A stretch of 64,000 nucleotides of DNA, taken from NCBI RefSeq assembly GCF_018350175.1, contig NC_058368.1, positions 33,482,001 through 33,546,000 of the forward strand, read 5' to 3'. This stretch comes from Felis catus (taxonomy: Eukaryota). This document shows positions 1 to 64,000 of this stretch, in pieces. The notes beneath the pieces were generated by a model. The model ran no database searches. It was given only the letters and a program-made list of their open reading frames with translations, and had not been told where the DNA came from. Positions within the stretch are counted from its first letter, which is position 1, and each line of letters opens with the position of its first letter. A program made the translations under genes and the position numbers.

Positions 1-1770
1 AAAACTATAGAAAGCTTATGAAGGAAATTGAAGAAGATTTAAAGAAATGGAAAGACATTCCCTACTCATGGATTGGAAAAATAAACATTGTCAAAATGTC
101 AATACTACCCAAAGCTATCTACACATTCAATGCAATCCCAATCAAAATTGCACCAGCATTCTTCTTGAAACTAGAACAAGCAATCCTAAAATTCATATGG
201 AACCACAAAAGGCCCCGAATAGCCAAAGGAATTCTGACGAAGAAGACCAAAGCAGGAGGCATCACAATCCCAGACTTTAGCCTCTACTACAAAGCTGTCA
301 TCATCAAGACAGCATGGTATTGGCACAGAAACAGACACATAGACCAATGGAATAGAATAGAAACCCCAGAACTAGACCCACAAACATATGGCCAACTCAT
401 CTTTGACAAAGCAGGAAAGAACATCCAATGGAAAAAAGACAGCCTCTTTAACAAATGGTGCTGGGAGAACTGGACAGCAACATGCAGAAGGTTGACACTA
501 GACCACTTTCTCACACCATTCACAAAAATAAACTCCAAATGGATAAAGGACCTAAATGTGAGACAGGAAACCATCAAAACCTTAGAGGAGAAAGCAGGAA
601 AAGACCTCTCTGACCTCAGCCGTAGCAATCTCTTACTCGACACATCCCCAAAGGCAAGGGAATTAAAAGCAAAAGTGAATATCTGGGACCTTATGAAGAT
701 AAAAAGCTTCTGCACAGCAAAGGAAACAACCAACAAAACGAAAAGGCAACCAACGGAATGGGAAAAGATATTCGCAAATGACATATCAGACAAAGGGCTA
801 GTATCCAAAATCTATAAAGAGCTCACCAAACTCCACACCCGAAAAACAAATAACCCAGTGAAGAAATGGGCAGAAAACATGAATAGACACTTCTCTAAAG
901 AAGACATCCGGATGGCCAACAGGCACATGAAAAGATGTTCAGCGTCGCTCCTTATCAGGGAAATACAAATCAAAACCACACTCAGGTATCACCTCACGCC
1001 AGTCAGAGTGGCCAAAATGAACAAATCAGGAGACTCTAGATGCTGGAGAGGATGTGGAGAAACGGGAACCCTCTTGCACTGTTGGTGGGAATGCAAATTG
1101 GTGCAGCCGCTCTGGAAAGCAGTGTGGAGGTTCCTCAGAAAATTAAAAATAGACCTACCCTATGACCCAGCAATAGCACTGCTAGGAATTTATCCAAGGG
1201 ATACAGGAGTACTGATGCATAGGGCCACTTGTACCCCAATGTTCATAGCAGCACTCTCAACAATAGCCAAATTATGGAAAGAGCCTAAATGTCCATCCAC
1301 TGATGAATGGATAAAGAAATTGTGGTTTATATACACAATGGAATATTACGTGGCAATGAGAAAAAATGAAATATGGCCTTTTGTAGCAACGTGGATGGAA
1401 CTGGAGAGTGTGATGCTAAGTGAAATAAGCCATACAGAGAAAGACAGATACCATATGGTTTCACTCTTATGTGGACCCTGAGAAATTAACAGGAACCCAT
1501 GGGGGAGGGGAAGGAAAAAAAAAAAAAAACAGGTTAGCGTGGGAGAGAGCCAAAGCATAAGAGACTCTTAAAAACTGAGAACAAACTGAGGGTTGATGGG
1601 GGGTGGGAGGGAGGAGAGGGTGGGTGATGGGTATTGAGGAGGGCACCTTTTGGGATGAGCACTGGGTGTTGTATGGAAACTAATTTGTCAATAAATTTCA
1701 TATAAAAAAAATAAAAAATAAAAAAAATAAACAATAAAAAATAAAAATTAAAAAAAAAAGAAAAAAAAAA
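1..1770 (+). mobile_element. Young felid LINE-1, 3' part (ORF2 3' half, 3'UTR, poly(A) tail); runs off the left window edge
   Basis: Uninterrupted ORF2 to 1481, G-rich 3'UTR (1598-1631), AATAAA at 1690-1695 and an A-rich tail at about 1703-1770. Confidence 0.97.
18..1481 (+). CDS. LINE-1 ORF2p C-terminal half (end of the RT region plus the CCHC cysteine-rich domain); partial, frame open to the window edge
   Basis: 487 aa with no stop. L1 ORF2 motifs [24 protein letters not shown] and [13 protein letters not shown], and an intact C-x3-C-x7-H-x4-C knuckle ([18 protein letters not shown]). Confidence 0.95.
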
Positions 1771-2378
1771 GAATGACTGGTTATATATTATGGAGTTGGG
1801 GGAGCTAAAGTCAAGGGGCAGTTTCCTAATGGAATTTCCATATGCTAAAAAGACTCATAGATTATTGGAGGCCTAGCTAGTTTGGGTCTTAGCAGCTACC
1901 AATGAAGAGCATAGATTAGAATGAGACACCTCTCCAGAAGAGAATGTCAGATGTCTTCTATATAGTGGTACTGGAGAAGAATGATGAAAGACTAAACTCT
2001 AAAGCTGTGATAGAGAAGGGATGGAGTACAACACCTGTGAAGGAGCATTGAAGGTATATGCTGATCTCTTAGGACCCTGGTTAAGTGAGACAGAAGGCCA
2101 AGAAGATCCTTGCATTTTATTCTTCATTACTTCAGAGAATGGTGAAGCCATCCTCAGTGATGGAGAACAGAAACAAATGGCAAAGTAAGAGAGAGGAGAG
2201 TGATGTCTCCCAATTTGAGAATATTAAGCTCCTTCTTTTCATTTTCTTCCATTCGCTAACTTTGCAAAATGAGCCTCAGTTACTTTTTAATGAGAAAAAA
2301 AAAACAAAACAGTGCTCATAGTTAAGATTTTAAGAGACCTAAATTAGGAATATATGATTTTTAAAACTGGAAGAAAAA

Positions 2379-2590
2379 GGGGCGCCTGGGTGGCTCCCCT
2401 GGTTGAGCATCTGACTCTTGATTTCAGCTCAGGTCTTGATCTCATGGTTTGTGAGATTGAGCCCTGTGTAGGACTCCATGCTGACAACAGGGAGCCTGCT
2501 TGAGATTTTTGCTTTCCATCTCTGTCCCTCCCTGACTTGAGCTTTCTCTCTCAAATAAATAAATAAAAATAAGCTTAAAAAAATAAAATA
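2379..2590 (+). mobile_element. CAN-SINE (older subfamily)
   Basis: GGGGCGCCTGGGTGGCTC head, (CT)n region, A-rich tail and a degenerate TSD. Confidence 0.9.
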
Positions 2591-2654
2591 GGAACAAAAA
2601 AGAAAACCATTTTAACGTTTCAGAAGCCTGTGACATTAAAATGAAGAATAACAT

Positions 2655-2875
2655 GGGGTACCTGGGTGGCTCAGTAGGTTAAGCGTCTGACTTTGGCTTA
2701 GGTCATGATCTTTTGGTTTCTGAGTTCGAGTCCCGTGTCAGGCTCTGTGCTGACAGCTCAGAGCGTGGAGCTTGCTTGGATCTGTGTCTCCCTCTCTGTC
2801 TGCCCTTCCCCTGCTCATGCTCTGTCTCTGTCTGTCTCTGAAAAAAAAATAAACATTAAAAAATAATAAAAATAA
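2655..2875 (+). mobile_element. CAN-SINE (felid type)
   Basis: Typical head, body and tail; perfect 18-bp TSD taaaatgaagaataacat (2637-2654 and 2876-2893). Confidence 0.95.
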
Positions 2876-3564
2876 TAAAATGAAGAATAACATTGCATGG
2901 CATTTCCATGTTCAGAAGTCCAGACTAGAAATTGAGCTTTAGGCATCAGATTAGACGTGGTAAGTGAAGCGAGGTGAGGATGCTATCATTTAATCATCCT
3001 TTTCCCTTCATTTATCCATTATGCCATGAATCTTCTATGCCATACATTACACCATACATTTCAAGTCCTGTGATAGATACTAGGAAAGGCACTGTACAGA
3101 AAGGGAGCATAGAATAAGAAACAAAAGTAGAGAAGCGTGTATTCTAAAGGTGAACTGACCTTTGAATGCCAAATGGGGAGAAAAACTGAAATAGATACAG
3201 AGGAGAAGCTAAAGGCAGGAGCATAAAAACTAGGAGGAAATTATGCCCCATAAGACAAGAAAATATCAAGACAAAGAATACTTTGATCTGAATTTGTATT
3301 GTTTAAATAAAAACTTGTTTCTTCATCCCTTGAATCAGTGATGCTCAAATTTGTATTGGAAATGGAAATATTTCCCTAACAATAGCTTACATAAGGATCC
3401 ACAGTGACAGTGTGAGCCCTTTCTAACAACCTAGCCCCCAGCCACTCCCTGATCTCATATTCCCTCAGGCAATCTGGAGGGGGCTTGAAGAGCTACTAGA
3501 GAAAATACTACTCACACATCTTATCTTAGATAATACAAATTAATACCCAAATTTGTTTTTAATA

Positions 3565-4240
3565 GAATGGCAATTACCAGATCCTGGTAGGGGCATAGAA
3601 GAACTGACTGTCTAATAAAACACAGGTGGTGTAGAGTACATCAGCATAACTCCGTTAGGAAAACTGGCAATATCTACTGAAGCTATGTCCGTCCATAAAA
3701 TGGACAGCAATTCCTCTTTAGGCATAAACCTATGAGCAATTTGTTAATATGCTCAGCCAAGACATGTACCAGAATGATCTTAGCGGTACCCCTTGTAATA
3801 TCTCAAACAGGGAACAACACAAATGTCAAAAATATATATATAGAGAAAAATAATTTTAGGTGTGCTCACTGAAAGGGAACGGTATACAATACTGAGATTG
3901 AAAAATCTAGAACTATGTACAATGATAGATCTAAGTCTCACAAACTGTGTGTTAAAGTAGCAACTCCAGATGCAAAAGAATCTATGCTGGATGATTCTAT
4001 TTACATAACAAATTCAGGCAAAACTAACAGAAAGTGACCAAAGTCATGACAGCTGATTTCCTGAGGAATTAATGACTGCAAAGGGATGTGAGGATGATGC
4101 CTGGGGTGCTGGGAACTTTTTTCATATATGTACGGGTGACATCAATGTCTTCAGTTTGTGACAGTCTAGTCATATACTTATCACAGGTGGACTTTTCTGC
4201 ACAGAGATTTTGCCTCAACAAAAAGTTTTAAAAATTAAAC
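3565..4240 (+). mobile_element. Ancient L1 (L1ME-like) 3' end fragment
   Basis: Degenerate ORF2 end and 3'UTR motifs (cagcaattcctctttaggcata, gacatgtaccagaatg, atgattctatttacat). Confidence 0.7.
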
Positions 4241-5124
4241 AAAACTTAGGCATGTACATATTTTCTGGCACTTCAACTAGATTAGATGTTCACTGAAACA
4301 GACGACACATCAGTTTCTATTTCATGTCTATCTCCACACTGTCAATAGAACTCTAACACTCAGTTCTCATTGAATGCTTATTTAGTACATTTTACTATTG
4401 CATGTGAATGGAGTCTTTTGAAGATAACAGATGTGTTTGTTGCTTTGTGAGCAAATAATTGTAAATTATTATGACAAACTTAGAAAATAAGTATTTATGA
4501 TGTAACTGTCATTTTCTACTTGGGGAAAAAAAAGCACTGCCCATCATGTCCTTTGGTCATTCTTTTGATTTAAACTCCCAACAAATGCCTCTGACCTATT
4601 GTGAATGGATGAAATCAGGGACTGGAAATCCTTGCTTAGCACGTGCATCTAATTTTTCTTCTTTTAAGAGAGATTTCCATTCTTGTCAAAAGAAGATGTA
4701 ACATAAAATAACCTTGAAATAAGTTCATCTGCCTCTAAAATTGCTTCTCATCTGTGAATTAATACAAACGAAATTGCATGCTTATCATTTCAAGGAGCTA
4801 GCATGAGCTATCTTGATTCCAGTGATTTACTCAAAAACATTCTGCAACAACATTTTGAAAATATTTGTTTTGTCATGGTAATGTTGCAGAATGATACATT
4901 TTCAATCTATATAAGCATCCTTATGTTCAAGCCTTTGTATTGGATCAATAATTATGCTTGGGTTATTTTATTTCCATAGCCTTTAAGTAGCATTTTGAAG
5001 TTTCACTATTATTAAATAAAATCAGTGAAAAAGCTTTATATTTCGTATTTTAAAAGGATTCTAAAGAGGAAACATTGGACTTCACTGTCATCTCTAAGTT
5101 TACAGCATTTCCCCCTTATGTTCA

Positions 5125-5350
5125 CACTTCCTGTCCTCTCTCTGCCCTACTTATTTATCGTCAGCATTTATCACTACTATGGTTCTCTAAACTTTATTTA
5201 TCTTATTTCTTCTTGTCTCCTCTGTTATGACATAAGATCATTGAAGGCAACGATTATTATCTGTTCTGTTCTCTGCTCTATACTTGACATTTTTGGAACA
5301 ATACATGATACACAGGAGGTGCTGAACAAATACTTTTGAATGAATGGATA
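5125..5350 (+). mobile_element. LINE-2 3' end fragment
   Basis: Ends in acacaggaggtgctgaacaaatacttttgaatgaatggat, like the L2 3' terminus. Confidence 0.65.
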
Positions 5351-5502
5351 AGCTGCAAATAATTCAATAGTTTCAGGATAAAATGTTAGAGAAGGCTAAA
5401 TTCTCAGAAGATAGCACAGTTTTCAGCAAACTGTGGTTTTTGCTGATAGCTTCTAAATGAACACGGAGAAGAAGTTATGTTCTAACTCTAAAGCTCTCCT
5501 TA

Positions 5503-5856
5503 GGGGCACCTGGGTGGCTCCATCAGTTAAGCATCGGACTCTTGAATTTGGCTCAGGTCATGAGCTCATGGTTTGTGAGATCCAGCCCCATATCAGGCTC
5601 CACACTGGCAGCATAGAGCCTGCTTGGGATTCTCTTGGGATTCTCTCTCTCCTCCCTCTCCTCCCTCTCTTCACTTCCCCTTGCTCATGTTATTCTTCAT
5701 TTTATTATTTTTATTATTTTTTAATGTTTATTTTTTTTTCAGAGACAGACAGAGACAGAGCATGAGCAGGGGAAGGGCAGACAGAGAGGGAGACACAGAT
5801 CCAAGCAAGCTCTCTCAAAAATAAATAAACATTAAAAAAGAAGAAAAGAAAAGTTG
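5503..5856 (+). mobile_element. CAN-SINE interrupted by a 126-bp inverted insertion
   Basis: SINE head at 5503; tail resumes at about 5810; TSD aaagctctcc(t/a)ta at 5490-5502 and 5857-5869. Confidence 0.9.
5687..5812 (-). repeat. Exact inverted copy of 2768-2893 (SINE 3' half plus its unique flank)
   Basis: Base-by-base reverse-complement match over 126 nt, including homopolymer lengths. Confidence 0.93.
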
Positions 5857-5955
5857 AAAGCTCTCCATAGGTGGATTGTTTTCATAAGCAATGTAACTGC
5901 TTAGATCTGAGGTTCTTCATTCATACTGTTTGTGTTAGAATAAAAAACAACCCAT

Positions 5956-6180
5956 GGGGCACCTGGGTGGCTCAGTCGGTTAAGCGTCCGACTTCAGCTC
6001 AGGTCACGATCTCGCGGTCCGTGAGTTCAAGCCCCACGTTGGGCTCTGGGCTGATGGCTCAGAGCCTGGAGCCTGCTTCTGGTTCTGTGTCTCCCTCTGT
6101 CTCTGCCCCTCCCCCGTTCATGCTCTGTCTCTCTCTGTCTCAAAAATAAACGTTAAAAAAAAAAAACATTTAAAAAAAAG
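5956..6180 (+). mobile_element. CAN-SINE (young felid type)
   Basis: Near-consensus body; TSD agaataaaaaacaa. Confidence 0.95.
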
Positions 6181-6860
6181 AATAAAAAACAATCCTAGCA
6201 GAAGGAGGGGCCAAAGTTTCTCCAGGCCTCCAGCCAGAGTTCTTGTATTAACTTCTGCTGATCATTAGTCAAAATGCATTTTTTAAACTGCTTTGAAACC
6301 CTCCATGTAATTGCTGTGTCTTCAAAGGAATACAATAGTCTGGTAATAGGATTGCATCTATTTTCTGATTTGTTCTGGAAACAAGCATAAGATTTAATTT
6401 CTAGAACCAGTAAATATGGTATCTCTTCCTTAGGAAAGTTTTAAATATTCTGTGTAACCATAGTTAAACTCTTGTTACATGACTGAATATCCACTAATAT
6501 CAAGGCTTTAGGGGGTACACAATGCAGAGTAGAGACTTTGTCATTTTGTTAGGAATATACAGATCTGATGAACATGTGAAAAGCTGAGGGAAAGAAGAAA
6601 CTTCATTCCAGGAATAGATTTTCACTGAGATTTAGCATGACTGTATTTTGAATCCTAGCCTTAAAATATTTTTTCTAAATATGTACTAATATAAATTTTA
6701 TTCTAGGAATTTGGATTTCATCAGCACACAGTAATAAGTAAAGATTCTCTACTTAGTTTGTATTCTATCAAGGGAAAACAAACAATAATCAATAAATCTA
6801 ATAAATAATTATGAATTTTAATGCAAAGTGGTGGGTTGATAAAAGAAAAGACTGTATGAG

Positions 6861-7309
6861 AGTAGTGAGTTGAATGGTGGCCCCAAAATGCTATATCTAA
6901 GTCATAATCTGGGAACCTGTGAACATGACCTTCTTTCCAAAGAGTCTTTTTAGATGCAATTAAGTTAAGGAACTCAAGATAAAACCATCCTGGATTTAGA
7001 TTGGACCCTAACAATAACAGGTGTCTTTTTATGAAAAAGGCAAAGGGAGAGTTAAGACCCAGAGATACACAGAGAAGACAAGAGACACAGGGATTGGTGC
7101 TATGCAGCCACAAGCCAATGATTTTCTTGAGTCCCTATAAACAAAGAGGCAAAGAAGGGTTCTCCTGGTAGCCTCCAGAGGGAGCATTACCCCACATACA
7201 CTTTTTGCAGACTTGGCGACCTTCACTCCTGTGAGAATTTAAAATACTGTTGTTTTGAAGTCCCCACATCTGAGGTAATTTGTTATGGCAAGCTTGGGAA
7301 ATAAATACA
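6861..7309 (+). mobile_element. MaLR solo LTR (MLT1C-like)
   Basis: gttgaatggtggccccaaaa start, gcagccacaagccaa and cctccagagggagca internally, ggtaatttgttatggc...aataca end. Confidence 0.8.
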
Positions 7310-7629
7310 GTGAGTAAAGGGGAATACCGGATTACCATAGGTGGGAGGGGCTGGTGGCCACATTGAGGAGGTCATATTTGGGCTACACTTAACAGTAATT
7401 CACAGGATTAATTATAGATAAGCTTTTTAAGCACAACCTGGGTATAATTTAAATTTTGGAGAGGACTATGAAATTAGTTATCTCTTTGGAATCAATTTAA
7501 CATACATTAGCATGGGCAGGGCAAGCATGAGTTGAATAACAAAGAGCTTTTTAGCACAGGCAAAATCTGTGCAAACTTTCAAAGACAAATACACAGTTAG
7601 CATAACACATTGATTAAGATGGCGGACTT

Positions 7630-7795
7630 CAGATTCTAAATGGTCTGATTTTAAGTCCAAGTTTCTCGTTTACTCTCCATGTGATTTCAGGCATGTTACC
7701 CGTGCTTCATTTTTTTTTCATCTGTAATACAGGAGTAATAATCAGGTCATTGTGGAAATTACGTGAGTTAAAATACGATTTAAAGCAATACCTAA
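7630..7795 (+). mobile_element. MIR fragment
   Basis: MIR core-like ttttttcatctgtaatacaggagtaataat. Confidence 0.55.
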
Positions 7796-7952
7796 GAGAG
7801 ACACCTGGGCGGGTCAGTTGGTTGAGCATCCAACTCTTGGTTTTGGCTCAGGTCATGATCTCATGGTTTGTGAGTTCAGTTCAAGCCCCGCATCAAACTT
7901 GGAATTCTCTCTCTCTCTCCCTTGTCTCTGTTCTTCCCTCACGCAACCACTA

Positions 7953-8003
<51 letters not shown>

Positions 8004-8025
8004 AATAAACTTAAAAAATTATTTA
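7796..8025 (+). mobile_element. CAN-SINE with long (CT)n
   Basis: Degenerate head, SINE body, (CT)n at about 7957-8000 and an A tail. Confidence 0.9.
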
Positions 8026-9571
8026 AAGAAAACACCCAACAAACTACAAATGTTAGCTGTTAATTTACAGGGAAGAGAAATTTCTCAAAAAGTTGTAGCA
8101 ATTGGTAATTATCTGAGTAATCACCTAAGGGAATTATATCCTTCTAGAGACATGGTCAGAGAAATGAGAGTTATTATATACACTGTGACGCTTTAGATAT
8201 AGATCTGGATATTTGCCTTATTAAGAAAAAAAAATGTGGCCTGAGGTAGAAGGAGAGATTTCATTTTGGGATAAATCAACATTATTCCCATGATATTTAA
8301 TAAGACAGGCAATAGAGATTCAATTTTGTTTACTAATTGAGCATGGCACCTCCTTTAGCTGCAGTTTCTTCCACTATGTCAACGATAATATTAATACCTC
8401 CTAAGTAAAGGGGGAGAATTGAGTGAAGCGGTAAAGCAAATTCTCCCACAGGCTAGTTGTAAATTAGGTATTTCCGAAACCAGATTATGTCTCCTATTAC
8501 TGGTGTATTAATTTCTGTGGACTGCCTAGGACTCTGAGGGAGAATGAGGAGGGAGTGATTAACATATCTTTGGTAATTGTGCTATGCCAGGCTGTTCTAA
8601 TCTGCTTATCTACACTTCCTGCTGCTTTCTCCTGCCAGCTCTCATCAGTGTCTCATCAGGGCACAGCTCTGTGGAACAACCTGCTAGTGACTAGGCTTCT
8701 GGGCTACAAGTTCTGTCTGTCTGCTACTCTTCAAGAACAACAAGCCTTTCTTAGAACTCTGTTAGAGGCCAGGAAAGGAGCTAAATGGTGACACTGTCCA
8801 CCCATCCTTTGTATTTGCTCCATGATTTTTTAATCTAGGCTTCATGTCCCTTTTTTCCTACGGTGTGGAAATATATTGCATTCTAAGCAAGTCTCTACCA
8901 ACGTGAACTATCAGAATTACCTTTGACAGATTCTTAATCTTTTCAAGTAAAGATCTCAGTGTTCCCATTCATTCAGTTGACACTGTTTCTGTCTTTAGGT
9001 AGAGATTTTAAATAGGCTTCTCAAGTGTTTGCATATGAGGCAGAGAAAAATGGGATAATTTTCAGGTCTATCCCATTGTTCGTCTGCCAGTCTTTGTCAA
9101 ACCACTTGAGAATGTAAAGGAAGAAATTATTCTCTCTCCAAGGAAAATAGGCTTCACTGTCAAATTAATTATCCAGATACAAACTTTTTACTTACAAATG
9201 GTTCTAGAGCCAATTAATTAATTTTGCTCACTTTATTTTACGATGTGTCAGGAGAAAAAAGGATTAGAAAACAATGACCAAGACCAAATTCCTTTCCTTG
9301 AACAGAGGTCACATGTCAGGGGTATTATTATCAAGATATTGATTATGATTGGTTTATATAAATAAATGGCCTCTAATTACATAAATGTAATCAATTTAAA
9401 TATTCTAATATATAGCTATACACCATTATCATTAGTGTTGCCTTATTGCCTATTATTTGTTATGTAGAGTCAGATATAATCAAGAAGATGAATACAGTAC
9501 AATTAGTACATTTCGTTCACCAAAGAACTTTCATCATCATAATCATCACATGCTACAACATAAAAATTACT

Positions 9572-9784
9572 GGGGCGCCTGGGTGGCTCAATCGGTTAAG
9601 CGTCCGACTTCGGCTCAGGTCATGATCTCACAGTCCGTGAGTTCGAGCCCCGTGTCGGGCTCTGTGCTGCCAGCTCAGAGCCTGGAGCCTGTTTCAGATT
9701 CTGTGTCTCCCTCTCTCTGACCCTCCCCCATTCATGCTCTGTCTCTCTCTGTCTCAAAAATAAATAAACATTTAAAAAAATTTT
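9572..9784 (+). mobile_element. CAN-SINE (felid type)
   Basis: Near-consensus; TSD taaaaattac (9561-9570 and 9785-9794). Confidence 0.95.
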
Positions 9785-9989
9785 TAAAAATTACAATAAC
9801 AAGAGTAATTGCTAATATTTTTGATAGAAACCTGTAGGTTATAAAGTGACATACATACATAAATATATCTTCGTATATGTGTGTATGTACATAGACACTT
9901 GACATATATGTGACATATATGTGAATTTCAGAGCTGTCACCTTCAAAACAATGTCATGGGGGCTTCCCATTAGATATCACAGTGATCTA

Positions 9990-10240
9990 AGCAGTGTCAT
10001 AAAAAGGGAAATCAATGAGCTTTGGATTCAGATAGTTCTAAATTTGAAAGCCATCTCCTCTACTTAGTTGCTCTGTGACTTGAAATAAGACATTTAGCTT
10101 CATTTAGCCATATCTTTCTTACTTACCAAAAAGTGAGGTGATTAATATGTACCTTTGGGATTACTCATGGGATTAAATATGCTAATTAAATGTAAAATAT
10201 GTACAGAGCCTACTCCATCGGCACTTGATGAGTAAATTAA
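9990..10240 (+). mobile_element. MIR
   Basis: gctttggattcagatag...ctctacttagttgctctgtgacttg...ggattaaatatg pattern. Confidence 0.65.
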
Positions 10241-11654
10241 CCCTTGTTTAACTAATTACCTAAATCTTGCCCATCATAAAATGGTGTTAGTATTTTTTCA
10301 ATGAGCATATGTATACTTGCAACTTTATGCAACTGTTACACAACATTTTGTAGTATATATTATCATTTATTCCTATTGTAAGAAAAGAGCTGCTATGAGA
10401 TATTTTTATATTTTAATTAAATACATTAATTGCTATTAAAGTGATTATCCAGTATCTACATTATTTCCCAAGAGGAATATCAACCACCAAAAAATCTCAG
10501 TGTAATTACTAAAGCCCTTTCAAATAGTTTCAGATACAATGGCAGTGTATGGAAAAAAAAAAAAATGATGTGCCTCTAAAAGTCCTGCCTTACTCCAGGA
10601 AATTAGTTGCAACAATGGAAGAAAACATGACTGACAAATAACTAAAATGGTGGATTTCTTCTGCACACACGTAAATCTATTGCTTCTCTATATTTGTATT
10701 CAGTGAGTCTCTTCTTTTCACCTTGGAAAACTCTAGACTAAACCATAGTTCAAGCTCTCCGTCCATTCTTTTCCTCACAGGGTAAAGCTGTCCTATCCCA
10801 GCATGAAAGTGTTGGACCATATGCTGCTCTGTTCTTCCACTGTGAAGTTAAGCTCCTACCGTCTCGTGGAAAATTGTGTCACTAGGAGACCAAATATGAG
10901 GCATAACAATTTTCTATATTGAACATATAGAAATAAAAATAAAAGTAGAATGACAGAGAAAAATAAAAATAGCGTATTGTAAAATCATTTTGGGCAATTT
11001 GTGTATGCATGTTTCCATAGGAACAGTATTATGTATGAAGTGTAGTTTTGTAAACAAACTACTTATATACCTAAAATAGATATTTGTGCTTTTTCATATA
11101 GTTAATAAAACTATTAAAATATAGTTGTTGCATCAAGGAATATTGATCAGTTACCTTCAGTTATTCCTAAAGTACCCAGAATTTATGGAATTAGAGCAGA
11201 TACAGATTATATTTAATATATCCTGAATGCTAATGTTTGAGTAAAACAAGAGATTTTTAAGAAAAGGGAGTGGATGGATGTTTCAGAGAATATTCTCAAA
11301 AAGGCTTTAAACCAACAAAAATTTTCCAGACTGAGTATTATGTTTAATTTTACTTGACAATTCATGAGTTTTCTTCTTTCTGAATATACTGCTTCTTCTC
11401 ATACTGCTCTTATACTTATCAGACACAATTAAGGAAGTTTTTGGCTCATTATTATCCTGAGGGCAAGATAGAAAAATAATGAGAAGGTTAGAAAGGATAA
11501 CAAAATGAGTACCTGAAGTAAATTTATTCAACTGTCAGCAATGAACAAAATCATATCGGAGACAACGTTTCCTTGTCTCCTCGGGAAGTTTGTAAAGGGA
11601 GCAAATGAGCAAAGAATGTTTAGTTGTTGTCCCTCTTTGTCTACTGCTCCTTAG

Positions 11655-12301
11655 TGTGGGGAATATGTTTAGGAATTCCCTGGGCTTGCACCCATGGGTT
11701 AACAAGGCATAAAGAATTAGAAAGTCATAGGATGCTCACACCCAAGTTTGGGTAAACAAGATTAGGTAAATAGGTACAGAGAGGGTGGGGCAAAGGCAAA
11801 GGACAAGAGCAGAAAGCTGATTTCCCAGAAAGGAAGGACCAAATTAGGTAAACAGGTAAATAGGGCTATGGATTGCTGCTGGGTGATGTTGCCCAGAGTG
11901 GAGATAATTAGCAAAAGAAAGGTGCCTTGTTGACCCTGAGGTAGCATGCTCTATGTGCCTTATCCTCTAGGCCAGCTAAGATAAACAGACAAGGCACCTC
12001 ATGTCTACCATTAACAACCAGCTCCCAGGTGCCAGGATTTTGTTTTATATTGACCTAAACCCCTAACACCATATATCTTCAAAACCCCCTTTCCCTCAGC
12101 CCATGAGTTAATGTTCACAGATTTACTGTCTCTGTGCATGTCCATCATGCTTGTAAGCCTTCTGATCTTAATAAATTTGGAGCAAGGACCCTTATTCGGG
12201 GCGTTTGTCTTCTCCTGGACACGAGCCATCTCTCACATTTTAATCCTACATCCCACTTTCTTGCTAGACAAGAAAGAACTCTAGACCCAGAGTCTAGAGC
12301 A
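11655..12301 (+). mobile_element. ERV solo LTR, probably class II (betaretrovirus-like)
   Basis: TG...CA termini, perfect 6-bp TSD CCTTAG (11649-11654 and 12302-12307), TGTGGGGAA start, AATAAA at 12170-12175; 647 bp. Confidence 0.85.
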
Positions 12302-14735
12302 CCTTAGTATCATTTATTAGAATGCTTTTGTTACTGTTGAAAGCTCATGCTGGGGATGGATGGACAGGTTAGTGTTGAATTTGGTAGAGGGGAAGGAAAA
12401 TAATCTTTTACACGTAGCTAGATATTACCAGATATGTGTTGAAAACTCATAGCCTCATGTATTCAAAATACAATGAGGACTTTGCAGTTTTATTTTGTAT
12501 TGTTTTGTTTTACCTTATTTTTATAACGCTGGTCATGACCTACCAATAGCTCATCATCTTTGGTTTGAAGAAAGCTTTGCCCCTGAGTTGTGTAACTTCT
12601 CCAATTTCTTCTGAGGAATCCTGCCAATGAGGAACCATCATAGTCTTGTGTTGTGAGAGCACAGTATCGATGATGTCCAAGTGAATATTCTACTCTGTCC
12701 CTTCCTTGAGAATTTACAAGGGAAATAAAACCTATCTGATTTCTCTATTTTACATTTGTATCACCTCTCTTTCACATTCTTCACTTCTCCAGTATATGTA
12801 GCCAGGTTTTCACTTTCTCATGCTTCTTAAGGGATTTTCTCCTTTGTCCTGGCATCGTTTTTCCTGGGTAGTGTCATTTTTTCCTGTGAGTTCTGCCTTA
12901 ATATGGAAGGGGCATTCACTCCACACTCTTAATGAAATTTGACCAGCACTGACCCAAACCACTGAGAGAGAGAATAGTCTAACCAGTCTTTGTGCTCGTT
13001 TGTGTCAATTGCTCATGCTCTGGGTAGAGCCTGGACTACTCTTTTTGAGTTGTCAATCGGATCATGTTATTCCCTATGCTCAAATCGATTCCTTAGAACT
13101 TAGACCTACCAACCACTAAGGTTAGGGTAAACTATGTTCTCACAGTTTCTCATATCATAGTTCTCACATCATCTCACAACTTTCATCTCATAATCCCTAA
13201 CTCCGCACTCAGTGTGCTCCAGCCACACGGGAAGAAGATTGTTCCCACCATAGTGCTCTGCAACTTTTCAGCCTACATTGTATGACTCTCTATAGTTTAA
13301 ATGTAATACTTGGCTCTTCATCATTAACTCGAATTATTTTAAACTTATTTTAGTCATGAAAATATTTCTTTAACCAGCATTGAAATGGAAATCTAGTCAA
13401 CTGCCATGAGAGTGGAAGCCCTTTTCAAGACTATATTCCTCCGATGACTATCTTATCCCATATTCCCTAAGATGGGTCTGAAGTGGGCTTGTATAACCAC
13501 TAGAAAAGTGCCTTTTCAAACACTATGCCATAGTATATATTCTTTTATGTCTTATCATTTCACATGTTTATAATACATTCAGATCGTAAATTAACATACT
13601 TTTTGAATTTTAATTTTGGTACTCAACTCTTTAAAAGCACATATCAAATATGTACCTTAAATGCACAAACAAATATCAGTAGATTCTTGCAATTATCAAT
13701 TCAAGTCTGAGCTAATTTTCCCTGTCTACTTCAAATTTTATTTGTTCTTAATCTACTGATGACATTCTTTTATTAGTTTATAGTGTAAAATATCTCCAAG
13801 TTTACTCATCTTTGGGAAATGTTAGTTTAGGCAAGAATTGCATAATAGCTGGAAAAGAAAATGTATTCACTAGAAAAAAAAAAGCTCTTGTCATTTAGGT
13901 TTCACATTGCAAAACAAAGTATATGCCAGTTTTTAACCACATTAACTCTTTTCCTTTAATGTCAAGAAGTGAGTTCATAGTATCATTGGCCTATGATTAA
14001 AATTAGCTTGCTGAAGTTGAAGAAGAATGGTTCTCAAGTGGATGGAGTTTACTTTGAGCCATTAACTTTTTTTCAGATCTCTTTCTTGGGGTGATATTCA
14101 CCTGTATCATGAGGGACTTTAAATACTATTTTTTGTTTTGTTCTCCTCAGACACTATAAGCTCAATCACTGAGAAGTGTCTTTCCTTCTCTGAAACATCT
14201 ATACCTATCCAGAATTATAATGAAATGATCAGAAAAAATTGTTGAGTTGAAGAATATGCCTCCTAGTATAGCTTTATTTTCTTGAAATACTTTTAATGAA
14301 AGGGTTATCTAGATATGCTATCTCATTTCCCCTCTTACATAATTTTTTGGACTCTCTAAGTAAATTTTAAGTTTAATTTTTATATCAAAACTACTCTGAT
14401 CAATGTTTCAACATCTCCATGTTGTTGAATCTACTAATCATATCTCAATATTCATATTACGTGACCTGTCAATAGCATTTGAGATAATTGATCGCCTTCC
14501 TGAAAATCAGTGGCTTTCAGATCACATGCCTGATTTTTCTTCTACCACTTAGGTGTCTGCTTCTCAATCTCTTTTGCTTGTCTGTCATCATATCCCTGAT
14601 CACTAAACATTGGAATGACTCAGGGCTCTACCCTTGGGCCTCTTCTCTTCTCTAGCTATAGTTACTCTGTAGTGGATCACATTAAACCCTAGACTTCAAT
14701 ACATGTGAATGATGGTGATTTACATATTTATGTCT

Positions 14736-14962
14736 TTTTTTTTTTTTTTACATTTATTTATTTTTGAGAGACAGAGAGAGATAGAGCACGACAGAGCACA
14801 AGTGGGGGAGGGGCAGAGAGAGAAGGAGACACAGAATCCAAAGTAGGCTCCAGGCTCCAAGCTGTCAGCACAGAGCCAACACCGGGCTCCAACCCACAAA
14901 CCGTGAGATCATGACCTGAGCTGAAGTTGGACATGTAACCGACGGAGCCACCCAGGCACCCC
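14736..14962 (-). mobile_element. CAN-SINE
   Basis: Reverse SINE; TSD atttatgtctt. Confidence 0.93.
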
Positions 14963-15145
14963 TGAACATTTATGTCTTAAACCAAGGCCTTTTACATGAA
15001 CTCTGCTTGGATGCCTAAGAAACAAATCAATATTCACAAAATTGAGCCTAGAAAAAAAAAACAAAACTTAGCCAGCAGCATATGGTCAACAAATAACTGC
15101 TGAATGAATAAATAACATTATATGATAATAATAATTATAATAACA

Positions 15146-15147
<2 letters not shown>

Positions 15148-15189
<42 letters not shown>

Positions 15190-15190
15190 T
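15148..15190. repeat. (TTTA)n microsatellite
   Basis: Tandem ttta repeats. Confidence 0.9.
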
Positions 15191-15651
15191 ACTTTCATCT
15201 TCCCTATCTGAATAAAGGGTAAATAGATTCTTCTAGCTGCTCAGGCCAAAAAGAATATGGTTAAAACTGATGTTTTCTCTTGTACTCCACATCCAATTTG
15301 TCAGCAAATACTCTTTGATCTACTCTCAAAATCAATCCAGAATCATGACCTGACAGGAAGCCCTCCTTTGACTGTAGATATCTGGAGCCTATATCGTTTT
15401 ATACATCTACACAGTGAAGGATATCCTAGCTATTATTGAGATCCAGTGGCTTACACAGAGCCTGGATGAAAAAAATGACCAGATTAGAATCAGCCAGCTA
15501 CTCAGTAATAGTGAATTTATTATTCACTATGGTGATGCAAAATTTTCAAATTTGAGACAAAAAGATTTTGAACATCTGCTTCCTTACTTTGCCAATCTAA
15601 CAAAAAGCTGTAACACTAAATTATATATATTTTTTTAAATATAAGAGATCA

Positions 15652-15867
15652 GGGGTGCTTGGGTGGCTCCGTCGGCTAAGCGTTCGACTTCAGCTCAGGT
15701 AACGATCTCGCAGCTCATGGGTTCGAGGCCCGCGTGGGGCTCTGTGCCGACAGCTCAGAGCCTGGAGCCTGTTTCAGAATCTGTGTCTCCTTCTCTCTCT
15801 GACCCACCCCGTTCATGCTCTATCTCTCTCTGTCTCAAAAATAAATAAACGTTAAAAAAAATTACAC
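15652..15867 (+). mobile_element. CAN-SINE (felid type)
   Basis: TSD ataagagatca (15641-15651 and 15868-15878). Confidence 0.95.
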
Positions 15868-16405
15868 ATAAGAGATCATAACACCTACACCTAACCAACT
15901 TTTTCTGGAGGAGAATAAAAGTTATTGCTTGGGGACATAATCTGGCAAAATGGGAAAGTACTACATAAAAACAAAATAAGATAAACAATTCAACAAGTTG
16001 TCTACCTGTTCTATAAGCTGAATAGAAATTCCAGGATGACAGCTGGACATCAGGTAAAAACAACAATAACAGTAACAAAGGTTCACATTGAACACAGAAA
16101 GAACTCACTGCATTCAGTGAAAAATGGATTCAAGAAGTGAGTATATTCCATTTCAAAAATACTGTGAATCTGGAAGATATTAATGGTATAATGAAGACAT
16201 ACTCTTCTCTACAAAAAGAAAACAAAACAGAAAAATGTGAGAAAAATAACAAAAATACAAAAAGAAAAAGTTTTCAAGTAATAATGCAAACTAAAATGTG
16301 GTAAAGTTTTATTGGCTAAGAAAAAAAAATCCATTCAACTTTGTGATTTGGATCATCTTCTTTTAACCTACATAGAAAGAGTGTCCAACATTAAATTTGC
16401 TTCCT

Positions 16406-16623
16406 TATTACTTACTTATTTATTTAATGTTCATTTATTTTTGAGAGACAGACAGAGTTGAGAGTGGGGGAGGGGCAGAGAGAGAGGGAGACAAAATCCA
16501 AAGCAGATTCCAGGCTCTGAGCTGTCACCACAAAGCCCGATGCCAGGCTCAAACTCACAAACTGAGGGATCATGACCTGAGCTGAGGTTGCATGCTTAAC
16601 CAACTGAGCCACCCAAGCACCCT
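16406..16623 (-). mobile_element. CAN-SINE
   Basis: Reverse SINE; TSD aatttgcttcct. Confidence 0.93.
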
Positions 16624-17384
16624 GAATTTGCTTCCTATTGATCCAAACAATTGACTGGCTTCTGCAAACATATTATAAATCCCGCTATTGATTTTCAATT
16701 TTTAGAAACAACCTAAAAGCAAACTTGAATAATTAAAATTACAAATAATATTATAGGTGAAATATTTGAACATGCATGTTTAAAAATAATAATTAGATTT
16801 TTTAAAGTTAAAAATGGAATGCAGTCATGTTCCGGTTGATGAGACTTTTAAGGGGAAAAGCATGAAAGTTATTCTAAAGTTACTATAGAGGTAATAATTT
16901 CCTTATCACACATAATAGATAAATACTATACTTCTATTTCTTTTCTATGATCACTTAGGTAACAAGGTGAAATTCTTAAATATGATTACAATTAAAAGGA
17001 ACAAAGTACAAAATATCTAATTATATATCTTTACATTTAATTTTAATCATATTATAATTCTCTAATTGAAAATTGTATAGCTACCATTTCTAGAATGGTA
17101 TTTAATAAAACACTAATTAACAGTGGTTACTATTAGATGATAGAACTACAGATAAATTTCTTCCTTATACTTTTTTCATTTTTTAATTAGATTTTTCCAT
17201 TAGACTGTATTATTTTGAAATCAGAATAATTTGGTAAGGTTATTTCAAAAATAAAAGTAACCTTAATTATATTTTGTTTTCCTCATGTTTCGTGACAGGC
17301 CTGTGAAGAAAAATAATTTGAAAATTGAGCAAAATAACTAAGCCCAAGATAGCGACTTTCTTTTCTGTTTTTGCACCTGCTCAC

Positions 17385-17834
17385 TGTAATAGGAAGTCTT
17401 CTAACATGGTAACCTATAATTCCTCCCAATTGTGCATATGCATTTCACCACTTACATCAAGTGGTAGAGTCTGAGCCAGTCTTATGTTCAGTAAAATAAA
17501 ATTAAAGTGATGTTTGGGATATCACATCTGAGTTCAGGTTTTAAGAGAACTGTCAGCTTCTGCCCCTCCATGTTGGAGGGTAGGCATCATGCAGTGAGAA
17601 AGCCCATGCCAGTACCAAATTGTTAGAGGCCACATGGAGCAAGGTGGACATTCCAGCCACTGTTGGGAATCCAGCTGATTCAATGATAGAGGTAATCTCA
17701 CCATATATAATGTGGAGCCGAAAATCAGCCAAGCTGAGCTCAGTCAGCTCACAGATTCATAACAAATAGTCACTGCCAGTTTAAGTCACTGAGTTTGGGC
17801 ATGATTTATCATGCAGCCACAAATAACAGATATA
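17385..17834 (+). mobile_element. MaLR LTR (MLT1H-like)
   Basis: gaggccacatggag and gctgagctcagtcagctcacaga internally; tttaagtcactgagtttggg...aataacagatata end. Confidence 0.65.
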
Positions 17835-17849
17835 CTTACTAAAAGTGGG

Positions 17850-18504
17850 TGTTGTGTTCAAAATATTCCATTTGCTTCTCTTCTCACAATAAAACCCAAA
17901 AGATAGTAAAATAAGAGTTTTGGGGAGGTCATCAAGACAATGTGACCATAGGTCTACCCATGAGTTGTACCCCACAATTGGAGGCCCCTTACCCTCTCCT
18001 CATCCTTGAAAATGCATTCTGTTCACCTTCCCTGTTTCCAGAGGCTGCTCCAACAACATAGCACATGACCAAAATGTGTCTCATTACTTGAGACGTTGAG
18101 ACTATCCAGACAATATACATACTGAACCCAGTTAAGGCCTCTCTATAAACTTTTAAGATTTTGTGGGCACTGGTGCACTCCGGGGGTCTTAATCGGTTGA
18201 GCATCCGACACTTGATTTCCCAGGGTCATGGGATCGAGCCCCATGTCGGGCTCTGTGCTGAGCATGGGGTTTGCTTGGGATTCTCTCCCGCCCCCCTCCC
18301 TCTTTAAAAAAACAAAACAAAACCACTTTTGTGAGAGGAGACCTACTCATCTTGTGGCCACCCTAGACGAATGTCATACGTAATTTTTGTTGCTTATTAA
18401 ACCTGTCACCTACCAATCTCTTTCTTGTCTCTTCCTACCTTCTACCTTCAGGGGCTGGTTTCAGATTACACCTGGGAGGCTCCTGAGAAACTTGCAAACC
18501 AACA
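17850..18504 (+). mobile_element. Probable ERV solo LTR interrupted by a SINE
   Basis: TGTTG...CAACA termini, TATAAA near 18145 and ATTAAA near 18396; no clean TSD seen. Confidence 0.55.
18165..18324 (+). mobile_element. Short, older CAN-SINE
   Basis: gggatcgagccccatgtcgggctctgtgctgagc body and an A tail. Confidence 0.85.
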
Positions 18505-19631
18505 GATATATTTTGTTCTGCCTAGAATTTTTTTAGGTAATATGTTTATTTTAAACCAGGGAGTAAGTTTCATGACCTGCTAAAAAACCCTGACTTAACA
18601 GAGTTGCAATGTATTAACAGACACACTAGAGCAAATGGCGGTGGTCAAACAATAACTCAAATTCCAGAAACTTGAAATTCTCAAACTGTTGCTGGCAAGG
18701 CATATGCAGTAGAACAGCTTCTGTGAACACGGATAGATTTTAATTCCTTCTTGGCCTATTAAGTCCATTTAGTATTCTTACAGATAAAAACCATTTTGGA
18801 GAATTGTGTTGAGCTCTCCAAGATGGCCAACTTAAGCAATACCTTTGCAATATATCTCCAGGGCATGTACTACTTGGGGAGAGTAGAGAAATGTTTGATT
18901 TTGTAATGGCTTAAAGTCATTTGAAGATATTGTATAATTTTTCATCAACTTTATACATAAAAAATTAGATTGACCTAAGTTTAGCTCTTTGGAGAATTGG
19001 CTTTTCAGATTTAACCTTGACCAGTTATACATTCAAATGATTTTATCTTTTTCACTACATGCATAATGTTTTGCCCTTCAGTTCTGGAGGCAAATTTCAC
19101 CTTTTCTCCCGGACAGTGTCAGATGTCATTCAAGGATAAAGCCATCTAATGCATCTGTTCTACTATTTAAGGTATTTCCATATCATAATAAATTGTCAAC
19201 CTCTTTCACTAATATATTTTGAACTCCTTAATAACTATTTGTAAAAATTAGAATTACATTTATTTTGCCTCTCACCATGACCTTCATATAGTTTTCATTT
19301 AATCAGTCAATAATTATTATATACAAATGTTTTTAATTGATTATTTTTGTAATGGTAAGGTGAAAGTATTTTAATGTATAATAACTTAAAGGTATAATTT
19401 TGCTCCTGTTTGCATTATACTTAAGATAAGAAAAATCTATCATTTTAATATTCTAAAAGCTAACAGTTTATTCTTATTCATTATATGATTCACTTTTCAG
19501 TAAAAACATGAAAAATAAACACATCATCATGCTTAGCCTTATTGATATTCTAGCATACCATGTTCTTGCCTATATTGAACAGCTTTTTTATGCTATTGAC
19601 TGATAAATTAATAATTGATTTTAAACACATA

Positions 19632-19847
19632 TTTTATTTTTTTAAGTGTTTATTTTGAGAGAGAGAGTGAATGTGCATATGAGGGGGACGGGTAGAGAGA
19701 AAGGGAGAGAGAGTATCCGAATCAGACTCCATGCTCAGAACTAAGCCTTACTTGGGGCTCAGGACTCGATATCATGAACTGTGAGATCATGACCTGAGCA
19801 GAAATCAAGAGTCAGAAGCTTAACCAACTGAGCCACTCAGGCACCCC
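19632..19847 (-). mobile_element. CAN-SINE
   Basis: Reverse SINE; TSD taaacacata. Confidence 0.92.
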
Positions 19848-20120
19848 TAAACACATACTTTAGTGGTTCTACTGAAATGCATAATATCGTACACTTGTCA
19901 AGTATTTAGTTGTCACAATACATTATGAAGTAGAAATTATTATTATAATAATTCCCATTTTGGAGATAAGAAAAATAAAAACCAGAAAGACTGAATACTA
20001 AAATATCCAAATGCCACTTATTTTGTATTTAAGCATGTTGAAGGTATTTTGGTTTACTGCAATATCAGAATTATACTTAATACTTAAAAACTCATTTTAT
20101 GATTTTAAGCATTTATCTTT

Positions 20121-20324
20121 TTTTTTAAATTTTTTTTAATGTTAATTTTTGAGAGAGAGTGTGAGTGGGGGGGGGGCAGAGAGAGAGGGAGACAGAATCC
20201 GAAGAAGGCGCCAGGCTATGAGCTGTCAGCACAGAGCCCCACGCGGGGCTAGAACTCACGAACTGTGAGATCATGAACTGAGCCGAAGTCAGAGGCTTAA
20301 CCGACTGAGCCACCCAGGTGCCCC
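20121..20324 (-). mobile_element. CAN-SINE
   Basis: TSD aagcatttatcttt (20107-20120 and 20325-20338). Confidence 0.95.
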
Positions 20325-20423
20325 AAGCATTTATCTTTAAAACATTCTAAAAATAAAGCAACTGGCATAGCTTTAATCATAAACACAATTTTCTTCACAC
20401 AAAATTGGCTTTTCATAGTTTTA

Positions 20424-20674
20424 TTTATTTTTTTTATTTTTTATTTTTTATTTTATTTTTTTTTGTTTTAATGTTTATTATTTATTTTTGAGACAGAGAG
20501 AGACAGAGCATGAACAGCGGAGGGGCAGAGAGAGGGGGAGACACACAATGGAAGCAGGCTCCAGGCTCTGAGCCATCAGCCCAGAGCCCGACGCGGGCCT
20601 CGAACTCATGGACCGCGAGATCGTGACCTGAGCTGAAGTCGGACGCCCAACCGACGGAGCCACCCAGGCGCCCC
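20424..20674 (-). mobile_element. CAN-SINE (young, CpG-rich)
   Basis: TSD tttcatagtttta (20411-20423 and 20675-20687). Confidence 0.95.
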
Positions 20675-20742
20675 TTTCATAGTTTTAATTTAAACTATTC
20701 TACATTTTTCCTTTAAGAATTTATTAAAAACTTTTAAATCAA

Positions 20743-20940
20743 GGGACGCCTGGGTGGCTCAGTCGGTTGAGTGTCTGACTTCCACTCAGGTCATGATCTC
20801 AAATTCTGTTCCAGCCCCATATCCAGCTCTATGCTGACAGCTCGGAGCCTGAAGCCTGCCCCAGATTCTGTATCTCCCTCTCTCTACTCATGCTCTCTCT
20901 CTCTCTCAAAATAATAAATAAACATTAAAAAAAATTTATA
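20743..20940 (+). mobile_element. CAN-SINE
   Basis: gggacgcctgggtggctcagtcgg head, (CT)n and an A tail. Confidence 0.9.
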
Positions 20941-21599
20941 CGCCATTAATACCAAAGTATTGTTTTTAAAAATATAAAACCCTATTCTTTGGTAATATTT
21001 TTTTTTCAAATCCATAAATTCTCATCCAATGAAAATATCTATAAACCTATATTTATATTCAAATATATAATGCTAAAGATAATAAGAATAAAAAATAATG
21101 ATGTATACCTTTTTAAAAATTAGAAATAAAATTCTAACTTGAATGATGATACAAACGCTAATACTATTGCCTTGAAGTGACAAGGAAAATATTATTTTAC
21201 TTTATATTCACCCATTTTTACTCAATCTATAAAAGTACTTTTACAAAATAGCTCCATGAGATATAAAAAAATAAAGACAGTTAAAAGATGTTTTATGAAT
21301 CTGAACTTTTTCCTTGGCTTTTTCCTGGCTAAGAGATTTTAAGCAAGTCACTTTAATTTTTGAGCCGTAGTTTCCTGTCTATAAATTATTAAAATAAAAT
21401 ATATTTCCATTATTATTAGCATTAAATATAATTATCCCAAAGAGCCTTTTATATTTTTTGGTAAAATGAGAGCTATTTCATAAAAATATTTAATAGAGTT
21501 AAAATTAGATTATTTATCACTTCGAAAGACTTTTGACATTATAATGCCATATCAATCATAATAGATGCTAACATTTTATATAATTATAAGAAAGGTAGT

Positions 21600-23350
21600 T
21601 GTTTGTCCTTGTATACAATTAACATTACACTAAAATTTCAAAAGGATAGACCTATGGAGTTTATTTGCAATAGAAAATGGGATAAAAATTAACAAAGGTA
21701 TTTGTCAGTTTCTATAGGAATAAGAAAGTTGAGTTCCAAGAATGATACTAGACAATCAGAGAGACAGAAATGAAAAGAAAATTGAATCAGAAAGTGTAAA
21801 GTACAAAGTAACTTACCGGGATAAATAGAAAGAAAATTGGTGTTTTCATTACTGAAGAGTAACACCAGTAAAAGAGAAAATGAAATAATTATAATGATGG
21901 TTCAACTTGAGTTGCTCTCCCAGAAAGAAAGCAAACACAAGAAAAAGTGATTAAAGTAAGATTAGTAAAAGTAAGAAATATATGGATGATAAAAAATGCA
22001 TATCTAGCCCATAAAAACAAGATCTATTTATGGTTGAAATTAGGACCTTGAAGTAGAAGAAATAGTCCATATCAAAATCTACTAAAGTGTACCTGAGCTG
22101 GAAATTTGCAAATTGAAGGAATCGACTTGGTTAAAAGTAATTAAATAAGCACCACATCACTTTAAATGAAGAGATAAAGGTATATGTAATTTCTGGAGAA
22201 AAAAAAAATTAACCTGACACAGATACAAAAATAATACTAGTGTATTTTTTCTCTGATAAACTGAATACCAAAAAAGTTAATATTGCAATAGCTTAAGAAT
22301 TGTGAAGTTAAAAAAATTGTGAATCCAAGATACTCTGAAAGTGAAGTTTTCATTTATGTATGAAGAACATTTATAAAGACATATATGTCAGAAGTACTTA
22401 ACATTCTGGGTTAAATGCATCCAACCAGATTTCAAAGGTCAAAAATAAATTAAAAGCATTAAATAACACCAGTTGAATTGCAACATCGATAAAACCCAAA
22501 TTTCTGTGCACAACTATATTCAACTATTAGAAATAAAAAAATAAGAAAGAATATGAAAAAAATTATAATGATATAGAGCATATACCACTGATAAAGAAGA
22601 AGTTAAATAAATTAGAACCGAGTTAGATGTGCAACGTTATGCCAACAACTTGAAGAATCTAGACAAATGGCAGTGGACTTGAAAAATTTTACTTAGTTTG
22701 TCTCAACTAGGGAAAATAAGTGTGAATAATTCAATAACTATAAAAGAAATTAAAAATGATCACCCTAGTTTAAAAAAAAAAAAAGAGGACCCGAGTGTTT
22801 AAGGGGATATGGCAAATCTCCAAGCCACTAAGATAGAAATTCTGTTATGTAAACAGTGTCTAAGAGGGTAGGGCAAAGCAGATACCTGAAAACTCATGAG
22901 GTTCATGAGGTTAAAATAACTCAGAATAAAATCAAAGATTTCTTTAGAGGTTGTGCAACCCAGCATTGCTTTGTTTATGTTGTTAAAAATAAAAGCCCCT
23001 TAAATCTCATCAATATGACACTGGTTAAATAAAATATGGTGCATCCAAACTATGGAAAACTATGACAAGGATTAACAGAATGTGAAAGACCTATAAAAAC
23101 ATGGACCAATTCTGAGGCATATGTTTAAGAGATAAAGTCCAATAATAGCACAGGTAGAATAACAGCACTTATGTAAGAAAAATAATTGTAAGCATCTGTA
23201 ATATGCATAATCTCCCCACAGTCAGAGGACTGGAAGGACGGTGATGATTGGAAAGGGAATAAAGGAGGAACTTTATTTTTGTTTTGAATTATTACATATC
23301 GCTTGATTCTTTTATAATGACAATATATTTGTGTGTTAGTGTATACAAAA
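21600..23350 (+). mobile_element. Highly decayed ancient L1 fragments (L1M/L1ME or HAL1-like)
   Basis: A-rich strand bias; ORF2-like ttatgccaacaacttgaagaatctagacaaatgg (about 22637-22670); 3' end-like ggttaaataaaatatggtgcatccaaactatggaa. Confidence 0.55.
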
Positions 23351-23649
23351 GTTGCTGAAAATAAAAGCGAACGTATCAATTCTACATGGAGCTGTATTGT
23401 TTATATCAACTTTTCTCAACTACAAAATCTTGGTTTGTCAGTTCTGAAGTTTGTCATAATATGTTAGTAGTATTAAAGAACAGTAATTTTGAATAATCTT
23501 TTTTTTTTTTTTTAAATGAGATTGGAGTCTAGTTTTCCTCTGTTGGAATGTTACTCTTCCCCACATGGATTCAGATATTTGTTTTTGGACATGAAAGAAA
23601 GTGGTAGAATTATAGCTAGTGCTCTTAAATGTTGTATGGAGTTGGATAT

Positions 23650-24049
23650 GTAAATGGAGTGTGTTTGTAATCATCAAACCAGACTACAGAAAAAAAAAAC
23701 CTCAAAAATATAGGGACTTTATAATAACAAAAGGTTTTTTTCTAACTCATGCTCAATGCCTGATAGGGGTTAGGCAGATGTTTCTGTTCAGTTTCAGTCA
23801 CCATGAAACAAACATAGGCCAATGAAGAAAATGCCATCTTGAATGTTGTCAGTCTTCAGCCTGCAAGGAAAAGAGAGCTGTCGGGGTCTTACAATGGACT
23901 TAAATACTGTAGCCCGGAAATGATAGTCTTTAGTTTGTTCACAACTACTTGGACATGACCCCATTCAACTAAGAGGCCAGGGAGTGCAATTTTATTATGT
24001 GCCCAGAAGAAGGAAAATTTGGGATAATTGGCAAATAGCGACTGCCACA
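23650..24049 (-). mobile_element. MaLR LTR (MLT1I/J-like)
   Basis: The minus strand begins tgtggcagtc; ttatgtgcccagaagaagg and cccggaaatga motifs. Confidence 0.65.
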
Positions 24050-25612
24050 GTACTGTACTTGGATATTGTAATTCAAAGTTGAAAACTGCTGATCTCTGCA
24101 ATCCATAGATAATCAACAAAATAGTTGATGTACATATTTATAGATCTAATATTCAACTTCATTATCACATTATGGAATTAAACATCATAGATATGGAGAT
24201 TGGTAGATTATATGCAAAATCTGTCATATTAATTTTGTGACCTTGGACATTTTATTTGCACACTATAAATTTAATTATCTCTTCTCTAAAGAGAGGTGAC
24301 AGTAAGTAAAACAATTGCTTTTTCCTATGTGAACTTGATATGATTATCTTTATGAGGTGCTTGTCTGAAGTTGAGCCTTCACTATTAGTGTTTATAGTGA
24401 TAACAATGGCATTATTATATGCAGTAGTTTTATGACCACCTAATGGTCATATATATTCTATATTTATAAGGTTCTTCCAAATATTTTAATTCAATACTTA
24501 TCATCATGTGATGTAAAACACAGATTAGGTTACCCACTCTTCATATATAAGACAATTGAATCTCTGGCTGATGTGCTCCAGGACACTTACAGTGACTTCT
24601 TCAATGTCTCAGGTCAAGGAAATTGAAGACCCCAGAATCAAAACCTGACCAAAAGACCCTACTACCGATTAAAAAATAATAATAATACAAAAAAGGAAAA
24701 GGAACCTACATAGCATATATAGCGGGTAGCCAAATCTTAAGGTAAAAAAACAAACAAAACAAAACACATCTTATTAATATTGAATCAAACAACATTCTGA
24801 TTGTACTATCAGTAATGCTATTAAGCCAACTAATTGTTTAAATATATGAATTGTGAGGATTCAATGTTAACTTTGATTTATATGCAATGCCAAGGGCAGT
24901 GTCGAGGAAACTTGTCAAAAATAACTAGAAATACCTTATTGGGCGGACAATATTCATAACCTCATATTTTGCTTTTCTGAATTTCCACATTATAAAAGTA
25001 TTTCTTAGTACATCAGTTCAACTCTAGTTGAATGGTTAATTACATTTCTTCTCAAATTGATATTGATAGTTCTTTTTTTCAATCCTATTCCTGGACTAGA
25101 TTAACCTTACCCACAAACTGCCTACAGAAACTGCTCTCCGCTATGATTTTCTTGGACATAATGGGTCCCAGTGTGCACGCTGTTTGTCTCACTGGCTTCC
25201 AGAGATGCCCAGAATGCTTGTGTCTTCCTTTCTTTAAGGACCAAATGTTCTTGACATGTCACTGTCAGTACTCTCATTTAGATCTCCTGTTCTTGGTTCC
25301 TTGCCATTTCATAAGAACATCTTATTAAAAAGACAGTACTCAAAGTTACATGCAGGATATTGATGGAAAACCACCATTGTGTGGCATGGCATTTTTAGCC
25401 TGAGGCAAACATTCAATCTATTTTTTAATAGTTTCGTGTGACTGCAGGCAGGTAAGTGGATTCTATATCCATACACCCCAAACCGAAATTATAATAGTTG
25501 AATATTTTAAATGGCTAAAAGTTTGAAGCATATTTAATTAGATCATGATATGAAAGATTTATTTAAATAAAATGTCCTCAAGACAGTTGTTAAAAATTTT
25601 TATAACACTCAA

Positions 25613-25826
25613 GGGGCTCCCGGGTGGTTCAGTGGCTTAAGCATCCGACTTCAGCTCAGGTCATGATCTCATGGTTCGTGGGTTTGAGCCTCACGTCAGG
25701 CTCTGTGCTGACAGCTCAGAGCCTGGAGCCTGTTTTGGATTCTGTGTCTCCCTCTCTCTCTGTCCTTCCTCCGCCCGTGCCCTGTCTCTCTGTCCCTCAA
25801 AAAATGAACAAACATTAAAAAGTATT
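25613..25826 (+). mobile_element. CAN-SINE
   Basis: TSD approximately aaaattttataacactcaag. Confidence 0.94.
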
Positions 25827-26164
25827 TAAAAATTTTATAACACTCAAGACCAAAGGATATCCATGTAGAATTGTAGTTCATTATAAATCCTGGATTCAAG
25901 GCAGCTTTACCACAATCAATACTCACAACCCATTTCAGGTAGAACATCCTTATCTCAAACTATGATATAGGTTCTGCTCTAGGATCCCATTTTATAGGGA
26001 AGGAAAATGAAGCTTATAAAGTTTAGGTCATTTTCCCACAGTGTGACAGGTTGTATCAGGCAGTCTATCTTCAGAGGCACTGGTGGTTACTGTATCAATA
26101 AAGCAAGTTCTTTCTTATGTCACAAAAAACTGTAAGAAGCAGAATACTACGACTGTCTTTGTGT

Positions 26165-26354
26165 GCTCTAGTTTCCTAACCAAAGCGCTATTGACATTTT
26201 GGACCAAACATTTTGTTCAGGGTTGGGGATCTGCATCGTAGGATGTTTATCAGCATATTTGGCCACTACCCACTAGATGCCAGGAGCACCCTGCTCCCCG
26301 TTGTGACAACCAAAAGTATCTCCAGACAAAATTTCACGTGGTTGAAAACCACTA
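26165..26354. mobile_element. MER20-like hAT-Charlie non-autonomous DNA transposon
   Basis: ctattgacattttggacc...taggatgttt...tacccactagatgccag...gtgacaaccaaaa...tctccagaca...ggttgaaaaccact. Confidence 0.8.
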
Positions 26355-26506
26355 CCGGTTTAATAGAATCTACCATAATAACGTGACTGATTTCAAATAG
26401 AAATGTTTTCTTTAAAAACATGCTATTGTTTAAGGATGAAACATAACAAAAATTAACAAATGAATACATGTATATCCTTTCTGTATGTGTTTAAAGAGAA
26501 AATACA

Positions 26507-26704
26507 GGGGTGCCTGAGTTGGTTAAGTGTCTGACTTCGGGTCAGGTCATGATCTCACGGTTCGTGGGTTCGAGCCCCACGTTGGGCTCTGTGCTGACAG
26601 CTCGGAGCCTGGACCATGCTTTGGATTCTGTGTCTCCCTCTCGCTCTGCTCCTCCCCTGCTCGTGCTCTGTCTCTCTCTCAAAAATAAATACACATTAAA
26701 AAAA
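26507..26704 (+). mobile_element. CAN-SINE
   Basis: TSD ttaaagagaaaata (26491-26504 and 26705-26718). Confidence 0.95.
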
Positions 26705-27379
26705 TTAAAGAGAAAATATAAAGAGAAGAAACAGTGACTCATTTATTATATATACAAAAATGTATCACTTTGTTGCTCCTTTTATTATTATGGGCAATAC
26801 TAGTGCATTGACGTCTCTGACATCTTTTCATATTATATGGGTAACTTTTTCAGTGTGTCAAGATATGTGATTTTGTCAGATTGTTAGGGACCCAGAACCC
26901 CTTTGACTTTAAAGATGTTATATTTAAATACAGACCTATATAAAAAATAATTATGTTGTGCTTCTATATGGTTTATTGAATTAGACACAAATTAACAATT
27001 TTTCTGAGATAATTTGATTTTTGGTTTCAGAAGATTTTGGTATTATTTTTGTTAGCATACAGTTCAAGTTTTTAGGAAAACAATTGTCTAATAAAAGTTT
27101 AATATTGGAAAGCACTATATTAACTAAAAGTTTAAAACATTGTTTTTTCAGCCTCTACCACCTGGCAAGTCAACACGTTAACATATCTTTGTTTTATCCA
27201 GATTCTTTCTCATATCTATTTAGAAGTAATTATTTCAAGTATTTGCTGAATAGGGATAGAAATATAGAGAGACATGTAAGTATTAAACACATACAAGAGT
27301 AAACTATGTGCTATGTGGAATCCTTGTTAAAGGAACTAGAAATGTGGGCAAAATAAGAATGAGAAAATAGACATTGGCA

Positions 27380-27910
27380 GTCTGGATTCTAACTCCAAAC
27401 TCTTTGTCTTTCAATTTCCAGCAGCTGAAATCTCTATCCAGTTCTTACACTGTTAGCTGCACTGTTTGGAATCTACCCTACACAAGAGGGTCCAGATTCA
27501 GGCAGATATTTGGGTCTGTACACAGTTGATACTCCACCTTTTTTACAGATTTGTAACTTCCTTTTTTGGCTCAGTTCTTTGAAGTTTTTCCTCCTTCCCT
27601 GTCTAGAGGTTGTGAGAGCCCTGAACTCTGTGCCCTGGTTCTTCATGAGAGTATCACAGAAAGTTTCTTCCTAAATTTCAGTGCTCATGGTGTCACCTGG
27701 CACGTTCTGTCAGGCAAAAAGCCATAAAAAAAGAAAAAAAATCTTAGCAAATTGCCTCAGTGCCTTCACTTGAGCCAATTTCTCCCTGATCTGGGTTGCT
27801 TTCCATTGCCTTTGAGGAGTTTTGTTTCTGTATTTTTTTTTGAAGTTTTTTTTTTTTTTTCAGTTCCTAGTCACTCTGCAAGTGAGGGCTAGTCCCATAA
27901 AAGCTCCATG
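27380..27910 (-). mobile_element. Possible ancient L1 5' region fragment
   Basis: Resembles old L1ME 5' ends (ccagcagctgaaatctct, ctgggttgctttccattgccttt); recalled similarity only. Confidence 0.4.
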
Positions 27911-28488
27911 ATCAGGAGCCAGTGTGCCAACACCTTCAGGATTTAAGGTGCAGCCCAGGCTCCAAATCTGAAAATGTATAGTTTTCTTGTTCTTTTTTTC
28001 CTTCCAGTCTTGCTGATCTAAGAGCATATTTAACTGTCTTAAATGTACCTACTTTTGGCTAATGGAATTGCATGCCTTACTGATCATAAGTTGTAGAGTA
28101 TTTTATTTGTGCTAATTTACATAATTTGCTGATTAAACTACATATTTAATCTGTTGACCTTTATACATATCTTACTTACACAGGCGTATAATCAAAGCAT
28201 ATACTTAACTGGATGGTGTTTATATCTTACAAACTTATTTATCCCTTATCAACCTCTGAAATACCAGAGACAAGGGCCACATGCTCTTTGCTAAGCAGGA
28301 GTCGAATATTTTCTTCTTTCAAAACTGCATACTTATTGTTTGATTTGGTTAATTCTTATCTTCATTTCCTTAAGTTCTATTGCATTAATTTGTCTTTTTC
28401 TTTTACTATTTTTCTCCCTTCTGTTTTCATTAGCTTTATTTCTTTAAGGCTGTCTCTCTTTATGCCATATTCTGATCAATAATAAATA

Positions 28489-29511
28489 CAGGAAAACCTT
28501 GGTTTGTGAGCATTATGTGTTCTGGAAACATGTTTGTAATCCAAAGCACTTGCATATCAAAGCAAATTTCCTCGTAAGAAATAATGGAAACTCAGATGAT
28601 TCGTTCTACATCCCCAAAATATTCATATAAAAATAATTACAATGCTGTAATATAATTCACAATAATAAATTTTTTAAAAAGATAAACAAATTAACCTGTA
28701 CTTACCTTTGAAAACCTTCGTGGCTGGTGTGAGGGAGACACGAGAGATGAGGGTTATTGTGGAGGACGACTTTCACTAACAGATGTTGACTACATTCAGT
28801 ATTAATAAACTCGTATCATATACTGTATTTAATGGAACTGTCAATAAGACAGCAGACAAAAGGTCTATATCTGCAGGATGCCCAACCTAGAATGAAGCAA
28901 AGCATTCCTAAGCTCACTCTTGAACGGAAAAGCAAAGGACTGTCCATAGGTGCTTTGAAGTGACAAAAAAAAAAAACACTAGTGCTAGTCGTGGGCACCT
29001 TCCAACATTCTGAAAAATCACTGATTTCTGCCAAACACCATGGCCTGTGACCAAGCATCCAAGCATAGGAGACGATCATCCATAATCCCACAGCAAGAGA
29101 GAGAGAGAGAGAGAAGAACCATTGGCTCAGTTGTGATCACGTAACATTTGATGGCACGTACCACTCGTATTACAAGACATCATTCGTTTTTCAAGTGAAA
29201 ATTTTTTAGAAATATTTGCTCGTCTTGGGGCGCCTGGGTGGCTCAGTCGGTTAAGTGTCCGACTTTGTCTCATGTCATGATCTCACAGTCCGTGAGTTCG
29301 AGCCCCACGTCGGGCTCTGTGCTGACAGCTCAGAGCCTGGCGCCTGTTTCAGATTCTGTATCTCCCTCTCTCTCTGCCCCTCCCCTGTTCATGCTCTGTC
29401 TCTCTCTGTCTCAAAAATAAATAAACGATAAAAAAAAAAAAACTAAAAACAAAATTTGTTCGCTTGCAGAACACTTACAGAACAAGTTACTCGCAATCCA
29501 AGGTTTTACTG
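28489..29511. mobile_element. Non-autonomous Tc1/mariner (Tigger/pogo-type) DNA transposon with an inserted SINE
   Basis: 22-bp terminal inverted repeats (caggaaaaccttggtttgtgag versus reverse complement cagtaaaaccttggattgcgag, 19/22) with TA on both sides. Confidence 0.85.
29227..29450 (+). mobile_element. CAN-SINE inside the DNA transposon
   Basis: Near-consensus SINE with a degenerate TSD. Confidence 0.95.
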
Positions 29512-30413
29512 TATATCGTTTATGAGCTCCAAGATATATGGGGTTAAAATCTTCCCCCTGGAAATTTTAATGAAAACATGATTTTGCACAGGTTGGGGAG
29601 TCTGATTTGTTCAGTCTTTCCTCTGATTTAGAACTGCCTTTTAATATATATTTTTATATTCAGTAAAAATTCTCAAATTTGGTATGTACTCTAGTAGGGG
29701 AGAGAGGTAAGGAAAGACACAATTGTAATATGACAAATAAATGTTATGCGCTTAATGTGAGGTAGTTTGCACATGGGAGGGACAATTAACCCATAGTTGT
29801 ATAGGAAAAAAAATATATATATATATAACTGGAAGTTGGCTTTATAAGCTGACTCTTGAAAGAAATCTGGTTGTCTCAATAATATAAATTTATTGACCTA
29901 ACATTTTGGTATCTGACATTTTCTTCTGTGTGATATTCTTTTAAAAAGAGAAATGTTAACTAAGTAAACAAAGTAATGTTAAGGGCCTCAGCCATTAGCA
30001 TATTTTCTTAAAACGTGTGAAATCTTTATTTCTTATATATGTGAAATTAACATTGAAGTTAATTAATTGGCCAATGCCAAGAGCTAGATTCTGGCAGATT
30101 TGGACTTGGTTTTGAGACTGCATTATTAGACTTCAATGTGACTAGACAGAGTTTCTTGCCTAATAATAAAAATTAAAAAATCAAGTTTAAAGATAGACAA
30201 TGGATTGTTAGATGAAATAGCTCAGAAAAGAGAAAGGAAGACCATTTACAAATGACAGTTGCAAGATTTTGAATGGGTAAATAGGATTCAAACCCAGGAC
30301 CTTTGACTGAATTATTTATTAATTCATGTCAGTGTCAATACTGTCAATCCTATTTTGAAGACCTATTTCTTAACTTCATAAACCACAATCCCCCATAAAA
30401 TTACACTATTTGA

Positions 30414-30603
30414 GGGGCATCTGAGTGGCTCAGTCGGTTAAGTGTCCGACTCTAGCTCAGGTCATGATCTCACAGTTCCTGAGTTTGAGCCCCATGTTGG
30501 GCTCTGTGCTAAAGAATTCTGTGTCTCCTTCTCTCTCTGCCCCTCCCCTACTTGTGATCTGTCTCTTTCTCTCTCCAAAATGATAAACATTAAAAAAATT
30601 AGA
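30414..30603 (+). mobile_element. CAN-SINE with internal deletion
   Basis: Head and tail are present; the gacagctcagagcctggagcctg segment is missing. Confidence 0.9.
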
Positions 30604-30639
30604 AAGGAGTATAGTATTTGATGTCTATATTGTATATCT

Positions 30640-31540
30640 ATTTTTGATCAATTTAATTTAGAATATTATTCAAAATACAGAACAATTTTGCAGGTAGTCC
30701 ACAGTCCCTCAAGTTCCTCACACCCAATTTCCACTCATATTAACATCTTAAATTAGCATGGTACATTTGTTATAATAGTGAACCAATAATTATATATTAT
30801 CATTAACTAAACTTATTACTTGAGTCAGGTTTTATAAGTTTTTACTTGTTATCTTTTTCTGTTCTGGGATCCCATCCAGAACACTACACTTAGTAAGCAT
30901 GTTTCTTTGGGCTCCTTTACCTGTGACAATTTCTCAGACCATCTTTGTTTCTGATGACTTTTATGGTTATGAGGAGTAGTGGTCATCTTTTATAGAATGT
31001 TCCTTAATTAAGATTTGTCTGATATATTTCTCATGATTTGAAAGGGAGTCTGTGTGCTAGGGAGGCAGACCACAGCAATAATGTGTCATTATCATCACAT
31101 CATATCAAGTATGCATACTATCAGTGTAACTTAGCACTGTTAATATTGATTTTGATGAGTTGGCTTTGATTTTGATGATGGCGTTCCTAAGATTTTTCCA
31201 CTGTAAAGTTACTTTCCTCCCCCCCACCTTTTCAATATTACACTTTTTGAAAGGAAGTTATAATCCGCATTCCACCCTCAAACAGTGGGGAGTTCTATTT
31301 TCTCTCCTTGAGGAATGAATATCTGTATAAATTATTTGAAATTCTCCTGCATAGGAGATTTGTCTAGAATTCTCATTTTACTTATTAATTCATTTGTTTC
31401 TATCAGTATAGACTCATGAATATTTATTTTATACTTTAGAAAATAAGCAAATACTACTTTATCGCGGTGCTCAAATTATTCCAACTTTGGCTATCATGAA
31501 CTCTACCAGTGGCTCCTTTATCCCTTTAAAAATATCCCCA

Positions 31541-31583
<43 letters not shown>

Positions 31584-32120
31584 GAACACCTCCTTATTTT
31601 CTGATACCACAAGATACTCAGAGCCATCTTGTACATTTTTTGCTCCTGGCCTAGAATAAGCTACTTTTCCATGAAGCCCCAGTTGCTTTCACTAAAGAAT
31701 GATATTATAAATCAGTATCTGGGTGCTACATTAGGTATGCTTGTTGCTCTCAGAATGTCATTGCTTCTAGGTGTAGGAAGCTGATTTAGCAAGGAAGTAT
31801 ACGTCAGTGTACTAACACATGTGTATATACATATATATAAAATATTGCTATATATAACAGTCTGTATCTGCATTAAGGAAAATATGAATTAATACTGACG
31901 TCTTCACTCTGATCCTTTGCTATGTGTATCACTTTACCCTCCTCTTGTTATCTGTAGACACCAATTGTAATAGAAACTTAGCTCCCGCCATCTGCCATCC
32001 ATTTAATTGTTCAATTCCAGTACATATGTATAGCAGTGTCAAAATTCTTAACCAAAACCCAAAACCCGCCGTGGAAACAACTATATCAACTATGCTACAG
32101 TGCTTATGTTCAGCATAATG
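30640..32120 (-). mobile_element. Old L1 3' end (L1MC-like)
   Basis: catggtacatttgttataatagtgaaccaata, gggatcccatccagaacac and ccactgtaaagttact motifs of long L1MC 3'UTRs. Confidence 0.75.
31543..31582. repeat. (GT)n microsatellite
   Basis: About 20 GT units. Confidence 0.95.
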
Positions 32121-32399
32121 TTCATCACTGAAGATATACAGATGACAAATCACACTCGATCTATTCAACTCCGCCCTTAGGGAAGGATTATTTGCAAAGC
32201 ACGTATCTGCTGCAGAGAAAGCAGATGTTGACTCACATAGTCATCTGATCTTTTAAAGATTCAAAGGCAACTGAAGAAAGAAAGGATAGTCTTTTCAACA
32301 ATTGGTGCTAGGATACTTGGTCGTCCGTGGAAAAATAAACGTAGACATGGAACTTTCATAAAACAGCCTTTATTATGTTGTAATTTTATTCTATATGTA

Positions 32400-33309
32400 A
32401 CAATTTTTCTCAGCTTTTTGGTTTTTAATATGAAAATGTATTTATATAGTCTTCATTTGAAAGGCATTTTGTTGGATACAAGATTATTGAGTGATAGGGT
32501 TTTTGTTTGGGGGTTTTTCTGGTTTCTTTTGCTTTTTACTTTCAGCATTTTGAATATGCTGTCTTGTTGCTTCATGGCCCTATTGTTTTCAGATACTCAG
32601 CTGTTGGTTTTTTTGTGCTTCCTTTTGTGCATAAGTCATTTTTCTCTTGCTTCTTTCAAGATTTTGTCTTGGGTTTTCAGTATATTGACCATGATGTGTC
32701 TGAGCATGGATCTCTCTCCCTCTTGGACTTGATGGTGGCTTCTTGGATGTGTAGATTAATGTTTTTAACTGTTTGAGAAAGTGTTCAGTCATTTTATTTT
32801 CAAGTAATTTTCTTCTACCTTTTCATCTCCTGTAATTCCAGTACTTGTATATGGGAGTACTTAGGGAGTCCCGCACTTTTCTGAAACCTCTGCTGATTTT
32901 TTTCCTCATTCATTTATTTCTCTGTTCTTCAGATTGCATAGCATGTTTTGAAAATCTTCAGGTTTACTGTATCTCTTCTCCATGAACCTCAATGTACTGT
33001 TGAGCTATACTGCTGTGGATTTTTTTATTTCAGGAACTACTCTTTTCAACTCCAGAATATCTATTTGATTATTTAATAATTTCTATTTCTTGGGGCGCCT
33101 GGGTGGCTCAGTCGGTTAAGCGGCCGACTTCGGCTCAGGTCATGATCTCACGGCTTGTGAGTTTGAGCCCCACATTGGGCTCTGTGCTGACAGCTCGGAG
33201 CCTGGAGCCCGTTTCTGATTCTGTCTCCCTCTCTGCTCCTCCCCTGTTCATGCTCGTGCACGCAGTGTCTCTCTCTCTCTCTCTCTCTCTCTCAAAAAAA
33301 ATAAATATA

Positions 33310-33344
<35 letters not shown>

Positions 33345-33675
33345 ATTAAACAAACGTTAATTTTTTTTAATAATTTCTATTTCTTTACAGATATTTTTTA
33401 TTTAAGGAGACATTGTCAAAAAACCTTTCTTTAATGTTTTAGGAATGGTGTCTTTTAGTTCTTTGAGCTATATTTATAGAATCTGCTTTATAGTCTATCT
33501 GCTAAGTTCACCATCTTGTCTCCTTCAAAGATAGTTTCTAATGCCTGCTTTTTTCCTGTGTAAAGATCACACTTTTTCTGTGCCAACATGTATCTCAAAA
33601 TCTTACAACTTTAATTGAAAACTGGACATTTTGATAATAATTGTGGTAACTGTGTATAATGATTTTGCCTGGTCC
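32400..33675 (-). mobile_element. Old L1 ORF1-region fragment, interrupted by a SINE
   Basis: T-rich; ttcagcattttgaatatgc, gcttctttcaagattttgtctt and gcttcttggatgtgtagattaatg are typical of antisense L1 ORF1. Confidence 0.7.
33092..33365 (+). mobile_element. CAN-SINE
   Basis: 20-bp TSD tttaataatttctatttctt (33072-33091 and 33366-33385); (TAAA)n tail. Confidence 0.95.
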
Positions 33676-34272
33676 TTTTGTAACCTATGGGAGAGACTGC
33701 ATTGTGTGAATGGAGGTCTTGGTCCTTCAATTCCTAAGAAGATTTACATGGGGATTCACTCTAGAATAAAGACAGCCAGAAGGAAAGTAGCAAGGGCAAA
33801 GCAGTTTATTAAAGTGAAAGTACACTCTCAAGGTGGGAGAGGGGCAGGTTCCTGAGGTGGAACAGGTCCTAGGTTGTTTTGGGATTGGATATTTGTTACG
33901 TTTCTCTGAGCTGGGAGTTGTTATGATTTATGGTGGGGTGGTCTCTTATGGAAGCTGCTTCCAATCATTTGGGGGACTCCTCCCACAGGTAGGAAGGGGG
34001 AGTTTTAGGCCCTACAAGGTTTGTACAAGAACGATCATGGCAACGTTTCTCCATGGTAGGGTGGGGACTGTAATTGCAAGCAGATGCATTATAATGAGTC
34101 TAGTGATCACCCTGGACAGGGGTGGAAGAGGAGACCACATACTCTGTACCTGTGTCTCTTGATCTGTCAGCCCCAAGGTCTTGGAAGCCACAAGGTCAGG
34201 ATGTTGTGCCCCCATATTCTAATGAGTAACCTATTTAGCACCTGTCCTTGCCTCCAGCTCATGTCTCTGTCA
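33676..34272 (-). mobile_element. Probable ERV1-type solo LTR
   Basis: GC-richer block interrupting L1; reverse AATAAA at 33805-33810; ends in CA; candidate 4-bp TSD gtcc; left terminus imperfect. Confidence 0.55.
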
Positions 34273-34436
34273 GTCCACTTCAAGAACCTGAGACTCTGTC
34301 TCTGGGTACTCCTTCCACTGCTCCTGTTTACCTTCTACCTAACACTTTATTTGTTTAGATACTTAGATGAATTAATTCTGCAAAGTCTATTTCCCTTGTC
34401 TATTGTACAGCCTCTAATGTTCTACTAGAGTTATTT

Positions 34437-34477
34437 TTCTCCTTTCTTCCTTCCTCCTTCCCTCCCTTCCTCCCTCC

Positions 34478-34535
<58 letters not shown>

Positions 34536-34544
34536 CTTTCTTTT

Positions 34545-34591
<47 letters not shown>

Positions 34592-34737
34592 CTTTCTTCT
34601 TGCTTTTTCTTTCTTTCTTCTTGCTCTTTCTTTCTTTCTTTCTTTCTTCTTTTTCTTTCTTCTTGCTTTCTCCTTTCTTTCTTTCTTTCTTTCTTTCTTT
34701 CCTTTTCTTTTCTTTTCTTTCCTTTTCTTTTCTTTTT
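34437..34737. repeat. Compound (CTTT)n/(CCTT)n/(CTTTT)n polypyrimidine microsatellite
   Basis: About 300 bp of almost pure C/T. Confidence 0.97.
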
Positions 34738-35489
34738 TAAATTTTTGATAGAATGGACTACAGTTTGTCCCTCAACCAACGTAAGACATTGTCAGAAGTT
34801 TTATTGATGTCTCTTCATCAGTCTTATTTTTCCCTTTACCATTTGACTTTTGTAGCTTGGAGACTACTATGTCAGTTCTTGACCATAATTAGTAAAAGTA
34901 AACTCACCTTTTCTTCTGAAATAATTTCATCTGTATTGTTGATGACTATAATCTATTTGTTATTAGAGAACTGTTGTTCTTAAGTTACAGACAAGAATTT
35001 TAGTCCAAGTACTCCCGATCTTTATCTATTTCCTACCATTGGATTATGAATTTACAGAGAAATGGTATTTTTGTTGTTGTTGTTGTTGTTTTTCACTATT
35101 ATGTCCTCAGGAACTAGGGGACTGTCAGCTCAAAACAGATGAACAATTTTTGTTGAGTAAATGGATTAGCATTCTTCACTATCCTTTTCTATACTATTTT
35201 AATATTAAGAGTGTGTCTCCTTTCATAAAGCCACTTTGTGAGAATTATTATAAATATTCAGATATTAGTGTGAAATTCTAAATATTAGACTTTAAAACAA
35301 TGTCTTTACCAAGTATATTATATTTTTGTGACTGCAGTTTTTTAGAGTAGTCACTGATTATCAAAGGAATCACTTTTTTACTCTTTTTAAGGTTCCATAA
35401 ATACGTGAATGTCAACTCTTGCATGGTTGCCTTTTATGTCTTAGAGGAACTGCTTTTGAGACTAATATGAGGTAAAATGTGATAAGGGG

Positions 35490-35878
35490 TGTCAGCTGGT
35501 GTAAGCTATGATATGCCACTTAGGAATGACTGCCTTTAACCTTTACAGAGATGTATTGGACTAAAGAAAATTATCGCAACCAAAGACATACCTCCTTTCA
35601 GGGGACAACCCGTATTCAGTGGCTGATAAATGTAGTGGTTAAAGTCCTGCTCTCTAACCCCAGCTCAAAGACTATTCAGAAGTGCCATCCAGTCTCCTAA
35701 TGTCTCTGGATTTAGGTGAGAACTTCATTTAAAGTACATCACAACTAAGCTGCTTTCTCTCCTAATGCCGCCCTTTCCTCTTACATTTTGTAGATACTGA
35801 CTGAAGGAGTACAAACGTATAAACATCCTGCAAATGCATCTGTACCTCAGTATGTTCAGGGTAACCCAACCTCTAACA
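35490..35878 (+). mobile_element. ERVL solo LTR (LTR16-like)
   Basis: 3' end taaacatcctgcaaatgcatctgtacctcag...ggtaacccaacctctaaca resembles LTR16. Confidence 0.6.
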
Positions 35879-36290
35879 GTGCCCCTTTCTATAGTCAAAA
35901 TTGATCAGTTAAATTTTTGTACTTTTACACAATAGAATATTATGGACCATTTAAATTAATTACATATCTGTCTCCATCTCTATTACTATATTTATACATC
36001 TATACCTGTGTATTTCTACATATGTATCATTTATATCTATATTTACTATTTAGGAAAGGGGATGTTGGTAAAAAAAATGAAACATTTGATGTGATTACAC
36101 TATAAATCAAATTATGGAACCATTATTTTAAAGAGAAAGACCTGTCAGAATAACTATCACATAGGTGCTGTTGGCTTTGAAGAATGAGAGAACATAAAGC
36201 TTGTTTTTTTTACATATCTTTTGCTTAACATTTTGTAGTGATTATGTGCTATTTTTTAATAAGACAAAAGAGATTCACAATGCCATAATA

Positions 36291-36514
36291 CTTTTTTTTA
36301 AGTTTGTTTATTTTGAGAGAGAGAGAGAGGGAGAGAGAGGGAGAGAGTGAGCGAGCAGGGGAGGGGTAGAGAGAGAGGGAGAGAGAATCCCAAGCCGGCT
36401 CCATGCTGCCAGCTCAGAGCCTGATGTGTGGCTTGATCTCACAAACCATGAGATCATGACCTGAGCCCAAATCAAAAGTTGGACACTTAACCAACTGAGT
36501 CACCCAGGTGCCCC
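36291..36514 (-). mobile_element. CAN-SINE
   Basis: Reverse SINE with (GA)n. Confidence 0.92.
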
Positions 36515-36543
36515 TAATTTTTTTTTTTAATGATGATGATAAT

Positions 36544-36927
36544 TGTTGTGCAATGAAGTGTTGCCCCCTCCCCAGTTCACGGGTTGAATCCCCCTAATCC
36601 CCAGTCTGATAGTATTTGGAGACAGGTCCTTTAAGGAGAAATAAGGTTAAGTGGTGTCCTAAGGGTAGAACCTGAATCCAAAAGGACTACTGTCCTTACA
36701 GGAAGAGGAAGAGACACCAGGAGATTGCATACACTGAGAAAGGGTGTGTGAGGACAGAGTAGGAAGGCATCTGTCTGCAAGCCAGGAGAGTGGCCTTATC
36801 AGAAACCAGTTCTGCCAGGGTCTTAATCTTCCACTTCCAGTCTCTACAACTGTAAGAAAAAAGTTTCTGTTGTTTAATCCATCAAGTCTGTGGTGTTCTG
36901 TTATGGCAGCTTTGGTAGATTAATGCA
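36544..36927 (+). mobile_element. MaLR solo LTR (MLT1A-like)
   Basis: gtatttggagacaggtcctttaaggag, gaagaggaagagacaccag and ctgcaagccaggagag internally; ctgttatggcagc near the end. Confidence 0.85.
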
Positions 36928-37357
36928 ACAAAGATACCCTCTAGGTTAAAAAAAAAATACAAAGATGATGATGATAATGCCATGATGAGGAATACTTTAT
37001 TTAAATTTTGCAAGTGTTCTTGGTTAAGTTCTGTGAATGGAACTTCCAAAAAGGCATTTGAGGTTTAAATGCAATTAATGGTTTATTCAGATGACAACCA
37101 ATCATCTTAAAAATATGATTCTTCATTTAGGAACATATTTCAGTATTTATTTCAACATGCCTCTTTTTTTTTTTTTTTGTTCTTTTACCCTCTACATAAC
37201 TCGTACTTCTTCAAAATTATTATTTGGTTTAATCTTATATATCTGATTTTTTGGAGACCATTATGAATTTGCTGTAAATATCATATTTTTCACTTTTTAT
37301 TATTAATCCTTTCATTGATTATATGAGTCAAACAATAAAAGAATATTAAGGTTACAT

Positions 37358-37548
37358 GGGGTGCCTGACTGGCTCAGTTGGTTAAGCATCTGACTCCTGA
37401 TTTTGGCTCAGGTCACGATCTCATGGTTCATGAGTTCAAGCCTGCTGTCAGGCTCTCCACTGTCAGCATGGAGTCTGCTTGGGATGCTTTCTCACTCTCC
37501 CTCTCTCTCTGCACCTCTCCTGCTCTCTCTTTTTCTCTCTGTTTTTAA
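37358..37548 (+). mobile_element. CAN-SINE (older)
   Basis: ggggtgcctgactggctcagttgg head and (CT)n. Confidence 0.9.
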
Positions 37549-38539
37549 AGTCATAGTATATCATGAAATTAATTAATTTAATGTCATGTATTTGCGCTAC
37601 ATTGCTTGTAATCTTGTTGTCATGTTGGTTCCTGTTATTGTTGTTGCTTTGTTTTTGTCATGGTTGGAATATGTCTGGTGTTAGTACTGCCTATTTTGAG
37701 AGCACTGTTGTTATTAGCAGTTAGATAAGTTGATAGTATTCATTGAATATTTTAAGATTTTCCTCAAAATACCGGCATAAAATATTTCACGGTGTAATGA
37801 CTATTATGGCAATATTACCAAAAGGTTGTTAGTCACATCAGTGTTTTCATGGATATCAGGAATTATAATATTTTCCTGTACAATTATCCTCTAAGTTTGT
37901 GGTAATGTTTTAAACAGGCAGAAAAAAGGAGTTTTCTGTTTAGCATTAAATGTGCAAATGCCAAGAACATGAGTTCTGCTGCACTGAAAAGGTACACTCA
38001 GTCTGTTATGTCTAACCAATTGTCAATGCGTCACCAGAAATGGTTGAATTGTCAAAACAGATCCACGTAAGTCACAGGTTTTCCCCAACACTGGCATTTG
38101 CTAATGATTAGTAAAGAATGAAAACAACCAAGAAATAGCCACAAGCTCATCATCATTCTTGAGAAGTTTTAGATTTCCAAAAGCCTCTTTTGGCACACTG
38201 GGATATAGTTCTATTTCAAAGTGACAAATGCAACTCTGTGCGGTACAGCTGACCACAAGGAAGCCACTTGGTTTGGGGCCTTTTTTGGTTTTTATACGTT
38301 GACTGTCATGTAGCTAAAGGACCTATGTGACTTGCCTGCACTGATCACTTGAAAATTTTCATTGTTGATGCAGCCGCATCCCATAAATCCAAATCATGGC
38401 TTCATGACTACTAAACAACCAAGTTACACAAGAACTTAGAGAAGAACCTAAAAGCTTCTTATCAGAGCTCTGGAGGGGGTCTAAAAGGTAGATTCCCTAA
38501 GGATGGAGGAAGGAATGTAGAGACTGAATACTAACTGTT

Positions 38540-39060
38540 TTCTTCCTAGTTGCCACGTGAAACTGAACCTCATTTCTTAAGAGAAGAGAGAAATTCAGAT
38601 TTTTATGTGTAACGTCCTATGTATAATCCTGCCTGAAATTTTGTGTAGGATTTAGTCCATAAGCTGCCAGATCGCTTCTTCTATTGAAGATATAGTGAGG
38701 CCCTTTTCCCTCTCCTACTGTTTTCTTGAAGCCAACTCGATGATCAGGTAATAATTTGCACGCTGAAAAGCATTGCGAGGCCATCATTTAACAATTTAAT
38801 AATGCCATTTGTCTTCCATCAGAGAAAGCAGACGAAGGGGTGAAATAATAAGGAGATATGTTATGACAAAAAATAGGACGTCCAGAGGCAGGGCAATTCA
38901 GAGATCTGATGACTCAGCTACTTGGCAACGCCCTCGCTCCACTCGAGCTTGTCTCCTGCCTTTTCCCTGTGTTTCACGATGCTCTCAGGGCTCCTTCCTT
39001 ACAGGATGGCAAAATGTAGCACAAAAGGATCGTCACGGGGTTACGTGAAATAAGAGTGAA
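38540..39060. promoter_or_regulatory. Candidate cis-regulatory element (CpG-retaining; AP-1/ARE, X-box-like and E-box motifs)
   Basis: 12 CpGs in 38738-39045; ATGACTCAGC at 38909-38918; GTTGCCACGTGAAAC at 38549-38563; no repeat recognised. Confidence 0.35.
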
Positions 39061-39859
39061 ATAAAAACTTTTCAGAAGCATCTAGAAGCCTTTCTGATAT
39101 CTCAGTGGCCAAAATTGTAACATATGTCTCCGCCTGAATCAATCCATCACTTGATGAGAGGGTTGACACTACTCCAACTACCATAGAGCAGTAGAGATAG
39201 AAAGGTGAACTTTTGAGGCTATCAAGGGATCCTGCCTCCAATGAAGGACATGCCCCCTCACCAGGTGCAGTGAGTTAGGCGGAAAAAAAAGCAACATCAA
39301 TTTCATATCCTTCTGATATCAATTACTGTCTTGTCCAGTCCCACCCAACTTCCAGATGATTTACTCATTTTTAAAACCTGTGGGTTTCTTCCCTCAAGAT
39401 GCCATCATGCTACAATATGTCATCAAATCATTGCCTTGAATAAATTAGAAAAAATTTCCTCTCTCTATCTTCATATGTCACAGCAATGTTTTTGGAATAG
39501 AATAGATGCCTTGACATTTACCAGCATTATGTTTGCCAATGTACTTTTAAATTATATGATGGTACAGAATGTGATACTATCCTCTGTAGCCTTTGGCACA
39601 GTATTACACATAGAAGGGACCTGACATATATTAATTGAATGATTTAAATATCAAATTGTTAACAGTCTGAAATAGGTTTGCTGTTTACATTTGGTATGTG
39701 TCCCTTCAAAACTGGTTTCAATTTCCCAGATATACTAAAACCCTTTTATTTCTGCCCCTGCTAGAAATTTACATCTTTTCAGAATACTTCATTTTTAAAA
39801 TATATTCTCCATTGCTGCTATTTTCCTATATTGTACTCTTTAGTAATGTATTTTAAATA

Positions 39860-40037
39860 TATATATAAGAATTGGTTCACATGATTGTAGAGGCTGACAG
39901 CTCCCAAGGTCTGAAATCTCTGCAGTCAACAAGCAAAAGACCCAAGAGATCCGATGGTAACACCCTGAATAATGTTTAACCAAATATCTAAGTATCTCAT
40001 GGTCCAGTCAAGTTCACATATAAAGTTAACCATCCCA
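39860..40037 (-). mobile_element. MLT2-like (ERVL) LTR, internally deleted
   Basis: ggttcacatgattgtagaggctga and aataatgtttaaccaaatatct...ccagtcaagtt...aaagttaaccatccca. Confidence 0.7.
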
Positions 40038-41535
40038 ATAAGTCTTGTTTCGTTATGGTTATGCTCTGAGAGAACGTTACAAATTTACTGGGAAATTAAA
40101 AGTTGAGTGTCTTTCTAGCTGAGTTAATCATGCCAATACAATACAAATTTAATTTTGTTAATAAAATTATGCACATAATCTGAAAACAAAGGCAGTAACT
40201 GCTATAGCACAAGGCATGTATTTTGAATCAATATTTTTTAAATATTTAGCTTAGCTTATTATCCATATTATTCTAAGTATATCTAATGTAAATTTGTTTA
40301 TATGTGTAACTTATTTTTCTTTCAAAATGTTACTTGTGAGGGTAAAAGCCTTGGAAAACTCTCTCAGGATACAGTTAGATCTTACAAAATATAGCAAAGG
40401 ATTTATATCACAACTGTCATGACTCACAATTTCAAGTATTCTCTACTATATCTTCTGCCCCATTTTCAAATACCACCATATAAGATTTTCTCTTTATCCT
40501 TTGATTATATTTAGCTGTATGTGAGTGGTAGAGAATAAGAGAGGATAAGTTAACCATCCCAATACGCAGCATATTATCTACTGCATTCTAATTCTATATT
40601 GATATGAAACTGAAAAAAAATAACAAAACAACTAGATTTAGTAAAGCAAAATAGAGATTTTGGGAGGACTTCTCAGAAAAGCTAAAATATTTGTTAGCTG
40701 GAAAAAATACCTAAATAAGCATGCATTCCCTCAGAAAAAAAATCATATATTCAATATAGTATTTTGTACAAACATATATTTATGGAACTATTGCTTGTGC
40801 CTATTCTCACAGAGAAATTTTGGGTTAAAAACAAAATCAGTTTAAAAGCATCTTATTTCTTTGTATATTTTCAATTTATTTGATCCTGGGAACAGTAACC
40901 ACAGTACATCACAAGTATGAATCATTTGGGAGAAAAAAACGACTAGAAATGTAATAATGATAGCAATGTTTCTCAATAATTAAGTTGCAGTTTACTACTA
41001 GAAGTCGAGAGACAGAAAGGGTCCAACATATTATCCACAGTGTTCATGATCAAAAACTATTTCACTGTTGCTAAAGAAGCTACATAAAAATGTTTCCTCC
41101 GCTGATATTGAATGCTACTTTCTTTGCTTTTATTTTTCCTCTTTTTCTACGTGAACATAATGATTTTTTTTTCTTGTGGCCAAATCATATTGAAAATGTT
41201 AGGAAATATTAGGAAGATGTTCATTATGTTTGGAATATGATGTAGATAAAGCATAGGTCTGAAGGCATAAATAGAATCCTCTGGGGGGAGAGACTGAAGA
41301 AGCCTTTAAATAAGTGAACTTCTCCAAAATAAGTGAAACTATATTACCTCTGAAGATGCCAATTTTGATGAAGAAATGTGGAAATGTGTGTCACATTCAG
41401 CTGGATTCCAAAGGTAGAAGAAACAAATTAATTTTTAATATAATCAACAAATGGTAGTCACAGTGGCAGGTGTTGTGAAGGCTCAGCATTCGTTTCTAAC
41501 TGAGCTTCTTTTCTCTTAAGAAATTCCACATAGAT

Positions 41536-41740
41536 GGGGCACCTCAGTCGGTTAAGCGGCCGACTTCAGCTCAGGTCATGATCTCGCGGTCTGTGAGTTC
41601 GAGCCCCGTGTCAGGCTCTGTGCCGACAGCTCAGAGCCTGGAGCCTGTTTCAGAATCTGTGTCTCCCTCTCTCTCTGGCCCTCCCCTGTTCATGCTCTGT
41701 CTCTCTCTGTCTCAAAAATAAATAAATGTTTAAAAAAGAA
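41536..41740 (+). mobile_element. CAN-SINE (young; small deletion in the head)
   Basis: TSD aagaaat(t/a)ccacataga (41518-41534 and 41741-41757). Confidence 0.95.
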
Positions 41741-42807
41741 AAGAAATACCACATAGAGAACTGAAGATTGAGAAGAAGCATGAATGGGCTGGTTTGATGA
41801 TGGACAACTATTATTCAGAGCAGGCAGGCCAGGTAGTCAAAATGCATTTATCCTAATGAATGTAACAATCAAATCATTACCTTATTCTAATACTTCATAT
41901 TTCCCCAGACTTTTCTGGTGTATTCCTCTTCCCCTGCAAAGCTTAGGTTTACAACATGTTGATACAGGAGAAAAAGTCAGGGTGAATATTTTTTTTCAAT
42001 AGAAAAAGCTAAAGATGGACAACAAGAACGAGTATTATTATATCGTTGAGTATTTTCCTAGATACAATTTTCTGATGAGGAGTAGAAGGTGCTTTTAATA
42101 GCAGGACTACATCTCTTGATGATTTCTTGATTCTAGAACCATTCAACTCAAATACAAAAACCAGGAATGGGGATTCCTAAACAGCGGCATGTAAATTTAG
42201 GGATAATGATACTAGTTGTAAAACTTAAATTTTAAGTTCATGCCATTGTCAAAATATTTCAAATAGTTACATGAATAATATTAGATCAATCATAAATCTG
42301 TTTCAAAGCTTTGAAATGTTGAAATAGTGTAGACAGCACCATTTCAATGCACATAAGTAGAAAAAACCCTCTTCTTGCCCAGAAAGAAGTTCAAAATTCC
42401 ATAACACTGAGATACTTCTTTCAGTTTGAGGAGTTTGCAAATTAAATTCAAGAACTATGTACTCATCGTATAAAAACATATGGAATGAGAAAGAAAGGTC
42501 TCTTGTTTCTGATTTCTTTGAACATACACAACTTGTTGCAGTCATAATGACATCTTTGTTCTCCCAGGTAATTGAATTTTTTTTGACAAATTACACATAA
42601 AGTATAACATTATTTTAACATGCCTATGAGATGGAGTAATTTGTCAAATATGGTATCACGCAATGCACTCCTTGTAAAATATAGACTTTAAAATGTGTAG
42701 TACAGAGTAATAGAGAATGATAGTATTTTTGTGTGTATGAAAGAAAAGAAAGTTTAAAATATTAAAACAGCACGGAACTCATGCCCATTGAGACAATTTA
42801 GACTTTG

Positions 42808-42819
42808 AACACACATGCG

Positions 42820-42858
<39 letters not shown>
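42808..42858. repeat. (CA)n microsatellite
   Basis: Interrupted CA repeat. Confidence 0.95.
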
Positions 42859-42861
<3 letters not shown>

Positions 42862-43648
42862 AAAAGTAACAATGAAACTTTGTGTTGTCCTTTATTTTCT
42901 TGTTTATTTTGCCTAAAGGATACAAAATATCAAACTATGAAGTCAATTATCTCTTAGGTTTTGCACAATTTTCTCTGAATATATAGCTTATATACCTTAC
43001 AGTATCCCTGTTATTTTGTTTATATTATCAACTGACAGAAGTAGAATTTCTGTTTATTTCCTTTAGCCAGGTACTGACAAAACATCCTATAATGTGGATA
43101 CTTAGTATATAGCACTTGATAAGGAAGATAATGTTCCAATTTAAACTAGAATATAATGCATCCCATTCAGGATTTCCTATTTGCTTTCCTTTTCAAAGAA
43201 TGACAGTGTTCTCTCACACACTTTATACACTCAGTATACACAGAAACTGTAACATACTCTGAATGATGTTACGGAAATTCAAAATTGTCTGCATAGGATA
43301 CAGAATGTTATCAAAGTTAGAAAACTCACTGCTGTGCTGTACTCTACTCCGTAGTAGCTAGAAACAGAGACATAGCATTTTCTTCTCAGAGGCAGCCCAA
43401 AATGCCACAGATTCAAAGCAAGGAAATAAGAATTCTTTCAAGTATTTTAGAAGGGTTCTTTCCCTTCAAGTTGCCATCTTCCGTTGCTAAGAAGGAAGAC
43501 AGAGAACACCCAGCAGTCTTTCAAATTATACCAATGTTAAAAAAAAGTCTCTAAGCTGAAATTAGGTATATCTGATTTTAGGTGATTGCGTTCCCTGCAT
43601 CTTTTCATTATAGGCAGAATCAAGGCCACAAAAAAACGAGTCAGTCTT

Positions 43649-43929
43649 TTTATTGTCTTTTTTTATGCAATTTATTTTTTAATTTAATTTTAGTTAACAT
43701 ACAGTGTGATATTACTTTCAGGAGTAGAATTCAGTGGTTCACCACGTGCATACAACACCCAGTGCTCATCACAAATGTCCTCCCTAACACCTCTTACCCA
43801 TTTAGGCCAGCTCCCACCCACCTCTCCTCATCAACCCTCAGTTTGTTCTCTATCATTAAGAATCTCTTGTGGTTTGTTTCCTTCCCTTGTCTTCCCGTCT
43901 CCCCTTCCCATATGTTCATCTGTTTTGGC
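43649..43929 (-). mobile_element. 5'-truncated carnivore L1 (3'UTR only)
   Basis: Antisense L1 3'UTR (atacaacacccagtgctcatc, caaccctcagtttgttctc); 15-bp TSD aaa(c/t)gagtcagtctt. Confidence 0.9.
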
Positions 43930-45035
43930 AAATGAGTCAGTCTTAAATGAGGAGCCATATAATTTGTCTTCAGGCTATTTTCTATGGTCAGTATTTGAAT
44001 GTGACACCACGTTGAAAATAGCACAAATTTAGGCAAAGTTAGGAGACTCTTGTACCAGTTACTTATTTACTATCCTATGGCTAATCAGCATATATCAATT
44101 TAGATAGATACGCACAGTCTAGTATTTTTATAGAACAAGGACTGAGAGTGCCTGTGCTTTAATTTTTTTAGATAAATTACTTCAAGTATTTTGCATATTT
44201 TTCTTTGATGCATACAATTGTAAAGTCTTAGCAAGTAGATGAGCTATTGGGTTTGATGTTTAAATATTATTTTTAATAAAATATCTGGATATTGAAATGG
44301 CATCTCAAAGGCAGTTAAATTTACTTTCGTGTTTGAAAATTGTAAGTTAAATTTAATTCAAGATATATGTGTCTAAAATTTGTAGGTAATAAATTATTGA
44401 TGTACTTTTTTATTACACCCAAATGGCAACTTCTTATAAATGATAGCACTCTACAAAAGCCTAATAGTTTTTCTTTTATGGGAGATTTAATTAGTAGACT
44501 CTCAATTCAGTGATATACAGCCACCAAATCTGTTCTCTCGCTGAATCTCTACAGGCCTCCTGGGTTCTACAGATGCACAGATTAATCTAGATCCTTCAGG
44601 GGAAATTGTGTAACAAAATTCCTCATTTCTGATTGAAGAATACCATGCAAACCGCTGCAAGTTTTTGTTTTTGGCCCTGATTATTGTTGAAGCTATATGG
44701 TTAGTATTCTCGATGTGGCCTCTAAAGGATTATACCCAAAAACCACCTAGTGATTATTCAAAAATCAGGAAGGATCTAGATTGACTGTGGTGATGGCTAC
44801 AGAGCTGAAGAGGGGAAGGACATGATCATTACTTATGTGTTTCTCACTTTCGTATTTTCATGGGAAAGTACAGCTTAATGTCTGCAACTGAGACCTACTT
44901 TAGCTAGTAAAATGGAATTAGCTTTATCATGAAAGAAAAGCAGTTGAATGAGCCAGAGAACAAATTGTCCATATAATGTTTTATTATGTATTAGTGTATT
45001 TGGCTTTTGCAAAAATGCACATTATTATATATCAT

Positions 45036-45046
45036 ACACACACACA

Positions 45047-45084
<38 letters not shown>
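45036..45084. repeat. (AC)n(GT)n self-complementary microsatellite
   Basis: acacac...cacgtgtgtg... Confidence 0.95.
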
Positions 45085-45087
<3 letters not shown>

Positions 45088-46959
45088 TTTTCCTGAAACA
45101 AACTAGTAAATTGGTTGTGCGTTATTAAAAATATCTGTGTGGCTCTTTCTACCCATTTATTTTTTCTGACCTCCTATCCCATAAATTTCAGTTGAATTTC
45201 ATGATACTTAAGAGCCAACAAGGCCTTAATGACTTTATGAAGAGGCCTCTGTGCACCTGAAATGGAGGCTGGCTTTCAAGGACAAATCTTCATTTCTCTT
45301 TAGATTCAGGTTTTAACTTACTTAAAGCAAAGTTCAGGGGCCCAAGAAATTAAAGTTCACCCAAGCTCTTACGTCTTATTGTAAGAGAACAGGAGATACT
45401 TTATCCTACCTCAGTGAGGAAACAGGATGCAGGAGAGAGAGGCTGAGGTTGGTGATGGGCATAGGGAAATACAGAGGTAATTTTACCAATATATACTGTT
45501 TTGACTGGGGTTGGCTGAAATTTTAAGTATGTCAAGTCTTACAAAATTGGCATCACAGATAAAACATATGTTAAAGATAAACATATGTTAAAACATAACA
45601 CACAGATTAAAAAAATGACCAAATAATCAGACTGTTTTTTTTTTTCTGGAACCAAATCTTCTCTTTTCATTCAGCAATGTGTCTGTCCTATATATCCTTT
45701 ATGGTCATAGGTTAAACACAGTGCCAAAGGTTACCCAGAATATGTCAGAGAGATAAATGTCCATTTATAATGTCACTATAGGCTCACATGCTGTACTAGC
45801 CATTAAATATTTCTAATATTAACTTTACATACAGATATAACTGACCTTTTATTGATAGCTTCATAGAACTCCATTTTATGGTTCTTCTGTATTTAAGCAT
45901 GCCCAAATTACTGGCTCCATAGTTTTCCAATATGGGAAATCCTATGTTAAACATCTTTATAGCATATCTTAGCATACTTGACTATTATCTTCTTGGGACA
46001 AATTTAACAAGTGGAGCTAGTGGCTCGAATTAATTTTGATGCCTATTGTCAGAATATGCTCCGAAAGAGCAGTTCTAATTTACATGGCTTCCAAGATTGT
46101 ATGAGACTACCTCTTCTCCTTAATCTCTGGGAGGACTGAAAAGTAATATCTATTTTGATTTCACATTTCTCTTCTTTTTTTTTTCAAATTCTCAGTAATA
46201 TATTTCTTTAATTTTCTTAAAATAAGTATGTACTACTTTGAAAATCACACATGCACAAACGACTAAGAATTTTTGTTAAGAATAACTCCAATGTAGAACT
46301 GCTTCCTACCCATTCTGAATCGTAACAGACTTTGGAAATGATCAAAGCCCAAGCCATTGGCATTGATAATAAAATGGAGACATCCAAGATGCTCCAGTCT
46401 GACCAGACACATCCCAGAGCTGACCATAGAGCCAAATCTCTAAATCTCAAGAAATTACTATACCAGGGTCCTCAACCAATTTGAGCCCCCCATAGAGCCA
46501 TCTGGTCAATGGTTGACAGCTTCCTCTAATGGCAACATTTACTCTCTTTACTGATAAGGACTGAAGAGAGATAAGACACTTTGAAAGACCAGCAGGAAAT
46601 TTAGTTAAAAGGCAAGCCTGGATTTAATGAAAATGCACATTACAGGGAACCACTTTCATTCTCCTGGAAATTTGCTCCTAATGACCCGTAGTGAGTATTA
46701 CTGTAAAAATACAAGAAACTAGGCAGAGGCAAAACTTGGTAGTGAATTATTAAAATTCATTGTAAGGCCAGGATCACATTATGTTATGGTTTTCATTTCT
46801 GAACTTTAAAGTATTTTTCTCCTTTGGCACAATTTTTGTACATTTTTATATTAGCTTGTTCATTTTTTTTCTTATTGATTTCTCTGGTAGTTAGAAGATG
46901 TTTACACTTTGGGGGGGTGTGGCTTGCTGTTAAGCTTATCTATCTTTTCCTACTTTGTG

Positions 46960-48170
46960 TCTTTTATGTTTATTCTTTAGGTTCACAGCAAAGTTGTGAG
47001 GAAAGTACTGGGAGTTCCCATATACCACCTGCCCCCACATATACATAAGTCTCCCCACTATTAAAAGCCCACGCCAGAGTAGTTCATTTGTTACAATCAA
47101 TGAATCTACACTGAAATATCATTATCACCCAAAATCCAGTGTATCTTAGGGTTCACTCTTGATGTTTTACATTCTATGGATTTGGACAAATGTATATTGA
47201 TATGTATCCATGACTGTAGTATCATACAGAAGAGTATCAGTGCGCTAAGAATTCTCTATGCTTTGCCTATCTATTCCTCCCTCCTCCTAACCCATGGCAA
47301 CCACTGATCCTTTTACTGGCTCCGTAGTTTTGCTTTTTTCATTGGATGACATAATTGGAATCATAGTATATTATCTTTTCAGCATGGCGTCTTTCACTTA
47401 GTAATAATAATTCAAGGTTACTTCCGTGTCTTTTCATGACTTGATAATTCATCAATTTTTAATGTTGAATAATAATCAATTTTCCAGATATAGCACAGTT
47501 TACTTACAAATCACCTGCCGAGGGACATTTTGGTTTCCAAGTTTTGGCAACTTTGAAAAAACCAGATATAAGCATTAATGTGCAATTTGTTGTGTGGTCA
47601 TGTTGTTAACTGCTTTGAGTACATCCCCAAGAGCATGATTGATGGGTCATATGGCAAGAGTATGTTTACTTATGTAAGAAACTGCTAAACTGTCTTCCAA
47701 AGTGGCTGTACCATTTTTGCATTTCTACCATCAGTAGATGGGAGTTCTTGTTTCACATCCTCACTGGCACTGAGTGTTGTCAGTGCCTTTTGTTTGGGGC
47801 AATTGTAATGGGTATGCAATGGTATACTACTGTTGTTTTAATTTATAATTCCCTAATGACCTATAATATTGAGTATCTTCTTGTCTGCTGTATATCTTCC
47901 TTGGTGAGGTGTCTAGGTCTTTTGCCCATTTTTTTTAACTGAGCTATTCCTTTTCTTATCATTGAGTTTTAAGAGTTCTTTGTATATTTCAGAAAACATT
48001 CCTCTATCATACATGTCTTTTGCAAATATTTTTCTCCCAGTGTGTGGCTAGTCTTCTCATTCTCTTGACAGTGTCTTTTGCAGAGTGGAATTTTTAAATG
48101 CTAATTAAGTGCAGTATATCAATTCTTTCTTTTATGGATCCTGACTTTGGTATTGTGGCTAACAAGTTTT
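46960..48170 (-). mobile_element. Old L1 3' end (L1MC1-like)
   Basis: tttaggttcacagcaaa, gagttcccatatacc, ggcaaccactgatc and aactgtcttccaaagtggctgtacc motifs. Confidence 0.85.
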
Positions 48171-48399
48171 GCGTATGTAAGTAGTCAAATCTATCATTTT
48201 GAAAAAAAGTCAGTCAGATCAGTCTCATCCTTTAATATGTCTTCTCTCCCAACCTCTGTAAAAAATATGCACATATATTTTCTTTAGCATGTTACAAATA
48301 CCAAACCATTAAACAAATCAGAAAACAAAAAGTATGAAATTGTAGAATCAGAGTCAAAATATATTTCCAAGGAAATTCATGCAATATCTATATGTTTTA

Positions 48400-48960
48400 A
48401 TTCACTAAAATAATCCTTATGGGGTGCCTATATATTTTGGTGCTAAGGATGTAAGTACAAATAAAATAAACCCCCTTTATTCACACAGTTTACAGTTAAG
48501 AGAATAAAAATAAAGTATGGTTAGCTAAACAGAGAGTACACGGTGGCGTGGGTTTGCGAGAAGCCCTCACTATTAAGATGAAAATGTAACGGAGATACGA
48601 TGGCAGTAGCCATAAACACATGTGGAGGATGAGTCTTCTCTGAAGAGGTATTGAAAGTTCATAGGCTATAGGAAAGATGTGTACTTGCGGTATTCACTGA
48701 AAAATAAGGAGGCTAATGTGAGGATAGTGGAAATTTAGTCAGAGATAAGGGGCGTTGGGGAAGATCCATTATGACCTTGTCTGTCTTTGTAAAGATTTTG
48801 CATTTTACTTTGTTAGATAATAAGATATGGGAGTATTTGGGGGCAGAAGAGAGACATGGCTGAAGTTATATTTTTAAATGAGCACCCAGCTAATCATGTT
48901 GAGATTACGTACGTGTGTGGTGGGGAAAAAGATGTCCTAAAAAGTACTAGAAGGAGTCTG
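48400..48960 (-). mobile_element. LINE-2 fragment
   Basis: Antisense L2 motifs (gtaaagattttgcattttact, gcagaagagagacatggctga). Confidence 0.6.
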
Positions 48961-49226
48961 GTATACATCCCAAGTTAGACCTCAATAATAACAGAGTTGT
49001 TAGGACAAAAATAAAGAACTGACCCCAAGATGTCAGTCAGACATAAATTTGTAAAGGCATTTATGTTGATTAAAATGAAAATACCTTTCATCCTTTGTAT
49101 TTTTTCCTCTTATATATATCACTTGTATAAAATAGAGTTGCTTTGCCTTTTCCTTTTCTTTTTGCCTTTTACCATCCTAAATGGATTCACCTGGTAGAGA
49201 ACTTCCTTAAAATTGATTTAGGTCTT

Positions 49227-49450
49227 GGGGCACCTGGGTGGCTCAGTTGGTTAAGCATCCAACTTCAGCTCAGGTCACGATCTTGCAGTTGGTGGGTTTG
49301 AGTCTTGTGTTGGGCTCTGGGCTGACAGCCCAGAGTCTGGATCCTGCTTCAGATTCTGTGTTTCCCTCTCTCTCTCTGCCCCTCCCCCCACTCATACTCT
49401 ACACACTCTCTCTCTAAAATAAAATAAAATAAAATAAAATAAATCATTAA
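49227..49450 (+). mobile_element. CAN-SINE
   Basis: 17-bp TSD aaaattgatttaggtct (49209-49225 and 49451-49467). Confidence 0.95.
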
Positions 49451-49938
49451 AAAATTGATTTAGGTCTCCATCCAGACCTTTATATATTCACATCAGAAAC
49501 GTTCAGGAGTAAAGTTACATAGAATTTTTGGGGTTTCCCATGAGCTACATGTCTTTACTGCACCATGTATATGACCTATATAGGAATGAAGAAAAGTTCA
49601 TGGTGAGGTGGAAGGAGTGGCAGGCCTGGGAAAGGGTGGGAAACGTGGAGATGAGGGAACCTGATGCACTCTACAGCTCCAATTGCTATTTTTTCAATTT
49701 CTTCTCGTGATGATTGCCAAACCCACTGCTCTGTGTATGTGGACTCAGAACCAGAAGCATGTCCTAATTCTCCTCAGAGAAGGATTACATTTCATATAAT
49801 TCTGAATTATACACTTTTATTATTTTCTTCATAAATTTAATTTCCTTTTTTCTTCCTATAATATCCATGGTCAATTTAATTCTACAATGTTATTATTTTT
49901 TTCATAAAAGCACATTTCTTCTAATTTTGATAGTAACA

Positions 49939-50006
49939 TGAAATAGAGGAGTGATATATACTAAGTGATAGTATAGAGTGAAATAGAGGAGTGATATATA
50001 CTAAGT
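49939..50006. repeat. Near-tandem duplication of a 28-bp unique sequence
   Basis: tgaaatagaggagtgatatatactaagt at 49939-49966 and 49979-50006. Confidence 0.9.
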
Positions 50007-51844
50007 CTACTTGATGCAAGTAGAAACCTAGTTCTTGCTTACACCATGTTTATGCTGTGCCTACATGCAAATGACTAGGTTCCCCATCAGAATGTGGAGC
50101 AAAGTTTATGGCACACATACATACGTGGTTCTAGAAACAGAAGACCACTGGATTGAAAGTACAACATTAACAGCATAAAATTGCCAGTTTTCAAGGTTGG
50201 AATTATCTGATGAAAAGGCTGCTACTGAAATAATTAAATTATAATAGTTGAATGACTCTTGGATGATATTCTGACAGCATTTAAACCTATTGGTCTAGCA
50301 CATGAAAACAGGCAGAATACTGAGTCATTTTTGTTACTTTAAATCATTCAGTATATTAAGTCAAACACACTTCATGGCATTTTAGTAATAGGAGCGTGTG
50401 TTAAAATTGTAAGTATGTAAATCGTCATGGATATAAAAGTAAAGTAAATAAATGTTAATGTTCTCAGACAAGCAAAGGGAAAAGAGAAATAAACAACAGC
50501 AAAATGGCTATATTTAAGATTACTATTTAAAAAGTCAAATTTAAAGAGCTCACTAATTAAAAGAATTCTAAAAAAATTACTTGAAAATCTTATCATTAAA
50601 TATCTCTAGCTTTCACTAGGCCCTTTTATTTATCTACATAGTTCCCTACTTTTATTCTCTCTCTCGTCTTAAAAATGTACAACTTAAATAAAGTGGAAAC
50701 ACTCCTTCATTGACATAGACCTCAAAAATCTGAAAATTATATGAAATTGAATTGATAATTATAAGCAAATTTTTCTAATAAATACCAACAGAATCACATA
50801 ATACTAGAGTTCAGTTTAAATATCAAAATTTCTGCATTGTGCTTTAAAAATTATATTACTGTTTCTTCTAGAGGACCTCAATGGGATGGAATGAAAATAC
50901 TTTTTTTTTTTTTTGCAAACAATCAGTGAGTGATTGATTATGCCTGTCCATACACATGTCTGATGGATTTAAAAGTGATAGTATCTCTAATTGCAAATCC
51001 AATACCTGATTAATGTTGTTCTGAAGTTTAGTGACCTTTTAAAATAGAAAAGTATTTCACATCAATCACTGCATTGTTACTCATCAGAATATCCATTTTC
51101 ACTCATTTGGATATGTGCTGCTATTGGGCAATGTGCCATTACTCCTTAACAACTGAGGCTTAAACTACTAAATTGCTTTCATATAGGCAAAAAGAAATGC
51201 AGATGTAAGCCATGTAGACTCCTCTGATTCACAATATTCACTACAAGGAGAATGTTCCTTTGGCAAAGAGAAATCTGAGGAGAGCAGTCTATGATAGATT
51301 TTGGTTCACGGTGAGCTACAAACCACCCTAGACCTTAGCAACTTCTCTGGATAAAATAAAGAAAACCTCACAGGTGTATTAGTGATATGCACATAATAGG
51401 AATTCATTAACAATTGTGTATGAGCAACTATAAAACTGACATTTTATGCAACCATGCAAATTTATGCAGTGGTGTCAGAATAACAAACCTAAATTATACA
51501 GGTAGATGACTTAACTACAATGATTAATAAGCAATTGCAAGCATTTAGGTTGTTTTTAAGTAAATGTTATGCAAATATGCTTGAATCAAAAATTAAAAGC
51601 TAAACAAACATGCTAAACTTTCAAGTAACTGCTAACATAAATGTTAATCTGACACAAATACTCTTTTGTTATTTATTTTACTTGTCAGGCCCTCTGTGAC
51701 CTACGTTAAGGAAAAATCACTTGTGTGCTCACATATTACAAAGAGAATAAATCTACATAATTTTAGTTCTCATTTTTAAAATAAAGAATTAAAATGGAAT
51801 ATAACCAAAAAACCACAAGTTGAAACTACATATATAGTCTAAAA

Positions 51845-52880
51845 TTTTATTTTTATAACTCTATTGAGTTGTAATTGACATCCAGTAATTAAATAAAGTT
51901 TATAATTTGATGTTTTGATATCTGTATACAATTATGAATCCAACATCAAAATGGTAAAGAACATATCTATCACCCTCAAAAGCTTCCTTATACCCTGTTT
52001 AATCCGTTTTGTCTGCCTCTCCCCACATCCCCCAACCTATCACCTTCCCTAGATAATCTGTAATCTACTTACTGTTACTAAAGATCAATTTGCATTGTAT
52101 AGAATTTAAGACAAATGAAATTTATACAGGATGTACTTTTTTTAAAGTTCCTATAAATCTTTTTTCCTCAGTTTTTTTTGAGGAATAAATGACATACATC
52201 ACTGTATAAGTTAAGGCATAAATCATGATGGCTTGAATTACATGTATTATGAAATGATTACTACAATAGGTTCAGGTAATGCCCATCTTCTCAAATAAAT
52301 ACAAAAAAAATATTTTTTTTCCTTGTGGTGAGAACTCTTAACAACTTTCTAGGAGTGTTTCTATAGTTTCTATAAACAACTTTATAGCAGTGTTAGCTAT
52401 AGTCCTCATGTTGCACATTATAATCCCTGGTGCTTATTTATTTTATAATTGGAAGTTTGTACCTTCCTCAAATTCCTCCTCTCTTCCATCCCTCCACCTC
52501 TGGTAACTACAAGTATGATCACTTTTTCTATAAGGTGGTTTTGTTTGTTTTTTTTTTAAATTCTACCTATAAGTGAGATTATACAGTATTTGTTTTTCTC
52601 TGTCTCACATATTTCTCACTTATTTCGCTTTGAGTAATTTCCAATATCCCATCCTCCAGGTTGCTGATTCTTTCTTCTGCATGGTTGAGTCTACCTTTGA
52701 AACTCTGTTGAATTCTTTGGTTTAGTTATTGTATTTTTCAACTCTAGGGTTTGTTTTTTTCTTTTTTTTTCTTTTTTGCTTTCATTCTTTTTTTCTTCCT
52801 TCCTTCCATTCGTTCCTTCTTTCTTTTTTTTTTTATGGTAGTTGCTGTTTCCTTGTTAACTTCTTGTTTTGTTCATGCAA
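51845..52880 (-). mobile_element. Nested antisense L1 fragments (two 3' ends and an ORF1-region piece)
   Basis: 3' end motifs at about 51850 and 52172; cctctggtaactac and ataagtgagattatacagtatttg motifs. Confidence 0.7.
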
Positions 52881-53179
52881 TAACATAATAAATATTCTTT
52901 TTGTAGTATCTCAAGGAAATGTTACCAAAATTGATGAAAGGTGAGCTCTGAAGAAAGTCTCCACCAATTTCAGAGAAACAAATTATGTAACATATGTTTT
53001 CTGGCTTCAGTGGAATTCAGGTTGAATTCAGTAACATGAAATAATTAGAAAACGTATTATATATATATTTAGTTGGAATAATAATAAAAACGTGTCAATT
53101 CAAAAATTATGCCTTAAACATATACAGTGATCTATATCATTTATTCCTTAAAAAAACTGGGGAAAAATATTTATAGGAA

Positions 53180-53421
53180 CTTAAAAAAAAGTACATCCTG
53201 TATAATTTCATTTGTCTTAAATTCTATACAATGCAAACTGATCTTTAATAACAGTAAGTAGATTACAGATTATCTGGGGAAAGTGATAGGTTGAGGGATG
53301 TGGGGAGAGGCAGACAAAATGGATTAAACAGGGTTTAAGGAAACTTGAGGGTGATGGATATGTTCTTTACCATTTTGATGTTGGATTCATAATTGTAAAA
53401 TATAATGGATATATATAAAAC

Positions 53422-53452
<31 letters not shown>

Positions 53453-53920
53453 TGACAAAGACATGTTCAAGAATATTCATTTATAATGGCCCCAAACTAG
53501 ATGCAACCCAAAGCTTCTGCAATTGTGTGTGGATAATAATGTTATATCTTAAAACTGCATATTATAGTTCGATAGCAATGAACAGATGACTGCTACATGC
53601 ACCAAAATAGAAGAACTTACATATATTAAGCAAAATAAGCCAAATACAAACATATTGTATGATTCCATTAGTGTAAGGTTTAAAAACAGGCAAAACTAAT
53701 GCATAGTGATATAAGTCCAACTGAGAGGTAACTTTGGGAAGTGAAAAGAGGGGAGGGAGACTGGGAGAAGGTACTGGCAGGAGATATTGAGTGCTGATAA
53801 TATCTCACTTTTGGGTCTGCATAGTAGTCATACAAATGCTGATTTTGAAATAAAATAATGAACCATACAATTTCTTCACTTTTATAAATGTATTCCCATA
53901 AAATATACTTTAAATAAATA
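53180..53920 (+). mobile_element. Old L1 3' end fragments (L1M/L1ME-like) with (TG)n at 53422-53454
   Basis: gggtgatggatatgttc, gacatgttcaagaatattcat and tattgtatgattccatt motifs. Confidence 0.65.
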
Positions 53921-54682
53921 TCATTACCGATCTTCACCTCTTTGTCTCCTGTCATCACTGATATACTCTCTGCCTTACCCTTTCGTTACTTTTACCTTCT
54001 GTGAAAGGTATAGTGGTTTATGCTCTAGGAAAGAAGTCCAAATGTATAGAAGAGAGATGTGAAATCTTTTCCACTGAAAACAACAAAGTATCCATAAAAA
54101 CTCCTTCCAACTTGCCTCTGTTATTCTTCTGAAGTAGAGATAAGAAACTACAGATGTAAAGGGGACAAGAGAGAAGACAAGAAGGGAGGGACACAGGAAA
54201 GAAAGAAAATGAAGGGAATGTCAAAGAGAATAGCTGTGAACTGAGGATTAGGACAATTAATGGAACTAAGAAAGCCCAAAGGACAAAGAAAATAAGAAAG
54301 GGAAGCCAGAAAATTTTCCATTCAGTCTTTTCACTAGTATTAAATACTGTTTATAATTTTGATCATTATACACATAGCTAAAAACTATAATGACTGCTGT
54401 TTTTCATTTTACAGGATGCCATGTAAGTAAATCTATAAGTAAATGTCTTCTTCAATTTCATAGGCCTTTGATAGGAATCCTTCCAGTGTCTTATTTTCAA
54501 GGTAAATCTCATGATACATTTTAAATTAAAATTTTCCCTTTGTTGGGATTTTTTACTTTCAAAGTTTTAATAAAATTATATGAAAACTTCTTATATATGC
54601 ATGAGTATAGACATATATCTCCTTATATTTAAAAGCTGTGTATTTCTAAAGTTTTTTATCAGTGCATTAATAGCATCAGTTT

Positions 54683-54888
54683 GGGGACACCTGGGTGGCT
54701 CAATCAGTTAAGCGTCTACTCTTGAGTTTGGTTCAGGTTGTGATCTCACAGTCTGTGAGATCTCACAGTCTGTGTCGGGCTCTGTGCTGATAGCATGTAG
54801 CCTGCTTGGGATACTATCTCTCCCTGTCTCTCTCTGCCCTTCCCCTGTTTTCTCTCTCTCTCTTTCTCAAAATTAATAAATATTTTTT
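54683..54888 (+). mobile_element. CAN-SINE with an internal duplication
   Basis: Head, (CT)n and tail; gatctcacagtctgtg occurs twice. Confidence 0.9.
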
Positions 54889-55213
54889 AAAAGCTTCAGT
54901 TTTGAGTATGTTTTATGAAGAGTTGATATTTCTCTAAAATTTCAATAACACTGGCTTATATCTATATTACTAATTATTTTAGGGAGAACTTTTAGGTTTT
55001 AAAATATACATGAGATTTATTGGGACACATTTGGAAATGTAAATGTATATATTCCAAAACATATTTAATACTTATTAGTAACTATACTCTCAATAACAAA
55101 AAGTACCATGACTTAGTAGAAAACAATTTATTAAGTGAGGCAATTATATCTGTATTCTAGGATAAAACCTTTACCCAATATATGCAAAAACTTATCACAT
55201 TGATTCTACGTGA

Positions 55214-56470
55214 ATATTTCATTGATGCTGAGAAATGTATTTTTGCACATTTTAGTATTTGTAATAGTGGGATGCATCTGACAATTGTTGTCACAATTGT
55301 TATAGTCTTACAATCACTGTAAGACTGTTAGCAGTTATGACAGAGCTGTCATTACCTGCCATGTATGACCTTGGTCTGAGCTATTCATATTGTAATTACT
55401 TCAATCGAATCATATGCGTTATTGGAACTACACATGTCAAGTTTGATTACCATTTTAAATGTCTTTTAAAATGTCCAACTATGTCTCAGCATTGAAATAC
55501 AAAATGGTATTGTGTATGCAGAGGCACAGAAGCAGAACCACAGGGCATAAATAAGACATTAGTGAAGCAAATATTCATCGTTGAAGGAATGTGGCTGCAA
55601 TTTCAAATTTTCTTGAAAGCAACAAGCAAATACTTTATGGGACTTGAACAAGGAAGACACTCCCAAGTAGGGAAGCTATCTTTTTTTTTTTTAATTTTTT
55701 TTTCAACGTTTATTTATTTTGGGGACAGAGAGAGACAGAGCATGAACGGGGGAGGGGCAGAGAGAGAGGGAGACACAGAATCGGAAACAGGCTCCAGGCT
55801 CTGAGCCATCAGCCCAGAGCCTGACGCGGGGCTTGAACTCACAGACCGCGAGATCGTGACCTGGCTGAAGTCGGACGCTTAACCGACTGTGCCACCCAGG
55901 CGCCCCGGGAAGCTATCTTATTTTATTTCTCTGAAATAGGTAAAAGAATTTTCAATCACTGGCCATGGGAAAAAAATGAAACGAGAAATTATCAATTCCT
56001 AGAAAAATTTGGACTAAGGGAGGGAGAGACTACTGTGGGAAATTATATATTATTTAAGTTATCAGTTTGTAGAACTTCCAGGTGATTTTGTGCACAGAGG
56101 CTTAAATTCCAGCAATAAGTAATTTTCTTGAGAAAAAACAAAACTATGAATATGGTAAAATCAAACACACTTATGTAATATCAGCATCTAAATTTGAAAA
56201 ATGGGTTTCAATGGCTTAGAAGAAAATTCTGTAGACAATAATTCAGTACTTATCTATAAAAGCTGGATAACCATGCTCTTGAGGGCAAAGAGTAATGCAT
56301 TATGTGGAAACATGAAATTGTTGGCCGTGATTTCAAAATTAATATACAAGATTTAGGCTATGAATGAGAGGGAATATTTAGCAATCTCTAATTTATCTTT
56401 CATGTATGCATTTTTGTTTATATGTGCCCTAAATTGATATATATGAAAAACATCTATTAAATTTAAGGTA
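55214..56470 (+). mobile_element. Kanga-like (TcMar-Tc2) DNA transposon relic, internally deleted and split by a SINE
   Basis: Decayed transposase N-terminus (DISEANIHR at about 55555-55581) and C-terminus (ASKFEKWVSMA.KKI at about 56184-56228); boundaries approximate. Confidence 0.7.
55683..55906 (-). mobile_element. CAN-SINE (very young felid type)
   Basis: Near-consensus with CpGs retained; 13-bp TSD gggaagctatctt (55670-55682 and 55907-55919). Confidence 0.96.
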
Positions 56471-56779
56471 GCTCACTCAATGACTGTAATATTTCTGTCT
56501 AAAACAAAGTCAAAATTTTACAAAACACATCCACGAACCCTGCCAAAGAAGCATTTATTTGTGAAAATTTGCAGAAACAGGAACAGTGTCAGAAACATGG
56601 GTTTCCCTTGACCCATTGTATTTTAGGCCAGAATGCAGTGATTTTGGCAACGGAATGTCAGAATGTGGAAGAAAAGCTCTGATTGTGGTGTTTTTAGCTG
56701 CATAAAGAAACAGACATGTTCCTGAAAGAAGCAGATATTTAGTAACAGATGACATGGCAGCAATACAGGTCCTGTTCTT

Positions 56780-57002
56780 TTTTCTCTTTCTTTCTAATAT
56801 TTATTTTATTATTTTTAAAGTGTATTTATTTATTTTGAGAGGGGGTAAGTAGAGGGACAGAGAGAGAGGGAGAAAGAATCTCAAGCAACCACGCTGTTAG
56901 CACGGAGCCCAATGTAGGGCTTGAACTCAAGAAACGTAAGATCATAATCTGAGCTGAAATCAAGGTTCAGACATTTAACTGACTGGGACACTCAGGTGCC
57001 CC
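56780..57002 (-). mobile_element. CAN-SINE (older)
   Basis: Reverse SINE at the tail of the downstream L1. Confidence 0.9.
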
Positions 57003-60000
57003 TGTTGTTTTAATTATATTTTACTTCAGTATAATTAACATACAGTGTTATATACAAGTTTCAGGTCTACAGTATAGTAATTCGACAATTTTACATATAC
57101 TCAGTACTCTTTATGATTACTGTATAGTTACCCGTCACCAATTTCACCCACCCCCCACACACCACCCCTCTGGTAATCAACAGTTTTTTTCTCTATATTT
57201 CAGAGTCTGTTTTTGTTTCTTTTTTTTCTTTGTTCGTTTCTTTTGTTTAGATTCCACATGACTGAAATTATATGGTATTTGTCTTTCTCTGACTTATTTT
57301 ACTTAGTATTGTACGTTGTACATCCATCCATGTTGCTACAAATGATAAAATTTCATTCTTTTTTCTATGACTGAGTGATACTCCATTGCATATGTGTGTT
57401 TATTCATTTATCAATGGGTACTTGAACTGCTTCCATAGTTTGGCTATTGTAAATATCGCTGCAATGAACATGGGGATGCAAATATCTTTTCAAATTAGTG
57501 TTTTCCTATTCTTTTGGAAAATACCCAGTAGTATAATTTCTGGATCATGTGGCAATCCTATTTTTAACTTTTTGAGGAACCTTCATACTGTTTTCTACAG
57601 TGGTGCACCAGTTTGCAGTCCCACCAGCTGTGGGAATTTTCAAAGGTGGCTTTTCCTCCCCAGCCAATACTTCTTGTTTATTATCTTACAGATTTTAGCC
57701 ATTCTGACACGTGTTAGGTGATATTTCATTGTGCTTTTGAATTTCATTTCTGTGATGATTAGTGATGTTGAGCATCTTTTCATGTGTCTGTTGGCCATCT
57801 GGATGTCTACTTTGGTCAAAATGTCCATGTCTTCTGCTCATTTTTAAACTGGATTGTTTTTAGTGTTGAGTTGCACAAATTCTTTGTATCTTATAGATAC
57901 TAACACTTCATCAGATATGTCATTTACAAATATTTTCTCCCATTCAGTGGGCTCTCTTTTTGCTTCCTCAATTGTGGGTTTTTGTTGTTGTTGTTGTTGT
58001 TTGTTTGTTTGTGTTGCTGTGCAGAAGCTTTTTATTTTGATATGGTTCCAATAGTGTATTTTTGCTTTTGTTTCCCTTGCCTTAGGAAACGCGTATAGAA
58101 AAATGTTGCCACAGGTGATGTCAGAGATATTACTGCATGTCTCCTCTTCTATGATTTTTATGGTTTCAGGTCTCACATTTAGGTCCTTAATCCATTTTGA
58201 GTTTATTTGTGTATGATGTAAGAAAGTGGTCTGGTTTCATTCTTTGTCTGTAGCTGTCAAGTTTTCCTCACACCGTTTGTTGAAGGGACTGTCTTTTTTC
58301 CCCTTACATATTCTTGATTCCTTTGTTGGAGATTGAGGATATAGTTGTGGGTTTATTTCTGGATTTTTTAATTCTATTCTCTTAATCTATATGTCTATTT
58401 TTGTGCCAGTACCAAACTGTTTAGATTATTATAGCTTTATAATATAACTTGAAGTCTAGAATTGTGATACCTCAAGTTTTGTTATTCTTTTTCAAGATTG
58501 CTTTGGCTATTCAGGGTCTTTTGTGGTTCCATTCAAGTTTTAGGATTGTTTGTTCTAGTTCTGTGAAAAATCCTATTGGTATTTGGATAGGGATTGCATT
58601 AAATCTGTAGACTGCTTTGGGTAGCATGGGTATTTTAACAATATTTGTTTTTCCATCCATGAGCCTGAAATACTTTTCCATTTATTTGTGTCATCTTCAA
58701 TTTCTTTCATCAATATCTTCTATTTTTTAGAGTACAGTCTTGCATCTGTTTGGTTAAATTTATCCTGAGGTGTTTTAATGCCATTGGTGCAATTGAAAAT
58801 GGGATTGTTTTCTTAATTTCTTTTTCTGTCGCTTCATTATTAGTGTATAAAAAATGTAATAACTTTATCTACATTGATTTTGTATCCTGTGACTTTACTG
58901 AATTCATTTATCAGTTCTTGTAGTTTTTTGATAGCATTGTTAGGCTTTTCTACATAGCGTATCATATGCAAATAGTGAAAATTTTACTTCTTACTTACCA
59001 ATTTGGATGCCTTGTATTCCTTTTTCTTGTGTGATTGCTGTGGCTGGGACTTCCAGTACTATGTTAAATAAAAGTGGTGAGGGTGGACATCCTTGTCTTG
59101 TTCCTGACCTTACAGGAAAAGCTCTCAGTTTTTCTCCATTGCGTATGTTAGCTGTGATGTTTCATATATGGCCACTATTATGTTGAGATATGTTCCCTCT
59201 CAACCTATGTTGTTGAGGGTTTTCATCATGAATGGATGTTGTCAAATGCTTTGTCTGCATCTATTGAAATGATCAGATGGTTTTATTCTTTCACTTGTTG
59301 ATATGATATATAACACTGATTAATTTGCAAATATTGAGCCATTCTTCTAACTCAGGAATAAATCCCACTTGACTGTAGTGAATGATTTTTTAAATGTATT
59401 ATTGGAATCAGGTTACTAATATTTTGTTGAGGGTTTTTGCATTTATGTTTTTTTTTTAGAGATATGGGCCTGTCGTTCTTTTTGGTAGTTTCTTCAATGG
59501 ATTTTGATATCCAGGTAATGCTGCCCTCACAGGATGAATTGGAAAGTTTTCCTTCTTCTTCTATTTGTTGAAATAAAAGGACAGCTTTGAGAAGGACAAG
59601 TATTATGTCTTCTTTAAATGTTCAGTAGAATTCACCTGTGAAGCCATCTGGTCTTGGATTTTTGTTCCTTGAGAGTTTTTTGAATACTGATTTCATTTCA
59701 TTGCTGATAATCTGTCTGTTCAAATGACCTATTTCTTCCTGATTCAGCTTTGGGAGATTTTATGTTTCCAAAAATTTATCCATATATGCTAGGTTGTCCA
59801 ATTTGTTGGCATTTAATTTTTTATAATATTCTCTTAAATCCTTTGTTTTCTCTGCTATTAATGGTTATTTCTCCTCTTTCAGTTCTGAATTTTATTTGAG
59901 TCCTGTCTCTCTCTGTCTCAGTCCCATCTCTCTTTCTGTTTCTTTCTATCTCTTTTTTATGAATCTGGCTAAAGGCTTATCAATTTTGTTAATCTTTTCA

Positions 60001-60014
60001 AAGAACTAGTTCCT

Positions 60015-60240
60015 GGGGCACCTGAGTGGCTCAGTCAGTAAAGCATCTGACTTCAGCTCAGGTCATAATCTTGAAGTTTGTTAGTTCAAGTCCCACATCA
60101 GCCTCTGTGCAGACAGCTTGGAGACTGGAGCCTGATTTAGATTCTGTGTCTTCCTCTCTCTCTGCCTCTCCCCATTTGTGTGCTCTCTCTCTCTCTCTCT
60201 CTGTCTCTCAAAAATAAATAAACATTAAAGTTAAAAAAAA
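60015..60240 (+). mobile_element. CAN-SINE inside L1
   Basis: TSD aactagttcct. Confidence 0.93.
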
Positions 60241-61706
60241 AACTAGTTCCTGTTTTCATTGATTTTTTTTTCAGTGTCTATTTCATTTATTTCTGTTCTA
60301 CTCTTTATTATTTACTTCTTTTTAATGGTTTGGGGTGTTTAGTTCTTGTTTTTCCAGCTCTGGTAGGTATAAATTTAGGTTGTTTGAGATTTTTCTTGCT
60401 TCTTGAGTTAAGCCTGTATTGCTATAAACTTCTCTCTTAGGAAACCTTTTGCTGTATCCCAGACATTTTGGACAATTGTATTTTCATTTTCATTTGTTCC
60501 AGGTTTTTTTTTCTTTTATTTCCTCTTTGATTTCTTGGTTGACCTATTCATTATTTAGGAGCGTGTTAGTTACTCTCCATGTATTTGTGTTCTTTTCAGA
60601 TTTTCTTGTGGTTGATTTCTAGTTTCATGGTATTGTGGTGGGAAAAGATGCATGGTGTGACTTCCATCTTTGTGCATTTGTTGAGACTTGTTTTGTGACC
60701 TAACATGTGATCTGTTCTGGAGAATGTTCCATGTGCACTTGAAAAAGAATATGTATTCCACTGTTTGGAAATAGAATATCCTGAATATATCTGTTAGATC
60801 CATTAAGTCCATTGTGTCATTCAAAGCCACAGTTTCCTTGTTGGTTTTCTGTTTGGATTATGTATCTATTGATGTAAGTGCAGTGTTAAGGTCCTCTACT
60901 ATTATTGTATTACTATTGATTACTTCCTTTATGTTTGCTAATAGCTGCTTTATGCATTTGCCTGCTCCTATGTTGTATGTATAAATATTTATAATTGTTA
61001 TATATTCTTGTTGGATTATTCCCTTTAAGATATTATAGGGTCCTTTTTTGTCTCTTGTTAGAGTATTTAATGTCTATTTTATCTTATAAAAGTATTGCCA
61101 CCCTACCTTTGTTTTCACTTAAATTTGCTTGGTAAATGTATTTCTAGACCTTCACTCTCAATCTGCATGCGTCTTTAGGTCTGAAATGAGTCCCTCGTAG
61201 GCAGCATATAGATGGGTCTTGCTTTCTTATCCATTCCTTTGCCCTATGTGTTTTGATTGGAAAATTTAGTCCATTTATATTCAAAGTAATTATGGGTAGA
61301 TATATACTTATTGTGATTTTTAAATTTGTTTTACAGTTGTTTTTGTACTTCTCTCTTCCTTTTTTCTCTCACTCCCTTCTTTCACATTTTTATTTTGTGG
61401 TTACTATTTATATATAACATCATATGCATATAGCAGTCTATATTAAATTGGTGGTCCCTTAAGTTTGAACCCATTCTAAAAAGCATTAAATTCTTACTCC
61501 CTCATCCCCCACCCCCACACACATTTTTTAGGTATATGGTGTCTTACTTTACTTCTTTTTATTTTGTGACTCCCTTGACTAATATTACTGTTTCTGTGCT
61601 TCCTGCTTTTCTTACTCTTACTTATGGTCTTTCCTTTCCATTCAAAGAGTCCCCTTTAACATTTCTTGTATGGCTTATTTAGTGGTGATGGATTTCTTTA
61701 ACTTTT

Positions 61707-61908
61707 TTTTAAAGTTTATTTATTTTGAGAGAGAGACAGTGTGGATAGGAGAGGGGAAGAGAAAGAGGGAGAGAGAGAGAATCCCAAGTAGGCTGCATGT
61801 TACCAGTGCAGAAACAAATTCAGGGCTTGAACTCATAAAAATGCAAGATCATGACCTGAGATGAAATCAAGAGTCAGGTGCTTAACAGAATGAGCCACCC
61901 AGGAATGC
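61707..61908 (-). mobile_element. CAN-SINE inside L1 ORF1
   Basis: TSD tggatt(t/c)ctttaactttt. Confidence 0.92.
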
Positions 61909-62518
61909 TGGATTCCTTTAACTTTTATCTGGAAAACTGTTTATCTCTCTTTGTATTCTGAATGATAGCCTTTCTGGGTAGTCTTGTCTGCAGGGTTTTT
62001 TGTTCTTTGTTGTTTTTGTTTGTTTTATTTCAGCACTTTGAATATATCATGGCATTCTCAGCCTGCAAAGTTTCTGCAGAAAAATCAGCTAATAGTCCCT
62101 TACAACGTTTACCTTGTATGTAACTGTTTTCTTTTGCTTCTCTTAAAATTCTCTCTTTATCAGTACTTCATGCCATTTTAATTACTATATATCTTGGTGT
62201 GGACCTCCTTGGATTGATTTTGTTGGAGTATCTCTTTGCCTCCTAGACTTGGATTTCTCCCCCGCCTCTCCCAGATTTAGAAAGTTGTCAGCTATTATTT
62301 CTTCAAATAAATAATCTGTTCCTTTTTATCTCTTCTCCTTCCGCAAATGTTATTACACTTGATGGTGTCATTGAATTCCCTTAATCTATTCTCATATTTT
62401 ATTATTCTTTTTTCTTTATATTGTTCATTGCTTGATTACTTTCCATTACTCTGTCCTCCAGGTTGCTGATTAGTTCTTCTACTTCCTCTTGTCTACTATT
62501 TATTCCCTCTAGTGTATT

Positions 62519-62735
62519 TTTTTTATTTTTTTAATGTTTATTTCATTTAAAAGAGAGAGAGAAACACAGCAGGAGTGAGGCAGGGGCAGAGAGAGAGGGA
62601 GACACAGAATCTGAAGCAGGTTCCAGGTTCTGAGCTGTCAACACAGAGCCCAATGCAGGGCTTGAACCCACGAACTGTAAAATCATGACCTGAGTTGAAG
62701 TTGGTCGCTTAGCCAACTGAACCACCCAGGCACGC
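62519..62735 (-). mobile_element. CAN-SINE inside L1 ORF1
   Basis: TSD ctagtgtatt (62509-62518 and 62757-62766). Confidence 0.93.
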
Positions 62736-64000
62736 CACCACCCCCCCCCCCGCCAACTAGTGTATTGTTAATTTCACTTATTGAGTTATTCATCTTTTAT
62801 TTGTTCTTTTTTATGTTCTCTATCCCTTTGTTGAGGTTCTCACTAGATCTTCCACTCTTTTCTCAAGTCTAGAGTATTTTTGTGAACATTACTTTAACTT
62901 TTCTATCAGGGTATTACTTGTCTGTGTTTCACCTAGTTCTCTTGCTGTGATTTTGTCCTGTTCTTTCATTTGGGACATCCTCCTGTGTCTCATACTGTCT
63001 AACTCTTTGTCTCTGTTAGGAAAGTCAGCTACTTCTCCTTCTCTTGAAAGTAGTGGCCTAATAAAGACAAGGTCCTATGGTGCTCTGTATTCCAGTGTCC
63101 CCAGTTCACCAGAACATGATGCTTCAGGTATGTCTCCTATGTGTGTTATGTGTGCCCTGTTGTTGTGGCTGAGTTTTGCTTGCCTCAGTCCAGTCATCTG
63201 CCATGGCTCTCTTTGCCTGTTGTGGGCAGGTTTGTCTGATATTACTCAAGCTCAAGGTGGCCTTGTATTTTTAGTGAGACAGTCTGGGGCTGGCTTGGGC
63301 TTGAGTTGGATCAGAGCAGGCATTTGACAGAACTATGATCACACCAAACTGCAGGATGCTTTCTCTTAGTGCCCTTTTCATTGGTTGATGGGGCCTACAG
63401 TCAGGCTTGACTATAGTCCCATTGCTGGGACTATAGTTGGGCTCTGTGTGTGGTTATCTTCCCCTCTCCCCTAGGCAGGAGTCAGTTTTCAGTGGTGCTG
63501 GGCTTTGTGATTGCTTTTTGCACAATGCCAAGCTCGTGGTGTTGCTTTGCATGGACTCCTGCCAGAGACGTGTTGTATTGAGCAACTCTGCAGGAAAGCA
63601 CAGGGTCAGGTCATATGATGTTAATGTTTGCAAAGGTCTGCTATTGGAGGAGACCTGGAGTTACTTTGGAGAACTCCTGAGATGGTGGGTTGTCAAGAAA
63701 ATGTATGGGCAGGGGACACTATTAGCAAGCAGGATGGAGAGTATTCACACTAGTTCCAGTGTTGTATCTAGGCTGGGGGCTGGGAGAGGGAAATGGCTCT
63801 TTTGTTTTGGAGAAATCTAAAGATCCCTGCCTCTCTTGCAAATGTTCTGACATTAGAAAATAAATCTCTTTGCCATATACCCCAGGCATTTTTCAAACTG
63901 CTGTTACTATGCTGTCTCACAGTGGAGTTACTTGATATGCTATCTTTTTAAGGGTGGGTACTCAGTTTCCTATGGCCCTCTGGCTCTCCCAGAGCCAAGC

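Follow-up and report, generated by a model that had tools for sequence, protein, structure and literature searches.

How does a stretch of DNA come to lie, exact and reversed, inside a SINE whose own sequence continues on both sides of it? The question is raised by positions 5687-5812 of the cat sequence analysed here, a stretch of 64,000 nucleotides that we call the window and whose first letter is position 1. A preliminary description of this locus proposed that the tail of one SINE, together with the unique DNA next to it, had been copied in inverted orientation into another SINE 2.8 kb away, by a process other than retrotransposition. Our analysis argues that the insert is probably a real and neutral local inverted duplication, made on a DNA template through two template switches. 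Below, we describe the match, the two SINEs, the age of the copy and its junctions, weigh the other explanations where the evidence bears on them, and compare the locus with known classes of rearrangement.

Results

In the assembled sequence, 5687-5812 is the exact reverse complement of 2768-2893. All 126 of 126 positions pair, with 0 mismatches and 0 bases of extension on either side, and the two arms are separated by 2793 nt. The perfect inverted copy that had been described is confirmed as to the assembly, and the identical homopolymer lengths pointed out in both arms follow from the perfect identity. None of the other maximal exact matches of at least 24 nt in the 64-kb window, 255 in all, is as long as this arm pair, and the next-longest non-tandem match measures 53 nt. 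Among the 28 SINE copies in the window, compared in 377 pairs (one of 378 was left out for proximity), the longest exact match per pair has a median of 17 nt and a maximum of 53 nt. The insert shares 126 nt with its donor and at most 18 nt with each of the other 27 copies. A 13-mer from the donor TSD occurs at three places in the window, 2642 (+), 2881 (+) and 5687 (-), all of which are accounted for. Elsewhere, two SINEs 26 kb apart share a 53-nt exact direct match (15738-15790 and 41614-41666) with a common AGAATCTG variant, likely as members of the same subfamily or through a short conversion tract, and a long (CTTT)n microsatellite at 34478-34598 includes a 56-nt exact tandem repeat unit pair.

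The donor is an aged SINE on the plus strand (2655-2875), framed by a left TSD at 2637-2654 and a right TSD at 2876-2893 that are identical at 18 of 18 positions. The template segment, 2768-2893, comprises the 3' body of the donor, its A-rich tail and its right TSD, so that the copy crosses the SINE boundary and ends with the last base of that TSD. The non-SINE flank noted earlier inside the insert is this donor TSD, copied through all of its 18 bp. The host is a SINE in the same plus orientation, so that the insert is antisense within it. Its left TSD lies at 5490-5502, its 5' part at 5503-5689, the inverted copy (minus strand) at 5687-5812, the resumed tail at 5813-5856 and the right TSD at 5857-5869, matching the left one at 12 of 13 positions. 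The host 5' part looks like an older subtype distinct from that of the donor, with 73% identity to the donor head and 77-80% to the long matches most similar to it in the window. In addition, upstream of the insertion site the host carries internal tandem duplications (5617-5670), in which cttgggattct and ctcctccctct each occur twice. We take both elements to be carnivore tRNA-derived SINEs of the felid type.

This arrangement gives the copying a direction. Segment 2768-2893 is continuous with the donor head and closes the donor TSD pair, and 5687-5812 interrupts the host tail. Therefore, the sequence was copied from donor to host. The 2793-nt spacer (2894-5686) is not inverted: it contains the host head and left TSD, and these still run in line with the host tail and right TSD beyond its end. 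The TSDs are collinear in both SINEs (18/18 in the donor, 12/13 in the host), which upholds the earlier statement on the intervening DNA. The same observation bears on the idea that the arms are the scar of a spacer inversion made by staggered breaks. Staggered-break inversions leave inverted duplications at their ends. With the host parts collinear and the donor intact, however, inversion of the spacer is refuted, and we leave it almost no probability.

The donor is old. Compared with the consensus of 15 similar copies in the window, it differs at 16 of 164 non-CpG sites (9.8%) and has changed at 11 of 22 CpG sites. In the copied part, it departs from the majority of the 15 copies by 9 substitutions and 2 gaps. 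Four of the 9 substitutions are found in none of the 15 copies; 2 of the 9 sit at the soft start of the A-tail. The insert carries every one of these substitutions and gaps, in line with the earlier remark that private variants of the donor reappear in it. This points to the donor locus after its ageing as the template, rather than to a consensus-like active element. Since the donor is old and yet the copy is identical, the copying postdates the ageing. How much later it took place is bounded loosely. The 0 differences in 126 sites limit pairwise divergence to 2.35% at most (95% bound), which corresponds to ~5 My at 2.3e-9 per site per year and ~12 My at 1e-9. The faster rate is 0.86e-8 per generation at 3.8 years, as given in the accessible text of bioRxiv 10.1101/2021.04.06.438608. 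The event had been called very recent, which overstates the case, as the identity only caps its age at about 5-12 My. The identical homopolymer lengths would favour the young end of this range, and a very recent origin is possible from the sequence.

A second inverted pair in the window offers a comparison. Positions 51927-52221 and 53107-53397 match over 296 columns at 92.6% identity across an 885-nt spacer and lie outside SINEs, presumably in old LINE-like DNA. Of its two arms, 53107-53397 looks like the insert; by eye, a 10-mer is found near 53087 and again near 53417, together with intervening filler bases. The pair probably arose by an earlier event of the same class. The divergence of its arms rules out an assembly copy, and its 92.6% identity indicates that such pairs persist without becoming identical.

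The last point matters for an older origin, in which the copy would be connected with the retrotransposition of the donor itself or with the donor TSD. The copy could have been made during donor insertion and its arms later made identical by gene conversion, or synthesis could have been primed at the left TSD and then have jumped through the 18-bp TSD homology. In target-primed insertion, synthesis of the second strand finishes with the last base of the right TSD, and the copy stops exactly there, at 2893. In addition, the left TSD copy matches over one base more (CATG, 19 nt), and 2 of the 104 CAT sites within 5 kb upstream end donor TSDs, a post hoc count. A copy made at donor insertion without later conversion is ruled out by the age of the donor. 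With a donor ~10% diverged, complete and recent conversion of the 126-nt arm would be needed, whereas the 51927-53397 pair was not homogenised, and the endpoint is a single post hoc coincidence of 1-2%. We therefore regard this older origin as very unlikely.

A related idea is that the TSDs of old retroelements guide later template switches, so that the copy ended at the last base of the donor TSD for a reason. Synthesis primed at one TSD copy might have crossed to the other through their 18 bp of homology, or a molecular end might have persisted at the TSD. If this were true, small inverted duplications would start preferentially at TSD ends, linking retrotransposon scars to replication errors. 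We consider such guidance very doubtful. The 5 kb upstream contain 104 CAT sites, of which the endpoint is one, and the reading that we favour takes its coincidence with the final base of the right TSD as chance. The insert matters little by itself; it would matter more only if this coincidence proved to be a genome-wide rule.

The junctions can be parsed in two ways. GCTC stands on both sides of the 126-nt insert, at 5683-5686 and 5809-5812. In the first parse, the host site had ATG followed by CTC, the net insertion is 120 nt, and the microhomology would be 3 nt on the left (ATG, 5687-5689) and 3-4 nt on the right ((G)CTC, 5809-5812), with one G shared. In the second parse, the host site had a single GCTC, and 126 nt were inserted with one blunt junction and 4 nt duplicated. 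An empty allele 120 bp shorter and one 126 bp shorter with a 4-bp duplication would fit the sequence equally well. The earlier claim of microhomology at both junctions fits the first parse but hinges on an unseen empty allele, for which the second parse is a rival. The CATGCT tail motif implied by the first parse occurs in 10 of 27 other SINE copies by an eye count. It occurs in 0 of 6 host-type tails, taken from copies picked among BLAST hits in the window, so that the left microhomology has no independent support. When inverted 120-mers were drawn at random from upstream DNA, 0.27% of 200,000 draws gave 3 + 4 nt of microhomology under the 120-bp-shorter allele, a figure that is conditional and partly circular because the allele is itself reconstructed from the junctions.

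The junctions also bear on ordinary retrotransposition, in which the insert would be a SINE truncated at its 5' end and carrying a 3' transduction, or a member of a small flank-carrying subfamily, and GCTC would be a 4-bp TSD. GCTC does flank the full insert of the 126-nt parse, and the minus strand of the insert reads as the 3' end of a SINE. The longest flanking duplication in 40 parses is 4 nt, however, and under either parse the insert has no TSD of at least 5 nt, no new poly(A) and no TTTT/A site, which argues against retrotransposition. The claim that a TSD is absent thus holds for duplications of 5 nt or more and must be tempered by the 4-bp GCTC duplication of the 126-nt parse; that the insert lacks a poly(A) of its own stands, none having been added after the copied flank. 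In class 1 TSIPs, as described in the accessible part of PMC5110952, the TSD is 5 bp or more; a poly(A) after the flank and a TTTT/A target belong to that class, and neither is present here. With the source, in addition, only 2.8 kb away, ordinary retrotransposition is hardly credible for this insert.

Our data suggest instead that the insert was copied locally from DNA, as had been proposed, since it crosses the SINE boundary, lacks a poly(A) and carries the ageing changes of the donor. In the route that we favour, a 3' end would arise in the host SINE tail, at a stalled fork or a break, and pair over 3-4 nt with the same-sense strand at the donor, ~2.8 kb upstream. Its partner might be a resected overhang, a nascent strand or the lagging-strand template, and an inverted template located upstream is what fold-back onto any of these would be expected to give. 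About 120 nt would then be synthesised backwards through the donor TSD, the A-tail and the 3' body, after which 3-4 nt of microhomology would lead back to the host, which would lose little or none of its DNA. The product order would be 3-2-1-4 in four-point notation. By a mirror route, a leftward-moving end primed at GAGC would yield the same product, so either strand may have been the one extended. The enzymes of the event are not readable from the sequence.

Whether the allele exists in cells is a separate matter, and it probably does. An assembly or polishing artefact would mean that a chimeric read or a local gap-fill put nearby sequence in reversed. The perfect identity, homopolymer lengths included, is what such an error would leave, and the junctions are known here from assembled sequence alone. 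A run index searched over 5540-5950 returned 20 runs with one organism label from 10 studies, containing 0.69-0.76 of 42 sampled words, besides 4 raw runs outside the index, and no indexed run exceeded 32 of 42. The predicted shares are 0.86 for a non-carrier, 0.75 for a carrier whose arm was dropped and 0.68 for a carrier whose arm and right junction were dropped. Exactly 32 of 42 words would be seen with a probability of 0.148 if a carrier lost the arm, of 0.146 if a non-carrier had one SNP, and of 0.029 if a non-carrier retained every other word. The value of 32 of 42 is therefore equally expected from carriers without the 126-nt arm (mean 31.4) and from non-carriers with one private SNP (mean 32.7). 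As the observed shares fit both genotypes, we use the index neither for nor against the allele. A share of 1.0 would be expected from a carrier that retained every word, and the observed shares count against the allele being common. The accessible text of the Logan preprint gives the rule for contigs under 150 bp in two different forms.

Several features of the locus speak against an artefact. The window contains no N, the interruption of the host is clean, with overlaps of 3-4 nt, and the second, diverged pair in the window repeats the geometry. A misjoin in a k-mer graph would also not leave junction overlaps as short as 3-4 nt. Taken with the points in its favour, an assembly artefact is unlikely, and a genuine duplication is the reading that we carry forward.

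The inverted repeat had been suggested to seed an inversion or to form dsRNA. In this respect it is unremarkable. Of 14 inverted matches of at least 100 columns within about 5 kb, 12 are ordinary SINE pairs of 69-85% identity, so that fold-back RNA would not depend on the insert. At 20120-20940, three SINEs form a cluster, two on the minus strand and one on the plus strand with its head ~70 nt from that of the second. The 126-bp arms are also short by comparison with resolved balanced inversions in humans, most of which (132 of 183 in the accessible part of bioRxiv 10.1101/2021.12.20.472354) are flanked by inverted repeats of at least 200 bp. No host exon was found by a Pfam search of candidate frames in the window, a weak test that is compatible with a long intron. 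The frames were those passing a splice-site filter or of at least 80 aa, except for those in one short section of the spacer, and 1 of 111 gave a match, an RVT_1 fragment of L1 type on the minus strand at 58994-59161 (E 3.4e-05, under the gathering score, part of a decayed L1). A plus-strand frame at 3-1478 is open for 492 codons from the window edge and has no Pfam match, and 18-1475 is 70.6% similar to 57253-58710 (minus strand), both being L1 ORF2-like. No function of the insert is indicated, and it looks like an ordinary scar of DNA copying or repair. If real, it can serve in teaching as a clean example, and as a homoplasy-free marker in trees of populations or species.

Discussion

The locus shares features with several known systems, which we compare here as they are described in the accessible parts of the cited papers. 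In class 2 TSIPs (Onozawa and Aplan 2016, PMC5110952), the insert lacks a TSD and poly(A), the donor stays intact and the junctions show microhomology, as they would here under the first parse. However, their donors are distant and RNA templates have been proposed for them, whereas the donor at this locus is only 2.8 kb away. By analogy, a read-through SINE transcript might have been reverse-transcribed into a break, independently of an endonuclease. The insert does consist of part of a SINE and its downstream flank, and the first T4 terminator past the donor is at 3000, so that a Pol III transcript would span 2768-2893. The insert bears neither a splice mark nor a poly(A) by which an RNA intermediate might be recognised. 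Yet the donor is CpG-decayed, and a landing 2.8 kb from the source in a gigabase genome would be left unexplained. We give such an RNA-templated patch very little probability and prefer a DNA template.

Among DNA-templated processes, the preliminary description named MMBIR/FoSTeS or polymerase theta. Two template switches agree with our reading. The second part is harder to reconcile with the distance, as theta or SD-MMEJ snap-back is defined for templates up to ~30 nt from the break. SD-MMEJ (Khodaverdian et al. 2017, PMC5728401) resembles our model in that a 3' end turns back to copy its own strand, then unwinds and joins the other end through a new microhomology, leaving an inverted repeat. 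Its motifs lie within 30 bp of the break, whereas 126 nt were copied here from 2.8 kb away. ODIRA, which uses inverted repeats 40-80 bp apart and produces triplications (PMC10766186), is a misfit.

MMB-TI (Osia et al. 2021, PMC8421209) and short-range template switches (Walker et al. 2021, PMC7954356) are also alike in their outline. In both, a nearby sequence is copied in inverted orientation through a few nucleotides of microhomology, synthesis returns to the site that it left and a single inverted repeat of order 3-2-1-4 results. Microhomology averages 3.7 bp in the analysed junction set, the copied length in these surveys has a median of 12 and a maximum of 128, and MMB-TIs have been found as germline variants (PMC8421209, PMC7954356). 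The templates in the surveys, however, lie within 100 bp or tens to hundreds of nucleotides (PMC8421209, PMC7954356), as against 2.8 kb here. The event at this locus therefore works alike at a longer range, outside the distances that define those classes. It agrees with the small proximal inverted duplications discussed below in its length, spacing and orientation. Template distances of a few kilobases were reportedly described by Abyzov et al. in 2015. The accessible part of PMC4937565 contains nothing on template distances.

The remaining comparison is with the 'Inverted Dup' variants of the 1000 Genomes call sets, the commonest inversion-type class there (PMC4617611, PMC12350158). Among the human inversions sequenced by Sudmant et al. 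2015, 54% were inverted duplications, nearly all of them shorter than 1 kb, at most 5 kb from the other copy and not typically linked to retrotransposition (PMC4617611). Schloissnig et al. 2025 counted 277 inverted duplications among 733 inversions outside mobile-element insertions, with a median of 284 bp and mostly 1-15 bp of microhomology (PMC12350158). At our locus, the duplicated stretch is 126 nt, the inverted arms lie 2793 nt apart, the source is intact and the spacer uninverted by the collinear TSDs in both SINEs, and the junctions show either 3 and 3-4 nt of microhomology or one blunt joint with a 4-bp duplication, depending on the parse. The cat event differs in that it comes from a non-human assembly, is known here from that one assembly, and has both its source and its target in SINE tails. 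A limited literature search found no felid reports of such events, which does not show their absence. In general, our data support the preliminary interpretation in part, and by its geometry the event probably belongs to this well-known class of small proximal inverted duplications. If real, it places the human class in this lineage as well, where it may have arisen twice within 64 kb.
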